A DNA stretch of 64,000 nucleotides, taken from the NCBI GenBank assembly GCA_039028615.1, contig JBCCHT010000043.1, positions 41,503-105,502 of the forward strand, written 5' to 3'. Both the position numbers and the translations under genes were made by a program. This document shows positions 1 to 64,000 of this stretch, one piece after another. The notes below the pieces were generated by a model, which was not told the origin of the DNA, ran no database searches, and saw only the letters and a list, made by a program, of their open reading frames with translations. Each line of letters begins with the position of its first letter. The first letter of the stretch is position 1. The stretch is from Myxococcota bacterium (GTDB lineage Bacteria > Myxococcota_A > Polyangia > Nannocystales > Nannocystaceae).

Positions 1-1020
1 CAGGTGATAGGCCTCGTTGCCCTCGTGGCTGAGCACGTGCTGGGTGCTGCCGCTGCCGCTGGAGGACTCGGCGAACGCCGCCTCGCCCGCGAGGGGCAAG
101 AACAGGTTCGAGGCCACCCGCGTGATGTCGCAGGTGAACGCGTACGCGATGAGCTCGGTCATCAGCTGGTTGGTCAGCGTCAGCTGCTCGGCGTTGACCG
201 GCTCGTTGTTCTCGTGGTCGGGCTGGGCCGGAAGATCGCAGGTCGGCGGCGTGGCGGTGATCTTCTGCTCGAGTTCGGCCAGGGCCTCGAAGTGAGCATC
301 GAGGCGCTGGTTGTCGAGCATGCCCAGCCGCGGACGCAGCTGGTCGGCATCTTCACGCACGGCATCGAGGATGCTCAGGCGCAGCGCGCTGTCGTCGGGG
401 GCGGGCACGAACTCGCCGAAGATCGACTGCCACACCTGGGCGGGGCTGGACTGACCGTAGAGCGGGGTGAGGCTGCCCGGCTCGCCGCGCACCGAGATGG
501 TGGTGGCCGTGGTGCCGTTATCCGCAGGCGAGAAGCCCTTGGAGCACTGCACCTGCATGGAGCGAATGGGCGTGGTGACCCGCTCGGCGATCGCGTCCGC
601 GATGACCTGGTCGATGGTGGGGCCGCCGTAGTTCGAGGCGAACCCGGGACCGCCCGTCTGCTGGAAGGTATAGCCGCTGAACGCGGTCATGCCCTCGTGG
701 TGCGTGATGGCATCGGCACACCGGTTTTGCATGCCGCTGACGATCGACACGTAGTCCTGAACCGGAGCGAAGGGAGCGAGCTCCTCGGAGAGCTCGTAGC
801 CCGGACCGAGGGTGAGCGGCTCCCAACGGCTGTTGATGATGCCGTTGCCCCAGAAGAAGGAGATGAACCGAGTCGGCAGGTCCTGACCGTTGGCCAGGGC
901 GGTGCCGTTGCTGTTGAGCATGGCCTCGAGGGGCGGCAGGCCCACCGAGACGGCGGCGCCTCCGAGCAGGCCTCGAAGCATGGTGCGGCGGTTGAGCTGG
1001 AACTTGCGCAAGGGATGCAT
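1..1020 (-). CDS. DUF1552-family protein with Tat-like N-terminus (3' end runs off the window)
   Basis: Not in the ORF track; translated by hand from ATG at 1020: MHPLRKFQLNRRTMLRGLLGGAAVSVGLPPLEAM...FFWGNG...GGPTIDQVIADAI. GGAG RBS upstream. Lies directly downstream of a DUF1592 gene, the usual pairing. Confidence 0.85.
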   Translation of the reverse strand, partial: MHPLRKFQLNRRTMLRGLLGGAAVSVGLPPLEAMLNSNGTALANGQDLPTRFISFFWGNGIINSRWEPLTLGPGYELSEELAPFAPVQDYVSIVSGMQNRCADAITHHEGMTAFSGYTFQQTGGPGFASNYGGPTIDQVIADAIAERVTTPIRSMQVQCSKGFSPADNGTTATTISVRGEPGSLTPLYGQSSPAQVWQSIFGEFVPAPDDSALRLSILDAVREDADQLRPRLGMLDNQRLDAHFEALAELEQKITATPPTCDLPAQPDHENNEPVNAEQLTLTNQLMTELIAYAFTCDITRVASNLFLPLAGEAAFAESSSGSGSTQHVLSHEGNEAYHL

Positions 1021-1057
1021 GGCGAAGTGACTCCGTTTTCCGAAAATGCCTTTGTGC

Positions 1058-2788
1058 CTACTTGGGGGCGTCCACCAAGCGGAACAGCGGGTTGACGGTC
1101 AGTTCGACCATGAGTGCTTTGTAGTTGTAGTCGGTCTCGGAGAAGCTCTCGTCCAGGGTGGCGATGCCGGCGGCCTGGTCGAGGCCGGGGTCGTGGCCCA
1201 GCGTGCTGCGGTAGAGATTCCGAACGACGCAGTTCGGAACCCGCGGGTCGTTGCGGATGAGCCCGGCGAGGTCGGCCGCGCCGCCGAAGCTACCCACGCC
1301 GCCCACCTCACCCGAGGAGTCGATGGGAAGCCCGTTGTCGAGCTGTCGGAAGGCACCGATCGCACTGTAGCGCTCGAACGCGAAGCCGATGGGATCCATG
1401 AGCGCATGGCAGGCCGCACAGCTGTCGTCCTGGTTGTGCTCGTTCTCCAGCCACTCGCGCAGGGTCTGGCCCTCCATCGGTGCCGGCGGCATGACCTCCA
1501 CATCGGGCGGCGGCGGCAGGATGTCGGTGCACAGCAGCGTCTCCTGCACGAAGAGCCCGCGTCGCGTGGGCGAGTTGATGTCGGGGTGAGAGAAGACGCT
1601 GAGGAACGCGGGGTGCGTCAGGAAGCCCGCGCGCTGCTGGCCTTCGGGGAAGGACACGAGCTGCCACGGGAACTCGGGTGGATCCATCCCGTACAGCTGA
1701 GCGAGGTCGTCGTTCACGAACGTGTAGTTCGCGTCGAAGATGCCCAGGAAGTTGCTCTCCTCTTCGAAGACCACGTTCTGGATGAGCAAGAGCGTCTCTT
1801 GCCGCATCGCCGCCGCGAGGTCGGGGTTGAAGGTGGGGAACAGCTCGGCGTCCTTGCCCTTGTTCTCCAGCTCGCGGAGCTTGTAAAGCTCGTCGTAGAA
1901 CTCGGCGAGACGGGTGCGGGCTTCCGGCCGCGTGAGCATGTCTTCGGCGACCGCCCGAATTTGGCCGTCCTCCGACAGCTGCCCCGACTCGGCCGTGTCC
2001 AGCGTCCCCCCGTCGGGCGTATGACCCAGCAGGAAGAACGACAGGCGCGACGCCATCTCGTAGTCGGTGAGAACGCGGTGCTCTCCGTCTTCGGTCTCCT
2101 CGCCAACCTCCACCACATACAGGAAGTTGGGCGACTGGAAGATGGTGCCCACGAGGTACTTGATACCGGTGAGGAAGTCGTTGCCTCCCCATTCGTAGGC
2201 GGCGTTGGCGATCTCGACGACGTCGGCGATCTCCTCGTCGGTCAGCGGTCGACGCCACGCCATGCGCCCCAGCTCGGCGGCGACCGTGTCGTAGCAGGAG
2301 GGGTCCTGACCATCTGCCACGCAAGGCACGAGGGCGTTGAGCGAGGCCGGCTCGTTCATCACCGCGGTACCCATCGCCAGCGCCGAACTCTCGTACAGCT
2401 CGATGTCGATGGGCGTCAGCGGCTCCTCGTTGACGGTCTGCGAGTCGAAAGTGCCCAGCTCGGGCAGCGGAGGCGGGTTGGCGGCTTCGGCAACCTCGGC
2501 TCCGAGGATGACCTCTACGCTCGCGACGTACTGATCGGGTGTCAGGCGACGAATGCCGCCCGGTGGCGGGAGCACATTCGCGTCGCCCCCCGTGTTGGTA
2601 CCGTCGGTTCCGGTCTCGTCTGCCGTGCCATCGACACCGTCGGTCCCCCCCGCGGTGCCGGTCCCGCTTTCGGTGCCACCTGCTCCTCCCCCGCCGTCAT
2701 CACCACAACCAGTGGCAGGTACGGCTAGCGCGAGGAGACATAACGGCAGAGTCAGTATGTGACTGGAACGGAGCGGAAGCGTTTTCAT
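1058..2788 (-). CDS. DUF1587/DUF1595/DUF1592/DUF1588/DUF1585-type lipoprotein with one CxxCH
   Basis: Signal peptide with lipobox ATGC, Gly/Thr/Asp linker, then IRRLT, AWRRPL, SPNFLY, ASRLSFFL, SPTRRG, CAACH, DPIGFAFE. Start moved to MKTLPL (ATG 2788). Confidence 0.88.
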   Translation of the reverse strand: MKTLPLRSSHILTLPLCLLALAVPATGCGDDGGGGAGGTESGTGTAGGTDGVDGTADETGTDGTNTGGDANVLPPPGGIRRLTPDQYVASVEVILGAEVAEAANPPPLPELGTFDSQTVNEEPLTPIDIELYESSALAMGTAVMNEPASLNALVPCVADGQDPSCYDTVAAELGRMAWRRPLTDEEIADVVEIANAAYEWGGNDFLTGIKYLVGTIFQSPNFLYVVEVGEETEDGEHRVLTDYEMASRLSFFLLGHTPDGGTLDTAESGQLSEDGQIRAVAEDMLTRPEARTRLAEFYDELYKLRELENKGKDAELFPTFNPDLAAAMRQETLLLIQNVVFEEESNFLGIFDANYTFVNDDLAQLYGMDPPEFPWQLVSFPEGQQRAGFLTHPAFLSVFSHPDINSPTRRGLFVQETLLCTDILPPPPDVEVMPPAPMEGQTLREWLENEHNQDDSCAACHALMDPIGFAFERYSAIGAFRQLDNGLPIDSSGEVGGVGSFGGAADLAGLIRNDPRVPNCVVRNLYRSTLGHDPGLDQAAGIATLDESFSETDYNYKALMVELTVNPLFRLVDAPK

Positions 2789-3979
2789 CGTGGACCTAGC
2801 GATGAAGATGAGAGACCCGCTGGAGGTGCAGACCAGCGAACCCGAAAACAGAAAATTGAACCCCGGAAACACCGCGCCCGTGTCGCGGTGGGTGGACCGT
2901 GCCCTGACCTACATGGCCGAGGACAACAAGATCCTTTGGCAACGGACGTGGTTATCGCGTGACCTTCGAAAATTTGCCAGAGATATCCTCTCCGACGCCG
3001 AATTCGCGATTTTAGGCGACATCCACCTTCATCGAAGGAAAGGTGAGACATGGCGCTCGGGCTAGTGTCAGTGAAACGCCCAGCCCATCCGTCGATTGCC
3101 AATGAAGTGCCGCGCAGCGGCGATTGGCGGCCACAGGAGACAGCGAACGATCGATCGCAGGTCTTCGTCTGGTGGCAGCGTGAAGGCGTCATCGAACGCA
3201 TTGAACTCGGCCGAGTGTTTTTCGAAATGCAGCTCGCGTTTTCGGCGAGCCCTCGCGAGTGCGAGCGCCGAGCTCGATCGTTCAATATGTCGTCGGACGT
3301 CTTCGGTTTCGCGAAATGATCGACGCATTCGACCGCTGCAGATCTGGCCAGCATGCGTGGCTTCGATCCGATGCATGGCAATAACTGCAAAGTCGATCTC
3401 CGCGTCTGTAGCCGGCGGCCTCGCCGACGCGGGCACGATGCAAACGCTCGCGCGGCGATGGACTCCACCATCACCTCGGTGCTCGCGTTGAAAACTCGAC
3501 CGACCATTCGACGCCGAGTGGACTTACCCCGAGCCACTCGATGCTGACACTTTCGATCGACGTCTTTATCCGCCGCGACGCGCGACCCATTGATGCCGCA
3601 TTGAAGGGGCGTGCTTCCTCTTATGAACGCTCGAAATCGCGGTCGACAGTGACCCCTTCGATCCCATTTGGGGCCGTGAATTAGGGATCTCCCCGACGAA
3701 GTTACCGTCCGTTTTCGGGCCATTTCGAAATGTGAACGCCCGGAATTTCGACCGTCGTGGAGCAGGTCTCTGAACAATGAAGGCTGCCAATCCGAGTCCC
3801 CGAACAGCGGTTAGACCGTCCGGCCAGTTGATCGCGTATGCCCCTTTAAACCGCCGATAACTACGTTTTAACGGCGCGCGATCATGACCATGCGAGTCAT
3901 CGATCCACGTTGATCGGGGGGGTGAGTCATGCAATCCCTGATACTGGATTTTCCCACCCCCTGATTGGCAGATCGCTTC

Positions 3980-5077
3980 ATGTCGACCCCCCCGACCGAG
4001 CCCCTCGCCCTTCGCGTTCGAGTCCTCGATGGTCCGCTCCGCGGCGCCTCCCATCCCGTGTCTGGTCGGCTGGCGATCGGGCGGTCCAATGGCTCCCATA
4101 TTCAGCTCGTGCACGACGGTGTCTCCCGCCAGCACGCTCAAATCACCACCGACGATCAGGGGCGCCACATCCTGGTCGACCTCGACAGCAGCAACGGCAC
4201 GTTCATCGGGGGCCGGCGTATCCGGCGTCAGATTCTGAGCCCGGGCACGGTCTTCAAGATCATGCGGGTGAAGCTGGTGTACGAGCCAGCCGTCGAACAG
4301 CCAGTGGAGTGCGACGACTCGGGCACCTTCGCGGTTCAGCCCACCGACCATCGCACGTTGCGGCAGACCACCGACTACGTCGCGGCGGATCTGCCGTGCC
4401 CGGTCAGCCCCAGCTCGAGTGACGGCGAGGACGCCGACATCCCGATCCCTCAGACCCGAGCCCAGTCTTCCACGGGCCCTGCCGCGCAGGCGCTCGGCGA
4501 GGACCGCCATCGGGTCATCGCCACTCGCCCCGACGGCACGGTGTACGAGGGCAGCCTCGTCGACGACCTCATCGAGTACCGAGCCCTTCGAGCTCGCGAG
4601 CTCCGTGGCGAGACGCCGACCGAAGAGGAGTTCGACCGCACCGCCATCCTCCATGGGCGACTGCGGGCGCCACCGTCTCGCTTTCCCAGCAAGCGCATCT
4701 TCGAACGATTCAGCTGCCACTTCCCCGCAAAACTTCGATTCGCGGGCGAAGAAGAGATGTCCATCGCCGTGCTCGACCTCGGAGCCGACGGCGCCAAGAT
4801 CCGTGCATACGACCACAACCTACCCCACGGCAAGATCGTGTGGTTGGCGATTCACTTGGTCTCGAGAGGCCGAGCGCAGACGGTTGTGTTCACGGGTCGG
4901 GTGACGTGGACATGTCGCGACCATGTGGGTCTGAGTCTGGGTGGCATGCCGGGCTGGGAAGGCGGTCGAGATCGGAAGATCGAGACGCGAACCCGCATGG
5001 ATCTACGTTCCTCGCTGGAATCACATGGCTCGGTCGGAAGCACGATGAACTCCGCATCGGCTCACGCTCCAACCTGA
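3980..5077 (+). CDS. FHA domain + helical linker + PilZ domain protein (copy 1)
   Basis: FHA motifs IGR, VSRQHA, SSNGT. C-terminal PilZ-like RIFER and DLGADG followed by GRVTW...VGL. Confidence 0.8.
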   Translation: MSTPPTEPLALRVRVLDGPLRGASHPVSGRLAIGRSNGSHIQLVHDGVSRQHAQITTDDQGRHILVDLDSSNGTFIGGRRIRRQILSPGTVFKIMRVKLVYEPAVEQPVECDDSGTFAVQPTDHRTLRQTTDYVAADLPCPVSPSSSDGEDADIPIPQTRAQSSTGPAAQALGEDRHRVIATRPDGTVYEGSLVDDLIEYRALRARELRGETPTEEEFDRTAILHGRLRAPPSRFPSKRIFERFSCHFPAKLRFAGEEEMSIAVLDLGADGAKIRAYDHNLPHGKIVWLAIHLVSRGRAQTVVFTGRVTWTCRDHVGLSLGGMPGWEGGRDRKIETRTRMDLRSSLESHGSVGSTMNSASAHAPT

Positions 5078-5116
5078 TCGCCCACGACCCGCAGCGCCTG
5101 CGGTATCCTGAGCACC

Positions 5117-7051
5117 TTGTCGAAGCTCGGTCAGCTCCTGTCGTACTTGGAGCGCCCCGACGTCACGGAATTGATCTTCCGATCGGGGTCTCCTGCCGTG
5201 ATGCAAGTGGGCAATCGCCAACACCCGCTCACCATCACGCCACTCAAGGTCGCACAGATTCGTCGGTTCTTCGCCGGCACCGAAGTCGTCGATCATCTAC
5301 CGACTTCGAACAACGGCCTCGAGACGCACTCGATGGCGCTGATGGGCACGCCCTACTTGGTGACCATCGGAGGCGATGCACACTCGCTCGAGATCCGGGT
5401 GGGCAATACCGCCAACGAGCCCGAGGCGGCACCGGTGCAAGTCACCGATCAACCCTCGAGCACTCGCGAGCCGCCCACCGAGCAGGGCCAGCACTACCTG
5501 CCTCACCAAGCGCCCACCGACGATCGGCCGGCCCCGCCCAGCGCCGACAGGCCCACGCCCGCCGAGCCCGTGGACTCCGGGCTGGTCATCGAGCGCAACG
5601 ACGACTTCAACGCATCGTTCCACGGCGGCGCCCAGAGCCTGAGCAGCCCCGTGCCCGACGAGCAGCTGCCCCAGATGCCGCCCATCGAGCGCGGCGGCAT
5701 GGTGGTCGACGAGGGCATGCCCGCGGTCGAGATCCCGCGGACGCCTCGGCCCGGGCTGACGCCGGTCGAGTTCCAGGAACAAACGCAGGGTCGGGCCAGC
5801 GCGCTGTCGACCGCCGACCTGCCGCGTCAGACCGCCGAGACGACGCCTGCCCCCCGGCCTCCGCCACCACGCCCCCCCGCCTCGGGCACGCGCACCGACA
5901 CCAGCGCGATGGACGAGCCGCTGCGTCCGAGGTCGGTGCATCCCGGCCTGCGCGAGATCCTGACCGCGGCCAGACAGCACGGGGCCAGCGACGTGCACAT
6001 CATGTCCGACGCTCCGGTGCGGGTACGCCGAGTCGGTGCGCTCGAGCCCGCGGGCACTCCCGTGCCCGCCGGAGACGTCGCCGACATGGTCGACTCGCTG
6101 CTCGAGCCCCGGCACCGCGCCCAGCTCGAGTCCCTGGGCTACGCCGACCTCGGCTCCGAGCTGGAGGGCGCGGGCCGACTTCGCATCAACATCAACCGCC
6201 AGCGCACCGGGCTGAAGATCTGCGTTCGCCTGGTCGTCACCGTGCCCCCGTCGCTCGAGGCGCTGGGCCTGCCGCCCGAGGTCCGCAAGCTGACCACCCA
6301 TCACCAGGGGCTGGCGATCATCTCGGGGCCCAACGGGCACGGCAAGACGACCACCATGTCGGCGCTGGTCGACATGTTCAATGCCCACAAGGCGCAGCAC
6401 ATCATCACGGTGGAAGACCCGGTCGAGGTCATCCACCCGCGCAAGCAGGCGCTCGTCACTCAGCGCGAGGTGGGCACGCACACCAGGAGCTTCGAAGCCG
6501 CCCTGGCCGCTTCCCTCCGCGAAGACCCCGACATCATCGCCATCGGTGAGCTCCGGGACCGCGAGACGGTGGAGATGGCCTTGTCCGCCTCGGAGACGGG
6601 ACACCTGGTGCTCGCCACCATGAGCACGCCTTCGGGGGCCAAGACCATCGACCGGGTCATCGACATGTTCCCGCCCGACGATCAGTCGCAGGTTCGAGCC
6701 ACGCTGGCGGGCGCCCTCAAGCTGGTGATCAGCCAACGCCTGCTGCGTCGCGCCGACGGCCGCGGGCTGGTGGCCGCCTACGAGATGATCACGGGCAACG
6801 TCCCGCTGTGGACGCTCATCCGCGACAGCAAGCTCTTCCAGCTGCCCAGCTTGCTGCAGCGCGGCCGCAACTTCGGCATGATCCGCCTCGAGGACTCCTT
6901 GCGGGAGCTGCTCGACAAGGGCGTCATCGACCGCGCGGAAGCGGAGCTATACGCCGAAGATCCTCGCGCCCTCTCGCCTACGCCTTCCGCCCAGCCTCCA
7001 CCGCCTCCGCCGCCCAAGAAAGAGGGCTGGCGTTTCGGTCGCGGCCGCTGA
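5117..7051 (+). CDS. PilT/PilU-family ATPase with extra N-terminal domain and Pro-rich linker
   Basis: ASDVHI, Walker A GPNGHGKTT, Asp box TVEDPVE, Walker B REDPDIIAIGELRD, His box GHLVLATMST. TTG start. Confidence 0.9.
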   Translation: MSKLGQLLSYLERPDVTELIFRSGSPAVMQVGNRQHPLTITPLKVAQIRRFFAGTEVVDHLPTSNNGLETHSMALMGTPYLVTIGGDAHSLEIRVGNTANEPEAAPVQVTDQPSSTREPPTEQGQHYLPHQAPTDDRPAPPSADRPTPAEPVDSGLVIERNDDFNASFHGGAQSLSSPVPDEQLPQMPPIERGGMVVDEGMPAVEIPRTPRPGLTPVEFQEQTQGRASALSTADLPRQTAETTPAPRPPPPRPPASGTRTDTSAMDEPLRPRSVHPGLREILTAARQHGASDVHIMSDAPVRVRRVGALEPAGTPVPAGDVADMVDSLLEPRHRAQLESLGYADLGSELEGAGRLRININRQRTGLKICVRLVVTVPPSLEALGLPPEVRKLTTHHQGLAIISGPNGHGKTTTMSALVDMFNAHKAQHIITVEDPVEVIHPRKQALVTQREVGTHTRSFEAALAASLREDPDIIAIGELRDRETVEMALSASETGHLVLATMSTPSGAKTIDRVIDMFPPDDQSQVRATLAGALKLVISQRLLRRADGRGLVAAYEMITGNVPLWTLIRDSKLFQLPSLLQRGRNFGMIRLEDSLRELLDKGVIDRAEAELYAEDPRALSPTPSAQPPPPPPPKKEGWRFGRGR

Positions 7052-7066
7052 GAGTTCAGGCTCGCC

Positions 7067-8146
7067 ATGGCAAGCATCGACGCACTCTTCGACCAGCTGA
7101 TGTCTCAGGGAGGCTCGGACCTCCACCTGTCGGTCGGCTACCCGCCCACGATTCGCCTGCGCGGCCTCTTGCATCCGCTGCGCGACGAACCGCTCGACCA
7201 CGCCGAGATGAACCAGCTGCTGTACGGGATCTTGGACGACCGTCGGCGGGCCGAGTTCGAGGAGCGCCACGACCTCGACTTTGCCTACGCCTACGGCGAC
7301 AAGGCCCGCTTCCGGGCGAACTACCTGATGAAGACGACCGGGCCCGGGGCGGTGTTTCGGACCATTCCGAGCAAGGTGCCCACCACCGAACAGCTCGGCG
7401 TGCCCGAGGCCATCGTCCGGCTCGCGGAGCGCCGCGCCGGCCTGGTGCTCGTCACCGGCCCCACGGGCAGCGGCAAGAGCACGACGCTGGCCTCACTCAT
7501 CTCGCACATCAACCACTCGCGACCGGGGCATATCCTCACCATCGAGGATCCCGTCGAGTTCGTGCATCAGCCCGTGCGCTGCCAGATCACGCACCGCGAA
7601 GTCGGCCTCGACACCCCGAGCTTCGCCGATGCGATTCGCTCGGCCGGTCGTGAGAACGCAGATGTCATCTTGGTCGGCGAGCTTCGAGGCCAAGAGACCA
7701 TGCGCATGGCACTGCAGCTGGCGAGCTACGGCGTGCTGGTGTTCGCCACCGTGCACACCAACTCCGCCGCGGCGACCATCGATCGCTTCGTCAACGCGTT
7801 CCCGGCCGGCCAGCAGCCGGCCATTCGCGGCATGCTCTCCGACGCGCTCGCGGGCATCGTGGCCCAGCAGCTGCTACGCACCGCCGACGGCAGCAAGCGC
7901 GTGGCCGTGCACGAGATCTTGGTGGGCACCACGGGCGTCGCCTCGGCGATTCGCGAGTCGAAGACTTCGATGATCTCGAGCTTGATCCAAGGGGGTGGTC
8001 GCGAGGGCATGCAGAGCATGGACAAGGCCCTGCAAGCACTCCTCGACGAGGGCACCATCAGCCCACTCGATGCCCTCGACAAGGCCCTCGACAAGGAAGC
8101 GTTTCAGCGCTTGCCGAAGGTTCGCCACGCCTTGGACAACGCTTGA
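7067..8146 (+). CDS. pilT: PilT-family type IV pilus retraction ATPase paralogue
   Basis: GSDLHL, RFRAN, GPTGSGKSTT, TIEDPVE, VILVGELR, ATVHT, GMQSMD. Confidence 0.9.
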   Translation: MASIDALFDQLMSQGGSDLHLSVGYPPTIRLRGLLHPLRDEPLDHAEMNQLLYGILDDRRRAEFEERHDLDFAYAYGDKARFRANYLMKTTGPGAVFRTIPSKVPTTEQLGVPEAIVRLAERRAGLVLVTGPTGSGKSTTLASLISHINHSRPGHILTIEDPVEFVHQPVRCQITHREVGLDTPSFADAIRSAGRENADVILVGELRGQETMRMALQLASYGVLVFATVHTNSAAATIDRFVNAFPAGQQPAIRGMLSDALAGIVAQQLLRTADGSKRVAVHEILVGTTGVASAIRESKTSMISSLIQGGGREGMQSMDKALQALLDEGTISPLDALDKALDKEAFQRLPKVRHALDNA

Positions 8147-8492
8147 ATGCACCAGTGTTGACCGCCGGATAAAGAGGCGGATCGACGACCGATCGGATCG
8201 CTCGTTTTGCTCCTCATGATGCGATCTCGATGAGGGTGCAGGTATGCCGAAAGCGACCTCGGGTCCGGTGTCCTGCGGTGTGACCAACGGGGGAACAGAT
8301 GTACGCAAGACGGACGGTTTGGACGGGTCAGATCGTCGGGTATCCCCTGGAATTGTGGAAAATAGCAACGATTTCGAGCGACATTACAACTGACAGTGCT
8401 ACTTGTTCTGGTCGTAGGCTCCGCGATTCCTCGGCTCTCAGTTTCGGTGGTCCCCGTCCACGCCGAACCAGCCGAAGGGGCCACCCGTCCCC

Positions 8493-9548
8493 ATGATGCA
8501 AACGAGAGAACTCGAGGTCACGCGGTGGCAACTCCGCGTCCTGACCGGACCCTTGCGCGGCATGGTTCACGTCGTCGGCGAGCGCACTGGTCTCGGCCGA
8601 TCCGTGAGCTCCGATCTTCAGCTCATCGACACCGGCGTCTCCCGTCAACACGCCATGATCGTCGAGAGTGACAACGGTGATCACGTGCTCATCGATCTGG
8701 CGAGCGCAAACGGGACCTATGTCGATGGGCAGCGGGTCGAGCGGGTCGAGCTGCGCCCCGGCATGGTCATCAAGATCGTCGACACCGAGCTCACCTACGA
8801 GGCCGCGCGTCCCGGGCTCGCCAACCGCCCCACCGCTCCGGTGTTCGCGGTGCCGCAGTCCGACTCGCGAACGCTTCGCGGCACGACCGAGGTGCCGGCC
8901 AACAACTCGAAAGGCGCGAGCGCCGAGTCGGCGACCGGTCCCGACGGTCAGGTCCTCGCGGGGGCGGAGCGCTGCCCGGTGATCTTCGAGAACCCCGACG
9001 GCACCGAGCAAGGCGGCCAGATCATCGCCGACATCATCGAGTACCGGACGCTTCGCTCGCAGTGCCTCAAGGGTGGCCTGGCCGACCCGGCCCAGCGCCA
9101 GCACTTCAACGATCTCCAGCGCAAGTTGCAGCAACCCCCCGCGCCGCCCCCCGCGTCGCAGCGAGCCTTCTGCCGTTTCGGCTGCTGGTTCCCCGCTGCG
9201 ATCCGTTTTGCATCCGGGAGTGAAATTGCTTGCTGGGTGCGAGACTTCGGCGTCGACGGTGCGCAGATCAAAGTCGGCGAGCACGAGATTGTCCGCGACT
9301 CGATCGTTTGGCTCGCGATGAGCCTCGAATTCGACGGCCGGCCACGCTCCGAGGTCCTAACGGGACGCGTCGCATGGGTCGATGGCGAGTTCCTCGGTCT
9401 GGCATTTACCGGGGCACCACGGTCCGAATACGGGCGCTACACGGCGAACCCCCAGATTCGCGAAGAGCTCGACGACACCCGGACTTTCCCCGATCGGACG
9501 ACGGCACCGCACCGAGGACTGCGGTTGGCTACCGACGGAAAGAACTGA
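8493..9548 (+). CDS. FHA domain + helical linker + PilZ domain protein (copy 2)
   Basis: LGR, VSRQHA, SANGT; PilZ-like RAFCR and DFGVDG, GRVAW...LGLAF. Colinear with the 3980-5077 product. Confidence 0.8.
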   Translation: MMQTRELEVTRWQLRVLTGPLRGMVHVVGERTGLGRSVSSDLQLIDTGVSRQHAMIVESDNGDHVLIDLASANGTYVDGQRVERVELRPGMVIKIVDTELTYEAARPGLANRPTAPVFAVPQSDSRTLRGTTEVPANNSKGASAESATGPDGQVLAGAERCPVIFENPDGTEQGGQIIADIIEYRTLRSQCLKGGLADPAQRQHFNDLQRKLQQPPAPPPASQRAFCRFGCWFPAAIRFASGSEIACWVRDFGVDGAQIKVGEHEIVRDSIVWLAMSLEFDGRPRSEVLTGRVAWVDGEFLGLAFTGAPRSEYGRYTANPQIREELDDTRTFPDRTTAPHRGLRLATDGKN

Positions 9549-9704
9549 ACCGGTTCCGAAACGATCGACCCGGCCACGAGTCGATCCGGTGTGAACGGTT
9601 TTACCGTACCAGCGGACACGATCGTTTCATCGCCGTAGGAACGACCGGTAAAACGACAAATGTGACTCCTGTGCCTTGGCACTGTCACACGAGATTGCGA
9701 CCAT

Positions 9705-10070
9705 TTGCTCGTGAATCGGGACTCTCAAACTCAGGAGCAGCAAGCAGACGAGTGCTACCCGCTCTCGTTTCCCGTACAGATCAATGGTGGGCAGCTGGGC
9801 ACCGCGGTCGGTCGCTCTCGTGACGCGTCGGCCAAAGGACTTTGTGCCGACGTCAATGCCGAGATGTCGGTCGGTGCTCCGGTCCGAGTTCGCTTTCGAG
9901 TTTCGCCTCGCGAGCGCGCTCAAGATTTCGATGGCACCGTCACTCGGATCGAACGCAACGGACACGGACAGTGGCCGTACCAGCTCGCCGTACAATTCGA
10001 TCAACCGAACGCTGCACTGGCCGCTCGGCTCCAAGCCGAGTTCGCCCATCTTCAGCCCGCCGCGCTATAG
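9705..10070 (+). CDS. Stand-alone PilZ-domain protein lacking RxxxR
   Basis: DASAKG (DxSxxG), GAPVRVRF, GTVTR, LAVQF beta-barrel pattern. Start may be GTG 9711. Confidence 0.7.
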   Translation: MLVNRDSQTQEQQADECYPLSFPVQINGGQLGTAVGRSRDASAKGLCADVNAEMSVGAPVRVRFRVSPRERAQDFDGTVTRIERNGHGQWPYQLAVQFDQPNAALAARLQAEFAHLQPAAL

Positions 10071-10088
10071 CGCGCGGGTCCGCCCCAA

Positions 10089-10133
10089 CGACGCCCGTCG
10101 TCGGACACGAGCTCGTGTCGACGCCGGGCGTCG
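10089..10133. repeat. 45-bp near-perfect inverted repeat (hairpin) downstream of the PilZ gene
   Basis: CGACGCCCG...GACACGAG|CTCGTGTC...CGGGCGTCG; the central 16 bp form a perfect palindrome. Confidence 0.65.
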
Positions 10134-10384
10134 CTGCGTCTGGGCCCGGGCTCCCGTGGTGCCCGCACCGGCCTTCAGCTCCTGAGAACACGATTCACTC
10201 CGGCATCGATCCGACCCATCGTTCCTGGGTTCAACCGAGAGGGTCTGCGACACAAAGCCCGGTTCGGAATGCGGCCACCGTCTCGCAACTGCGTGCTGCA
10301 GGGCGATAAACGCCGATGCTCGGACATTCGGCCGTGCTCATTGGGGCCGTGGAATCCAACCGGTGGGCGCTCTAGAATCAGCGA

Positions 10385-11152
10385 GTGCTGGCGCTGCTGT
10401 TCCCGCCGTCTCTCGGCCACGTCGCGGCGTCAGCGCGAGCCAGTCTGCTCAGTCAGTGGTTTGCCCGGCAGCTCGGGGTCGAAGTCGACATCCGCGTAGC
10501 CGACAGCTACGAGGCCTTGCGCGGTGCCATCGAGCAGGGCGAGGTCGACCTGGCGTGGGCCCCTCCCTTCGTGTGTGCCGCCGTGCAGGAACACGCGCAC
10601 ACGATCCTCAAGGCGAGCCGAGGGGGGCAGTCGATGTACCGCTCCGCGATCATCGCCCGCCGCGGGGAGCTGTCGACGGTGGAGGAACTTCCGGGTCGTC
10701 ACGCAGCCTGGGTCGACCGACTCTCGACCGCGGGCTACCTGCTGCCCATGGCCCGACTCCGCGGCCTGGGCTACGAGCCCGACGACACCTTCGCCTCGCA
10801 GAGCTTCATGGGTTCCTACGGCCGCGCGGTGCGGGCCGTGCTCGACCGAGACGCAGACCTGTGTGCGGTCTACGTCCGCGACGCGACCACCGAGTCCGTC
10901 GACGAGACTCTGGTCGACCTCGTCGGCGAGACCGACCAGATCCACGCCGTGGACTTCACCGCCGAAGTGCCCAGCGACGGGTTGGTCGTCGTGCAGAAGA
11001 AGGGGCATACCGAGCTCGAGCACGTCGTGGAGCGCCTACGATCGCTGAGCGATGGCCGTACCCACACGATGCTGCTGACGATCTTCGACGCCGAAGCGCT
11101 CGAGCCCGCCAAGCCCAGCGACTACGACGAGCTCCGGCTGGCCCTGCGCTAG
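10385..11152 (+). CDS. PhnD/phosphonate-type substrate-binding-fold protein
   Basis: SYEAL...GEVDLAW, YRSAII, DRLSTAGYLLP, FMGSY...VRAVL...AD, VPSD. Confidence 0.8.
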   Translation: MLALLFPPSLGHVAASARASLLSQWFARQLGVEVDIRVADSYEALRGAIEQGEVDLAWAPPFVCAAVQEHAHTILKASRGGQSMYRSAIIARRGELSTVEELPGRHAAWVDRLSTAGYLLPMARLRGLGYEPDDTFASQSFMGSYGRAVRAVLDRDADLCAVYVRDATTESVDETLVDLVGETDQIHAVDFTAEVPSDGLVVVQKKGHTELEHVVERLRSLSDGRTHTMLLTIFDAEALEPAKPSDYDELRLALR

Positions 11153-13149
11153 ATCAGCTGCACATCGGCCATGATCTCGACCAATGCGGGGCCCTCGTAG
11201 GCCAGCGCCGCGGCCAGGGCTTCGTCGAGCTGGTCGGCGCGCTCGACCCGGGCCCCGTGGGCACCGCAGATCTTCGCGTACTCGGCAAAGTTGGGGTTGT
11301 GCAGCGAGGTCTGCCACACGTGCCAGTTGCCGGCCCGCTGCTCCTTGCTGATCTTGCCCAGCTCGGCGTTGTTGACCAACACGTGGGTGATGTTCATGCC
11401 GTACTTCACCGCGGTGAGCAGCTCGCCCATGTACTGGCCAAAGCCGCCGTCGCCGGTCACGACGACCACCGGGCGCCCCGCGAAGGACGAACCCTTTTCT
11501 TGGGTCGCCGCCCAGGCCCCCATGCCCGCGGGAAAGCCAAAGCCGATGGAGCCGAGGTACCCGGACATGAGCACGGCGTGGCGCTTGCACTCGAAGTAGC
11601 GGCCGAACGAGTAGGTGTTGTTGCCGACGTCGACCGCAATGATCGCGTCCTCGGACAGGCCGCGGGTCAGCGAGTCGAAGATCGACGCCGAGCTCACGCC
11701 TTGGCCGCGGTCGTCCTGGCGACGCCGGGCCTTCTCGTCGCGCCAGATGGCCCAGCGCTCGGCGATCTGCGGCCGTTGGTCTTCGGTGTGGCTCACCTCG
11801 CCCAGGCGCTCACTCAACGCGGCCACCGTCACCGAAATCTCACCCCACACGGGGATGTCGACGGGGTGGAACTTGCCCAGCATCATCGGATCGAAGTCGA
11901 CCTGGATGATGGGCAGCTTGGGGGTGATGCCCGTGTGATTGCTGAAGCTCGCCCCGAGCACGAGCAGGCAATCGGACTCGTTCATGAAGTAGCTGGCGAT
12001 GGGCGTGCCGCTGCGCCCCAGCACGCCGCAGCCCAGGGGGTGGTCATCGGCGATCTGGCCCTTGGCCTTGAAGGTGGTGATGACCGGGCACTGCAGCTGC
12101 TCGGCCAGCGCGGTGACGGCCTCCATGTCGAAGCGCGCACCGTGGCCCACGATGATGACCGGGCGCTTGCTGTGAGAGAGCTTGTCGACCGCGGCGTCGA
12201 GGGCCTCGGGCGGCGGCGCGATGGTGCGAGGCGTCAGCCGCCCCTGGGGCCCCCCCGGCTTGGCGCCCTCGGCCGCAGGCAGGGTCTGGACCTCGTCGGG
12301 GAAGATGAGGTGCGAGACACCACGGTTGAGGATGGCGCTCTTGCTCGCGAGGTTCATCAGCTCGGCGTGCTTGCTGCCGTGCATCACCGACTGTGACCAC
12401 TGGGCGACCTTGCCGAAGGCGGCGACGAGGTCGACCTCTTGGAACGCACCCGGGCCGAGCACCTGCGTGTCGACCTGACCGGTCAGCGCGAGCACGGGCG
12501 AGCGGTCGACGTTGGCGTCCCAGAGCCCGGTGAGCAGGTTGGTCGCGCCCGGGCCCGCGATGGCCAGGCACGCCGCCGGCCGCCCGGTGAGCTTGCCGTA
12601 GGCGGAAGCGGCAAAGGAGGCCGCGCCCTCGTGGCGAATGCCGAAATAGCGCAGGTTGCCCTCTTCCTCTTGGACGCGCAGCGCGTCGGCGAGGCCGAGG
12701 TTGGAGTGGCCCACCATGCCGAAGACGGTGGTCACCCCCCAGGCGACCATGGTCTCCGCCATCACGTCGCTCACCGTGCGGACGTGGGGGAGCTCCTCTT
12801 CGATGGCCACGTAGACGCCATCGTCACGGACCTCGACTTGGAAGGTGTCGACGCCGTCGTCGAAGTCACCGGGAGAGCGACCGGTGGTGGGGTCGTAGTC
12901 CCAGCCATGCCAGGGGCAGCGCAGCAGGCCGTTTTCGATCGACCCCTCGCCGAGCGGGCCGCCCTGGTGTGGACAGCGGTTGTCGAGCGCCGCGAACTCG
13001 CCCTTGAAGTGCGTCATGCACAGGGTCTCGAGCCCGCAGGTCACCGTCTTGACGCGGCCCTCGGGGAGCTCGCTGACGTCGAGCGCCTTGTGCCACACGA
13101 GGTGGACCTTGCCGTCGCGCTTGTCCGTGTCCTTGCTGCCTTCACTCAT
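11149..13149 (-). CDS. ThDP-dependent pyruvate oxidase/acetolactate-synthase-like enzyme with N-terminal Rieske [2Fe-2S] domain
   Basis: Rieske CPHQGG...CPWHG; IRHEGAA (catalytic Glu); GPGATN; ThDP motif GDGG...NN. Confidence 0.9.
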   Translation of the reverse strand: MSEGSKDTDKRDGKVHLVWHKALDVSELPEGRVKTVTCGLETLCMTHFKGEFAALDNRCPHQGGPLGEGSIENGLLRCPWHGWDYDPTTGRSPGDFDDGVDTFQVEVRDDGVYVAIEEELPHVRTVSDVMAETMVAWGVTTVFGMVGHSNLGLADALRVQEEEGNLRYFGIRHEGAASFAASAYGKLTGRPAACLAIAGPGATNLLTGLWDANVDRSPVLALTGQVDTQVLGPGAFQEVDLVAAFGKVAQWSQSVMHGSKHAELMNLASKSAILNRGVSHLIFPDEVQTLPAAEGAKPGGPQGRLTPRTIAPPPEALDAAVDKLSHSKRPVIIVGHGARFDMEAVTALAEQLQCPVITTFKAKGQIADDHPLGCGVLGRSGTPIASYFMNESDCLLVLGASFSNHTGITPKLPIIQVDFDPMMLGKFHPVDIPVWGEISVTVAALSERLGEVSHTEDQRPQIAERWAIWRDEKARRRQDDRGQGVSSASIFDSLTRGLSEDAIIAVDVGNNTYSFGRYFECKRHAVLMSGYLGSIGFGFPAGMGAWAATQEKGSSFAGRPVVVVTGDGGFGQYMGELLTAVKYGMNITHVLVNNAELGKISKEQRAGNWHVWQTSLHNPNFAEYAKICGAHGARVERADQLDEALAAALAYEGPALVEIMADVQLI

Positions 13150-13152
13150 GCC

Positions 13153-14037
13153 TCACCCCTTGCCTTGGTTGGAGAGCTCCACGCCGGCCGCGTGGGCCGT
13201 GGAGATGAAGCGAAGCAGGCCCTCCGCCCTCGCCTCGCCGCCGTCGATCTCGAGCAGTCGATCGCCACGGAGCACCGCGCCAGTCCAGCCCTCGGTATGC
13301 CACTGCCCCCCGGCGGGCAACTCCGGCAGCTCGGCCCCCTGCGGTGCCGGCCAGGGATTGACGTAGACGTAGGGCTGGGCGTAGCTGCCGTCGCCCAGGC
13401 TCACGCCGGCCCCCACCGAGCGCATCGACTCGCCCTCGCCTTCGAGCACGTGCAGCGAGGCCATGTCGAAGTGGTGCGGCCACAGCAAGATCGCCCCCGC
13501 CTCGGGGTGCGTGCCACGGAACCATTGCAGGGTCGCATCGGCCAGCTCGAGCCACGCCGCCAGTTCTTTGCCGTGCGCGACGGCGGGCTCCTCGAAGCTC
13601 GCCCCGTCGGCCACCGGGTGGGCGGGCACATCCCCGAGGTGTCCGGGCCTGACGACCGAGCCACTCAGCTCGATGCCCGCCTCCTGGATCGCCGTCTCCA
13701 GCCAGCCGAAGGCCTCGTCGAGGGTCCGCCCCCGCAGGGGAAAGTGCGCGAGCCGGTCATCGTCGCGCCACAGCCCCAGGGCAAAGCCGGTCACGTCGAG
13801 CGCGGCGTAGATGCCCGTTTCCGGCTCTTTGTCGGTGGCCAGGGTGCCGTGGGCCGCGACCCAGTGCAGCGCGGTATGGCTGTAGTCGTCACGGGCAGGC
13901 AGTACGGAGAACCCGAACGATGCCACCGGTTGAGACGCCCAGTGCAGCGTCAGTCGAGACCCGGCCAGCTCGGTCGCAGGCACCGACCCCAGGGTGGCGA
14001 GCAGGGAGGAGGACGGGGGAACGGCGGTCGTCGTCAT
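13153..14037 (-). CDS. Conserved hypothetical protein (WPHHFD motif, DUF5996-like)
   Basis: Typical codon usage, GGAG RBS, motifs DDYSHTAL, LWPHHFD, PYVYVNPWP, WHTEGWTGAVL. Stop lies 3 nt from the next start. Confidence 0.7.
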   Translation of the reverse strand: MTTTAVPPSSSLLATLGSVPATELAGSRLTLHWASQPVASFGFSVLPARDDYSHTALHWVAAHGTLATDKEPETGIYAALDVTGFALGLWRDDDRLAHFPLRGRTLDEAFGWLETAIQEAGIELSGSVVRPGHLGDVPAHPVADGASFEEPAVAHGKELAAWLELADATLQWFRGTHPEAGAILLWPHHFDMASLHVLEGEGESMRSVGAGVSLGDGSYAQPYVYVNPWPAPQGAELPELPAGGQWHTEGWTGAVLRGDRLLEIDGGEARAEGLLRFISTAHAAGVELSNQGKG

Positions 14038-14104
14038 CGGCTCTCCGCGGCAATACGCTGCGACCCTCGCAACAGTTACCGCATCCTAACGCCCACACGG
14101 CGGC

Positions 14105-16495
14105 TCACGTCCGCTTGCTGGCCCGCATCACCCGGACCAAATCGGCCTCGTCTTCGGCGAAGGCCACCAGGCGATCGCCGGGCTCGATCTCCAAGTCGAG
14201 CCCGGGATTGACCAGCAGTCGCTTCTGCAGCTCGCCCTGCGGCGACGAGCCCTCGAGCGCCTCCGCGTCGTAGGCGTGCACCGCATTGGTCGCCCGATAG
14301 AGGCCCAGCGGGATGATGCCCGCGCGTGACTCGAGCCCGTACACGGTTCTTCGGACCGTTCGCCAGGTCTCGCCGTGGAACCACTCGGGCAGGGGCACGG
14401 TGTAGACCTCGGAGTTGTCATCCCGAAACGAGACGGCGCCGTTGAAGATCTCGGCGAACCCCGGGTCCACGCTGGCGGTCGCCATCCAGCTGTCGGCCAG
14501 CTCGCGCCCCTGCACGGGGATGAGCCAGCGGCGGAAGGGGTCGAAGATCTCCTCGGGGTCTTCGTCGGTGGCCTCGGCGAGGGTGACGGGCAGCGAGTGC
14601 TCCTTGCCCACGTCGTCGCCCGCCAGCGCCGGGTGCTGGAGCGGAGGGGCGACCGAAAAGCCGGTCTTGCCCAGCTCGGGACCCAGCTGCGAGCCGTGGT
14701 GCTCGAACTTGCTGCACGCCTGGTGCACCGCCCGAGCGATGCGCAGCGGGTGATAGCGCGGCCCCTGTTCTTCGTGGTCGGGGCTCTTGAGCACGATGAC
14801 CCGCGCCGCCCGGGGGATCCGCAGGCCCGCCAGGTCCTCGGGCACCTCGGGGTTCTGGTGATAGATGGTCAGCCCCTTCACCCGCGCCAGCTGCAGGCGA
14901 ACCCGCCGGGGCAGGGTGTCGGAGACGACCACGTGGATCGGCCGCGAGCGCGTCGGCCCCGGGCTCCGCAGCATGCGGATGAGCTGCAGCATGTCCTCGC
15001 GGAAGTTGAGGATCACGATGTGGTTGCGCAGCCGACGGAAGATCCGGGTCTGGTCGCGCGAGAAGATGTTGGTCAGCGCCGCGGTGAACCAGGCGAGTGA
15101 CCCGAGGCCGGCGATGGTCGCCATGGCCCCGATGAAGCGCGCCGTCGAGGACTTGAGCGCCTCCGTATCGAAGTTGCCCGTGGCGAACATGTTCATCTCC
15201 CAGAACGAGTCGTTCAGGGTGCGCACGCGGGCGTTGGAGTCGTGCTCGATGGTCCACACCAAGAAGGTGGCGAGCATGACGATGGTGACGAAGCCGGCGA
15301 AGGGGATCAGCGGGTTGGACAGCTGCCCCTCGAGGTTGGCCTCGAGCGGATCCTTGAGCAGACCGCGGCGCTTGAGCAGCCGCCGCACGAAGAACACCAG
15401 CAGGCCGAGGCCGATGGCCATGGCCAGGTTGCGGAGCCAGCGGGACCGGATCTCGTCGCGCTCGCGCTGCTCGGACACCCGATGCAAGGGGATCGGCTCC
15501 TGCTCGGCAAAGTCGCGCCAGCGGTGCTGGATGCCCAGCGCGTTGTGATCGGGGTGCTGCTCGACCCAGTGCACCGCATCGAGCAGCGCATTGACGGCGA
15601 AGTCGATTTCCTCGGCCCGATCGTCGGGCGGCAACGAGGTCAGCAGCACCGTGGTCACGCACACGGTGGGCACCGCGTAGTCGAGGCCGGGATAGGTGTC
15701 GGCCTCGATCTGGCACACGCGGTAATAGGGGTAGCCGTCGATGAGGCGATCGAGCACCTCGTCGGGCAGCGGGTTGACCGTGGCCACGCCGCTGCCGACC
15801 ACCTGGGCGATGATTTCGTGGCCGGGCTCGGTGGTGCGCAGCATGACCCGCAGGTCGCCGCTGCGCAGGGCCTTGAACGCGGCCGAGCTGCCGCTCTGCT
15901 GGAGCTGGAGTTCCTCGGGCGTCAGCCCGGCCGCCCCCACCAGCACCTTGGCCGTCTCGAAGCTGCCCGAGCCGTCCTTGCCCATGAACAGGCGATGCTT
16001 GGAGAGATCGGTGAACGAGTCCAGTCGCAGCGGGCGACGCACGAGCACGTGCACCGCCCCGTCGGTCATGGCGGAGATGAGGCGCAGGTGCGAGCCGTGG
16101 GCATCCTCGGCGGAGACCTTGCACATGAAGCCGCCGGCCTTCTCGAGCGCCACTTCGTCGGACTCGCCTTCGTCGAGCGCATGGTGGGCGGCCTCGCTGG
16201 CCTTGAACGCCTCGGCGGCCACGTCGTACTGCACCAAGGCAAAGTCGAGCTGGCCCTGCAGCAGCCGATGGATGTTGTCGCAGGACCCCTTGGTGTTGTG
16301 GATGTCGATGCTGATCTTCTCGCCGGTATGCTCGAGGCCTTCGGCCACCGCCTTGGAGATCCGGGTGAACCCGCCCGTCTTGCTGCCCGCGCCCCAGCGA
16401 TAAGTGGGCGTGTCCGCGAAGGCCCGCTGCGGGATCGAGCCCAGCAGCAGCACCCACGGGAGCATCAGCACCAGGCGTCGGATCGAGTCCCTCAT
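14105..16495 (-). CDS. Fusion of TAXI-family solute-binding domain, pore-loop ion channel and RCK domain (796 aa)
   Basis: Real start MRDSIRR at 16495 (ATGA overlap). Signal peptide; TAXI motifs TKGSCDN, DFALVQYD, GKDGSGS, DTYPG...VPT, PIPLH; TM; M1; pore helix DSFWEMNMFA; TGNFD; M2; RCK NHIVILNF...VNPG...GDRLVAFA. Confidence 0.8.
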   Translation of the reverse strand: MRDSIRRLVLMLPWVLLLGSIPQRAFADTPTYRWGAGSKTGGFTRISKAVAEGLEHTGEKISIDIHNTKGSCDNIHRLLQGQLDFALVQYDVAAEAFKASEAAHHALDEGESDEVALEKAGGFMCKVSAEDAHGSHLRLISAMTDGAVHVLVRRPLRLDSFTDLSKHRLFMGKDGSGSFETAKVLVGAAGLTPEELQLQQSGSSAAFKALRSGDLRVMLRTTEPGHEIIAQVVGSGVATVNPLPDEVLDRLIDGYPYYRVCQIEADTYPGLDYAVPTVCVTTVLLTSLPPDDRAEEIDFAVNALLDAVHWVEQHPDHNALGIQHRWRDFAEQEPIPLHRVSEQRERDEIRSRWLRNLAMAIGLGLLVFFVRRLLKRRGLLKDPLEANLEGQLSNPLIPFAGFVTIVMLATFLVWTIEHDSNARVRTLNDSFWEMNMFATGNFDTEALKSSTARFIGAMATIAGLGSLAWFTAALTNIFSRDQTRIFRRLRNHIVILNFREDMLQLIRMLRSPGPTRSRPIHVVVSDTLPRRVRLQLARVKGLTIYHQNPEVPEDLAGLRIPRAARVIVLKSPDHEEQGPRYHPLRIARAVHQACSKFEHHGSQLGPELGKTGFSVAPPLQHPALAGDDVGKEHSLPVTLAEATDEDPEEIFDPFRRWLIPVQGRELADSWMATASVDPGFAEIFNGAVSFRDDNSEVYTVPLPEWFHGETWRTVRRTVYGLESRAGIIPLGLYRATNAVHAYDAEALEGSSPQGELQKRLLVNPGLDLEIEPGDRLVAFAEDEADLVRVMRASKRT

Positions 16496-17253
16496 GCGTC
16501 CACCAGCACCAGCAGGCCCGCCGCGTCGCGCACGGGGTGACGGGGACCGGGGTTGATCACCAGCGCGGGGTCGTCCCCCGGCTCGCTCGGGGGCAGCTGC
16601 AGGCCGATGGGCGTCACCGGGCGCCCCTGCTCGTCGCTCTCCACATCGCGAGCCACATCGAAGAAGCTGCCCTCGCGCCACTGCGGCTGGACCTCCCACA
16701 GCCGCACGCGATAGCGACCACGCAGCAGCCCGTAGACGAACTGGAACACGCCCAGATCGACGCACGCGTGGGCCAGCAGAGCCGCCCGCAGATAGCCGGG
16801 ATAGAACACGGTGGCGACGCCGAGCCCCGCGAACTCGTAGGCGGCTTCGGGGTCCTCGACCTCGACGAGGATGTTGGGCACCGCACCGGAGCTGCAGGCC
16901 CGTGCCACCGCCACGCAGGTGAGGCGGGACGCGGCATCGGGCTCTTCGGCGAAGCGATCGGGCAGCACGATCACCGAGCGTGCCGACGCGATGTCGACCT
17001 GCTTGCGGAGCGTCCGCGCCAGCGGATCGAGGCCTTCGGCCAACCCGGGCGCCTGGACGTACCGCAGCAGCGATCGCGCCGAGCTGTCGGACAAGGCCTG
17101 CTCGACGTCGGCGGCGGCCTCGGTCCCCACACACACCACGGGCGGCAGCTCACCGGGCGAAGGGGGCGCCACTTGGGCCAGGGCTCGGACCAGTCCCTGT
17201 GCTTCGGGTGACCAGTTGATGATCACCATGGGAGCGTAGGGCTTGTCCGTCAC
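16492..17253 (-). CDS. Stand-alone RCK (TrkA-like N+C) regulatory domain protein
   Basis: MVIINWS, ARSVIVLPD, PDAAS, ILVEVEDPE, LLAHACVDLG, PIGL, VINPG. No TM segment. Stop overlaps the channel-gene start. Confidence 0.75.
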   Translation of the reverse strand: MTDKPYAPMVIINWSPEAQGLVRALAQVAPPSPGELPPVVCVGTEAAADVEQALSDSSARSLLRYVQAPGLAEGLDPLARTLRKQVDIASARSVIVLPDRFAEEPDAASRLTCVAVARACSSGAVPNILVEVEDPEAAYEFAGLGVATVFYPGYLRAALLAHACVDLGVFQFVYGLLRGRYRVRLWEVQPQWREGSFFDVARDVESDEQGRPVTPIGLQLPPSEPGDDPALVINPGPRHPVRDAAGLLVLVDA

Positions 17254-17352
17254 CGTACCTTCGTCGATCGGGAACGCACGATGCCCCCAATCCCTTCATG
17301 GGTCAAGACACGCCCATGCTAGGCTTTCCCTTCGTCGCCCGGGCGCCGCCGC

Positions 17353-18177
17353 ATGCCCCCCACCGAGTTCCTGGTCTTGGGCCTGGTGGCCCTGCTCTCG
17401 TTTGGGCTGAGTTACCTCGGCGCATCGGTGGGCTTGGTGTTCGGGCAGCTGCGCCTGCCGATCCTCGTGTACTGGCTGGGCTCGCCCGTCGTGGGGGCCG
17501 CCACCAGTCTGTGCATCTCGGCCGTGGCTGCGCTGGTGGGCGCGGCTCGACACGCCCGCGCGGGACGGGTCGACCCGCGGCTGTTGGTGACGATCGCCGT
17601 TCCGTCGGCCATCGCCGCGTGGCTGTCCGCTCAGATCGCCCCGCGCCTCGACCCCGGCCTCGTCAAGCTCTTCATCGGCCTGACCTTGGTCATCACCGGC
17701 TTGGTGATGCTGTGGTCGATGGCCCGGAGCCGACGCGAGGCGCTCGAGCGCAAGGGGCACGACGGCGCCGACGAGGTTGTCGACGACGATCCCCCCGAGG
17801 ACGACGCGGCCCCACGGCCGCAGCTGGTGGCCGAGGTAGGTGTAGGCGCGAGCTTGGGCGCCATCGCGGGTGTTGTGGGGCTCCTGCTCGGCACCCTGCG
17901 ATTGCCCGCCATGATGAAGCTCGGGGTCCAGGCCGACCGCGCCGTCGGCACCAACATGGCGATCGGCAGCATCACCGGGCTGGTTGCCGGAACGGCGGCC
18001 ATGACCGAGGGGAACGTCGACCTGTGGGCATTCGGGGTGATCACCCCCGCCACCATGATCGGGGCCTATCTCGGCGCCAGCACCACGGGCAAGCTCGACA
18101 AGGCGACCCTCCGCAAGCTCATCGCCTGGTCGCTGCTCGGGCTGGGAAGTTGGATGGCCGCCGAGCCTTGGTGGTGA
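17353..18177 (+). CDS. TauE/SafE (TSUP) family membrane exporter
   Basis: Multiple hydrophobic segments, AATSL, AVGTN, GAYLGA two-repeat pattern. Confidence 0.85.
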   Translation: MPPTEFLVLGLVALLSFGLSYLGASVGLVFGQLRLPILVYWLGSPVVGAATSLCISAVAALVGAARHARAGRVDPRLLVTIAVPSAIAAWLSAQIAPRLDPGLVKLFIGLTLVITGLVMLWSMARSRREALERKGHDGADEVVDDDPPEDDAAPRPQLVAEVGVGASLGAIAGVVGLLLGTLRLPAMMKLGVQADRAVGTNMAIGSITGLVAGTAAMTEGNVDLWAFGVITPATMIGAYLGASTTGKLDKATLRKLIAWSLLGLGSWMAAEPWW

Positions 18178-18310
18178 GCCGAACGACGTTGAGGGAAGAT
18201 GCGCGTGATCGAGCGCCACCGATCCCAATTCAAGCCTCTTGCACGTCCATTGACTTGTCTGGGACCATTTGTGGGTATTTCAGCCGATTTCGGCCAGCCC
18301 GCTCACGCAC

Positions 18311-20320
<2,010 letters not shown>

Positions 20321-20323
20321 GGC

Positions 20324-21241
20324 TCAGGCCCCGTGCACGGCGAGGTTCGACACGCCGATGCGCAACTGCAACGTGCCCGAGCGACGCTCGACGATGTTGC
20401 CCGCGTCGCGGATCCCCGCTTTGACCAGCTGCTGGCGCGCTCGGTAGACCCACAGGTTGAGTAGCTGCAGGTCGATGCCCAGGTCCCGCACGAGATCCTC
20501 GCGATGGATCCAGCCGTGCTCGGAGTCCTTGAGGTGCTCACGCTCGCGGTCGGCCAGGCGAATGCGGGCCAGCGCCAGCAACAGCTGCGCGTGGGCACGC
20601 GGCTCGATCTCCACCTTGCCGTGCTCGTGCGAGAGCCGAACCGCCACGTACTCGCCGTCGCGGCTGACGAAGAAGTCGAGCGAGATCGCATCGAGCGGCA
20701 GCGGCCGGCTCTCTGCGTCGCGGGTCTGGTCGGACACGGTCGGCAGGTAGATCGTCCACGACACGTCGCCGACCACCACGATCTCTCGATCGCTGATGAC
20801 CTTGGTCGCGTCGCCGCTCTCCATGACCCACTGCCCGGTCGCGTCTTCGAACACGGTGACCTCGGGGTTTTCACCCGAAGGCAGGCAGAGCAGGTTGGAA
20901 TCGGCCAACACCGCCGGACCGTCGTTGCCCATCGCCATGAGGCGAGGCGGCTCGATCTCGGCCAGCGTGTAGCGGTCTTCGACGTCGCCGAACGCCAGCA
21001 ATGAACCACGACCGATCGGCTTGCGCTCGCCCGCAGCGAGTCGCGTGCCGTCGACGAAGGTGCCATTGCGACTGCCGAGGTCTTGGACCATCCAACGATC
21101 GCCATCCCAAGTGACTTCGGCGTGAAGCCCGGAGACTTGTGGCTGCGCCAAACGGAGCTGACACGCCGAGCCGCGACCCACTACGTGGTGTGCAGCAAGC
21201 ACGTGCCCAACCCCCGAACTGAGGTGCTTGAGGAGTGCCAC
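20324..21241 (-). CDS. FHA-domain protein with C-terminal putative winged-helix domain
   Basis: VGRG, VSGLHA, DLGSRNGT; C-terminal GWIHREDL...LNLWVYRARQQL...IVERR. Start uncertain (GTG 21241 chosen). Confidence 0.8.
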   Translation of the reverse strand: MALLKHLSSGVGHVLAAHHVVGRGSACQLRLAQPQVSGLHAEVTWDGDRWMVQDLGSRNGTFVDGTRLAAGERKPIGRGSLLAFGDVEDRYTLAEIEPPRLMAMGNDGPAVLADSNLLCLPSGENPEVTVFEDATGQWVMESGDATKVISDREIVVVGDVSWTIYLPTVSDQTRDAESRPLPLDAISLDFFVSRDGEYVAVRLSHEHGKVEIEPRAHAQLLLALARIRLADREREHLKDSEHGWIHREDLVRDLGIDLQLLNLWVYRARQQLVKAGIRDAGNIVERRSGTLQLRIGVSNLAVHGA

Positions 21242-21478
21242 TCGGAACACCGTATCATCTCGCGGCGAGCCCGCTGGTTGTCCGGCGCACACTTCGTGTC
21301 TGCGCCCCGTGGGTGCCCTGCTCACGAATTCACGCCTCCGGGTGTGAATTTGGGTCTAGGCCCCACGATGGGTTTCGAATATCAGGGTTCGCCGTACACG
21401 AGATTCTTCACGCCGCGGGGACGAGTTCATCGCCTTTTTTCGTGGCCCGCGAAGCCGGACTGAGACAATGGAATTCCC

Positions 21479-22846
21479 ATGACCTGGCTCCCGCTTGCCG
21501 GCCTCGTATTCGCCGCCACCACGGCGACCGCAGCGCCCGAGATCCACGAGACCGAAGCGGAACGACTCCACCGTAAAGGGGTCCACTGCATGGAGGTCAT
21601 CGAGCGCTCGGAATGCGCCATCGAGCACTTCGAAGCGCTGCTCGACTTGGACACGCGCCACCGCGAGCTGCTCACCGACGGCCTGCTCCGGCTCATCCGT
21701 CTGTATCGCAAAGAAGGTCGGGAGGAAGAGATCGGCCCGCTGCTGCGCCAGTTCTGGGACGCGGGCGGGGACCGGCGGTCCCGCGGGCACGTGCCCTACT
21801 CGGCCCGCTTCCTGCCCGTCGAGATCAACATGATGCTGAACATCGACCCGCCGCGGGTGTTGAGCTCGGCGCTGATCGAGCGGGGCGACAACGTCGGCGA
21901 GTACCTGTTCACCTGCGACGACGTCCGCCGCAACGACATCGAGATCGAGCACCGCTGGCATCGCGCCGCCAAGCGAGCCGCCGTCGAGGGCCGCGAGACC
22001 TGGGAGCTGTTCTACGAGGGTCTCGAAAAAGAGTGGGAGCGCGACCGCAAGCGGGCCGAGATGAAAGAAAAGCGAGAGAAGAAGCAGGAAGAAGGCCGGG
22101 ACGCGCCGCCTTCGCTGCTCTTCGCCGTCTCGTGTCCGCTGGTCACCGCGCTGGGGCAGACGGACAACCGCGCCTGGCGGCGCATGACCGGGGCCTCGCA
22201 TCACCGCGAGCGGGACAAGGTCGCGGCCATCTTCCAGATCGACGATCTGGATCGGCACCTCGCGTCCGCGGTGGAGGCGGGGCGCCTCGTGCCCGACGGC
22301 CCCGGCCGCTGGAGCCTGCCCGACTTCGAGTTCGGCGAGCAGACCGTGCGCATCGCCTCGCTCGATCACGACGAGCTGGTCGTCGCCCCCGTCCCCATCC
22401 TCGACCAGATGCAGGCCGCCCGGCGCAAGCGCAAGCGCAACATGAACCGCGAGCTCGACAAGCTCATCGGCAAGGTCCCCAAGGACACCGGAATGTTCGT
22501 CGTGTTCAACCAGGCTGCGCTGCGCGAGCTGGGCTTCGGCGACATCGAGAAGCGCTCGCTGCGGAGCACGCTCGAGACCCTGCTGCCGCGCCCCAAGGGC
22601 TTGCAGGTCGCCGCCGTGTTCGGCGACTCGGTCGGCATGTTCACCCGGGTGCCCACCAACTCGGCCGTCCGCGGCAAGATGCTGGTGTCGCTCGCCAACG
22701 CCCTGCTCTCCCGGAGCGCCGAGGAGGACGAAGAGTCCGCCAAGTGGATCGAGGGCCTCGACGTCGCCGAAGCCTCCGATCGCAAGGCCCTGCTGGCGAG
22801 CTACGTGCTGAGCCAAGCCCGGCTCGAAGAGATTCTCTTCGACTGA
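21479..22846 (+). CDS. Secreted hypothetical protein with N-terminal TPR-like helices
   Basis: 455-aa ORF with signal peptide (LVFAATTATAA) and typical codon usage. Confidence 0.7.
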   Translation: MTWLPLAGLVFAATTATAAPEIHETEAERLHRKGVHCMEVIERSECAIEHFEALLDLDTRHRELLTDGLLRLIRLYRKEGREEEIGPLLRQFWDAGGDRRSRGHVPYSARFLPVEINMMLNIDPPRVLSSALIERGDNVGEYLFTCDDVRRNDIEIEHRWHRAAKRAAVEGRETWELFYEGLEKEWERDRKRAEMKEKREKKQEEGRDAPPSLLFAVSCPLVTALGQTDNRAWRRMTGASHHRERDKVAAIFQIDDLDRHLASAVEAGRLVPDGPGRWSLPDFEFGEQTVRIASLDHDELVVAPVPILDQMQAARRKRKRNMNRELDKLIGKVPKDTGMFVVFNQAALRELGFGDIEKRSLRSTLETLLPRPKGLQVAAVFGDSVGMFTRVPTNSAVRGKMLVSLANALLSRSAEEDEESAKWIEGLDVAEASDRKALLASYVLSQARLEEILFD

Positions 22847-22938
22847 CGCGAGCGCCCCTAGACGCCCTGACACCGCGTTTTGCTCCGCCGGCGTCCTGGC
22901 GCCTGACAGGACGCTCCGCGGTGCTCTACGATGGGTGA

Positions 22939-24600
22939 ATGCGTCGTATTGCCCTGCTTAGTTGCCTTGGCCTCCCCCTCGCTGCCGGATGTGCGGGAGA
23001 CGACAGCCCCCCCGCCGAAGCCGGCACGACGACCGGCGATACGACCTTCGGCGAGGAGGGCAGCACCACCATGGAGCAGGGCGACAGCATGGTCGCGGAC
23101 ACCACCGCGGGTGAGGGCAGCAGCAGCAGCGGCGACGAGGGCCCCGAGCCTCCGCCCCCCCTGCCCCCGCTCGACGACGCGCCCACCACCGAGGACGAGC
23201 GCATCGTCCCCACCCACGTGATCGAGGCCCGGCCCACGCTCGACCCGCGCATTCCCGAGCAGCGCAACCAGCTGCTCGACGAGGGCTACGGCGAGTACGA
23301 CCTCGACCCGGGCGAAGCGGTCATGCCGATCACCCCCGCGGGGCGCCCCGTGCCCGAGCCGGGCCCCGGTGCCGAGCTCGTCTCTCGCTTCGTGCACCTG
23401 GCCGACACCCAGATCGCCGACGACGAGTCGCCCCTGCGGCTGATCGGGGTCGACAGCCTGTTCATCGCGGGTGGCTTCCGGCCCCAGGAGTCCTACGGCT
23501 GCATGACCACCAACGCGGCCGTGCGCACGATCAACGCCGTGAACGCCGAGACCCCGCTCGACTTCGTGGTGCTCGGGGGCGACAACGCAGACTCGGGCCA
23601 GCAAAACGAGGTGCAGTGGTTCCTCGACATCCTCGACGGCGCCCCGGTGGTGCACTGCGACTCGGGCGACGACAACGATCCCGAGCCCGGCGAGGCCAAC
23701 GACCCCAAGGACCCCATCGCCCCGGTCGGGCTCGACGTGCCGTGGATCTGGGTCACGGGCAACCACGACGTGCTCAACCAGGGCTCGCTGCCCATCGAGC
23801 CCATGCTCGAGGACGCGGTGGGCTCGAGTGTCCCCGCGGGCAACTCGAGCCGGGACTGGTCGCAGCCGGGCGGCCCCGTCTTCGACGGACCGGTGGTCCC
23901 CGACCCCGCACGGGCTCTCGTCGCGGGCACCGAGCTGCTCACCCAGGTCTCGCTCAGCGGAGACGGGCACGGCATCACCAAGGAGATCGCGGACACGGGC
24001 GTGGCCACCTACGCCTGGGACGTCGAGGGCACCGACCTGCGCATGGTGGTGGTCGACAGCACCGCGGGCTCGGGCGGCGCCCTGGGCCTGGTCACCGAGA
24101 CCGAGGTCGAAGAACGCATCCGGCCGCTGCTCGACCAGGCCGAGACCGACGGCGCGCTGGTGTTCATCTCCACCCACCACTGCTCCAACTCGCTGTCCGA
24201 CGGCTCGGGTCTCGGGGTCGAACCTGCGCCCGATCCGATCGAGCCCGCCGACTGGCAGGCGTTCCTCGGCGAGTACCCCAACGTGCTCGCGCACCTGTGC
24301 GGCCACTCGCACGTGCACCAAGCCGAGTACATCCAACCCGTCGGCACCCGCGGTTACTGGGAGATCATCACCGCCGCGATCGCCGACTGGCCGCACCAGA
24401 TGCGCCTGGTCGAGGTCCACGATCAGGACAACGGTTGGTACACGCTCACGGGCATCGCCTTCGACCTGTCGACCGAGGGTGATCCCCTCGCCGAGCAGGG
24501 TCGCGCGCTCGGCATCTTGGACTTCACCTCCGGCTGGCAGCTCGACGGGTCGGGGACTCCCTCGGATCGCAACGTCCAGCTTTGGATCGAAGCCCCGTAG
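22939..24600 (+). CDS. Calcineurin-like metallophosphoesterase lipoprotein
   Basis: Lipobox AAGC; HLADTQ, GGDNAD, GNHD, THH, GHSH. Confidence 0.88.
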   Translation: MRRIALLSCLGLPLAAGCAGDDSPPAEAGTTTGDTTFGEEGSTTMEQGDSMVADTTAGEGSSSSGDEGPEPPPPLPPLDDAPTTEDERIVPTHVIEARPTLDPRIPEQRNQLLDEGYGEYDLDPGEAVMPITPAGRPVPEPGPGAELVSRFVHLADTQIADDESPLRLIGVDSLFIAGGFRPQESYGCMTTNAAVRTINAVNAETPLDFVVLGGDNADSGQQNEVQWFLDILDGAPVVHCDSGDDNDPEPGEANDPKDPIAPVGLDVPWIWVTGNHDVLNQGSLPIEPMLEDAVGSSVPAGNSSRDWSQPGGPVFDGPVVPDPARALVAGTELLTQVSLSGDGHGITKEIADTGVATYAWDVEGTDLRMVVVDSTAGSGGALGLVTETEVEERIRPLLDQAETDGALVFISTHHCSNSLSDGSGLGVEPAPDPIEPADWQAFLGEYPNVLAHLCGHSHVHQAEYIQPVGTRGYWEIITAAIADWPHQMRLVEVHDQDNGWYTLTGIAFDLSTEGDPLAEQGRALGILDFTSGWQLDGSGTPSDRNVQLWIEAP

Positions 24601-24627
24601 CGGGCGCGGGTGCTACCATCGTCCGGC

Positions 24628-25251
24628 GTGCCCACGGATTTCGAGCTCCTCGAGGCATGGCGTGCGGGTGACCGCATGGCCGGCAACTCGCTCTTCGATC
24701 GCTACTTCGACAGCCTGTTTCGGTTCTTCCGCAACAAGGCCAACGAGAACGCGGACGACTTGGTGCAGCAGACCTTCTTGGCCTGTGTGAAGAGCCGTGA
24801 GCACTTCCGTGGAGACGCCAGCTTTCGTACCTACCTGTTCACCGCCGCGCGCAGCAAGCTCTACGACCACCTCAACAAGCGCCGCCGCGAAGAGGGCATC
24901 GACTACGGCGTGACCTCCTGCGCCGACCTCGGCATCTCGCCCACGGGCATCATCGCCAACGACGAGCAGCAGCGCGTGCTCCTGGCCGCCCTACGGCAGC
25001 TGCCCGTCGATCTCCAGGTCGCCCTCGAGCTGTACTACTTCGAACAGATTCGGGGACCCGAGCTCGCCATCGTCCTCGACGTCCCCGAGGGCACCGTGCG
25101 CAGCCGCCTGCGTCGTGGCCGCGACATCCTGCGCCAGCGCCTCGAAGAGCTGATGGCCAACCCCAAGGTCGTCGAGAGCACCATGACCGACCTCGACTCG
25201 TGGGCCAAGGCGCTGCGCGACAACGTGCTCGGCCCGGGCGGCGACAATTAG
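24628..25251 (+). CDS. ECF-type RNA polymerase sigma factor
   Basis: Region 2 ADDLVQQTF, FRTYLF; region 4 ELAIVLDVPEGTVRSRLRRGR. Confidence 0.9.
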   Translation: MPTDFELLEAWRAGDRMAGNSLFDRYFDSLFRFFRNKANENADDLVQQTFLACVKSREHFRGDASFRTYLFTAARSKLYDHLNKRRREEGIDYGVTSCADLGISPTGIIANDEQQRVLLAALRQLPVDLQVALELYYFEQIRGPELAIVLDVPEGTVRSRLRRGRDILRQRLEELMANPKVVESTMTDLDSWAKALRDNVLGPGGDN

Positions 25252-25316
25252 CGTCGGGTCCTATTTTTTTTCGCGGGCGCCGTCATCGGGCCCGATCGCC
25301 GCGGCAATGAGGGGCC

Positions 25317-26015
25317 ATGCGCTTCCCGATGCTCCTCGCCGCCCTCTCTCTGACCGGTTCGTTCGCGTCCGGCTGCTCCGTCGAGACCGTGGACGACCCC
25401 ACGCCCACGATGGCGGAGGAGACCCTGCACCCGCGCGCCGCCGGCAGTGAGCAGCTGCAGCAGGCCATGGCTCAGGTGGACCTCGCGGTCGAGATGCTGA
25501 CCACCACTCCCGAGCCCGATATCCCTTGGGTCCTCGACGAGGTGCAGGAAATCGCCGCGGAAATCGACTTCGTGACGCTGAGCGAGTCGGAGCAGAAGCT
25601 GCTCGACGAGTACGTCAAATCCAAGAAGGACGAAGTCCTGCCCGTGCTCTCGCTCATCAACGGACACGGCGTGCCCTTCGATGACGACCCGTTCACCCCG
25701 TCCCCGCAGGACGGGCTGTGCTCCGCCTATTGCCTGCTCTTCTTCCAGTTCGCGTGCGAGGACGGCACCTTCATGGGTCTGTGTCTCGGGGCGTGGGACT
25801 GCGGCGACCAGATGGGCCTCCACGAGTGCGGCAACGCGGTGCCCGAGGTTCCGGGCGACTGCGGCGGAGACGTCTGCGACGCCGACGAGCGCTGTGCCCG
25901 CTGGGTCTTCAAGCCGCACGAGTGCGTCGAGACCTGCGACGACGACAGCGACTGCTCGAACCCGGCGCATCAGTGCAAGCAGCCGATCGGCACGTCGTTC
26001 AAGCGCTGCAAGTAA
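25317..26015 (+). CDS. Lipoprotein with Cys-rich C-terminus
   Basis: Lipobox ASGC, GAGGGG RBS, many Cys in the last ~105 aa. Confidence 0.75.
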   Translation: MRFPMLLAALSLTGSFASGCSVETVDDPTPTMAEETLHPRAAGSEQLQQAMAQVDLAVEMLTTTPEPDIPWVLDEVQEIAAEIDFVTLSESEQKLLDEYVKSKKDEVLPVLSLINGHGVPFDDDPFTPSPQDGLCSAYCLLFFQFACEDGTFMGLCLGAWDCGDQMGLHECGNAVPEVPGDCGGDVCDADERCARWVFKPHECVETCDDDSDCSNPAHQCKQPIGTSFKRCK

Positions 26016-26043
26016 CCCGATCGGATTCATCGGGGGATTCGAC

Positions 26044-26091
26044 CAGGAAACGTGGCGCGGCGGGGGATGGGCCCGTCGCGCCCGTTTCCTG
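26044..26091. terminator. Long hairpin between convergent genes (probable bidirectional terminator)
   Basis: CAGGAAACG-T-GGCGCGGCGGG / CCCGTCGCGCC-CGTTTCCTG. Confidence 0.55.
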
Positions 26092-26160
26092 AGCTCGATG
26101 GGGGCGCTACGAGACCGTGCGCCGCATGATCAGCTTCGCCTTCCGAGATGTCCGCAGCGG

Positions 26161-28746
26161 CTAGCCGACCACCTGGACCGTCACGTCGTTGTGGATGAGC
26201 ACGAACAGGTCGGTCCCGGGGATGGTGTAGCGCTGGAAGTCGCCGTGGAGTACGGGGCCGAACCAGTCGCCGCCGTCCAGCCAGACCACGTCATCGGCAT
26301 CGCCGTAGATGTGGATGTCGTTGGTCGTCTCCGAGAGGTTCAGCAGGTCGAGGGCCGAGGTGATGAGCGAGGTCGGGCCGTCGGGGCTGAGCTGGATCGC
26401 TTCGATGCTCGACAGCGGGATGGTGTCGAAGGCCGTGAGGTCGAGATCCACGCCCGCGCTCAGGGCCAGGGTGTCCGTGCCCAAGCCGCCGTCGAAGTGG
26501 TGGAGGTTGAGATCGGCGAGGACCAGCGTGTCGTCGCCTTGGCCCGCGAAGATCACGTCGGGGCCGCCGTCGCTGTAGATGATGTCGTCGCCGCGGCCCG
26601 CCACGAGGGTGTCCGCCGCGAGCCCGCGGGGGGCGTGCAGGGTGTCGTCGAGGTCTGTGCCCTGGCGGGTGGTGGTGCCCGTGATGTCGTCGCCGAAGAT
26701 CAGGTAGGTCTCGCCCGAAGACGACAGGGAATTGGGATCCGCTCCGTAGGCGCCGATCAGGATGTCTCCGTAGCCATCGCCATCGACGTCTCCAGCCGCA
26801 CTCACGGAGCGCCCTGCGAAGTCATCGGGGCTGATGCCCTCGAAGCGAAGATCGGCTTCGGTGACGCTCAGAAGTGGTGGCAGCACCGGTCCGCCGAGGA
26901 TCAAGTACACCTCCCCACGTTCTTCGTCTCCATCGATATCGGTCTCCGCCGCGCCGATGAGCAAGTCGGCAAAGCCATCGCCGTTGAAATCCCCGGCACC
27001 ACTGAGCGCTGCTCCACTGCGGGCGAGGTACTGCACCCCCGGGACTCTGACGTCGGCCATCGCCAGGTCGATCACGGGAGGAACCGCGGGCCCGCCGTAG
27101 ACGACAAAGCTCTGCCCGGCTTGGGCGAAGGTATCGACCTCGGTGCGGGGTGCTGCGACCACGACATCGTCGTACCCATCGCCATTGACGTCGCCCACGC
27201 CACTGACCACCTCGCCCGCGTCCGCGCTCGCATCGAAGCCATCGAGGCGAACATCGGCGTCGGCCAGGGAGAGCACGGCCGGCAAGTCCGGGGCGCCGTA
27301 GATGATGTAGGTCTCTCCGGTGTTCGCGACCGTGGGTAGGTCGGCATCAGGCGCTCCGATCAGGAGGTCGGCGTAGCCGTCACCGTTGAAGTCTCCGGCC
27401 GAGCTGACGGAGGTGCCCGAGATGTCCGAGCTGTCGATTCCGTCGAAGCGGACGTCGGCCCCCGTCAGCCAGAGTTGTGAGGCCATGTTCTCTCCTCCGA
27501 AGAGCAGATACGACGCTCCCGTGAAGCTCTGCCCTGCCTCATCAGCCCCGTACGCACCGATGATGATGTCGTCCCACCCATCGCCGTTCACGTCCCCCGC
27601 CCCGGCCAGGTCCCATCCCGAGAAATCACTCGAGTCGACCCCTCTCGCCACCATGTCGGCGTTGCCGAGAGACCACGGGGATACCAGCGCTGCGCCGCCA
27701 GTCACCAGGTAGCTCTCCCCGCCGTTGCTCCCCGTCAGCTCTGCATTGGGTGCACCGATGAGGAAATCGGCGAGCGTATCCCCGTCCACATCGCCAGCGA
27801 ACGCCACCACATGCCCGGAGTAGTCGTTTTGATTGACACCCTCGAACACGAACACGGCTGTGCCCAGCGGGACGACGGGCGGCAGCGCGGGTCCACCATG
27901 CACGAGATAGGTCCGCCCGGCATTGGTCCCCGTGTCCGGATCGGAGTACCGCGCTCCGACCACGATGTCGTGGTAGCCGTCGCCGTTGAAGTCCCCTCCG
28001 CCAGCCACCGACCAACCCGACTGCTCACCCGACTCATCCCCTTGGAGCCGCACCCCCTTTCGCCCCAGCTCCCCCAGCCCCACGACCCCATCCTCGGCCT
28101 GGAGCACGATGCGAACCTCCGCCGTATCCGTCTGCCCCGCCTCGTCGGCCACCGTGTAGGAAAACGAGTCCGAGCCATACGGAAGGTCCCCGGGCGGCAG
28201 ATACGAAAACCCGCCCGTCGCCGGATCGAGCACCACCATCCCACCCTCGACCGTCATCGGATCCCACGCCACCACCGAGAGCATCGAGCCCTCCGGATCG
28301 ACATCGTTGGCCAAGATCCCATCGACCTGCTCGACCTCGAGCACCTGCCCAGCGATGCCGACGTGCGGCCCATCGTCGACCGCGACCGGAGGCTCGTCGA
28401 CGGGTGCTGCCCCCGTGCTCCCCGTCTCCTCCCCCGTATCGCCATCCGTGCCCGTATCCGGGTCGATTCCGCCAGAGCTCGTGCTCTCGGCCTCGTCCGC
28501 GGTGGTCCCCTCGTCCGTCTCGTCGCCGCCTCCCGTGGTGTCCACCGCGTCGTCGGCTCCGCTCGGCACCGCGCCCGTCGACGCCAGGTCGGCCCCGGAA
28601 GGCTCCCCCTGCGTCGCCCCCTGCGACGATCCTCCGCCGTCGGCGACGACGTCGTCACCCGGATCGAAGCACGCCCCGGTCAGGAGGTTCATCGCGGCCA
28701 GGCTCGCCACGATCGACATTCGCTCGACTCCACGGAACTGGTTCAC
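26161..28746 (-). CDS. Lipoprotein with Ig-like domain, FG-GAP (integrin-alpha) beta-propeller and RTX-like tail
   Basis: Lipobox TGAC; PPVAVDD...LANDVDPEG...DSFSYTV; about 7 repeats of AGD[FV]NGDG..D..IGA; GRGDD/GQGDD Ca-binding repeats. Start may be 28719. Confidence 0.88.
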   Translation of the reverse strand: MNQFRGVERMSIVASLAAMNLLTGACFDPGDDVVADGGGSSQGATQGEPSGADLASTGAVPSGADDAVDTTGGGDETDEGTTADEAESTSSGGIDPDTGTDGDTGEETGSTGAAPVDEPPVAVDDGPHVGIAGQVLEVEQVDGILANDVDPEGSMLSVVAWDPMTVEGGMVVLDPATGGFSYLPPGDLPYGSDSFSYTVADEAGQTDTAEVRIVLQAEDGVVGLGELGRKGVRLQGDESGEQSGWSVAGGGDFNGDGYHDIVVGARYSDPDTGTNAGRTYLVHGGPALPPVVPLGTAVFVFEGVNQNDYSGHVVAFAGDVDGDTLADFLIGAPNAELTGSNGGESYLVTGGAALVSPWSLGNADMVARGVDSSDFSGWDLAGAGDVNGDGWDDIIIGAYGADEAGQSFTGASYLLFGGENMASQLWLTGADVRFDGIDSSDISGTSVSSAGDFNGDGYADLLIGAPDADLPTVANTGETYIIYGAPDLPAVLSLADADVRLDGFDASADAGEVVSGVGDVNGDGYDDVVVAAPRTEVDTFAQAGQSFVVYGGPAVPPVIDLAMADVRVPGVQYLARSGAALSGAGDFNGDGFADLLIGAAETDIDGDEERGEVYLILGGPVLPPLLSVTEADLRFEGISPDDFAGRSVSAAGDVDGDGYGDILIGAYGADPNSLSSSGETYLIFGDDITGTTTRQGTDLDDTLHAPRGLAADTLVAGRGDDIIYSDGGPDVIFAGQGDDTLVLADLNLHHFDGGLGTDTLALSAGVDLDLTAFDTIPLSSIEAIQLSPDGPTSLITSALDLLNLSETTNDIHIYGDADDVVWLDGGDWFGPVLHGDFQRYTIPGTDLFVLIHNDVTVQVVG

Positions 28747-28824
28747 GCGGACTGATATCGAGACCGTGAGCCACTCCTGACGCCCCCCTCGTTTTTCGAA
28801 TGATGTGAGGGCTCGGCGCCCGTC

Positions 28825-29349
28825 TCACCGGGCCGAACGCAGCGGCCCGCCCTTGGGCCCACGTGTGACGTCGGCATCCACGTAGTCGGGCCAGGTCGGT
28901 CGATGCTGATGGTCGAACACCAGCGAGGTCTCCACATGACCGATCGCCTCGTGCCCCGAGATGCGCTCCGCCACCAGCCGCCGCAAGTGCTCGACGTCCT
29001 GAACCGCCACGTGCACGAGAAAGTCGTGGGAGCCGGCGACATAGAACACGTCGATCACCTCGGGGATGTCTTGGACGTGGGCCCCGAAGTCGTCGAGCAG
29101 GGTGGTCGCGTGCCGAGCCATGCGGACGAACACGATCGCCCGCAGCCCGATCCCGAACGCGGCCGGGCGCACGTCGGCATGGAAGCCTCGGACCCATCCC
29201 TCGTCGACCAGTCTCTTCACCCGCACGTGGCAGGTGGACGGCGCGAGACCGACCTCCGCCGCGAGCTCCTTGTTGGACATCCGAGCATCCTTCGAAAGCA
29301 GGCCGAGCAACTGACGATCGATTCGGTCGAGGGGCGCGTTTTCGGACAT
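28825..29349 (-). CDS. Lrp/AsnC family transcriptional regulator
   Basis: LDRIDRQLL...DARMSNKELAAEVGLAPSTC..RVKRL; VAGSHDFL. Confidence 0.93.
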   Translation of the reverse strand: MSENAPLDRIDRQLLGLLSKDARMSNKELAAEVGLAPSTCHVRVKRLVDEGWVRGFHADVRPAAFGIGLRAIVFVRMARHATTLLDDFGAHVQDIPEVIDVFYVAGSHDFLVHVAVQDVEHLRRLVAERISGHEAIGHVETSLVFDHQHRPTWPDYVDADVTRGPKGGPLRSAR

Positions 29350-29404
29350 CGAACGAAGATTATTCGATGGAACAAAGCTCAGGGCAGACTATTTTCGACA
29401 ACAA

Positions 29405-30628
29405 GTGCAGAACCACGAACAAAGGGCCAATAGCGCCCGTTTCGTGCTGGCCCTGGCCGAGCAGCTCCACGAGCACGGGACGCCCGCCCACCAGCTCGAG
29501 CAGAGCCTGGCCGCGGTGGCGAGCGCGCTGGGCCTGCGCTCGTGCCAGTTCCTGTCCACCCCGACCGCCATGCACATGGCGATCGGTGACGGGGCGGCGC
29601 AGCAGGTGTTCCTGCGGCGGGCCCAGGGCGCACGCTTCGACCTCGAGACCCTCGCCGGACTCGATGCGATCGTCGACGAGGTCGTCGCCGGTCGGCTGAC
29701 GGCAGCAGAGGCCGAGCGTCGCCTGGCCGCGCTGCACAACCGAAGCCCGCGCTACGGCGCCCGAGCCATGCGCTGGGCGTCGGCGGGCGCCTCGGGTACG
29801 GCCGCCATTTTTCTCGGCGGCGGCATCATCGAGATGCTCGCCGCCAGCCTGCTCGGCTACGGCGTGGGCACGCTCGCCCAGTGGACCGCCCTGCGCCCGC
29901 GGGCCCGCACCGTGCACGAACCGCTGACCGCGTTCGCGGCCTCGGCCTTCGTGACCGTGGCCGGCGTGCTGCTCCCCGGCCTCAACGATGGCGTGGTGTT
30001 GGTCTCCGCGTTGATCATGCTCGTGCCCGGCTTGTCGCTGACCATCGCCATGACCGAGCTGGCGGGTGGGCATCTCGTGTCGGGTACCGCTCGCCTCGCG
30101 GGCGCCATGACCCTGATGCTCACCATGCTCTTCGGCGCCGCGTTGGGGCGTCAGCTGGCCAACGCCATCGCGCTGCCCGCCCTGATGCCGCTGCCGCTGA
30201 TCGAGCTCCCGCCCGGCACCTGGCTGGCAGCGATGGCCGCCGCCACCACGGCGTTCACCGTGCTGCTCGGCGCCCGCCCCCGCGACTGCGGCTGGATCGC
30301 GATCGCATGCGGCCTGGGCTTCGTCGCGGCATCGATGGGCGGCGACGCGCTCGGACCGGAGCTCGGAGCCTTCGCCGGCTCGATGGCGGTGGGCCTGGTC
30401 AGCAACGTCTTCGCCCGCCACCGCCGACGGCCCGCCACGTTGCTGCGCCTGCCCGGCTTGCTGCTGCTCGTCCCCGGCAGCCTCGGCTTTCGCAGCCTCA
30501 GCTCACTGCTGGAAGCGGACACCATCGCGGGCACGGACGGCCTGTTCCGCGCGGCCCTGGTCACCGTGGCCCTGGCCATCGGCATGTTCGCCGCCGACCT
30601 GCTCGTCTCCCCGCGACGCACCCTGTGA
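29405..30628 (+). CDS. ThrE-family threonine/serine exporter
   Basis: LHEHGTPAHQLE, LVPGL...ELAGGHLVSG, LLLVPGS. Divergent from the Lrp gene. Confidence 0.88.
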   Translation: MQNHEQRANSARFVLALAEQLHEHGTPAHQLEQSLAAVASALGLRSCQFLSTPTAMHMAIGDGAAQQVFLRRAQGARFDLETLAGLDAIVDEVVAGRLTAAEAERRLAALHNRSPRYGARAMRWASAGASGTAAIFLGGGIIEMLAASLLGYGVGTLAQWTALRPRARTVHEPLTAFAASAFVTVAGVLLPGLNDGVVLVSALIMLVPGLSLTIAMTELAGGHLVSGTARLAGAMTLMLTMLFGAALGRQLANAIALPALMPLPLIELPPGTWLAAMAAATTAFTVLLGARPRDCGWIAIACGLGFVAASMGGDALGPELGAFAGSMAVGLVSNVFARHRRRPATLLRLPGLLLLVPGSLGFRSLSSLLEADTIAGTDGLFRAALVTVALAIGMFAADLLVSPRRTL

Positions 30629-30642
30629 CCGGAGCGACCGCG

Positions 30643-31191
30643 CTACCCGAGCAGCCACTCGACCAAGTTGCCCCCGAACCAGGTCTCGAGCGCAACCCAA
30701 GGCACCAGGCCGATGATGCTCGCCAGCACGAAGGGCACGAAGCGAACCCGCGACACGCCGAACAGCAGCTGCATGGGGCCGAAGGTGAACAGCCCCAGGC
30801 GCATGAAGAGCACGGTGCGGAAGCCTCGCTTGGCCAGGCGCTCGTCGTAGCCCTCGAGCTTCGCGGGCAAGCGCTCTTGGACCCACTCGCGACCCACGTA
30901 GCGGGCGAAGGCGAACGCCACACACCCGGCTGCGACCGCGCCGATCCACGACAAAGAGAACGCGAACCAGGGGTTCCAGATGAGCGCGGCCGCGATGATG
31001 AACGCGTGCGAGGCGACCCCCAGCGGCTGCAGGGCGGCGAACGCGGCGACGAACAGGATGGGGCCCCACGCGCCGGACGAGCGCAGCTGCTCGCGGACCT
31101 CTTCCGGATCGAGATCCATCGAGAACACGGCGACGATCAGCGCCACGTAAACGAGGACCAGCAATAGCCGGGCACGGGGGGGCTTGCTCAC
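30643..31191 (-). CDS. TVP38/TMEM64 (DedA/VTT) membrane protein
   Basis: GAWGPILF, FAFARYVGR, LFMRL, FVLASIIGLVP. Start uncertain. Confidence 0.8.
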   Translation of the reverse strand: MSKPPRARLLLVLVYVALIVAVFSMDLDPEEVREQLRSSGAWGPILFVAAFAALQPLGVASHAFIIAAALIWNPWFAFSLSWIGAVAAGCVAFAFARYVGREWVQERLPAKLEGYDERLAKRGFRTVLFMRLGLFTFGPMQLLFGVSRVRFVPFVLASIIGLVPWVALETWFGGNLVEWLLG

Positions 31192-31401
31192 GGCGGGGGT
31201 CAACGTAGCAGCCCCGCCCAGGCAGTCCAGCGTCGCAATGGGACCGAGGGGGTGGACCCAGGAACAAAGGCTCGGCAGCCGCCGCCAAACCGCCTCCAGA
31301 TGCCACGGAGCGCCGTATTCGACCATTCACCCCGAACACTCCAGGCGAGCCCGACACCCCGCAGCCGGGGGCGCTACAGTGGCCGCGAACGGCCCCTGCC
31401 C

Positions 31402-32190
31402 ATGCCTCCCGCTCGCAGCTCCCGTGGCAAATCGTCCTCCGACGGCGTCCCCAAGTTCTCGGGAAGCCTCCCGCCCGACGCCCAGACCCGGGCGGACGAG
31501 ATCCATCGGCGCCTGCGGAAGGCCCAGCCCAAGCCCCAGGTCGAGCTCGATCACGAAGACGCTTGGCAGCTGCTCATCGCCACGATCCTGGCGGCGCGCT
31601 CCAACGACCGCATCATCAACTCGATCACGCCCGACCTCTTTGCCCGCTGGCCCACGCCGGCCGCCCTCGCCGCGGCGCCCCAAGACGAGGTCGAGGTGGT
31701 GGTGAAGCGCTCGGGCTTCTTCCGCAACAAGGCCAAGGCGATCCGCAAGACCGCCCAGGCCGTCGTCACCGAGTTCGACGGCGAGGTGCCCCAGACGATG
31801 GCCGAGCTGTGCACGCTGCCCGGCGTCGCCCGCAAGACGGCCAACGTCGTGCTCAGCTCCGTGCACGGCATGAACAGCGGCATCGTCGTCGACCTGCACG
31901 TCACGCGTCTGGTCGAGCGCTTCGGCTTCACCAACGACAAGGACGCCAAGCGCATCGAGGCCATGCTGTGCGTGCTCTTCCCGAAGCGCTCGTGGGCCGA
32001 CGTGGGGCACCGCCTCGTCCTGCACGGTCGTCACGTCTGCACCGCACGCAAGCCCAAGTGCCTCCACTGCCCCATCAACGAGGTCTGCCCCAGCGCCTCC
32101 GAGGAGCCGGCCGGAGGCTGGACCGCCCGGGCCCGCTGGGAACAGACGCTCACCGAGTCCCGCGGCACCGTCGATCCGCTGAAGGAATGA
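31402..32190 (+). CDS. nth: Endonuclease III (HhH-GPD, 4Fe-4S)
   Basis: LLIATILAA, GFFRNKAK, LPGVARKTANVV, VDLHV, C-x6-C-x2-C-x5-C. Confidence 0.93.
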   Translation: MPPARSSRGKSSSDGVPKFSGSLPPDAQTRADEIHRRLRKAQPKPQVELDHEDAWQLLIATILAARSNDRIINSITPDLFARWPTPAALAAAPQDEVEVVVKRSGFFRNKAKAIRKTAQAVVTEFDGEVPQTMAELCTLPGVARKTANVVLSSVHGMNSGIVVDLHVTRLVERFGFTNDKDAKRIEAMLCVLFPKRSWADVGHRLVLHGRHVCTARKPKCLHCPINEVCPSASEEPAGGWTARARWEQTLTESRGTVDPLKE

Positions 32191-33644
32191 GCCCGGCCAT
32201 GCCCATGCGGTGCGTCGCCCTCGGGCTGCTGTTGCTCTCCGCGCTCGCCTGCCCCATGTCGACCCCGCCTCACACGCCCCGGACCTTCCACGTCGCGCCC
32301 CACGGTGACGACGGTGGCCCCGGCTCCCGCCAAGAGCCCTGGGCCACGCTCCACCACGCCGCCTGGACCCTGCGGGCGGGGGACCGCGTGCTCGTGCACG
32401 GCGGCACCTATGCGATCGCCGACGAGATTCGCCCCCGCCACTCCGGCACCGAAGACGCCTGGATCGTCTACGCCGCCGCGCCCGGTGAAGAGGTGATCAT
32501 CGACGCCTCCGCCGTGCCCGTGCCCCTGCCGAAACGGCCACCCTTCGCCCACGATCGCGGTGCCTTTCAGATCGAGGGCGTCGCCTATCTCCGGGTGCAG
32601 GGTCTCACCATTCGCGACTCGCATCGGGCCGGCATCACCATTCGCGACAGCCACCACGTCGCGGTGCTCGACAACACCATCCAGTCGACCTTCACCTCGG
32701 GCATCGCCGCCTGGGATTCCCAGCACGACGGCACGGGCACCGATCACATCGAGATCCGGGGCAACACCGTCACCCACACCAACACCTGGGACATGCTCCC
32801 GCCGGGCTGGGTCCGCGGTCGCGAGCCTCCCCACGAGGCCATCAGCCTGGGCGGCGTGCAGCACTTCGAGGTCAGCCACAACCACGTCCACCACTGCGAC
32901 AAGGAAGGCATCGACATCAAGGAGAACAGCGGCCACGGCCGGGTGCACCACAACCACGTGCACCACGTCGCCCGCCAGGGCCTGTATGTCGATGGATGGT
33001 TCGACACCCTGCAGAACGTCGAGCTATTCGAAAACGTCGTGCACGACAACGGCGGCGCCGGGCTGGCAATCTCGGTGGAGAACGGCCCCGCCGTGCAGAA
33101 CGTGCGGGTGCACCACAACCTCATCTACGACAACCAAGGCTCGGGCGTGTACTTCTCGCGCTGGGGCGATGGGCCGCGGCGCGACATCGTCCTCGAGCAC
33201 AACACCCTCCACCACAACGGTCACGGCCCGACCAAGGAAGGCCAGGCGCACTTTTGGATGACCGGGGGGATCTACTTGTTGTCGGGCAACGTGAAGGGCA
33301 TCGAGATCCGCGACAACGTGCTCAGTGACAACCGGGCCTTTCAGATCGGCGTGAGCCACTACCTGCGGGAGGACGCCACGGACAACGCCGATGCGCTCGC
33401 CCGGCACGACATCGTCATCGAGCGCAACGTGATCGATGCGAAAGCTGATCTCGAGCCCCCGATCGCCGTCGCCAAGGGGCCGCCCGAACAAGCCCTGGTG
33501 TGGCCGACGCAAGGCGACGCGCCCATCGTGGGCACGCCCGACTTCGTCGACGCGCCGAACGGCGACTTCCGCCTGCGCCCCGGATCGCCGGGCACCGAAT
33601 CGAGCACGACCCCCGGCGCACGGCCGGTCGTCGAAGACCAATAG
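32187..33644 (+). CDS. Right-handed parallel beta-helix lipoprotein
   Basis: Real start at ATGA overlap 32187; lipobox ALAC; GDDGGPGS..PWAT, AGDRV..HGGTY; Asn-ladder repeats; DFRLRPGSP. Confidence 0.85.
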   Translation: MSPAMPMRCVALGLLLLSALACPMSTPPHTPRTFHVAPHGDDGGPGSRQEPWATLHHAAWTLRAGDRVLVHGGTYAIADEIRPRHSGTEDAWIVYAAAPGEEVIIDASAVPVPLPKRPPFAHDRGAFQIEGVAYLRVQGLTIRDSHRAGITIRDSHHVAVLDNTIQSTFTSGIAAWDSQHDGTGTDHIEIRGNTVTHTNTWDMLPPGWVRGREPPHEAISLGGVQHFEVSHNHVHHCDKEGIDIKENSGHGRVHHNHVHHVARQGLYVDGWFDTLQNVELFENVVHDNGGAGLAISVENGPAVQNVRVHHNLIYDNQGSGVYFSRWGDGPRRDIVLEHNTLHHNGHGPTKEGQAHFWMTGGIYLLSGNVKGIEIRDNVLSDNRAFQIGVSHYLREDATDNADALARHDIVIERNVIDAKADLEPPIAVAKGPPEQALVWPTQGDAPIVGTPDFVDAPNGDFRLRPGSPGTESSTTPGARPVVEDQ

Positions 33645-33649
33645 CGCCG

Positions 33650-34630
33650 TCAGGCGGGGGGAACGGTGGGATAGGGCTGCGTGGTCTCGCGCGGCGTGGG
33701 ACTCGGCGCGGGGTTTTCTTCGAGCAGGCGGTAGCGCAGGTGCACGCCCGCCACGACGACGGCCGGGCGCAGGGCGAGGTTGAGGCCGGGGATGGCGAGC
33801 ATGATGGCGATGCCCAGGCCGAACCCCAGGGAAATCCAGGGCTCGTCTTCGGTGAGGTCGACTTCGGCGCGCCACGGACGGGCGAGGCTGGTGACGACCT
33901 CGGAGAGCATGACCAACGGCCCGAGCAACTTCCATGGGCCCGAGCGCTGACCGACGTTGGCAGCCCAGCGGTGAAACCAGGGGATGCCCGGCCGCCCCTG
34001 ACCGAGGGCTTCGATCTCCTCGACGGTTTGCCCGGGCGGCAGCGTCCGCGAGTTGTCGTAGCCCTCGACGACGATCCAGTGCAGGGCCCAGGCGCCTTGG
34101 ATGCACAGCGCATAGAAGGCGCCGACCCAGGGCACGATGCCGAGCAGCACGGTCAACGGCAGCACACCGAGGGCGAGGATCAGCAGCTGCGCGAGCCACT
34201 CGCCGCCGAGCTGAACCCACCCGCGTACATATGGTTCGGCGGGACTGAGGCCGAGCACGGGGCGAGCCTTGGCGGCCAGGCTGGCGTAGACCCGGGCCAA
34301 GATGAGCGGAGGCACGGGCGCGAGCGCGGCGATGGTCACGAAGTAGCTCGCCACACCAGCCCAAAACCCGCGCTCTTGCCCCGCGAAGTAGGCCGCGACC
34401 AGAGCGATCGCCATGACGAGGAACATCGGCGCGAGCGCCATGCCGAGCAGCTCGGGGGAGCGCAGCAGGGTGCGCAAGCCCAAGAAGGGCTGGGCGAGAC
34501 CGTAGTGGATGAGGTTGACGCGGCTGCGATCGGCGGGAATCGGCGTGGGCTGCTCCGTATGCTCGCGCAACGTCTCCCATTGCCTGCGCGACGACGCGGG
34601 CGGATCGGACGGCGGCGGCACGGTGCTCAC
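33650..34630 (-). CDS. EI24/CysZ-like membrane protein
   Basis: GLAQPF.GLR.L...PEL, several TM segments, IPGLNL..RP..V..G. Confidence 0.65.
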   Translation of the reverse strand: MSTVPPPSDPPASSRRQWETLREHTEQPTPIPADRSRVNLIHYGLAQPFLGLRTLLRSPELLGMALAPMFLVMAIALVAAYFAGQERGFWAGVASYFVTIAALAPVPPLILARVYASLAAKARPVLGLSPAEPYVRGWVQLGGEWLAQLLILALGVLPLTVLLGIVPWVGAFYALCIQGAWALHWIVVEGYDNSRTLPPGQTVEEIEALGQGRPGIPWFHRWAANVGQRSGPWKLLGPLVMLSEVVTSLARPWRAEVDLTEDEPWISLGFGLGIAIMLAIPGLNLALRPAVVVAGVHLRYRLLEENPAPSPTPRETTQPYPTVPPA

Positions 34631-34743
34631 GATGCGCACCCTAACCACGGTCCGGCCGGAGATCATCCCGCGGGGATCACATCGCGGAGAGCGTCACGAC
34701 GGGGCCGTGGTACGCCCCGAAGGCCGCGGGCCGCCCGCGGGCC

Positions 34744-35622
34744 CTACTCACGTTGCCGATCGAGGACGGTGCGCGCCAGCACGATCGCCTCGGGACACAG
34801 CGCGAGCGTGGGGTTGGCGGCGATGATCCGCTCGATCAGCGGCCGGAAGGGCGGGGCCTTCTTCATATAGGCAGCGATCTGGGCGGCCCCGGTGGGCGCA
34901 TCCCCGAGCCGCTCGTGAGCGTTGGCTCGCAGCACGCTGGCCATGAGCGTATCGCCGCCCGAAAGCGGCACGTCGATGAGCTCCTCGCCGAGCGCATCGA
35001 GCACGCCCGGGTAATCAGCCCGCACGGTGTCGACATAGGCGCGCGTGAGGCGATGCGCACTGAAGGCGGGGAGCAGCGTGGACTGCGGGTCCATCTGCGA
35101 GAGCCAGTGCTCGGCCGCCGCCAGCTCGCCCGTCCGCGCGGCATTGCGGGCGAGCATGCCCAGCAAGACCTGGCGCCGAGACGAGGTCGCGAGGGTCTCG
35201 GTGGCGGTCTCGAGCAGGGCCCGCTGACGCCGAGCGTTCTCGGGGCCAGCGTAGGCGTTGTACAGCGCGACCGTGAGCCAGTGCACCGTGCCGTCCCGCG
35301 TGTCGGAGCCGGCCTGGGCTCGCGCGGACCGGAGCATGACCTCCGCCTGCTCGCGACGCTGCGCATCCATGGGCCCGGACAAGAACGGCTTCATGTCGTC
35401 GGGGATCGGCTCTTCGCGACCGACCTGGGCGCGCAGACGCTCGAGCCGCTCGGACTCGGGCACCATGGATTGCACTACGGCCGGAGCACCCGGGCGCGTG
35501 GAGTACACCGCCGCGACTCCACAGTAGCCACACTGCACCTTGCCTCCATCGAGCGCGACGTCGACGGGCGCCCCGCATCCGGGACACGCGAGGACTCGGA
35601 TGGAAGTGTCGTAGGTGCCCAT
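34744..35622 (-). CDS. Zinc-ribbon N-terminal helical-repeat protein
   Basis: CPGCG...CGYCG followed by an all-helical region. Confidence 0.7.
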   Translation of the reverse strand: MGTYDTSIRVLACPGCGAPVDVALDGGKVQCGYCGVAAVYSTRPGAPAVVQSMVPESERLERLRAQVGREEPIPDDMKPFLSGPMDAQRREQAEVMLRSARAQAGSDTRDGTVHWLTVALYNAYAGPENARRQRALLETATETLATSSRRQVLLGMLARNAARTGELAAAEHWLSQMDPQSTLLPAFSAHRLTRAYVDTVRADYPGVLDALGEELIDVPLSGGDTLMASVLRANAHERLGDAPTGAAQIAAYMKKAPPFRPLIERIIAANPTLALCPEAIVLARTVLDRQRE

Positions 35623-35798
35623 GGTCGAGACGATGGTATCGAAAACACGCGAACCGATGGGCAATCGTCGCCCCGGTTTAAGGCCACCTTAAGTCGCCGC
35701 CCTCGACCCTGCTGCCTACCTTGGAGCCTGTGCCCCCTCGGGTTGCCTCCCCCGGCCCGTGGGTCCTCCTGGCTCGGGGACGACGAAAGCATCGGAAC

Positions 35799-38255
35799 AT
35801 GAAAACGCCATACGGCAGCGCGCTTGTATTGATGGCATCCATATTGGCTATGGGTTGCCCTTCCGACGACGACCCCCCGGACGCGGGCGAAACCGAAGAT
35901 CCCACGGGTGGTCAGCAAGACACGGGAACGACGGCCGGGAACGACACCGAGGTCGTCGACGATTCGACCGGCGATACGACCGAGGGCGAAGACACCACGG
36001 GTGGCGAAGAGGCGGGGCTGCTGCCCGGACCCACCAAGGGCGGGCCGATCCTGGCCAATGCCGCGGGCGATACGCTCGCGGTGGCCAACAAGGCGACGGG
36101 CGACGTCACCCTGTTCTCGCTGCCCGATCTGACGGAACGAGCCCGCATCGGCGTGGGCGCAGAGCCCGTCTCGGTGAGCTGGTCCCCCGACGATTCCACG
36201 CTGTACGTGGTCAATCGAGCGGACGGCACGGTCAGCCAGATCCTCGATGCCAACACCGACAGCCCCTCGGAGGGCAGCACCGTGCCGGTCGGCTCCGAGC
36301 CGATCCAGGGCGCGCTGTCGCCCCGCGGCACGAACCTGTACGTGAGTTCGTGGGTCGACGGCACGCTCAACGTGATCGACACGGCCACCATGGAGGTCAC
36401 CGAGCAGATCAGCTTGGGCGGCGCTCCCTATGCGGTGTGCGTGACCAACGACGGTGACGAGGACGAGGACGACGAGTCCGTCTATGTCACCGACTTTTAC
36501 GGTCGAGCGCTGGCGGGCGCCCAAGAGGCCGAGGACACCACCCGCGAGGGCCGGGTGTTCCAGCTCCGCACCAACAGCCTCGAGTTCGACGAGCACACGC
36601 TCGCGCCCTTCGACGACTCGGGGATCCCCGGCTTCGAGGACACGGGCTTTTATCCCAACCAGCTGTACTCGTGCGTGGTCAATACCGACTACCTGTACGT
36701 GACGGCCATCGGGGCGAGCCCAGCCGCCTTCAACGGCACCACCGACTTCCACCAGAACGTACAGGGCATGGTGGGGGCACTGGCCCTGGACTCGGGCGAC
36801 GAGGCCCGCGAGCGCTCGGTGAACCTCAATACGCTGGTCGATGCCCTACCCGCGCCCAAGCGCTTCGTGGCCGTCCCGTCGGACATCGCCTTCGCGCCCA
36901 ACAGCGACTTCGGCTACATCGCCTCGACCGCGAGCAACTCGCTGTTCCGCGTCGACTGGACCCAGTCTCCGCCCGAGGGTGGCTCGCCGTCGGGCGCGAC
37001 CTTCCTGGGCACCGACTTCTCGCCCACCGGGGTCACCATCGTGGGGACCACGGCCTACGTCTACAACGAGGTCGGGCGCTCGATCTCCGAGATCGACCTG
37101 GCCAACCAGGAGACGCTGCAGGCCTCCATCGAGTCGGCGCCGCAACCCGACACCGCGGCCGAGATCAGCGAGCTTCGAGGGCAGCGCTTCTTCAACACCG
37201 GCCTGGCGCGCTGGTCGGCCAACGGCTGGGTCTCGTGCCTGGCCTGCCACCCGGCGGGGCTCACCGACAACGTCACCTGGCGCTTCCCCGCGGGGCCACG
37301 ACAGACGGTCGACCTGTCCGGCTCCTTCAACGAGGGCGGCGCGGTGCAGCGGATCTTCAACTGGACCGCGATCTTCGACGAGGTCCACGACTTCGAGCTC
37401 AACACGCGCGGGGTCGCGGGCGGCACGGGAGCCATCGTCAACGACGCGGGCCTCAACGACGACGGCTCGCCCAACGCCGCCGCCCGCATCGACTTCATCG
37501 GCGAGGGCGGCGTGCCCAACCCGGAGAACGGCTTCAACGTGGGCTCGACCCGCGCGGTGGCCTTGTCGGGGGCGACGCCCGAAGACTGGGACGACATCAT
37601 GAACTACGTCGCCACCCTGCGGGCGCCAAATGCCGCGACGGTGGCCGATGGTGATGCCACCGCCGGCCGGGCGGTGTTCGAGGAGGGCGGCTGTCACAAC
37701 TGCCACGCCGGCCCGCTGTGGACGCTCTCGGAGCGCTACTACACGCCCGCGCTCGACCAGGACGCCCGTCCGCTGACCTTGTTGTCGCAGGGTATCGACA
37801 GCATCGAGGTCCGGGCCGACCAAGTCGCCTCGACCAACCCCGAGGAGATGTTCGTGCTGCAGAACGACGCCAACGGGGCACCCCAGCGTCACTCGTGCGT
37901 GGTGCGAATCGTGGGCTCCTTCGGCGAGACGGGTCCCGAGGGCCGCGGCGCCACGGAGATTCGACAAAACGGTGGCCCCGCGCAGGGGGTCGACGGGTTC
38001 AACGTTCCTTCGTTGTTCGGGGTCTCGGTAGGCGGGCCCTTCTTGCACAACGGCGCGGCGGAAACCCTCGAGGAACTGCTCGATCCGTCGGGCAACTTCG
38101 TCGACCACCTGCGCGCGGGCAACCAGGTGTTCGCGCCCTCCGAAGACGAGTTGGCCGACCTCATCGCGTTCCTGCGCTCCATCGACGACTCGACCGAGGC
38201 CATCGACATACCCGCGGAGCAGAACTTCTGCCCCGACGGCCTGACCTTCGACTGA
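35799..38255 (+). CDS. Lipoprotein with YVTN beta-propeller and di-heme cytochrome c (peroxidase/MauG-like) domain
   Basis: Lipobox AMGC; LYVVN, LYVSS, AYVYN repeats; CLACH and CHNCH; GPRQT; NVPSL.G....PFLHNG. Confidence 0.85.
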   Translation: MKTPYGSALVLMASILAMGCPSDDDPPDAGETEDPTGGQQDTGTTAGNDTEVVDDSTGDTTEGEDTTGGEEAGLLPGPTKGGPILANAAGDTLAVANKATGDVTLFSLPDLTERARIGVGAEPVSVSWSPDDSTLYVVNRADGTVSQILDANTDSPSEGSTVPVGSEPIQGALSPRGTNLYVSSWVDGTLNVIDTATMEVTEQISLGGAPYAVCVTNDGDEDEDDESVYVTDFYGRALAGAQEAEDTTREGRVFQLRTNSLEFDEHTLAPFDDSGIPGFEDTGFYPNQLYSCVVNTDYLYVTAIGASPAAFNGTTDFHQNVQGMVGALALDSGDEARERSVNLNTLVDALPAPKRFVAVPSDIAFAPNSDFGYIASTASNSLFRVDWTQSPPEGGSPSGATFLGTDFSPTGVTIVGTTAYVYNEVGRSISEIDLANQETLQASIESAPQPDTAAEISELRGQRFFNTGLARWSANGWVSCLACHPAGLTDNVTWRFPAGPRQTVDLSGSFNEGGAVQRIFNWTAIFDEVHDFELNTRGVAGGTGAIVNDAGLNDDGSPNAAARIDFIGEGGVPNPENGFNVGSTRAVALSGATPEDWDDIMNYVATLRAPNAATVADGDATAGRAVFEEGGCHNCHAGPLWTLSERYYTPALDQDARPLTLLSQGIDSIEVRADQVASTNPEEMFVLQNDANGAPQRHSCVVRIVGSFGETGPEGRGATEIRQNGGPAQGVDGFNVPSLFGVSVGGPFLHNGAAETLEELLDPSGNFVDHLRAGNQVFAPSEDELADLIAFLRSIDDSTEAIDIPAEQNFCPDGLTFD

Positions 38256-38299
38256 AGCAAAACGACGAAGACGACGTTCTTCGCCCTACCCTGGCAACT

Positions 38300-38340
38300 C
38301 GACGGAGGCGTCCAACCGGCGCCTCCGTCGTCTTCTTTCG
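38300..38340 (+). terminator. Rho-independent terminator
   Basis: 11-bp stem CGACGGAGGCG/CGCCTCCGTCG, 9-nt loop, then TCTTCTTT. Confidence 0.65.
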
Positions 38341-38387
38341 AAATGGCATCGTCCCGAGCCCCGGGCCGCTGCGCTATCATGCTCCAT

Positions 38388-39221
38388 ATGCATAGATTGG
38401 CTTGGCTGTTCATGATGGTGGGTGCGCTGTCCTGCACGCGCGTCAACGGGGCCTACAACGGCGATCCCGATGCGAGCAGCACGTCGTCGATGGCGGGCAG
38501 CACGGGGCCCCGAACCCCGAACGCCTCTTCGGGGCCCGTGGGCAGCGGCGGCCAGACCTCGGGCGTCGACGGCACGGACACGAACCCACCTCCGGACACC
38601 ACCACCGGTCCGCCGCCGATGACCACCGGGCAGACCACGGACGCCGCGACCACGACCACGGGAATCGCGGAGACGGGCGGGGTCGGTACCGGTCCCGTCG
38701 GCGATCCTTCGCCCTGCTGTGTCACCTTCGGCGGCCAGGGCTGCACGGCCGACCCCGTGGTCGAAGCCTGTGTCTGCGCCATGGACCCGTTCTGCTGCAA
38801 GGGCACGTGGGACGGGCTGTGCGTCGAACACATCCAAAACGGCAAGTGTGGGCACTGCGAGGACATCGAACCCTGCTGCCTCCCACAAGAAACTCCCGGG
38901 TGCGGCATCGATGCGATCGATCAAGGCTGTGTCTGCAGCGCCCTCGAGTCCGCCGGATTCGAAGAGCCCGACTGTTGCGGCACGGCATGGACTCCCGCGT
39001 GCGCCGTCCTGGCGGGAGCCTTGTGCGACATCGATTGCCCGTCACCGCTGGGGAGCTGCTGCGAAGCAACCGGGCTGCTCGGCTGCGAAGATCCCGACGC
39101 GATGTTCTGCGTATGCGAAGCCAACCCTCAATGTTGCCTGGAGGGCTGGGGTGACGACTGCGTCGCTCTGGCGATCGAGTGCAACAACACGCTGTGCCCG
39201 GGCGTGGGCGGCGTGGAGTAG
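38388..39221 (+). CDS. Lipoprotein with three Cys-rich repeats
   Basis: Lipobox ALSC, Ser/Thr/Gly linker, 3 x CC...GC....CVC...P.CC...W...C. Confidence 0.8.
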   Translation: MHRLAWLFMMVGALSCTRVNGAYNGDPDASSTSSMAGSTGPRTPNASSGPVGSGGQTSGVDGTDTNPPPDTTTGPPPMTTGQTTDAATTTTGIAETGGVGTGPVGDPSPCCVTFGGQGCTADPVVEACVCAMDPFCCKGTWDGLCVEHIQNGKCGHCEDIEPCCLPQETPGCGIDAIDQGCVCSALESAGFEEPDCCGTAWTPACAVLAGALCDIDCPSPLGSCCEATGLLGCEDPDAMFCVCEANPQCCLEGWGDDCVALAIECNNTLCPGVGGVE

Positions 39222-39229
39222 CACCCGAA

Positions 39230-40282
<1,053 letters not shown>

Positions 40283-40426
40283 GGCTCGGCAGTGTACGCG
40301 CCCGGCCGCGGGCGGTGAAGGCTCCAAGAACGCGAAACGGGCGGGCGACTGTCCGTAGACACTCGCACCGCCCGTCCAGGCTCGCGGGGCGCTCTCGGGC
40401 GCCCGTTCCCTCGGTCGACCGCTGGC

Positions 40427-41992
40427 TCAGAACGCAGCTTGGAGCTGAAGCCGAATGCGATCGGTGCCCTCGGAGATGTCCTCATCCCAGAGGCGGAAGT
40501 AGTCGAGCTGAAGCTTGAGCGGGTGCCGACCGAAGTACCAGCTCACGCCACCGCCGACCTCGTCGCGATCGGTCAGGCTGCTGGTCGCCTCGTCGGAGCG
40601 ACGAATCTGGCTGTAGCGACCCGCGATCTGGAAGGGAATGCGCGGGATGAGGTAGCCGGCCTGCGCGTACCAGCCGAGACCGTTGCGCGGCAGCTCCTGC
40701 TCGGCCGCGACCTCGTTGCCCGCATCGTCGACCACGGTGAGATCGCCGAAGGTTCGTCGACCCTGTCGCCAGTACGCCTCACCCGACAGGGAGACGCCCG
40801 CGATCTTGAACATGAAGTCACCGGTCACGTTGTGGGTGTCGGTGGTGCCGCCATCGGTGGGCACGCTGCCGAGGATGCCCCGGTTGCGCTTGCCCGCATC
40901 GACGAAGGCATAGGCCGCGCCCAAGCTCAGGCGAGGCTTGGTGGTGCGCTCGAAGTCCGCTTCCTTGTAGTCGGTGAACATGCCGAAGGGCAGCACCTCG
41001 ACACGACCGATGTACATGAACTCGAAGGTGTCCATGTCCCGGTAGTCCCGGCCCTCGCCCATCCAGACACCGGCGTAGTAGCGGAGCTTGCCCCAGCCCA
41101 AGAAGTCCTTGGAGCGGATGTCGAAACCGATGTCACGGTCGACGTTGAACTCGCCCTGCGCGAGCGCCCGGTCGACCAGCTCGAGGTCGCCCGAGGAGAT
41201 CACACGCTGACGGCTGAAGGGGACCTTGTACTGACCGACGCGGAGCGTGAGGCTCTTGAGGTAGTCGAAGTCGAAGTACCAGTCGAGGATCGGCGTGCGG
41301 CGAGGCGTGCCGTTGAAGCTCTGGTCGCGCGGCGAGAACGCGAACTCGGTCTTGAACTTGTTGTGCTCGTTGAAGAAGTGGCCCTTGAACTGGAGACGAG
41401 CGCGGCGGAACTGCAGGCCCTGCGTCACCGGATCGGACTCGGCCGCGTTGTCGTTCTCCACCGTATAAAGGAGCTGCGCTCGCAGGCGCGGCGCCATGGA
41501 GAAGCGGCCGTCCTTGCTCTTGATGACCAGGCCGGTGCCCGGCTTGTAGGTCATGCGCTCATAGTCGACGGGGTGCTTGCACACCAGGTCGAGCTCGTTC
41601 TTCGGCAGCCACTTGGAGCCGCCCTCGCGGCAGTCCTTTTTCTTCTTCTCGGGCTCGGCGACGGGGGGCGCCTCGACGCCCACCTCAGCCTCCGCGCTCA
41701 GCTCGGCCGTCGCGGCGGCCTCGGTCGCGGGCTCCTCGGCAGCCTCGGTCGGCTCGGGCTCCGGCTCCGGCTCGGGAGCGGGCTCGGGGGCGGGCTCAGT
41801 CGTGCCGTCCACGGCACCTGCCTCGGGCGTCCCCTCACTGGGCTCGGACTGCGCACCATCCGCAGGGGCTGCAGGCTCGGCCGAGGCCTCCACGGCCGGC
41901 TGGTCTTCTGCGGCTTCCGGGGCTGCGTGGGCGACTGAAGACAGTCCCAGGCCGAGCAGCGAGGTCAGCACAAGAATCGTTTGCGAGGTCAT
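40427..41992 (-). CDS. Phosphate-selective porin (OprO/OprP-like) with acidic Pro/Ala-rich N-terminal extension
   Basis: Signal peptide, FRRARL, VGQYKVPFS, RDIG, terminal Phe. Divergent from pstS. Confidence 0.85.
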   Translation of the reverse strand: MTSQTILVLTSLLGLGLSSVAHAAPEAAEDQPAVEASAEPAAPADGAQSEPSEGTPEAGAVDGTTEPAPEPAPEPEPEPEPTEAAEEPATEAAATAELSAEAEVGVEAPPVAEPEKKKKDCREGGSKWLPKNELDLVCKHPVDYERMTYKPGTGLVIKSKDGRFSMAPRLRAQLLYTVENDNAAESDPVTQGLQFRRARLQFKGHFFNEHNKFKTEFAFSPRDQSFNGTPRRTPILDWYFDFDYLKSLTLRVGQYKVPFSRQRVISSGDLELVDRALAQGEFNVDRDIGFDIRSKDFLGWGKLRYYAGVWMGEGRDYRDMDTFEFMYIGRVEVLPFGMFTDYKEADFERTTKPRLSLGAAYAFVDAGKRNRGILGSVPTDGGTTDTHNVTGDFMFKIAGVSLSGEAYWRQGRRTFGDLTVVDDAGNEVAAEQELPRNGLGWYAQAGYLIPRIPFQIAGRYSQIRRSDEATSSLTDRDEVGGGVSWYFGRHPLKLQLDYFRLWDEDISEGTDRIRLQLQAAF

Positions 41993-42001
41993 GCTGCGCG
42001 G

Positions 42002-42077
42002 AACCTATCAGCGGGTCGTGACGCAGATGTGACATCCTGGGGCTCGCCGTGACGCCCAAGTGACGATGCTGTGACCG
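42002..42077 (-). promoter_or_regulatory. Pho-box array and -10 element for the porin gene
   Basis: Minus-strand GTCA cores at 42019, 42030, 42050, 42061, 42072 (spacings 11/20/11/11). ATGTCAC-ATCT-GCGTCAC lies exactly 10 bp before TAGGTT. Confidence 0.75.
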
Positions 42078-42204
42078 GTTGGTCTCCATCATGGAAAGCC
42101 TCAGAGATCGGCCTTTACAGAGAGTTGTGAGACACCCCGCGGATCCCTCCATTCGGGTTTTTCGCCCCGAATGAGGCGCGGGGAGTCTTCATAAGCTTTC
42201 GTCG

Positions 42205-42222
42205 TTGTCACACGGCTGTCAC
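42205..42222 (+). promoter_or_regulatory. Pho box upstream of pstS
   Basis: TTGTCAC-ACGG-CTGTCAC matches the PhoB consensus CTGTCAT-N4-CTGTCA(C/T). Confidence 0.8.
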
Positions 42223-42251
42223 GAAGCAATGCCAGAACCGGGGCCGACATC

Positions 42252-43262
42252 ATGCGTCGTGTTTCCTCGACTACGTTCTCGCTCGGCCTCGTGCTCGGGC
42301 TCCTGGTCACGGGCTGCGGTTCTGGTGGAAAGGCCTCTGGTGATGCCGTCGCCGTCGACGGATCCAGCACGGTCTTCCCCATCACCGAGGCGGTGGCTGA
42401 AGAGTTTCAGAAGACCGGCAAGGGCCGCGTCACGATCGGTGTCTCGGGCACCGGCGGCGGCTTCAAGAAGCTGTGTAAAGGAGAGATCGCGGTGAGCGGC
42501 GCCTCGCGTCCCATCAAGCCCTCCGAGGTCGAGCTGTGTGGCAAGGGCAACATCGAGTACATCGAGCTGCCCGTGGCCTACGACGGCATCGCCGTCACCG
42601 TGCACCCGGACAACGACTGGGCCGCCAGCATGACGGTGGAGGAGCTCAAGAAGCTCTGGGAGCCGGAGGCGCAGGACAAGGTCATGAAGTGGAGCGACGT
42701 CCGAGAGGGCTGGCCCGACGACGAGATCCACCTCTTTGGCCCCGGCGTGGACTCGGGCACCTACGACTACTTCACCAAGGCCATCGTCGGCAAAGAGCAC
42801 TCCAGCCGCGGTGACTTCACCTCCAGCGAAGACGACAACGTCCTCGTGCAGGGTGTCTCCACCGACAAGGGCGCGCTCGGGTTCTTCGGCTTCGCCTACT
42901 ACAAAGAGAACTCCTCCAAGCTCAAGCTCGTCCCCATCGACGACGGCAAGGCGGACAACGGCGACGGACCGATCGCTCCCTCGCTGGAGACGGTCGCCAA
43001 CAGCACCTACCAGCCGCTGTCGCGCCCCATCTTCGTCTACGTGTCCCGCAAGGATGCCGACCGCGCCCCCGTGGCCGCGTTCATCGACTTCTACCTCAAG
43101 GACGGCACCAAGCTCGTCGAAGAGGTCGGCTACATCACCCTCCCCGACAGCGCCTACGCCCTGGTTCGCGAGCGCTTCTCCTCGAAAACGACCGGCTCGC
43201 TCTTCGGCGGCGAAGGATCTCGCGTGGGCGCCTCGGTCGAGCAAGTCCTCGCCAAAGGCTAG
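42252..43262 (+). CDS. pstS: Phosphate ABC transporter substrate-binding lipoprotein
   Basis: VTGC lipobox, [29 protein letters not shown]. Confidence 0.95.
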
Positions 43263-43271
43263 CGACTCACC

Positions 43272-44186
43272 ATGGCCACGGACCCTCCCTCCATTCTCCG
43301 GACCCGGTCCGCGGTCTCCGGCGAGCGAATCGTAGAGCGAGTCCTGCTCGCCTGCGGTCTGCTGTCGATCCTGACCACGGCCGCCATCGTGGCCGTGCTC
43401 TTCTTCGAGACCTTCGAATTCTTCTCGGAGGTCTCGATCTTCGAATTCTTCGGCGACACCCAGTGGACGCCGCTGTTCGTAGACAAGCACTTCGGCATCT
43501 GGCCTCTCGTCTCCGGCACCCTGCTGACGTCGGCCATCGCGATCGGGGTCGCGCTTCCCTTCGGGCTGCTCGCGGCCGTCTACCTCGCCGAGTTCGCCCG
43601 CCCCAACGTGCGGCGGGTGCTCAAGCCGACGCTCGAGCTGCTGGCGGGCGTGCCGACCATCGTCTACGGCTACTTCGCCCTGGTCGCCCTGACCCCCGTG
43701 CTCCAGAAGCTCGTCCCCGACCTCGCGGGCTTCAACGCCCTGAGCCCGGGCATCGCGATGGGCATCATGATCATCCCGATGATCTCCTCGCTGAGCGAGG
43801 ATGCCATTCACGCGGTGCCCCAGAGCATGCGCGAGGGCGCCTATGCCCTCGGGGCGGGACGCATCCAGACCATCTTCCGGGTCGTGCTCCCCACCGCCAT
43901 GTCGGGCATCGCCGCCTCGGTGGTGCTGGCCATCTCTCGCGCGGTGGGCGAGACGATGATCGTGGCCATCGCGGCGGGTCAGCAGCCTCGCCTCACCGCC
44001 GACCCGCGGGTCCCGGTGGAGACGATGACCGCCTACATCGTGCAGGTCGGCCTGGGTGACACCCCGACCGGAACAATCGAGTACCGCACCATCTTTGCCG
44101 TCGGCGCGACCTTGTTCCTCATGACCTTCGTCATCAACATCGCCAGCCAGCGACTGTCGCGTCGCTACCGGGAGAGCTACGGATGA
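43272..44186 (+). CDS. pstC: Phosphate ABC permease
   Basis: [29 protein letters not shown]. Confidence 0.95.
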
Positions 44187-45043
44187 GCAACGACTCCCGC
44201 CCCCCCAGCCGCTTCGCCGAGGTGCTGCTGCGCGTCCTGTGCCTGGGCGCCGCGGTGCTGCCGGTCCTGCTCCTGCTCGCCCTCATCGTCGACGTGGCCC
44301 AGCAGGCCAGCGGACGCTTGAGCTGGGAGTTCGTCACCAGCTACCCGTCGCGACACGCCGAGAAGGCCGGCATCCTCCCCGGTATCGCGGGGAGCCTGTG
44401 GCTCATCACCATCACCGCCGGGGCCGCGTTGCCCCTCGGGGTCGGTGCGGCGCTCTACCTCGAGGAGTACGCCAAGCGCGGTCGCCTGGCGAACCTGATC
44501 GAGGTCAACCTGGCCAACCTGGCCGGCGTGCCCTCCATCATCTACGGCCTGCTCGGCCTCGAGCTGTTCGTGCGCTTCATGGGCATGGGCCGCAGCCTGC
44601 TCGCGGGCGGCCTCGCCATGGCGCTGCTCGTGCTGCCCGTGGTGATCATGTCCTCGCGCGAGGCGCTGCGCACCGTCCCCACGCAACTTCGTGAGGCCGG
44701 CATGGCGCTGGGCTCCACCCGCTGGCAAGTGACGCGGCAGATCGTCCTGCCCATGGCGATGCCCGGCATCCTGACCGGTGCCATCCTCGCCATCGCCCGC
44801 GCCATCGGCGAGGCGGCGCCGCTCATCCTGCTCGGTGCCCTCACCTACGTCGATTTCCTGCCCGACGGCGTCAACTCGCCGTTCACCGTGCTGCCGATCC
44901 AGATCTTCAACTGGGTTTCTCGTCCCCAGCCCGGCTTCGTCATCGCTGCGGCCGCCGGCATCATCGTTCTCCTCGTCACCCTGCTCTTCCTGAGCGGAAT
45001 CGCGATCTACCTGCGAAATCGCTTCGAGCAGCAGCGGGGTTAG
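44183..45043 (+). CDS. pstA: Phosphate ABC permease
   Basis: [27 protein letters not shown]. Confidence 0.95.
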
Positions 45044-45046
45044 ACG

Positions 45047-45880
45047 ATGATGCAGCAGCCGACCACGCACGCCCGGCCCTACCGAACGGCGGAACCAGAC
45101 CGAGACATGGCGACCGAAACGAACGGAATCAAGTTCCGCACCAAGGATGTCAAAGCCTGGTACGGCGACAACCAAGTCCTCCACGACGTCTGCATGGGCA
45201 TCGAGGAGAAGGAAGTCACCGCGATCATCGGTCCCTCGGGCTGCGGCAAGTCCACCTTCATTCGGTGCCTCAACCGCATGCACGAGATGATCACGAACGC
45301 GCGCGTGACGGGTGCAATCGAGCTCGAGGGCCAGGACATCTACGATCCCGCGATCGATCCCGTGCTCCTTCGGCGCCGCGTGGGGATGGTCTTTCAAAAG
45401 CCCAACCCCTTTCCCACCATGTCGATCCGCGACAACGTGCTCGCGGGTTTGACCTTGACCCGTAGCAAAAAGCGCGACCAAGGGGACGCAATCGTTGAAA
45501 AGGCCCTCAAACAGGCCGCTCTTTGGGACGAAGTCCGCGACAAACTGGATGCGCGGGGTCTGAGCCTATCCGGCGGTCAACAACAGCGTTTGTGCATCGC
45601 GAGAGCGCTCGCCGTCGAGCCCGAGGTGTTGCTGATGGACGAGCCGTGCTCGGCGCTCGACCCGATCGCAACCGCGCGGATCGAAGACCTGCTCCACGAT
45701 CTCCGCGATCGGTATACGATCGTCATTGTCACGCACAACATGCAGCAGGCCGCCCGCGTCTCTCAGAAGACGGCCTTCTTCCTGCAGGGCGAGCTGGTCG
45801 AGGTGGATGAAACGAACACTCTGTTCACTTCACCCCAAGACAAGCGCACGGAAGACTACATCACCGGAAAGTTTGGCTGA
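45047..45880 (+). CDS. pstB: Phosphate ABC ATPase
   Basis: [45 protein letters not shown]. Start could be 45107. Confidence 0.95.
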
Positions 45881-45887
45881 GGCCGAT

Positions 45888-46580
45888 ATGAACCAACACA
45901 CCGCACGAGACTACGAGCAAGAGCTCCAGAATATCCGGGGCGCGTTGCTCGAGATGGCGGGGCGGGTGGAGGAGATGATCGCCGATTCCGGTCGCGCCCT
46001 CCTGGAGCGAGACGTCAACCTCGCCAAGCAGACCATCGCGACCGATCAGCAGGTCAACCGAGCCGAAGTCGAGATCGACGAGGCCTGCCTGCTGATCCTG
46101 GCCAAGCGCCAGCCCATGGCCTCCGACCTCCGCTTCGTCACCCTGGTGATGAAGATGGTCACCGACCTCGAGCGAATTGCCGACCTCGCCGTCAACATCT
46201 GCGAGCGCACGCTCGATCTGGCCAACGCCAAGGTCATCGTCCACGCCAGCATTCCCACCATGAGCGACCGGACCCAGAACATGGTCCACCTCGCCATCGA
46301 GGCCTTCGTCGAGCAAGACGAGGCCAAGGCCAAGGAGGTCATCGCCCTCGACGACAAGGTCGACGAACTCTACCACCAGGTCTTCGAGGATCTGCTGGTG
46401 CAGATGCACAAGGAGCCCGAGCTGCTGCACGACTGGATTCACGTGCAGTCGGTGGCCAAGTGGCTCGAGCGCATGGCCGACCACACGACCAACCTCGCCG
46501 AGATGGTCATCTTCATGGTTGCCGGTCACGACATCCGGCACCCGCACGTGCAAAAGGCCCGAGCTGCAGAAAGCGGCTGA
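45888..46580 (+). CDS. phoU: Phosphate signalling protein PhoU
   Basis: QPMASDLR, DLERIAD, LERMADH..N. Start MNQHT at 45888. Confidence 0.95.
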   Translation: MNQHTARDYEQELQNIRGALLEMAGRVEEMIADSGRALLERDVNLAKQTIATDQQVNRAEVEIDEACLLILAKRQPMASDLRFVTLVMKMVTDLERIADLAVNICERTLDLANAKVIVHASIPTMSDRTQNMVHLAIEAFVEQDEAKAKEVIALDDKVDELYHQVFEDLLVQMHKEPELLHDWIHVQSVAKWLERMADHTTNLAEMVIFMVAGHDIRHPHVQKARAAESG

Positions 46581-46598
46581 GCCCCCGACCCGCGCGGG

Positions 46599-48140
<1,542 letters not shown>

Positions 48141-48204
48141 CGTCGTCCCGCGATCCTATCACGGGGCCCCAGTCCTCCTCTGATACCCTCGCCCGTCCCC
48201 GCCG

Positions 48205-49086
48205 ATGACGCGCCCCTTCAAGATTCTCTCCGATTTCGATGGCGTCTGGACCCACGTGGGACTCGAAGCGCAGGTGCTCTACGAGCAGCTCGCCGACGAC
48301 CTCACCGCGCTGACCGGTCGCTCGCGAAGCGTGGTCCAGGCGGACGTCACCGCGCTGCGCCAGCGCGTGCTCGACGAGCCGCATCGCTACGGCTGGGCAC
48401 CCGATGGGCGGATCTCCGCCTACGCCGACGAAGATCCGCTGTGCGAGACCGGAGGCCTGAGCGCGCTGATCTCCACCGCCGACGACGACCTCGCCACGCT
48501 CTACCGCGACAGCATCCTGAAGCGCTGGCCTTCCCTCCCCGCCTTCGCCGAGAACGGCTTCGTCACCGCGATGGGTCGGTTTCGGGCCACCCACCCGCCC
48601 TCGATCGCCGAGGATGCCAAGCAGCAGCTCGAGGCGGTCAAGCAGCGGGGGGCCGAGGTCGTGGTCGTGTCCAACTCCGAGCCGGGCAAGCTCATCGCGT
48701 GGTTCCAGGCCGCGGGCATCGACGCGAGCGAGTCTCCGGGGCACGAGCTGCGGATCCGCGGCTCGGCCGGCAAGCAGGTCTTGGGCGGCGAGCGCTCGAT
48801 CGAGGTCCACGGCCGTCGCATCTACGTCGACCGCCCGCGCTATCACGAGGCGATCGAGCAGGAGCGGCCTCACCTCGTCATCGGCGACATCTTCTCACTC
48901 GACCTCGCGCTCCCCCATGTCATGCGCGAGGATGGGCACCCCGCCGCTCCCCGCATGCTCGCCCTGCGCCGTCACTCGCACACGCCCGCGTGGATCCTCG
49001 ACGACCGGGCGGCGGGAGCCATCGACCACGTCGTCGACCACTTCGGCGACCTGGCCCCCTTGATCGACTCGACCCCGGAGACCTGA
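48205..49086 (+). CDS. HAD-superfamily hydrolase
   Basis: Motif I DFDGV, motif II VVSNS, motif IV GDIFSLD. Confidence 0.75.
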   Translation: MTRPFKILSDFDGVWTHVGLEAQVLYEQLADDLTALTGRSRSVVQADVTALRQRVLDEPHRYGWAPDGRISAYADEDPLCETGGLSALISTADDDLATLYRDSILKRWPSLPAFAENGFVTAMGRFRATHPPSIAEDAKQQLEAVKQRGAEVVVVSNSEPGKLIAWFQAAGIDASESPGHELRIRGSAGKQVLGGERSIEVHGRRIYVDRPRYHEAIEQERPHLVIGDIFSLDLALPHVMREDGHPAAPRMLALRRHSHTPAWILDDRAAGAIDHVVDHFGDLAPLIDSTPET

Positions 49087-49090
49087 TCCC

Positions 49091-50503
49091 GTGCCGCAGT
49101 GGCTCGAAGACTTCGCCCCGATCTTGCTGCTCCTGGTGGTGATCGCGATCGTGATCAGTCGCCTGCCCCGCGTGGAGCTGGGCCACAGCGCGCAGTACCG
49201 CCGCCGTCGCGTCCGCAACTGGCTGCCGGTCGGGCTGCTCTACTCGTTCCTCTACATGGGGCGCTACAACCTCACCGTGGCCAAGGGCGTGTTCGGGGAC
49301 ATGCTCGACGCCTCGGGCACGCCGCTGATGACCAATGCCGACTTCGGCATGATCTTCGGCATCGGCACCGCGGTGTACGGGTTCGCGTTCCTCATCAACG
49401 GGCCCATCACCGATCGCATCGGCGGCAAGAAGGCCCTGCTCATCGGCGGCTTCGGAGCGGCGGCGGCCAACCTGGCCATGGGCTGGGTCACCGTCAACGA
49501 GTACACGGGCAACCTCCCGGTCGTGTTCTCGGTGCTCTACGGCGTCAACATGTACTTCCAGAGCTACGGCGCGGTGGCGATCGTCAAGATCAACGCCCCG
49601 TGGTTCGACGTCCGCGAGCGCGGGGTGTTCGGGGCGATCTTCGGCATCCTGATCTCGCTGGGCGTGTACTTCGCCTTCGACGTCGGCAAGATGATCGTCG
49701 ACAACTTCCCGCTCGAGTGGGTGTTCTTCGTGCCCACCATCGTGCTGACCATCGCCTGGCTCGCGGTGATGTTCCTGGCCGTGAACACCCCCGGGCAGGC
49801 CGGCTTCGACGACTTCGACACGGGCGACGCGTCCTCGGGCGAGGAGCACCTGCCGCCCGACCCCGCTCGCGTGGTCTTCGGCCGGATGTTCCGCAGCCCG
49901 ATCGTCATGACCATCGCGATGATCGAGTTCTGCAGCGGCTTCCTCCGCCAGGCGATCATGCAGTGGTACCGCACCTACGCCAAAGCGGTGGGTGAGACGG
50001 GGGCCTTCGTCTACGAGAACTGGGGCATGCTGCTGTGCTGCGCGGGCATCATGGGCGGCGTGTTCGCGGGCGTCATCTCCGACCGCGTGTTCCAGTCTCG
50101 CCGCGGCCCGGTCGCCGCGGTCCTGTACGCGGTGCTGCTCGTCGGCGCCATCGTGCTGTCCGTGCTGCTGGGCTCTCCCTTGCTCGGCCCGCTCATCATC
50201 TTCATGTCCATGGCCGTCATCGGCGTGCACGGCATGCTGTCCGGCACCGCCAGCATGGACTTCGGCGGCCGCCGCAACGCGGGCGTCGCGGTGGGCATCA
50301 TCGACGGCTTCGTCTACATGGGCACCGCGGTCATGTCCTTCACCTACGGCGCCATCCTGCCGGATGCCGAGGCCGGCGCCTCCCAGCCCGACGAGTGGCT
50401 GTGGTGGCCGATCGCGATGATCCCCATCGCCGCCCTCGGCCTCGTGCTCGCCCGGCGAGTCTGGAACGCCAAGCCCGAGCGCAAGACGCCGGCCAAGGCC
50501 TAG
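49091..50503 (+). CDS. MFS transporter, GlpT/OPA-like organophosphate carrier
   Basis: Y.GRYN, DRIGG, WF...ERG, ISDRVF..RRGP, GIIDGF.Y.G. Confidence 0.8.
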   Translation: MPQWLEDFAPILLLLVVIAIVISRLPRVELGHSAQYRRRRVRNWLPVGLLYSFLYMGRYNLTVAKGVFGDMLDASGTPLMTNADFGMIFGIGTAVYGFAFLINGPITDRIGGKKALLIGGFGAAAANLAMGWVTVNEYTGNLPVVFSVLYGVNMYFQSYGAVAIVKINAPWFDVRERGVFGAIFGILISLGVYFAFDVGKMIVDNFPLEWVFFVPTIVLTIAWLAVMFLAVNTPGQAGFDDFDTGDASSGEEHLPPDPARVVFGRMFRSPIVMTIAMIEFCSGFLRQAIMQWYRTYAKAVGETGAFVYENWGMLLCCAGIMGGVFAGVISDRVFQSRRGPVAAVLYAVLLVGAIVLSVLLGSPLLGPLIIFMSMAVIGVHGMLSGTASMDFGGRRNAGVAVGIIDGFVYMGTAVMSFTYGAILPDAEAGASQPDEWLWWPIAMIPIAALGLVLARRVWNAKPERKTPAKA

Positions 50504-50507
50504 GCAG

Positions 50508-52100
50508 GTGGCCGAGCAACGAGACCGCGTCGTCGTCTTGGTGCTCGTGCTCGGCGTCATCGCCATGCTCGGCATCCGCCTGCATGTGCTCGACGACGAG
50601 TTTCCCAACCCCGACATCGCGGGCATCGCCTACAACGCCGAGCTCATCCTCGACGGCGGTCGCCCCTACCTCGAGACGGTGGAGATCAAGCCGCCGGGGG
50701 CGTTCCTACTGACGGCGGCTTCGTTTTCGGTCCTCGGCCGTACGCTCGAAGCACTCCAGCTGTTTCACTTCCTGTGGCTCTGTGTGGGTGCGGTGGGGGT
50801 CTGGTGGGCCGCGATGGCCATTCACCACGACGACGAGCAGCCGCAGCTCGGGCCTCGGTGTGCGGCCATCGGGGTCGCCGTGTACCTCGTGGGCGCGGCG
50901 ATGTTCTCCTACAACTACTCGTCGTGGATGACCCCGGCCTATGCCCTGGCGGTGGGGGCCACACTGCGGGGGATGAAGCGCGACAGTCGCTGGCACCACG
51001 TGCTGGCGGGGGCGGCCGCTCTGGCCGCGGTGCTCATCATCCAGCGGGCGGCCGTGCTCGCGCTGGTCATGCCCGGGCTGTGGCTGTGGGCGCGCCGCCA
51101 ACAGTGGCCGGGCGTGCACCCCAAGCTCTGGGCGCAGTGGCTCGGCGGCGCGTTGCTGGTCGGGGTGCCGCTGGTGCTCTGGTTCGGCGTGGGCGAGGCG
51201 AGGGTCTTGTTCGACGCAGTGGTCCCGATCGGGGTCGGGGCCGACTACGCCGCGTCCGCAGACGGCAGCGCGCTCGGCTCCTTGGCGGCCGCGATCCCGC
51301 AGCTCGGCCGAGAGTTCTGGTGGCCCGCCGCCCTCGTGGGTGTCGCGGCCGTCGCCACGTTCATGGAGCGCGAGCGCGATCTCGGGGCGTGGTTCCCCGG
51401 GCTGTTATGGCTCGCCGCATCGATCGTGGGCGCCGGGCTCGGCGGGGGGCGCTACTACCTGCACTACCTCGTGCAGTACGCCCCCGCGCTGGCCTTGCTG
51501 GCGGCCTCGCCCGCGCTGGTGCGCGCTGGTCAGGCCGCAGCGCGCGACTCCGACGAACCCGGCCGCGTACGCGCCCGCATCCTGGTCGCCGTGGCCGCGC
51601 TGCTGTCTGTCGCCCAGCTCGGTGAGATCGGCCTCGGCCAGGGCCATCGCTACGAATCCATGGCCCGACGCCTGAAGGACGGCAAGACGGCGGCCCAGGC
51701 CGCGGGCGCCCACATTCGAGCGCAAACCACCGAAGACGACACCATCCTCGCGTGGGGATGGACCGCCTGGCGGGTCTACTACTGGGCCCAGCGCCGCAGC
51801 GCCACCCGGGTCTATAAGCCGCTCGGGAGTCTCACCACCTTCAACACGAACACCGCGTTCGACCCGGGGGAAGGGATCGTGTTTCGTGACGGCCCCCTGG
51901 CGGCGCAGGTGCTCGCCGAGTTCGATCGCCATCCGCCCGCGTACATCGTGTACAGCCCGTCGATGGTCCAGGCCTTCGGGGCCAAGCGCGAGCCGCTCGA
52001 AGACTTCGCCGGGCTGCGCGATCGCATCGCGCTCGGCTACGTGCCCGAGGCCCAATTCGGCGACTTGAGGCTGCTTCGGCGCCGCCCCGTGCCGCGCTGA
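50508..52100 (+). CDS. GT-C (ArnT/PMT-like) membrane glycosyltransferase
   Basis: NPD...Y, PY....EIKPPG, many TM segments, YLHY, C-terminal periplasmic domain. Confidence 0.7.
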   Translation: MAEQRDRVVVLVLVLGVIAMLGIRLHVLDDEFPNPDIAGIAYNAELILDGGRPYLETVEIKPPGAFLLTAASFSVLGRTLEALQLFHFLWLCVGAVGVWWAAMAIHHDDEQPQLGPRCAAIGVAVYLVGAAMFSYNYSSWMTPAYALAVGATLRGMKRDSRWHHVLAGAAALAAVLIIQRAAVLALVMPGLWLWARRQQWPGVHPKLWAQWLGGALLVGVPLVLWFGVGEARVLFDAVVPIGVGADYAASADGSALGSLAAAIPQLGREFWWPAALVGVAAVATFMERERDLGAWFPGLLWLAASIVGAGLGGGRYYLHYLVQYAPALALLAASPALVRAGQAAARDSDEPGRVRARILVAVAALLSVAQLGEIGLGQGHRYESMARRLKDGKTAAQAAGAHIRAQTTEDDTILAWGWTAWRVYYWAQRRSATRVYKPLGSLTTFNTNTAFDPGEGIVFRDGPLAAQVLAEFDRHPPAYIVYSPSMVQAFGAKREPLEDFAGLRDRIALGYVPEAQFGDLRLLRRRPVPR

Positions 52101-52116
52101 ACTACGCCCCGAGGGC

Positions 52117-52599
52117 TCACTCCTTGTTCTTATCCTCGCGCCCGCGGTTGCGCGCCCCGAGATAGCCCGCCGCCGCCCCGAAGCTGGTGGTGAACACCAT
52201 CTGAGCCGCATCGGCCCCCGGCATGACGATCCACGCCAGGCCCGAGGTCACCACCAACAGCAGCACCGACCCGATGATGCGCGCCTCTTGTCGGCGACGC
52301 TGCAGCCGCTGCTCGTGGCGGTGTCGCTGATCGGCGCGCTCGATGTTGTGACGATGTCGCTGCTCGCGGCGAGCGATGGACATGCGTCGCGACGCGAGCT
52401 CCCGCTCGAGCTGGCGGTCGTGCTCGACATTGGCCGAGCTACGCTCCTCGAGCGGAGGCGGCAGCGAGATCGTCTGCGTCCGCGGGGGCCGAGGCACGGG
52501 CTCCGAGCCCGTGCTCTGCAGCGGCGCCAGGTCGTCCAGCGGCTCCGGCGGCAGCTCCTGGGTCCGTTCTGGATCGAAGGGCTTGGTCATCGGCGCCAC
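52117..52599 (-). CDS. Small two-TM protein, DUF2335-like
   Basis: LPPP...EQRHRH..E followed by two TM segments. Start may be 52590. Confidence 0.55.
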   Translation of the reverse strand: MAPMTKPFDPERTQELPPEPLDDLAPLQSTGSEPVPRPPRTQTISLPPPLEERSSANVEHDRQLERELASRRMSIARREQRHRHNIERADQRHRHEQRLQRRRQEARIIGSVLLLVVTSGLAWIVMPGADAAQMVFTTSFGAAAGYLGARNRGREDKNKE

Positions 52600-52668
52600 C
52601 GGGAGCGGCGGCCGAACCTAGGCAACGAGGGCCCAGCGTCCGCGCGTTTTTGCCGACGACGACCCCAT

Positions 52669-52944
52669 TCACCATAAAAGTTCGACTGCTCGTTCCTCGT
52701 CTCCTTTCACCAATCGTACTTCGTAACCCTCTTCGCGCTGACGCAGGAACCAGTCGTAGAGGCGCAAGGCATTGCGTACCGCCTCGGCGTTGGACTGGGC
52801 TTCGCTTCGCTCGCGGATGCCCTCGAGCCGGGCGAACGCCGTGGAAGAGAAATCGATCTGGACCCTACGCCGTGCACGTTCGGAGCCCGTCGTCTCGCTA
52901 CCCGACTCCACTTTCAACGTTGCCGCCTTCGACCTGGTTCCCAT
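52669..52944 (-). CDS. Ribbon-helix-helix (CopG-like) DNA-binding protein
   Basis: RRVQIDFS (strand), AFARLEGI (helix), SNAEAVRNALRLY (helix). GAGG RBS before ATG 52944. Confidence 0.75.
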   Translation of the reverse strand: MGTRSKAATLKVESGSETTGSERARRRVQIDFSSTAFARLEGIRERSEAQSNAEAVRNALRLYDWFLRQREEGYEVRLVKGDEERAVELLW

Positions 52945-53052
52945 TTGTGCTTTCGTCCTCTCTTCGTCGCGTTCGCTGTCACGGGCAGCAGCCGGGAAAC
53001 GCCGCTCCCACTCCCGGAGCGACCCACCGACTGCGCCAAAGTCATTTCGCAC

Positions 53053-53274
53053 TCAGCGGATGGGTCGTTCCTCGTGCCGGAGCGGTTCGAGGTCCTCGAC
53101 GATCCATGTTTCCTCTGGACCCTCGTCCTCGTCCCACGACCGACGCGACTTGGGCCGCGCCGGCAACGTGGGGCCAGGCAGCGCTCGCTTCATGCGATCG
53201 CAATCCCGACCCGCCGAAGCCGACACTCCGCGTAGCCATCGCCCATCCGTCCTCGAACCACGTGCCACCACCAC
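53053..53274 (-). CDS. Possible 73-aa hypothetical protein
   Basis: AGGAGG immediately upstream of tandem GTG codons; co-oriented with the RHH gene; no recognisable motif. Confidence 0.3.
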   Translation of the reverse strand: MVVARGSRTDGRWLRGVSASAGRDCDRMKRALPGPTLPARPKSRRSWDEDEGPEETWIVEDLEPLRHEERPIR

Positions 53275-53693
53275 CTCCTAGACCAGACCGCTCACCTAAA
53301 CGCTTCACGGCCGCCGATCCTTTCGCGGAGGTAATGATAATCCTGATTTTATCCGAGGCCACTCCTGGTGCTCTCCGAATGAACCCCAAACATCATAAAG
53401 TTTGGAGTGATTTCGATTCCATTATTGATGATAACCGGAGTGGAGTTCAAGTCGCCCGCCCTCGAGCGCTCTGGGGTTAGCTTTTCAACTACATGAAATC
53501 ACATTACTAATATAGCAGCGCGGTTTCGCACGGCCCGTGGGCCACCTCGGGGTGCGAATCGACAGCGCGTACGACGTCACATCGTTGCGAACAAAAGCGC
53601 GTAGTGGGGCGAACGGGCCATGCATTCCCCGACGGCGGCGGACTCGCCTTCCGCCATTGAAACGACGCCGCGGTCACATGCAGCGACACGCAC

Positions 53694-56600
53694 CTACTGC
53701 GCGTCGAGCCCCGCGATCCACTCGACGACCTCGGCGAGATCGCGTCGGGTGTCGACCCCACGCACGACGAATCCGGCGCGCGCCTGCTCGGCGAGCTCGC
53801 GCGCTCTCGGGCGCTGCGTGGGATCGGGCCACAGGCATCGCGCGAGCACGAAGCGGCCGGCCGCGAGTTCATGGGGCCGAACGTCGACCATCGCCGCGTC
53901 CTGGAGCGCGACCGCCTCTTTGGCGTGCGCGAGCGCGACGTCGATCTGTCCCTGGGCCAATGCGACTTCCGCCAGGCCGATGATGGAGACCGCGCGCCCC
54001 GGATCCTCGGGCCCCAGCTTCGCGTTGCGGATGGCCAGGGCCCGCTCGTGGTGGCGCCGGGCGTCCTCGAACATGCCCTGGCGCAGGAGCATGTCACCCA
54101 GCAAGCTCAGGCTGTGGGCCACCCCGAGATGGTCGGCCCCCAGCGTCTTTTCCCGGATCTCCAGGGCCGACTCGAATGCTCTCGTCGCCGCGCCGTCCTT
54201 GCCGCGCTGATCGAGCACGATGCCCAGGTTCTCGAAGCTGCGTGCGACCTGCGGGTGCTCGTACCCCAGGGTCTCCTTGCGGATCTGAAGCGCGCGATGG
54301 TGCACGCGCTCGGCCAGCTGGTACCGGCCCAGGTACTCGAACGCGATGCCGAGGTTGGTCGCGCTGGAGGCCACCAGCGGATGCTCGGGCCCCAGCACGC
54401 GTTGGCGGATCGTCAGCGCGCGCTGGTGACTGTCCCGCGCCTGCTCGTACTCCCCCAGCTCCATCTGCGCCAGGGCCAGGTTGTTGAGCATGCCCGCCAC
54501 GACCGGGTGCTCGGGCCCGACCGCCTTCTCCTGGATCTCCAGCGCTTGCTCGTGGAGCTCGATGGCCTGCTCGTACCGCTTCTGCCGCCAGAACACGTTA
54601 CCCAGGTTGGTCAGGCTGGCTGCGACCTCGGGATGGTCGGGACCCAGCGCCTTCGTTTCGATCTCCAGCGCTTGCTCGTGGTAGCCCTGCGCCCGATCCG
54701 GGTCCTGCTTGCGAAGGTACACGAGCGCCAGGTTGTTCAGCGTGATCGCGACATCGGGGTGCTCGTCACCCACCGCCCGTTGCAGCACCACCCGCGCTTC
54801 GTCGTAGGTCTTCAGCGCCTCGTCGAGTTCCTCGTTCGCGGTCAGCACGCTGCCCATGGCGTTGATGGTGCGGCCCAGCTCGTGCTCGTCGCCCGATCGC
54901 TTGGCCAGCGCCAGCGCCGTCTTGGCCCACTGCAGCCCCTCGTCTCCTCGGTGCAGCTGAAAGCCGATGCAGTGCGACAGCGACCGCGAGGTCGACAACG
55001 CGAGCCCGTCGAGTCCGTGCTCCAGAGCCAACAGGTACGCCTCGTTCGCGATCCGGGCCTGCTCCTCGAACTCGCCCTCGGCCTTGCCCACCAGCTCGCC
55101 GCGGAAGAAGGTCGCCTCTGCGACCAGGGGCATGTAGCCGAGCGCTTTGGCGCGGGTCTCGATCGGCCCCACCTGCTCCAGGCCTTCCACGTACTTGCCG
55201 GCCAGGCGCTTGGCCTGGACCTCGGCCAGCTGCTCGCTCAAGGCCTCGACCTCTTGGGCGACCTCGGGATCTTCGGGGGGCGGATTTTCGGACCGCAGCG
55301 CGTCGAGGTCATCGCAGCGGGCGAGCCCGGGCAGGCCCCTCACCGTCGCGACCGCTTCTCGCACGACCTGTTCGTCGGCTTCACCCAGCACCCGCACCGT
55401 GGCCCCCAGATGCACCTTGCGATCCCGCAGGCACTCCATGCGAAGGCTCATCTCGTCCTCGGTCTGCTCTTGCGTGACTCGGGCCGCCCGGCAGACCTCC
55501 GTGTGTTTTTCGGTCCAGGCCTCCGCGTAGGCGTCGAGCTGGGCCTGCACCCGCTCCCACGTCGTCGGACCGTAGGAGAGCTTCAGCCCCAGGAACTGCT
55601 GCTGCACGCGCTCCTCGATCGCGTCGTCCCAGACACCGTCGAGCTGCGATGCCGCCCCCGTGCAGAGTTCTTGGGTCTCGGCCCGTTCTTCGCCCAGGCC
55701 CATGCCCAGCCTCACGGCGATCAACATCGCGATGGCGCTTCCGGCCAGCCCCGCCGCCAGCCAGCGACTGCGCCGCGGAGCCACGACCAAGCGCAGCTGC
55801 TCCAGCAAAGCCTCCATCGATGGCCAGCGCTGGTCGGGCTCGATGGAGAGCCCGCGCAACAACGCGGCACGCAAGCGGGGCGGCACCGGGCTGCCCTTGG
55901 GCGCGGGACGGACCCCTTCGTGGGTCATCGCCAGCATCAAGGCCGCCATCGAGCTGCCCTCGAAGGGCCGCTCGCCGTACAGCGCCTCATACAGCGCAAT
56001 GCAAAACCCGAACTGGTCGCTGCGCGCGTCGACGTCCTCGCCGCTCATCTGCTCGGGCGGCATGTAGGCGGGCGTCCCCACCACGGCGCCCGTCTTCGTC
56101 AGCCCGGCCTCGAGCATCGAGTCGACCGAGACCTCGTCGTCGTCCGGGGTGCTCTCGTCCGAGCGCTCGGCCACCTCGCGCGCCAATCCGAAGTCCAGCA
56201 CCCGCACGCGGCCCTCCTCGTCGATGACCGCGTTGCTCGGCTTGAAATCGCGGTGCACCAGTCCGCGGCTGTGCGCCGCGGCGAGCCCCTCGCCCGCCTG
56301 CAGGTACACCCGCACGCACTCGTCCCAGCTCGGCCGCGGGCTCTGCTCCAACCACGCCTGGAGGGTCTGGCCCGGGACCAGCTCCATGGCGATGAACGCC
56401 CGCTGCTCGGCCTCTCCCGCTTCGTAGACCTGCACCACGTTGGGGTGCGACAGCTTCGCCAGGGCCTGGGCCTCGCGCAGCAACCACTGCGTGTTGCGAC
56501 GGTCGAGGCCGCGATGCAGCACCTTGAGGGCAATGCGGCGGTCGAGGGTCCGATCGAAGGCCTCGAGCACCACGCCCATGCCGCCCGCGCCCAGCCGGCT

Positions 56601-56786
56601 CAGCACGATGTAGCGACCCAGCCTCCCGTTCTCGGCCGCGAGCTCGAGAAGCTCGTCGCCCTCGCCTTCGGACCCGGCCCCCACGGTACGAACCTCCGAC
56701 GGCTCCACCGACCGCGTGGCACGGGTCTCGTCGCCCGACTCCGACTCGTCCCTGCCGCCGCCGTGACCGTCGTTCGTCGTGCTCAT
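53694..56786 (-). CDS. Ser/Thr kinase with TM segment and 42-aa TPR repeats
   Basis: GAGGMG, HRDFKPSN, DFG, YMPPE; repeats ALEI.EK.LGP.HP.VA.SL.NLG. Confidence 0.92.
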   Translation of the reverse strand: MSTTNDGHGGGRDESESGDETRATRSVEPSEVRTVGAGSEGEGDELLELAAENGRLGRYIVLSRLGAGGMGVVLEAFDRTLDRRIALKVLHRGLDRRNTQWLLREAQALAKLSHPNVVQVYEAGEAEQRAFIAMELVPGQTLQAWLEQSPRPSWDECVRVYLQAGEGLAAAHSRGLVHRDFKPSNAVIDEEGRVRVLDFGLAREVAERSDESTPDDDEVSVDSMLEAGLTKTGAVVGTPAYMPPEQMSGEDVDARSDQFGFCIALYEALYGERPFEGSSMAALMLAMTHEGVRPAPKGSPVPPRLRAALLRGLSIEPDQRWPSMEALLEQLRLVVAPRRSRWLAAGLAGSAIAMLIAVRLGMGLGEERAETQELCTGAASQLDGVWDDAIEERVQQQFLGLKLSYGPTTWERVQAQLDAYAEAWTEKHTEVCRAARVTQEQTEDEMSLRMECLRDRKVHLGATVRVLGEADEQVVREAVATVRGLPGLARCDDLDALRSENPPPEDPEVAQEVEALSEQLAEVQAKRLAGKYVEGLEQVGPIETRAKALGYMPLVAEATFFRGELVGKAEGEFEEQARIANEAYLLALEHGLDGLALSTSRSLSHCIGFQLHRGDEGLQWAKTALALAKRSGDEHELGRTINAMGSVLTANEELDEALKTYDEARVVLQRAVGDEHPDVAITLNNLALVYLRKQDPDRAQGYHEQALEIETKALGPDHPEVAASLTNLGNVFWRQKRYEQAIELHEQALEIQEKAVGPEHPVVAGMLNNLALAQMELGEYEQARDSHQRALTIRQRVLGPEHPLVASSATNLGIAFEYLGRYQLAERVHHRALQIRKETLGYEHPQVARSFENLGIVLDQRGKDGAATRAFESALEIREKTLGADHLGVAHSLSLLGDMLLRQGMFEDARRHHERALAIRNAKLGPEDPGRAVSIIGLAEVALAQGQIDVALAHAKEAVALQDAAMVDVRPHELAAGRFVLARCLWPDPTQRPRARELAEQARAGFVVRGVDTRRDLAEVVEWIAGLDAQ

Positions 56787-56896
56787 CGACTCACCCCGAG
56801 TGTCTTTACCTCGAATCGCCGATCACGTCATCGCCCGCGCGGCCGCCTGCGGCACGGGCTTTCGGCGCGGAGGGGAAATCCCCGCGCACCGCCGCT

Positions 56897-58276
56897 CTAC
56901 TTGGCGATCTTCAGGTGACCGCGAGCATCGAAGAAGTCGCTGAGCGCCTTGCCGCCCTCGTCGGGCCGCGCGTCTTCCATCTTCCTGATCGACGCCACCA
57001 GGCCCTTGATCCCTTCGAGATCTTCTTGGGCCTTGATCGCCTCGGTCACCAACTCGAGCGCCTTCTCCGTCTGCCGTGCCTCGGTGGTGGCCAGCTCGCG
57101 CTCTTGTTTGGCTTTTTCGATCGCGAGCGCCGTCTGCCGCCGCGCCTCTTCTTCGGCTTGCCGCAGCCCGGACAGCTCTTCGCGGAACTTGCTAGCCGAG
57201 CGCCGGACCAGCAGCAGCAGCCCCGCCGCCCCCACGATGCCCAGCCCCATCAGCGAGGCGAACAGCCAGGTGAGGGTCTTGCTCGTCTCTTTGACTCCGT
57301 CTTTGACCCCGACCAGGGTCTGGTCGACGCTGCCCTGGATCTGGGTGACGGAGTTGGTGAGCACCTCGTCGTAGCTGTCGGTCAGGTCCTGCAGGGTCTC
57401 GCGACGGATCTCGCTGATGAAGCCGTCGAAGCGCGCGAGGACCTCGGCGTTGTCGAAGCCCTCGATGACCCCGACCACCGCGCCTCGGGACGCACGCCGA
57501 GCGATCTCCTCGCTGCTGCCGAGCAGGGCCTTGTTGAGCTCGCTGAACAGCGCGGGGAACAGCTCGTCGGCCATGATGTCGTTGAGCGCGGGCCCGAGGT
57601 CCTCGGACACCACCTTGGCCATGGCCGGGCCGAGGTCGTCCTCGAGCGACTGGGCCAGCGCTCCGCTCAGCCGTGGCCCCAGGTTCTGCACCAGGCGCAG
57701 CGAGAAGTTGGTCGCCGCCGAGGCTGCGTCCGAGATGGTGTCCTCCTGGAGCATCACGTTGAGGACGTCCTTCATGGCCAGGACCGACTGCTCCCGAATC
57801 ACCGGGGCCATGTCCTCGGTCAGCTCCACCATGTCGCCCCGCAGCGACTCCGACAGGTCTTGGGCCAGGTCGAGCACGCCCGACTGGATGTCGCGGTTGT
57901 TGATGATGGCCGACGCGATCTCGGCCGTGACCTGCCCCCCTGCCGCCGCGATCTCGCCCTTGCGCTCGGTCAGCTCGGTCACGATGCCCTGGGCCATGCG
58001 CTCGGACGCATTGGAGAACTGACTCGCCCGCGGGCCTCCGGCCGCCTCCGTGCGCAGGGCCTTTTCCTTCTCGGCCCGACGACTGCGGCGAACCTGCCGA
58101 CGGAGCTTGCCCATGCAGATCGACCGCGCCAACGCGCCCTTGTCCGCGCACTCGTTGCGGTCCCTCGCGGCGCTCGCCAGCGTGGGCGCACCAGTGGTGA
58201 ACAAGAGGGCGGACGCCGCGAGGACGACCATCGAGGGCAGGGACTTGGTTCGCAGGGCGCGGGGCAACATCGTCAT
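56897..58276 (-). CDS. Exported helical protein with C-terminal TM and coiled coil
   Basis: Signal peptide, amphipathic helical repeats (DLGPA), TM WLFASLMGLGIVGAAGLLLLV, coiled-coil tail. Confidence 0.7.
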   Translation of the reverse strand: MTMLPRALRTKSLPSMVVLAASALLFTTGAPTLASAARDRNECADKGALARSICMGKLRRQVRRSRRAEKEKALRTEAAGGPRASQFSNASERMAQGIVTELTERKGEIAAAGGQVTAEIASAIINNRDIQSGVLDLAQDLSESLRGDMVELTEDMAPVIREQSVLAMKDVLNVMLQEDTISDAASAATNFSLRLVQNLGPRLSGALAQSLEDDLGPAMAKVVSEDLGPALNDIMADELFPALFSELNKALLGSSEEIARRASRGAVVGVIEGFDNAEVLARFDGFISEIRRETLQDLTDSYDEVLTNSVTQIQGSVDQTLVGVKDGVKETSKTLTWLFASLMGLGIVGAAGLLLLVRRSASKFREELSGLRQAEEEARRQTALAIEKAKQERELATTEARQTEKALELVTEAIKAQEDLEGIKGLVASIRKMEDARPDEGGKALSDFFDARGHLKIAK

Positions 58277-58812
58277 GGGGGCGGTCTCCGTCGCGTGACT
58301 GCACCAGCGTACTCCGAATCGCGGCCTTCGAAGGCCCGACTCGAGCGGACAAAAACGAACCCCTCTCGCATTCACGAGCCGAGGGGCCGGGCTTTCGCTG
58401 AGCACCGACCCCTCGGACGAGGACCCATTGCAAATCCTGTTCGGGGAAGTGCAGCTCCACCGTCATGCTGCGCAGCGCAGGCACGGCGATGTCGATCGCC
58501 AGCGCGGTGCCATCGATGGGGCGGAGGGTCGGCGCACCCGATTTGCGTCGCAACCGGTCGTGCATCGCGAGCGTTCGTAGTCGACTCTGCACGATGGACT
58601 CGACGGGCGACGACCATCCACGGCGTGACGCGCCACCGCGATGAAAAAGCACTGCGGCTCACCGACCCCACTCGGCCCGTGGCGACACGACGTTCGGCTC
58701 CACCCGCGCGCCCGAAAAACGTCTCGTAGGCCCCGATACGGCCGCCTTCGGCGTGACACTCCAGCAAGCTCGCCGCTATAACTGCTTCATGGGGCAGTGG
58801 GCGGAGGTTTGC

Positions 58813-61800
58813 ATGCGCGATGGCGAGACTCGGTTCGGTGCACGTCTGGCTCGGTCGGCGCAGGCCGTACTACTCCTGAGTCTCGGCCTCCTGTCCGCAT
58901 GCAGCGAGGCCGAAGGCCTGCTCCCGGCCACGCCTGCCGACGTCACCGTCAAGCTCGACTTCGAACACCGCCCGCTGCCCGACATCCCGCTGCCCAACGA
59001 TCTGGCCACCCGCTGGGATCCCGAGTCCCGCACGGGCAAGCGCATCAATGCCTCGATGGTCGCCCCCACCGAGATCGAGCGACGGACCCGACGCCTGATC
59101 GACGGCCTCGATGGTTGGGGCGTGTACCAGCCGATCACCGTGCCCTTCACCGGGCCCATCGATCCGCTGTCCGTGCTCGAGCGTCACGACGAGCCCGACT
59201 ACGACCCGACCAACGACGCGATCTATCTCATCAACATCGACCGCGACTCGCCCGAGTTCGGCGAGGTCCAGACGCTCGACGTGGGCAACGGCAACTACCC
59301 GGTCGTGCTCGAGCGTCGCGATCGCTACGGCAGCAACGACCCTCGCGGCTGGTCGCTGTCGATCATGTTCGACGAGGAGGACGAGGACCTCAACGGAAAC
59401 GGCCAGCTCGACCCGGGCGTGGATGCCAACGGCAACGGGCGCATCGACCCCGGCGAGACGCCGCCCGAGGACTCGGATGCCGATGGCGTCCTCGACCAAC
59501 CGAACTACCTGCCCGGGCACGATCCGGCCCACGACGACCTGGCCGCCCGGGCCGACGCGCTGATGACCTTCTACGAGCGCGAGACGAACACGCTCATCGT
59601 CTCGCCCATGACGCCGCTGCAGGAAAAGACCACGTACGCGGTCGTCGTCACGCGGCGCATCCTCGACACCGAGGGCAACCCGGTGGGCTCGCCCTACGCG
59701 TACATCAACCACGGGGCACAAACCGAAGACCTGGCGCCGCTACTCGAGGTCTTGCCCGACTATCTCGACCCCGAAGAGATCGCGTTCACGTTCGCGTATA
59801 CGACCGAGTCGATCACCGACGACTGGATCGCGGCGCGCGAGGGTCTTTATGGGCTCGGGCCCCAGGCGCACCTGGCCGACGAGTTCCCGGCCGACCTGCA
59901 AGAGCTGCTGCCGATGCGCTCGACCGGCGAGGGCGAGGCCTTCGAGGGCCGCTCCCCGCTGCTGCTGCACCACGAGGACTGGCGGGCCATGCTGCCGCTG
60001 CTCATCGGGGCGTTCACGGGAGAGCTCGACTTCTTCTCCCAGCAGCAAATCGCGATGATCGACAGCCAGGACTACATCGACTTCCACTCCATGGGCGTGC
60101 TGGAGTCGCCGCAGCTGTTCGACCGCTTCGACGAGGACGGCCAGCGACTATCGCTCGACGCGCAAGTCTGGCCTACCACCCTCGATACCGAGCCGGTGCG
60201 GCCGCGCGCGGAGTCGATTCCGTTCTGGCTGTCGGTGCCCCGCAAGGAGGTCTCGGTCCGCGGCGAGGGCAAGCAAGCGCCGCTGGTGATCTTGGGGCAC
60301 GGCTACACCAGCAACCGGGCGGGCGAGATGATCGGCTTCGGCGGGTTTTTGGCCATGTACGGCATGGCGGTCATCTCCATCGACAACGTCTCGCACGGGC
60401 TGCCCATCGACGAGGGCACGGCCGAAGACGCCCGGGGCCTGCTGGGCCCGGCCGGGCTCGAGCCCACGCTCGACGCGCTCACGATGGGCCGAGCCGAAGA
60501 CCTCGATGGCGATGGCCTGGTCGACAGCGGCGCGGACTTCTGGACCGCTTACCTGTTCCACATGCGCGACATGGTGCGGCAGTCGGCGCTCGACTACATG
60601 CAGCTGATTCGCATCGTGCGGAGCTGGGACGGCACCAAGCGCTGGGCCTTCGACGTCAACGGCGACGGGCAGCCCGATCTAGCCGGAGACTTCGATGGCG
60701 ACGGGGTCGTCGACGTGGGCGCCGAGTCGCCGATCTACGTGGTCGGGGCCTCGCTCGGCGGGATCATGGCCACCACGCTGGGTGGGGTCGAGCCGGAGGT
60801 CGACGGCATCATCCCCATCGCGGGGGGCGGACGCATCACCGACATCGGCAACCGCTCGCTGCAAGGCGGCGTGCCCCAGGCCGTGTTCTGGCGGGTGATG
60901 GGCCCGCTCTTCGTCGCCGACGTGTACGCGGACGGGCACACCGAGCTGGCCACCGAGGTCGTGGAGCTCAACGACGACCGCCGCTTCCCCATCACCACCC
61001 TGTCCAACTGCCCCGACGGCGCTGCCGCCTGCGACGAGGCCGAGCGCGACCCCGAGCTGGCCACGCAGGCCTGGGACACCTTCTACGGCCTGAACCTCGA
61101 CAACGGCGAGGTGGACTGCGGCTACTTCTTGCCAACCGACGACGGCGGGGACGTGGTGGCGCGAGCCCGTGTCGCGCTGCCCTCCGACCTCGGCGATCGC
61201 ATCGAGCTCCGCATCTATCGCGGGCCCGTGCTGCAGACCGGCTCCACCGAGTGTGAGCTCGTCGACGAGCCGGGCGAGCCCCAGATCATCACCATGATGG
61301 AGCCGCCCCTCGACGACGAAGGCGCGCCACAGACCATCGATGGCCTCCCGATCGAAGGCGGCGAGCTGCGGGCCCTGGCCGAGGGCTACGGGCTGCACCG
61401 CACCCGGCCCGAGCTCCGTCGCTTCATGAGCCTGGCTCAGCTGGTGGTCGATCCCACCGATCCCGGGGTCCTCGCGCGCCACCTGGCGGCCCAGCCCCTG
61501 GTCTATCCGCGCAAGGGCGACGAGACGGGGGCCGGGTTCCTGTTCGTGACCTCGATCGGCGACATGAACGTCCCCGCCAGCAGCGGCGTGACGGTGGGTC
61601 GAGCCGCGGGCGTCATCGATTTCCTGAACCCTGACCCGCGCTACGGCGTGCCGCCCAACCAGGTGCTGCTCGATACCTACACCGCCGAGGCGGTCAACGT
61701 GCTGGGCCGCGTGCCCTACGGCTCGACCCCGGAGACCGACGAGCTGCGAGAACTGCTCGGGCTCGACAGCAGCCTCGGCAGCCACATCGACGTGGAGAAC

Positions 61801-62210
61801 TTCTCCGGGGGCAACGACATCTGGGGCAAGACATGGAGCGCCTCGAGCCTGGGCTGGGCCTCGTCATGCGGGAGGACGTCAACGGCGTGCCGCTGCCGGG
61901 CTACTCGGGGGCCATCTTCCCGATGGCGGTGCCCGAGGGTCAGCACGGCTTCGCCCTGCCGGGGCAGATGACCGACTGGGCGCTCGAGATCTGTCGCCAG
62001 ACCGAGAGCCCCACCGCGGCCGCCTGCCAACCCGATGCGGTGGTGGGTCAGACCTACGACGTGGGCTGGGCCATGTTCCACATGTTCGGCGCGTGGGTGC
62101 AGGCGGGCGGCCAGATCGATCCGCTCGAGTGGACGCGATGCTGGTCGAAGGACGCTTGCGAGAACATCGCGCCCACGCCCGAACAACGCGCCGGGAGCGA
62201 GCTGCCCTAG
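58813..62210 (+). CDS. Large alpha/beta-hydrolase (lipase-like) lipoprotein, interrupted by a frameshift near 61823-61826
   Basis: GGAGG RBS, lipobox LSAC, PLPND, GHG, GASLGG, DxDGDG Ca-binding motifs. The first frame degrades after NDIWG while frame 61833-62210 continues as protein-like sequence containing QHGF. Confidence 0.8.
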
Positions 62211-63232
62211 TGGGGTGAGTCTGTGGGCGCTTCGGCGGCGGGTGCATAGAACCCGTCCGCCCAGGCTCGATAGCGCTGCAGGTCTTCGTCCCCAGGCAAG
62301 AAGCCCGGGGTGTCGAAGTGCCGTTTACGGGTCCACAACCGCGTGTGCTCGTCGGTCGCCGCCATCAGCTCGCCATAGCCCGCGCGGTCGAACAGCGGCT
62401 CGAGCATGGACAGCGGCAAAAGCTTCAGCCCCCAGGGTAGCCCGTCGCGCGACAGCTGCCGCATCGAGTAGAGCACGTTCATGTCCACCTCGTTGGCGCC
62501 GCGCGGCACGGGCAGCATGAACTGATTGACCACCAATCCCATCGACATCACGGTGGAGCGAATGTGCTGGTAGCCGAGTCCGACGGTGGTGACCTCGACC
62601 TCGGTCTGGACGTGCCCGTCGCGGACGCCGAGCGCCCGGAGGATCCACGCACCCGCGGGCGTAGCGGGGTGCCGCATGGTGAGCGACGCGTGGGTCATGG
62701 GGCCGCGGACCTCGAAGACATCCACGGGTTCGACGTCGAGCTCGCGGTGCAGCGTCTCGTTGTGCGAGATGTCGACCGCGTGCACCTCGAGCGGCTCTTC
62801 CATCGGCAGCTCGAGCCGCTCGGTACGCCGCCGCATGGGTCGCCAGCCGGTCGTGTCCAGCTCGGGGAGCGCGTAGTCGGGCTCGCCGCCCTGCGGGTCG
62901 AACCAGGTGAACACCATGCCGCCGCGCTCGACCACGGGGTGGCTTCGCAACTTCAGGCGCGAGGCCTCGGGTCGTTCGCTGCGGCACTGCCCCTGCGCAT
63001 CGAAGCGCAGCCCGTGCAGGGGACACCGAATGCAGTCACCGTCCACCGTGCCGCCTTGGCCCAGGTGCGTGCCGACATGCGGACAATGAGCATCGGTCAC
63101 CACCCAGGCGCCTTCGATCGTCCGAAACACGACCCGGGGCGAAGACGGCAGGTCGAGGCTTTGCACCGTCCCCGGCGGCAGGTCGCGGGCGAGACCGATG
63201 AAGATCCAAGAGCGGGGAACGGAAGCTCGCAT
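62207..63232 (-). CDS. Rieske non-heme iron oxygenase (KshA/Neverland-like)
   Basis: CPHVG...CPLHG; D..H...LH iron motif; LW..K. Start MRASVP at 63232. Confidence 0.85.
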   Translation of the reverse strand: MRASVPRSWIFIGLARDLPPGTVQSLDLPSSPRVVFRTIEGAWVVTDAHCPHVGTHLGQGGTVDGDCIRCPLHGLRFDAQGQCRSERPEASRLKLRSHPVVERGGMVFTWFDPQGGEPDYALPELDTTGWRPMRRRTERLELPMEEPLEVHAVDISHNETLHRELDVEPVDVFEVRGPMTHASLTMRHPATPAGAWILRALGVRDGHVQTEVEVTTVGLGYQHIRSTVMSMGLVVNQFMLPVPRGANEVDMNVLYSMRQLSRDGLPWGLKLLPLSMLEPLFDRAGYGELMAATDEHTRLWTRKRHFDTPGFLPGDEDLQRYRAWADGFYAPAAEAPTDSPH

Positions 63233-63424
63233 GACGGCTGGCGAGGCCAAACGTACCCGCAGTCGGTCCGCGATTGGGAGTCGTGCCCGCAGGCCGCTGC
63301 AGGACCCGTCCTGCGCCTGCTCCTCCACGAACGTCGTTGGACCGACATGCGCGCGGCCCTCGAGTTTCACCCCGTGCAACCGCTGGCAACACGCCGCGTC
63401 AGGGCATGTGGACCCCCCCTCGAC

Positions 63425-64000
63425 ATGAACACCCCCTACGCCCCCTCCCCCGATCCCTTTGCCAAGGTCCGCGGCCTCAGCGGACCTCTCGCCGCACTGC
63501 TGATCATCCGCGCCTCGATGCGCGCGCTGACCTACCTCGTGTTCGAGGTGACGTCGCCGCCGCCCGGCCAGATCACCGAGGCCCAGCTCGACCAGCTGCT
63601 GCTCGTCGACGGCGCCCTGCTCGGCCTGGAGAGCCTGCTCTCGTTCGTCTCCTTCATCGTGTTCCTGGTGTGGATCCACCGCGTGCTCTCGGCGATCCGC
63701 AGCACGGGGCAGACCAGCATGTCGCCCGGGCTCGCGGTGGGCGGCTGGTTCATCCCGCTGGCCAATGCCGTGCTGCCGTGGCTGTCGGTCCGCTCCGCCC
63801 TCAAGGGCCTGGGCATGACCTCGGCGCTCGCGGGTGTGTGGTGGCTGCTGTGGCTGGCCAACACCTCGCTGTCCAGCCTGCACCAGATGCTGCGACAGAT
63901 CCGTCTCGTGCCCGAGCTATCCCGCGCGATCCCCTACGACATGATGGACAAGCTCTACTCGATGGCCGGTTCGACCTTCTGGCCCTACATGGCGACGGAC
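63425..64000 (+). CDS. DUF4328-like membrane protein (3' end runs off the window)
   Basis: Translated by hand: MNTPYAPSP...FLVWIHR...SPGLAVGGWFIPLANAVLPW...WWLLW. Confidence 0.75.
   Translation, partial: MNTPYAPSPDPFAKVRGLSGPLAALLIIRASMRALTYLVFEVTSPPPGQITEAQLDQLLLVDGALLGLESLLSFVSFIVFLVWIHRVLSAIRSTGQTSMSPGLAVGGWFIPLANAVLPWLSVRSALKGLGMTSALAGVWWLLWLANTSLSSLHQMLRQIRLVPELSRAIPYDMMDKLYSMAGSTFWPYMATD

Follow-up and report, generated by a model that had tools for sequence, protein, structure and literature searches.

The question raised by this locus is whether a TAXI-type binding protein, fused in one reading frame to a pore-loop channel and an RCK domain, forms a ligand-gated channel together with a separately encoded RCK protein. 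The channel gene (14105..16495, minus strand, ATG at 16495) lies in a 64-kb window, which is the whole stretch of DNA that was analysed, and encodes a protein of 796 aa (P0001) composed of signal peptide, TAXI domain, an extra membrane helix (TM0), M1, pore helix, filter, M2 and RCK. This architecture had been proposed in an earlier note on this DNA and is borne out by TIGR02122 and PF16868, Foldseek, hhalign and an AlphaFold2 model. Directly upstream, a gene for a 253-aa protein (P0002; 16492..17253, minus strand) encodes only an RCK domain, which is proposed to be the soluble subunit of the ring. The stop codon of this gene overlaps the start codon of the channel gene as ATGA at 16492-16495 (TCAT on the plus strand), and the coordinates thereby confirm the overlap that had been described. 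A TauE/SafE (TSUP) permease gene (17353..18177, plus strand; PF01925, E 2.2e-37) is divergent from the RCK-only gene, with 99 bases separating it from the start of the latter. No sigma-70-like promoter was found at the locus, and no terminator beyond chance. It appears probable that P0001 and the 253-aa protein together constitute a ligand-sensing, RCK-regulated cation channel.

P0001 begins with a probable Sec signal peptide (aa 1-27; 16415..16495, minus strand), which was recognised by hydropathy and, by eye, from its basic N-terminus, its hydrophobic core and the AFA at its end. An N-terminal hydrophobic stretch is present in 93 of the 107 full-length close homologues in the alignment, which represent the P0001 clade. 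The TAXI solute-binding domain (aa 28-345; 15461..16414, minus strand) matches TIGR02122 with 108.9 bits (cut-off: 84.35) and PF16868 with E 2.6e-27, and its fold matches that of VcGluP (9ibo; Z 29.1, rmsd 2.9, 289 aligned). The cysteines C72, C125, C261 and C279 of this domain are invariant. When the pocket residues of VcGluP (PMC11574862) were mapped, by sequence alignment only, the positions equivalent to S75, Q93 and G156 turned out to be invariant in 107/107. Y45 is a main affinity determinant of VcGluP. Its position is occupied by F in 90 of the 107 clade members, that of E125 by S, G or A in 104 and by E in two, and that of Y200 by R in 83. As the Y45 and E125 positions are altered, binding in the P0001 clade may be weak or directed at another ligand. 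The pocket of the wide family has Y at the Y45 position (76/76), Q (76/76) and E or D (75/76). As judged from these residues, the most likely ligand would be glutamate or glutamine for the wide family, and for the P0001 clade an anionic acid other than these. In the fused form a conserved arginine is followed by a hydrophobic residue (L in 73 of 94 domains, V or L in 100 of 107 in the P0001 clade), whereas the equivalent position of stand-alone TAXI domains is S or A in 29 of 35. This fused-specific residue is one modest lead, as the stand-alone domains compared were few and had been chosen by likeness to the query.

The TAXI domain of P0001 is the only one in the genome. No DctM gene is present within the window, and the two DctM genes of the genome are located on other contigs, where each has a DctP gene of its own at a distance of about 1.5-1.7 kb. 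A TAXI-type TRAP permease, searched for as a TIGR02123 match over the cut-off, was likewise not found in the genome (96.7% complete). The earlier observation that the window has no DctM gene holds, and the lack of a TRAP partner is supported for the genome as well. The identity of a TAXI-TRAP transporter was rejected, as neither the operon nor the genome contains a fused DctQM permease.

A different permease could, however, take the place of the TRAP partner. The channel might be gated by RCK domains and not by the TAXI domain, with the latter only tethered and handing over its substrate to another permease, of which TauE/TSUP is the most plausible, in the manner of TAXI-GltS. The TauE gene is divergent from the RCK gene in 8/9 genome loci and in 18/20 metagenome loci with room for it, and the neighbours other than these two genes differ from locus to locus. 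Pairing of TAXI proteins with a non-TRAP transporter is known from one study (PMC12344293), and another describes sulfur compounds and organic acids as the presumed substrates of TSUP proteins (PMC12671195). The poor conservation of TM0 would also fit a tethered, non-gating domain. Yet a search with one query gave no TauE match near the fusion in 22 loci of the distant family, 19 of them distinct and with flanks of 1.5-4 kb, though the fusion is kept across phyla, and the deep-branching locus L102 does not have a TauE neighbour either. The divergent position may reflect plain family synteny, and transport by a binding protein gives no reason for keeping the fusion to a pore. This explanation is regarded as rather unlikely, although it ranks above the other alternatives.

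The membrane region of P0001 contains TM0 (about aa 352-374; 15374..15442), assigned from alignment conservation, AlphaFold2 model and hydropathy, M1 (about aa 396-416; 15248..15310), assigned from model and hydropathy, and a pore helix with a non-canonical filter (aa 427-444; 15164..15217) and the M2 inner helix (about aa 450-480; 15056..15148), both assigned from alignments and model (all on the minus strand). Hydrophobic peaks begin at residues 356, 396 and 454, and the AlphaFold2 model places helices at 339-376, 396-421, 427-438 (pore helix) and 450-488, with a pLDDT of only 50-70 there. The pore of P0001 was not detected by Pfam (no Ion_trans_2). The assignment of pore and RCK follows from a Foldseek match to full-length MthK (E 1.3e-12), a match to the wide-family profile (hhalign probability 100, 669 columns) and the match of the RCK-gene profile to CASTOR/DMI1 rings. 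Some members of the wide family carry Ion_trans_2, TrkA_N and Castor_Poll_mid in Pfam, and the wide-family profile matches CASTOR (E 6e-51), its best channel match, followed by BK (7e-35), MthK (3e-31) and GsuK-type entries. The model of the family member P0265 has a pLDDT of 92.4, and its residues 358-704, pore included, align with full-length MthK (6ux7; Z 19.4, rmsd 4.0, 293 aligned); the match of the P0001 model to Slo1 has an rmsd of 13.6. The M1-pore helix-filter-M2 fold is hence firm for P0265, and for P0001 it is predicted by a low-confidence model. An Atlas search with the pore-RCK part yielded scores which were all <0.9 and are leads only. The predicted topology, with TAXI outside and RCK inside, agrees with hydropathy and with the distribution of K and R, of which a mean of 5.3 is found in the basic cytoplasmic loop between TM0 and M1 and of 4.4 after M2; the outer loops have 2.0 and 1.0 on average. 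From the basic loops and the RCK, the end of M2 in P0001 is assigned to the cytoplasm.

The pore is the best-conserved part of the protein (mean column conservation 0.85, 53/93 columns at >=95%; TAXI: 0.64). The filter residues A438, T439, G440, N441 and F442 (ATGNF) and the M2 glycines G456, G463 and G465 are invariant in 107/107 sequences and, like the pore helix, remain so in a deeper alignment that extends to 34% identity. The potassium signature TxGYG or TxGFG was found in none of the 107 clade members and none of 76 wide-family members; the filters of the wide family are acidic (SGLED, SGFED). As judged from the missing signature, selectivity for K+ is unlikely, and a real channel of this kind could fail to complement E. 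coli deficient in K+ uptake. The filter of P0001 has neither TxGYG nor an aspartate at the position of CASTOR D265, an observation that counts against the proposed channel.

P0001 contains one RCK domain (N-lobe and C-lobe, aa 490-793; 14117..15028, minus strand), identified by Foldseek and hhalign. It and the RCK of the 253-aa protein are both below the Pfam cut-off (16.4 vs 24; 14.2 vs 23.8). Compared with the PDB, the RCK-gene profile matched only CASTOR/DMI1 rings (3 of 177,635 sequences at E<=1). A GxGxxG nucleotide-binding motif is absent from both RCKs. In the soluble RCK, the positions that correspond to the CASTOR Ca(I) site still carry acids (D134 in 112/112, E or D136 in 112/112). 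The RCK gene is located directly upstream of the channel gene in 10/10 genome loci and 21/21 metagenome loci, 31/31 overall, counting those relative loci with enough flank, so that the conservation of the adjoining gene could be confirmed.

The linker before the RCK of P0001 contains neither an in-frame start codon nor an SD-like site. An internal SD with start codon before the RCK is found at 19 of 20 scored single-RCK loci which do not have an RCK gene, and at two of 38 loci of the P0001 clade, both borderline. As read from the sequences, the family would complete an eight-RCK ring in three ways: by an MthK-like internal start, by tandem RCKs, or, in the P0001 clade, by a separate gene replacing the internal start. 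Structure prediction of a heterodimer of tethered RCK and RCK-only protein gave a score of 0.84 (best of three controls: 0.00), with runs sharing at least 89% of contacts and a partner pLDDT of at least 87; the mark applied is reached by 116 of 157 solved pairs and by two of 215 mismatched pairs, and the pass may stem from likeness to solved complexes. Gene linkage, loss of the internal start in the clade and the predicted heterodimer all support the earlier suggestion of a hetero-RCK ring with the neighbouring gene product. The comparison with an MthK-type ring made there stands as far as the combination of soluble and tethered RCKs is concerned, but the RCK sequences are closest to CASTOR/DMI1 rings and do not contain the nucleotide motif. 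In a tree from a quick search (LG+G4, 102 rows, with a long-branch warning) both RCKs are on long branches, that of the soluble RCKs being of unresolved position and not sister to tandem RCK2. An origin of the separate RCK as a split-off RCK2 of tandem forms is not supported by this tree.

These features of filter and ring also allow for a non-conducting receptor, in which the channel-like core would pass little or no ion and a ligand-induced change of shape would be transmitted via the RCK ring to a cytoplasmic partner. This would fit a filter that matches neither the K+ signature nor the acidic filter of CASTOR, the long branches of both RCKs, and the loss from the tethered RCK of the P0001 clade (H/D-P-L-R) of an aspartate, D546, which is invariant in the wide family (76/76). 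However, the invariance of filter, pore helix and M2 glycines described above is as expected of a working pore, and signalling genes are not among the constant neighbours at the compared loci. A silent core is regarded as unlikely. Even less probable is that the pore conducts the small ligand itself, as delivered by the TAXI domain. The altered filter and the usual role of TAXI domains, which pass substrate on to a membrane protein, would fit this; but the same pore type exists without any TAXI domain (L048, L053-L058, L060), the acidic filters of the wide family would repel an anion, and pore-loop filters are narrow. An assembly artefact or chance fusion, finally, is practically ruled out, as the 107 full-length homologues come from many sources, including, by source name, cultured Nannocystaceae, and TAXI, pore and RCK occur together in at least 103 clusters among the 150 clusters at 50% identity listed. 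P0001 is no one-off; its clade is a divergent branch within a wide family that is spread over several phyla.

The ligand-sensing, RCK-regulated cation channel is therefore preferred. By homology to MthK, BK and CASTOR, four copies of the 796-aa protein would form a pore-loop channel in the normal K-channel orientation. The TAXI domain of each subunit would be exported and held on the outer face by TM0, as hydropathy and charge suggest, and the four tethered RCKs would build an eight-RCK ring with four copies of the 253-aa protein, the pairing being supported by the heterodimer prediction and the 4+4 arrangement being presumed. A small acidic solute would close the TAXI domain and thereby change the opening of the pore. 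TM0 is the only covalent link between sensor and pore, yet it is poorly conserved (2/29 columns at >=95%), which counts against coupling. Docking on the turret or the outer pore appears to be a more likely route than a pull on TM0; the occurrence of relatives with two TAXI domains, and of one (L027) in which numerous additional membrane helices separate TAXI and pore, suggests a loose coupling of sensor and pore. The ring would provide a further control on the cytoplasmic side, for which Ca2+ or a different divalent ion is a more probable signal than a nucleotide, and the pore would probably pass cations without strict K+ selectivity, possibly including Ca2+.

In its widest form the proposal is held tentatively, at somewhat less than even confidence: an independent bacterial invention of a ligand-gated channel, in which a TRAP-type binding protein was grafted on a CASTOR/MthK-like, possibly Ca2+-permeable pore gated from both membrane sides. 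Such a receptor would sense glutamate in most phyla; in Nannocystaceae it would have been adapted to a different organic acid and to a hetero-octameric RCK ring encoded by two genes. To our knowledge, few bacterial channels open on an outside chemical. In the literature searched, mostly the main text of openly accessible papers, no TAXI-channel fusion was described, and no characterised channel was found which couples an intact binding protein to a pore via a single helix or which has a complete periplasmic binding protein together with a right-side-out pore and an RCK ring. If the gating is true, a function like that of glutamate receptors would have been reached by a separate path, and TAXI proteins would have a new role; CASTOR/DMI1-like rings and non-potassium filters could then be studied in simple bacterial models. 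The three routes of ring completion within one family would be a natural test of RCK-ring evolution, and the presence of the genes in cultured Nannocystaceae makes testing practical.

Among known systems, the Ca2+-gated K+ channel MthK (1lnq, 6oly, 6ux7) shares with P0001 the M1-pore-M2 unit and one RCK per subunit. MthK requires four additional soluble RCKs (PMC2154359); its mode of internal start is used by the wider family, whereas in the P0001 clade a separate gene encodes the soluble RCK, and the sequence of the latter is not that of the tethered RCK. P0001 further differs from MthK in its filter, its extra helix and its exported TAXI domain. GluR0 and other prokaryotic iGluRs also join a periplasmic binding-protein fold to a pore-loop channel. 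The iGluR-type binding domain is split in two around membrane helices, and the pore is inverted (PMC2950845); P0001 has a whole N-terminal TAXI-family domain, and its pore is probably right side out, with the RCK ring in the cytoplasm. TAXI-TRAP systems (VcGluP, TtGluBP) and TAXI-GltS share with P0001 the TAXI fold and several pocket residues, but P0001 differs from them by the lack of a DctQM or GltS partner, the fusion to a channel and the altered pocket of its clade. Rings of two unlike RCK domains, as proposed here, occur in GsuK, BK/Slo1 and TM1088A/B, the ring of TM1088 being the product of two genes (PMC4380455). GsuK and BK have, unlike P0001, tandem RCKs and K+ filters, RCK2 of GsuK has a GxGxxG nucleotide site, and TM1088 serves a Trk transporter. 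The plant Ca2+-regulated Ca2+ channels CASTOR/POLLUX/DMI1 (6o6j, 7vm8) are the channels to which the RCK-only protein is closest in sequence. CASTOR-type channels and the P0001 system have in common a non-TVGYG filter with Gly-Asn, a ring of two different RCKs, which for P0001 is predicted, and the Ca(I) acids; CASTOR, however, carries its RCKs in tandem in one chain and has no binding-protein domain. The CASTOR filter is ADS(A)GNHA, of which the aspartate D265 is needed for current (PMC6697748), while the filter of P0001, FATGNF, has no aspartate before GN in either register, the register being uncertain by one residue.

The channel ORF (796 aa, P0001; 14105-16495, minus strand) and the RCK-only ORF (253 aa, P0002; 16492-17253, minus strand), both taken from ORF reading, overlap in an ATGA in which the stop of the latter meets the start of the former. 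Residues 28-345 of P0001 constitute a TAXI domain (TIGR02122, 108.9 bits vs a cut-off of 84.35), whose top PDB matches are glutamate-binding TAXI proteins from Thermus and Vibrio. C-terminal to it follow three hydrophobic helices, the second and third separated by a short one, and then the RCK domain. As Pfam did not detect the pore of P0001 and scored the RCKs of both proteins below its cut-off, pore and RCKs were assigned by structure and profiles. Foldseek with the P0001 model ranked TAXI proteins first and full-length MthK next (E 1.3e-12), and the matches of the 253-aa family profile among PDB sequences were confined to the CASTOR and DMI1 gating rings. ORF, TIGR02122, Foldseek and profiles agree with the earlier note, which had placed signal peptide, TAXI, pore and RCK in one ORF.

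The TAXI-pore-RCK fusion is not an artefact. The alternative raised earlier, a fusion absent from relatives, fails, as 122 homologues were found, with Nannocystaceae as source names (Paraliomyxa, Nannocystis, Enhygromyxa, Plesiocystis, Pseudenhygromyxa), and 107 of the 120 listed (750-830 aa, query included) were aligned. Whole genomes of the same family gave a strong channel match in 11 of 24 and a weak one in one more; 1 of 16 from other families matched weakly. Mean column conservation across the 107 was highest in the pore region (0.85, vs 0.64 for TAXI and 0.49 for TM0, the extra helix between TAXI domain and pore unit). The filter ATGNF is invariant in all 107 and also in a deeper 10-sequence alignment with identity down to 34%. 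Tandem double-TAXI forms of 1086-1151 aa also exist (P0034, P0036, P0038-P0041; L009/L015 in G004), some with the source names Enhygromyxa, Plesiocystis and Pseudenhygromyxa.

An exhaustive search yielded 1363 clusters at E<=0.001. The 150 listed comprised 85 with TAXI, pore and one RCK, 18 with two RCKs, 5 with TAXI and pore only, 30 with TAXI only and 12 TAXI-less fragments. The clade profile aligned with a 76-member profile of this distant family over 669 columns (probability 100), and the latter matched CASTOR/DMI1, BK, MthK and GsuK-type entries. The predicted structure of its member P0265 is confident (pLDDT 92.4) and matches MthK in pore and RCK alike (Z 19.4, rmsd 4.0, 293 residues). 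Named loci belong to Acidobacteriota, Planctomycetota, WOR-3 and Abditibacteriales, with Bacteroidota added by Atlas clusters. The family is sparse: centre genomes counted, 4/401, 3/301 and 11/121 sampled genomes matched at E<=1e-80, the majority of matches in the last set being without TAXI. TAXI-less two-helix channels of ~370-410 aa (L048, L053-L058, L060), whose filters are of the SGLDS or TGFED type and which have a strong internal SD and ATG ahead of the RCK, are probably the parent type to which TAXI was fused. In two WOR-3 members of ~1070-1110 aa (L027:873-4082, L029:780-4106) TAXI and pore are separated by a long hydrophobic insertion comprising several helices, and three members (L030, L031, L059) are broken by frame changes or a stop, being pseudogenes or assembly errors.

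In 93 of 107 clade homologues the N-terminus is signal-like, the TAXI domain has four cysteines that never vary, and the loops following TM0 and M2 are basic. These features make it likely that TAXI lies outside, the pore loop enters from outside and the RCK lies inside; an external TAXI and an internal RCK had been proposed before. Mean K+R was 5.3 after TM0 and 4.4 after M2, the outer loops having 2.0 and 1.0; in the distant family the values were 4.9 and 4.2 vs 0.9 and 1.1. TxGYG occurs in none of the 107 clade and none of the 76 distant members. An ungapped profile alignment sets ATGNFD of the clade opposite ISGFEN of P0265, the common distant filter being SGLED or SGFED. CASTOR, which is Ca2+-selective, likewise lacks TVGYG, its filter being ADS(A)GNHA with an essential aspartate (PMC6697748); this aspartate is unmatched in the clade. 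The pore would thus pass cations without strict K+ selectivity.

MthK requires four extra RCKs, which come from an internal start (PMC2154359), and tandem-RCK channels need none (PMC3510474). Of the distant-family single-RCK proteins, 66 of 77 have a Met shortly ahead of the first RCK strand, vs 4 of 18 tandem ones (~13% expected by chance; kin are not independent). At a threshold of -3.4 kcal/mol, chosen by us, an SD-like site with start codon precedes the RCK in 19 of 20 scored single-RCK loci (24 given, 4 unscored; TAXI-bearing ones 9/10). The corresponding figures are 2 of 3 for tandem loci and, among the scored loci of the clade (42 given), 2 of 38, both borderline. The adjacent RCK gene, whose conservation the earlier note had suggested checking, lies immediately upstream of the channel in 10 of 10 clade genome loci, one further locus beginning at a contig end, and in all 21 metagenome loci that extend far enough (some near-duplicates; 9 of 30 have no upstream DNA). 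Judged from these sequences, it may stand in place of the internal start. In L026, a single-RCK member, no internal start was seen, and the flank contains no RCK gene either.

Tethered and soluble RCK are predicted to pair, with a complex score of 0.84 vs 0.00 for the best control; the mark was reached by 116/157 solved and 2/215 mismatched pairs. Runs agreed in at least 89% of contacts, with a partner pLDDT of at least 87. As the predicted interface, formed by crossover helices and C-lobes, resembles known RCK dimers, the pass may stem from this likeness. For a ring composed of two RCK gene products, a Trk system provides an earlier example (PMC4380455). GxGxxG is absent from both RCKs. Acids of the soluble RCK aligned with CASTOR D442 and D444 (D134 and E/D136, each in 112/112; offset of the CASTOR numbering deduced from Thr323 and Arg420) point to a putative divalent-ion site. 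An origin of the soluble RCK as an offshoot of tandem RCK2 found no support in the tree, in which its branch position is unsettled and tandem forms apparently arise more than once. Three channels of the Ion_trans type (L041, L043, L044), which have an S4-like arginine helix, each adjoin a separate RCK-only gene; the two RCKs of L041 are sisters in the tree, suggesting local duplication. At L032:2978-3253 a further RCK ORF starts directly downstream of a TAXI-pore-RCK gene and is truncated where the contig stops; this may be another instance of a separately encoded RCK.

The TAXI domain of P0001 is the sole one in the genome. The missing TRAP partner, reported earlier for the window, extends genome-wide: no TAXI-type permease scored over the cut-off, and both DctM genes are paired with their own DctP. 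Compared with the pocket of the Vibrio glutamate-binding protein VcGluP (PMC11574862), the distant family keeps Y45 and Q93 (both 76/76), S75 (71/76) and E/D125 (75/76). This suggests a fit to glutamate or glutamine, and only suggests it, as 78% and 54% of TAXI proteins at large also have Y45 and Q93, respectively (PMC11574862). The clade retains S75, Q93 and G156, with F at Y45 (90/107), R at Y200 (83/107), a conserved K39 (102/107) and S/G/A at E125, an aspartate standing one residue earlier in 105/107. Its ligand would differ from that of the distant family and is probably anionic.

Sequence and models give the order of the domains, the conservation, the fold, a likely topology, the linkage of the genes and the pairing of the RCKs. 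P0001 would form a tetramer with a 4+4 ring including the 253-aa protein, conduct an ion, bind a ligand and couple the two. We favour such a ligand-modulated cation channel, at somewhat better than even confidence. Its weak point is coupling, with TM0 poorly conserved and two TAXI domains or extra helices in some members. In the main rival reading, which is rather unlikely, the channel only tethers the TAXI domain on behalf of a permease. A gene for a TauE/TSUP permease points away from the RCK gene at 8 of 9 genome loci and at 18 of the 20 metagenome loci that extend far enough. As TAXI proteins are able to work with non-TRAP transporters (PMC12344293), this supports tethering; no such gene was found near distant-family members. 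A receptor without conduction appears less probable still, and a solute channel is improbable.

Further genes lie nearby. A 666-aa ORF (11149-13149, minus), judged by inspection, fuses a thiamine-diphosphate enzyme to a domain with a Rieske-type 2Fe-2S motif; it lies close to the channel at 2 of the 9 relative genome loci. A PhnD-like binding protein (10385-11152, plus; PF12974, E 1.5e-33) has no obvious signal peptide and is surrounded by FHA- and PilZ-like genes, not ABC permease genes. A 683-aa ORF (18269-20320, plus) appears by inspection to combine Ser/Thr kinase, receiver and nucleotide-cyclase-like domains.

Searches of the openly accessible literature for the fusion or its parts, supplements aside, yielded no account of a TAXI-channel fusion. 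By term search, the word 'channel' is absent from a review on signalling roles of binding proteins (PMC8050422), and the GluR0 type is the only binding-protein fusion named in passages of a microbial K+ channel survey (PMC2234077). The parts are known; neither the TAXI-channel combination nor a two-gene ring attached to such a channel seems to have been described. The pore of P0001 would have the same orientation as in K-channels, unlike that of iGluR-type channels (PMC2950845). An engineered iGluR pore can be gated by a bacterial binding protein, although with a geometry different from that of P0001 (bioRxiv 10.1101/2021.01.27.428399).
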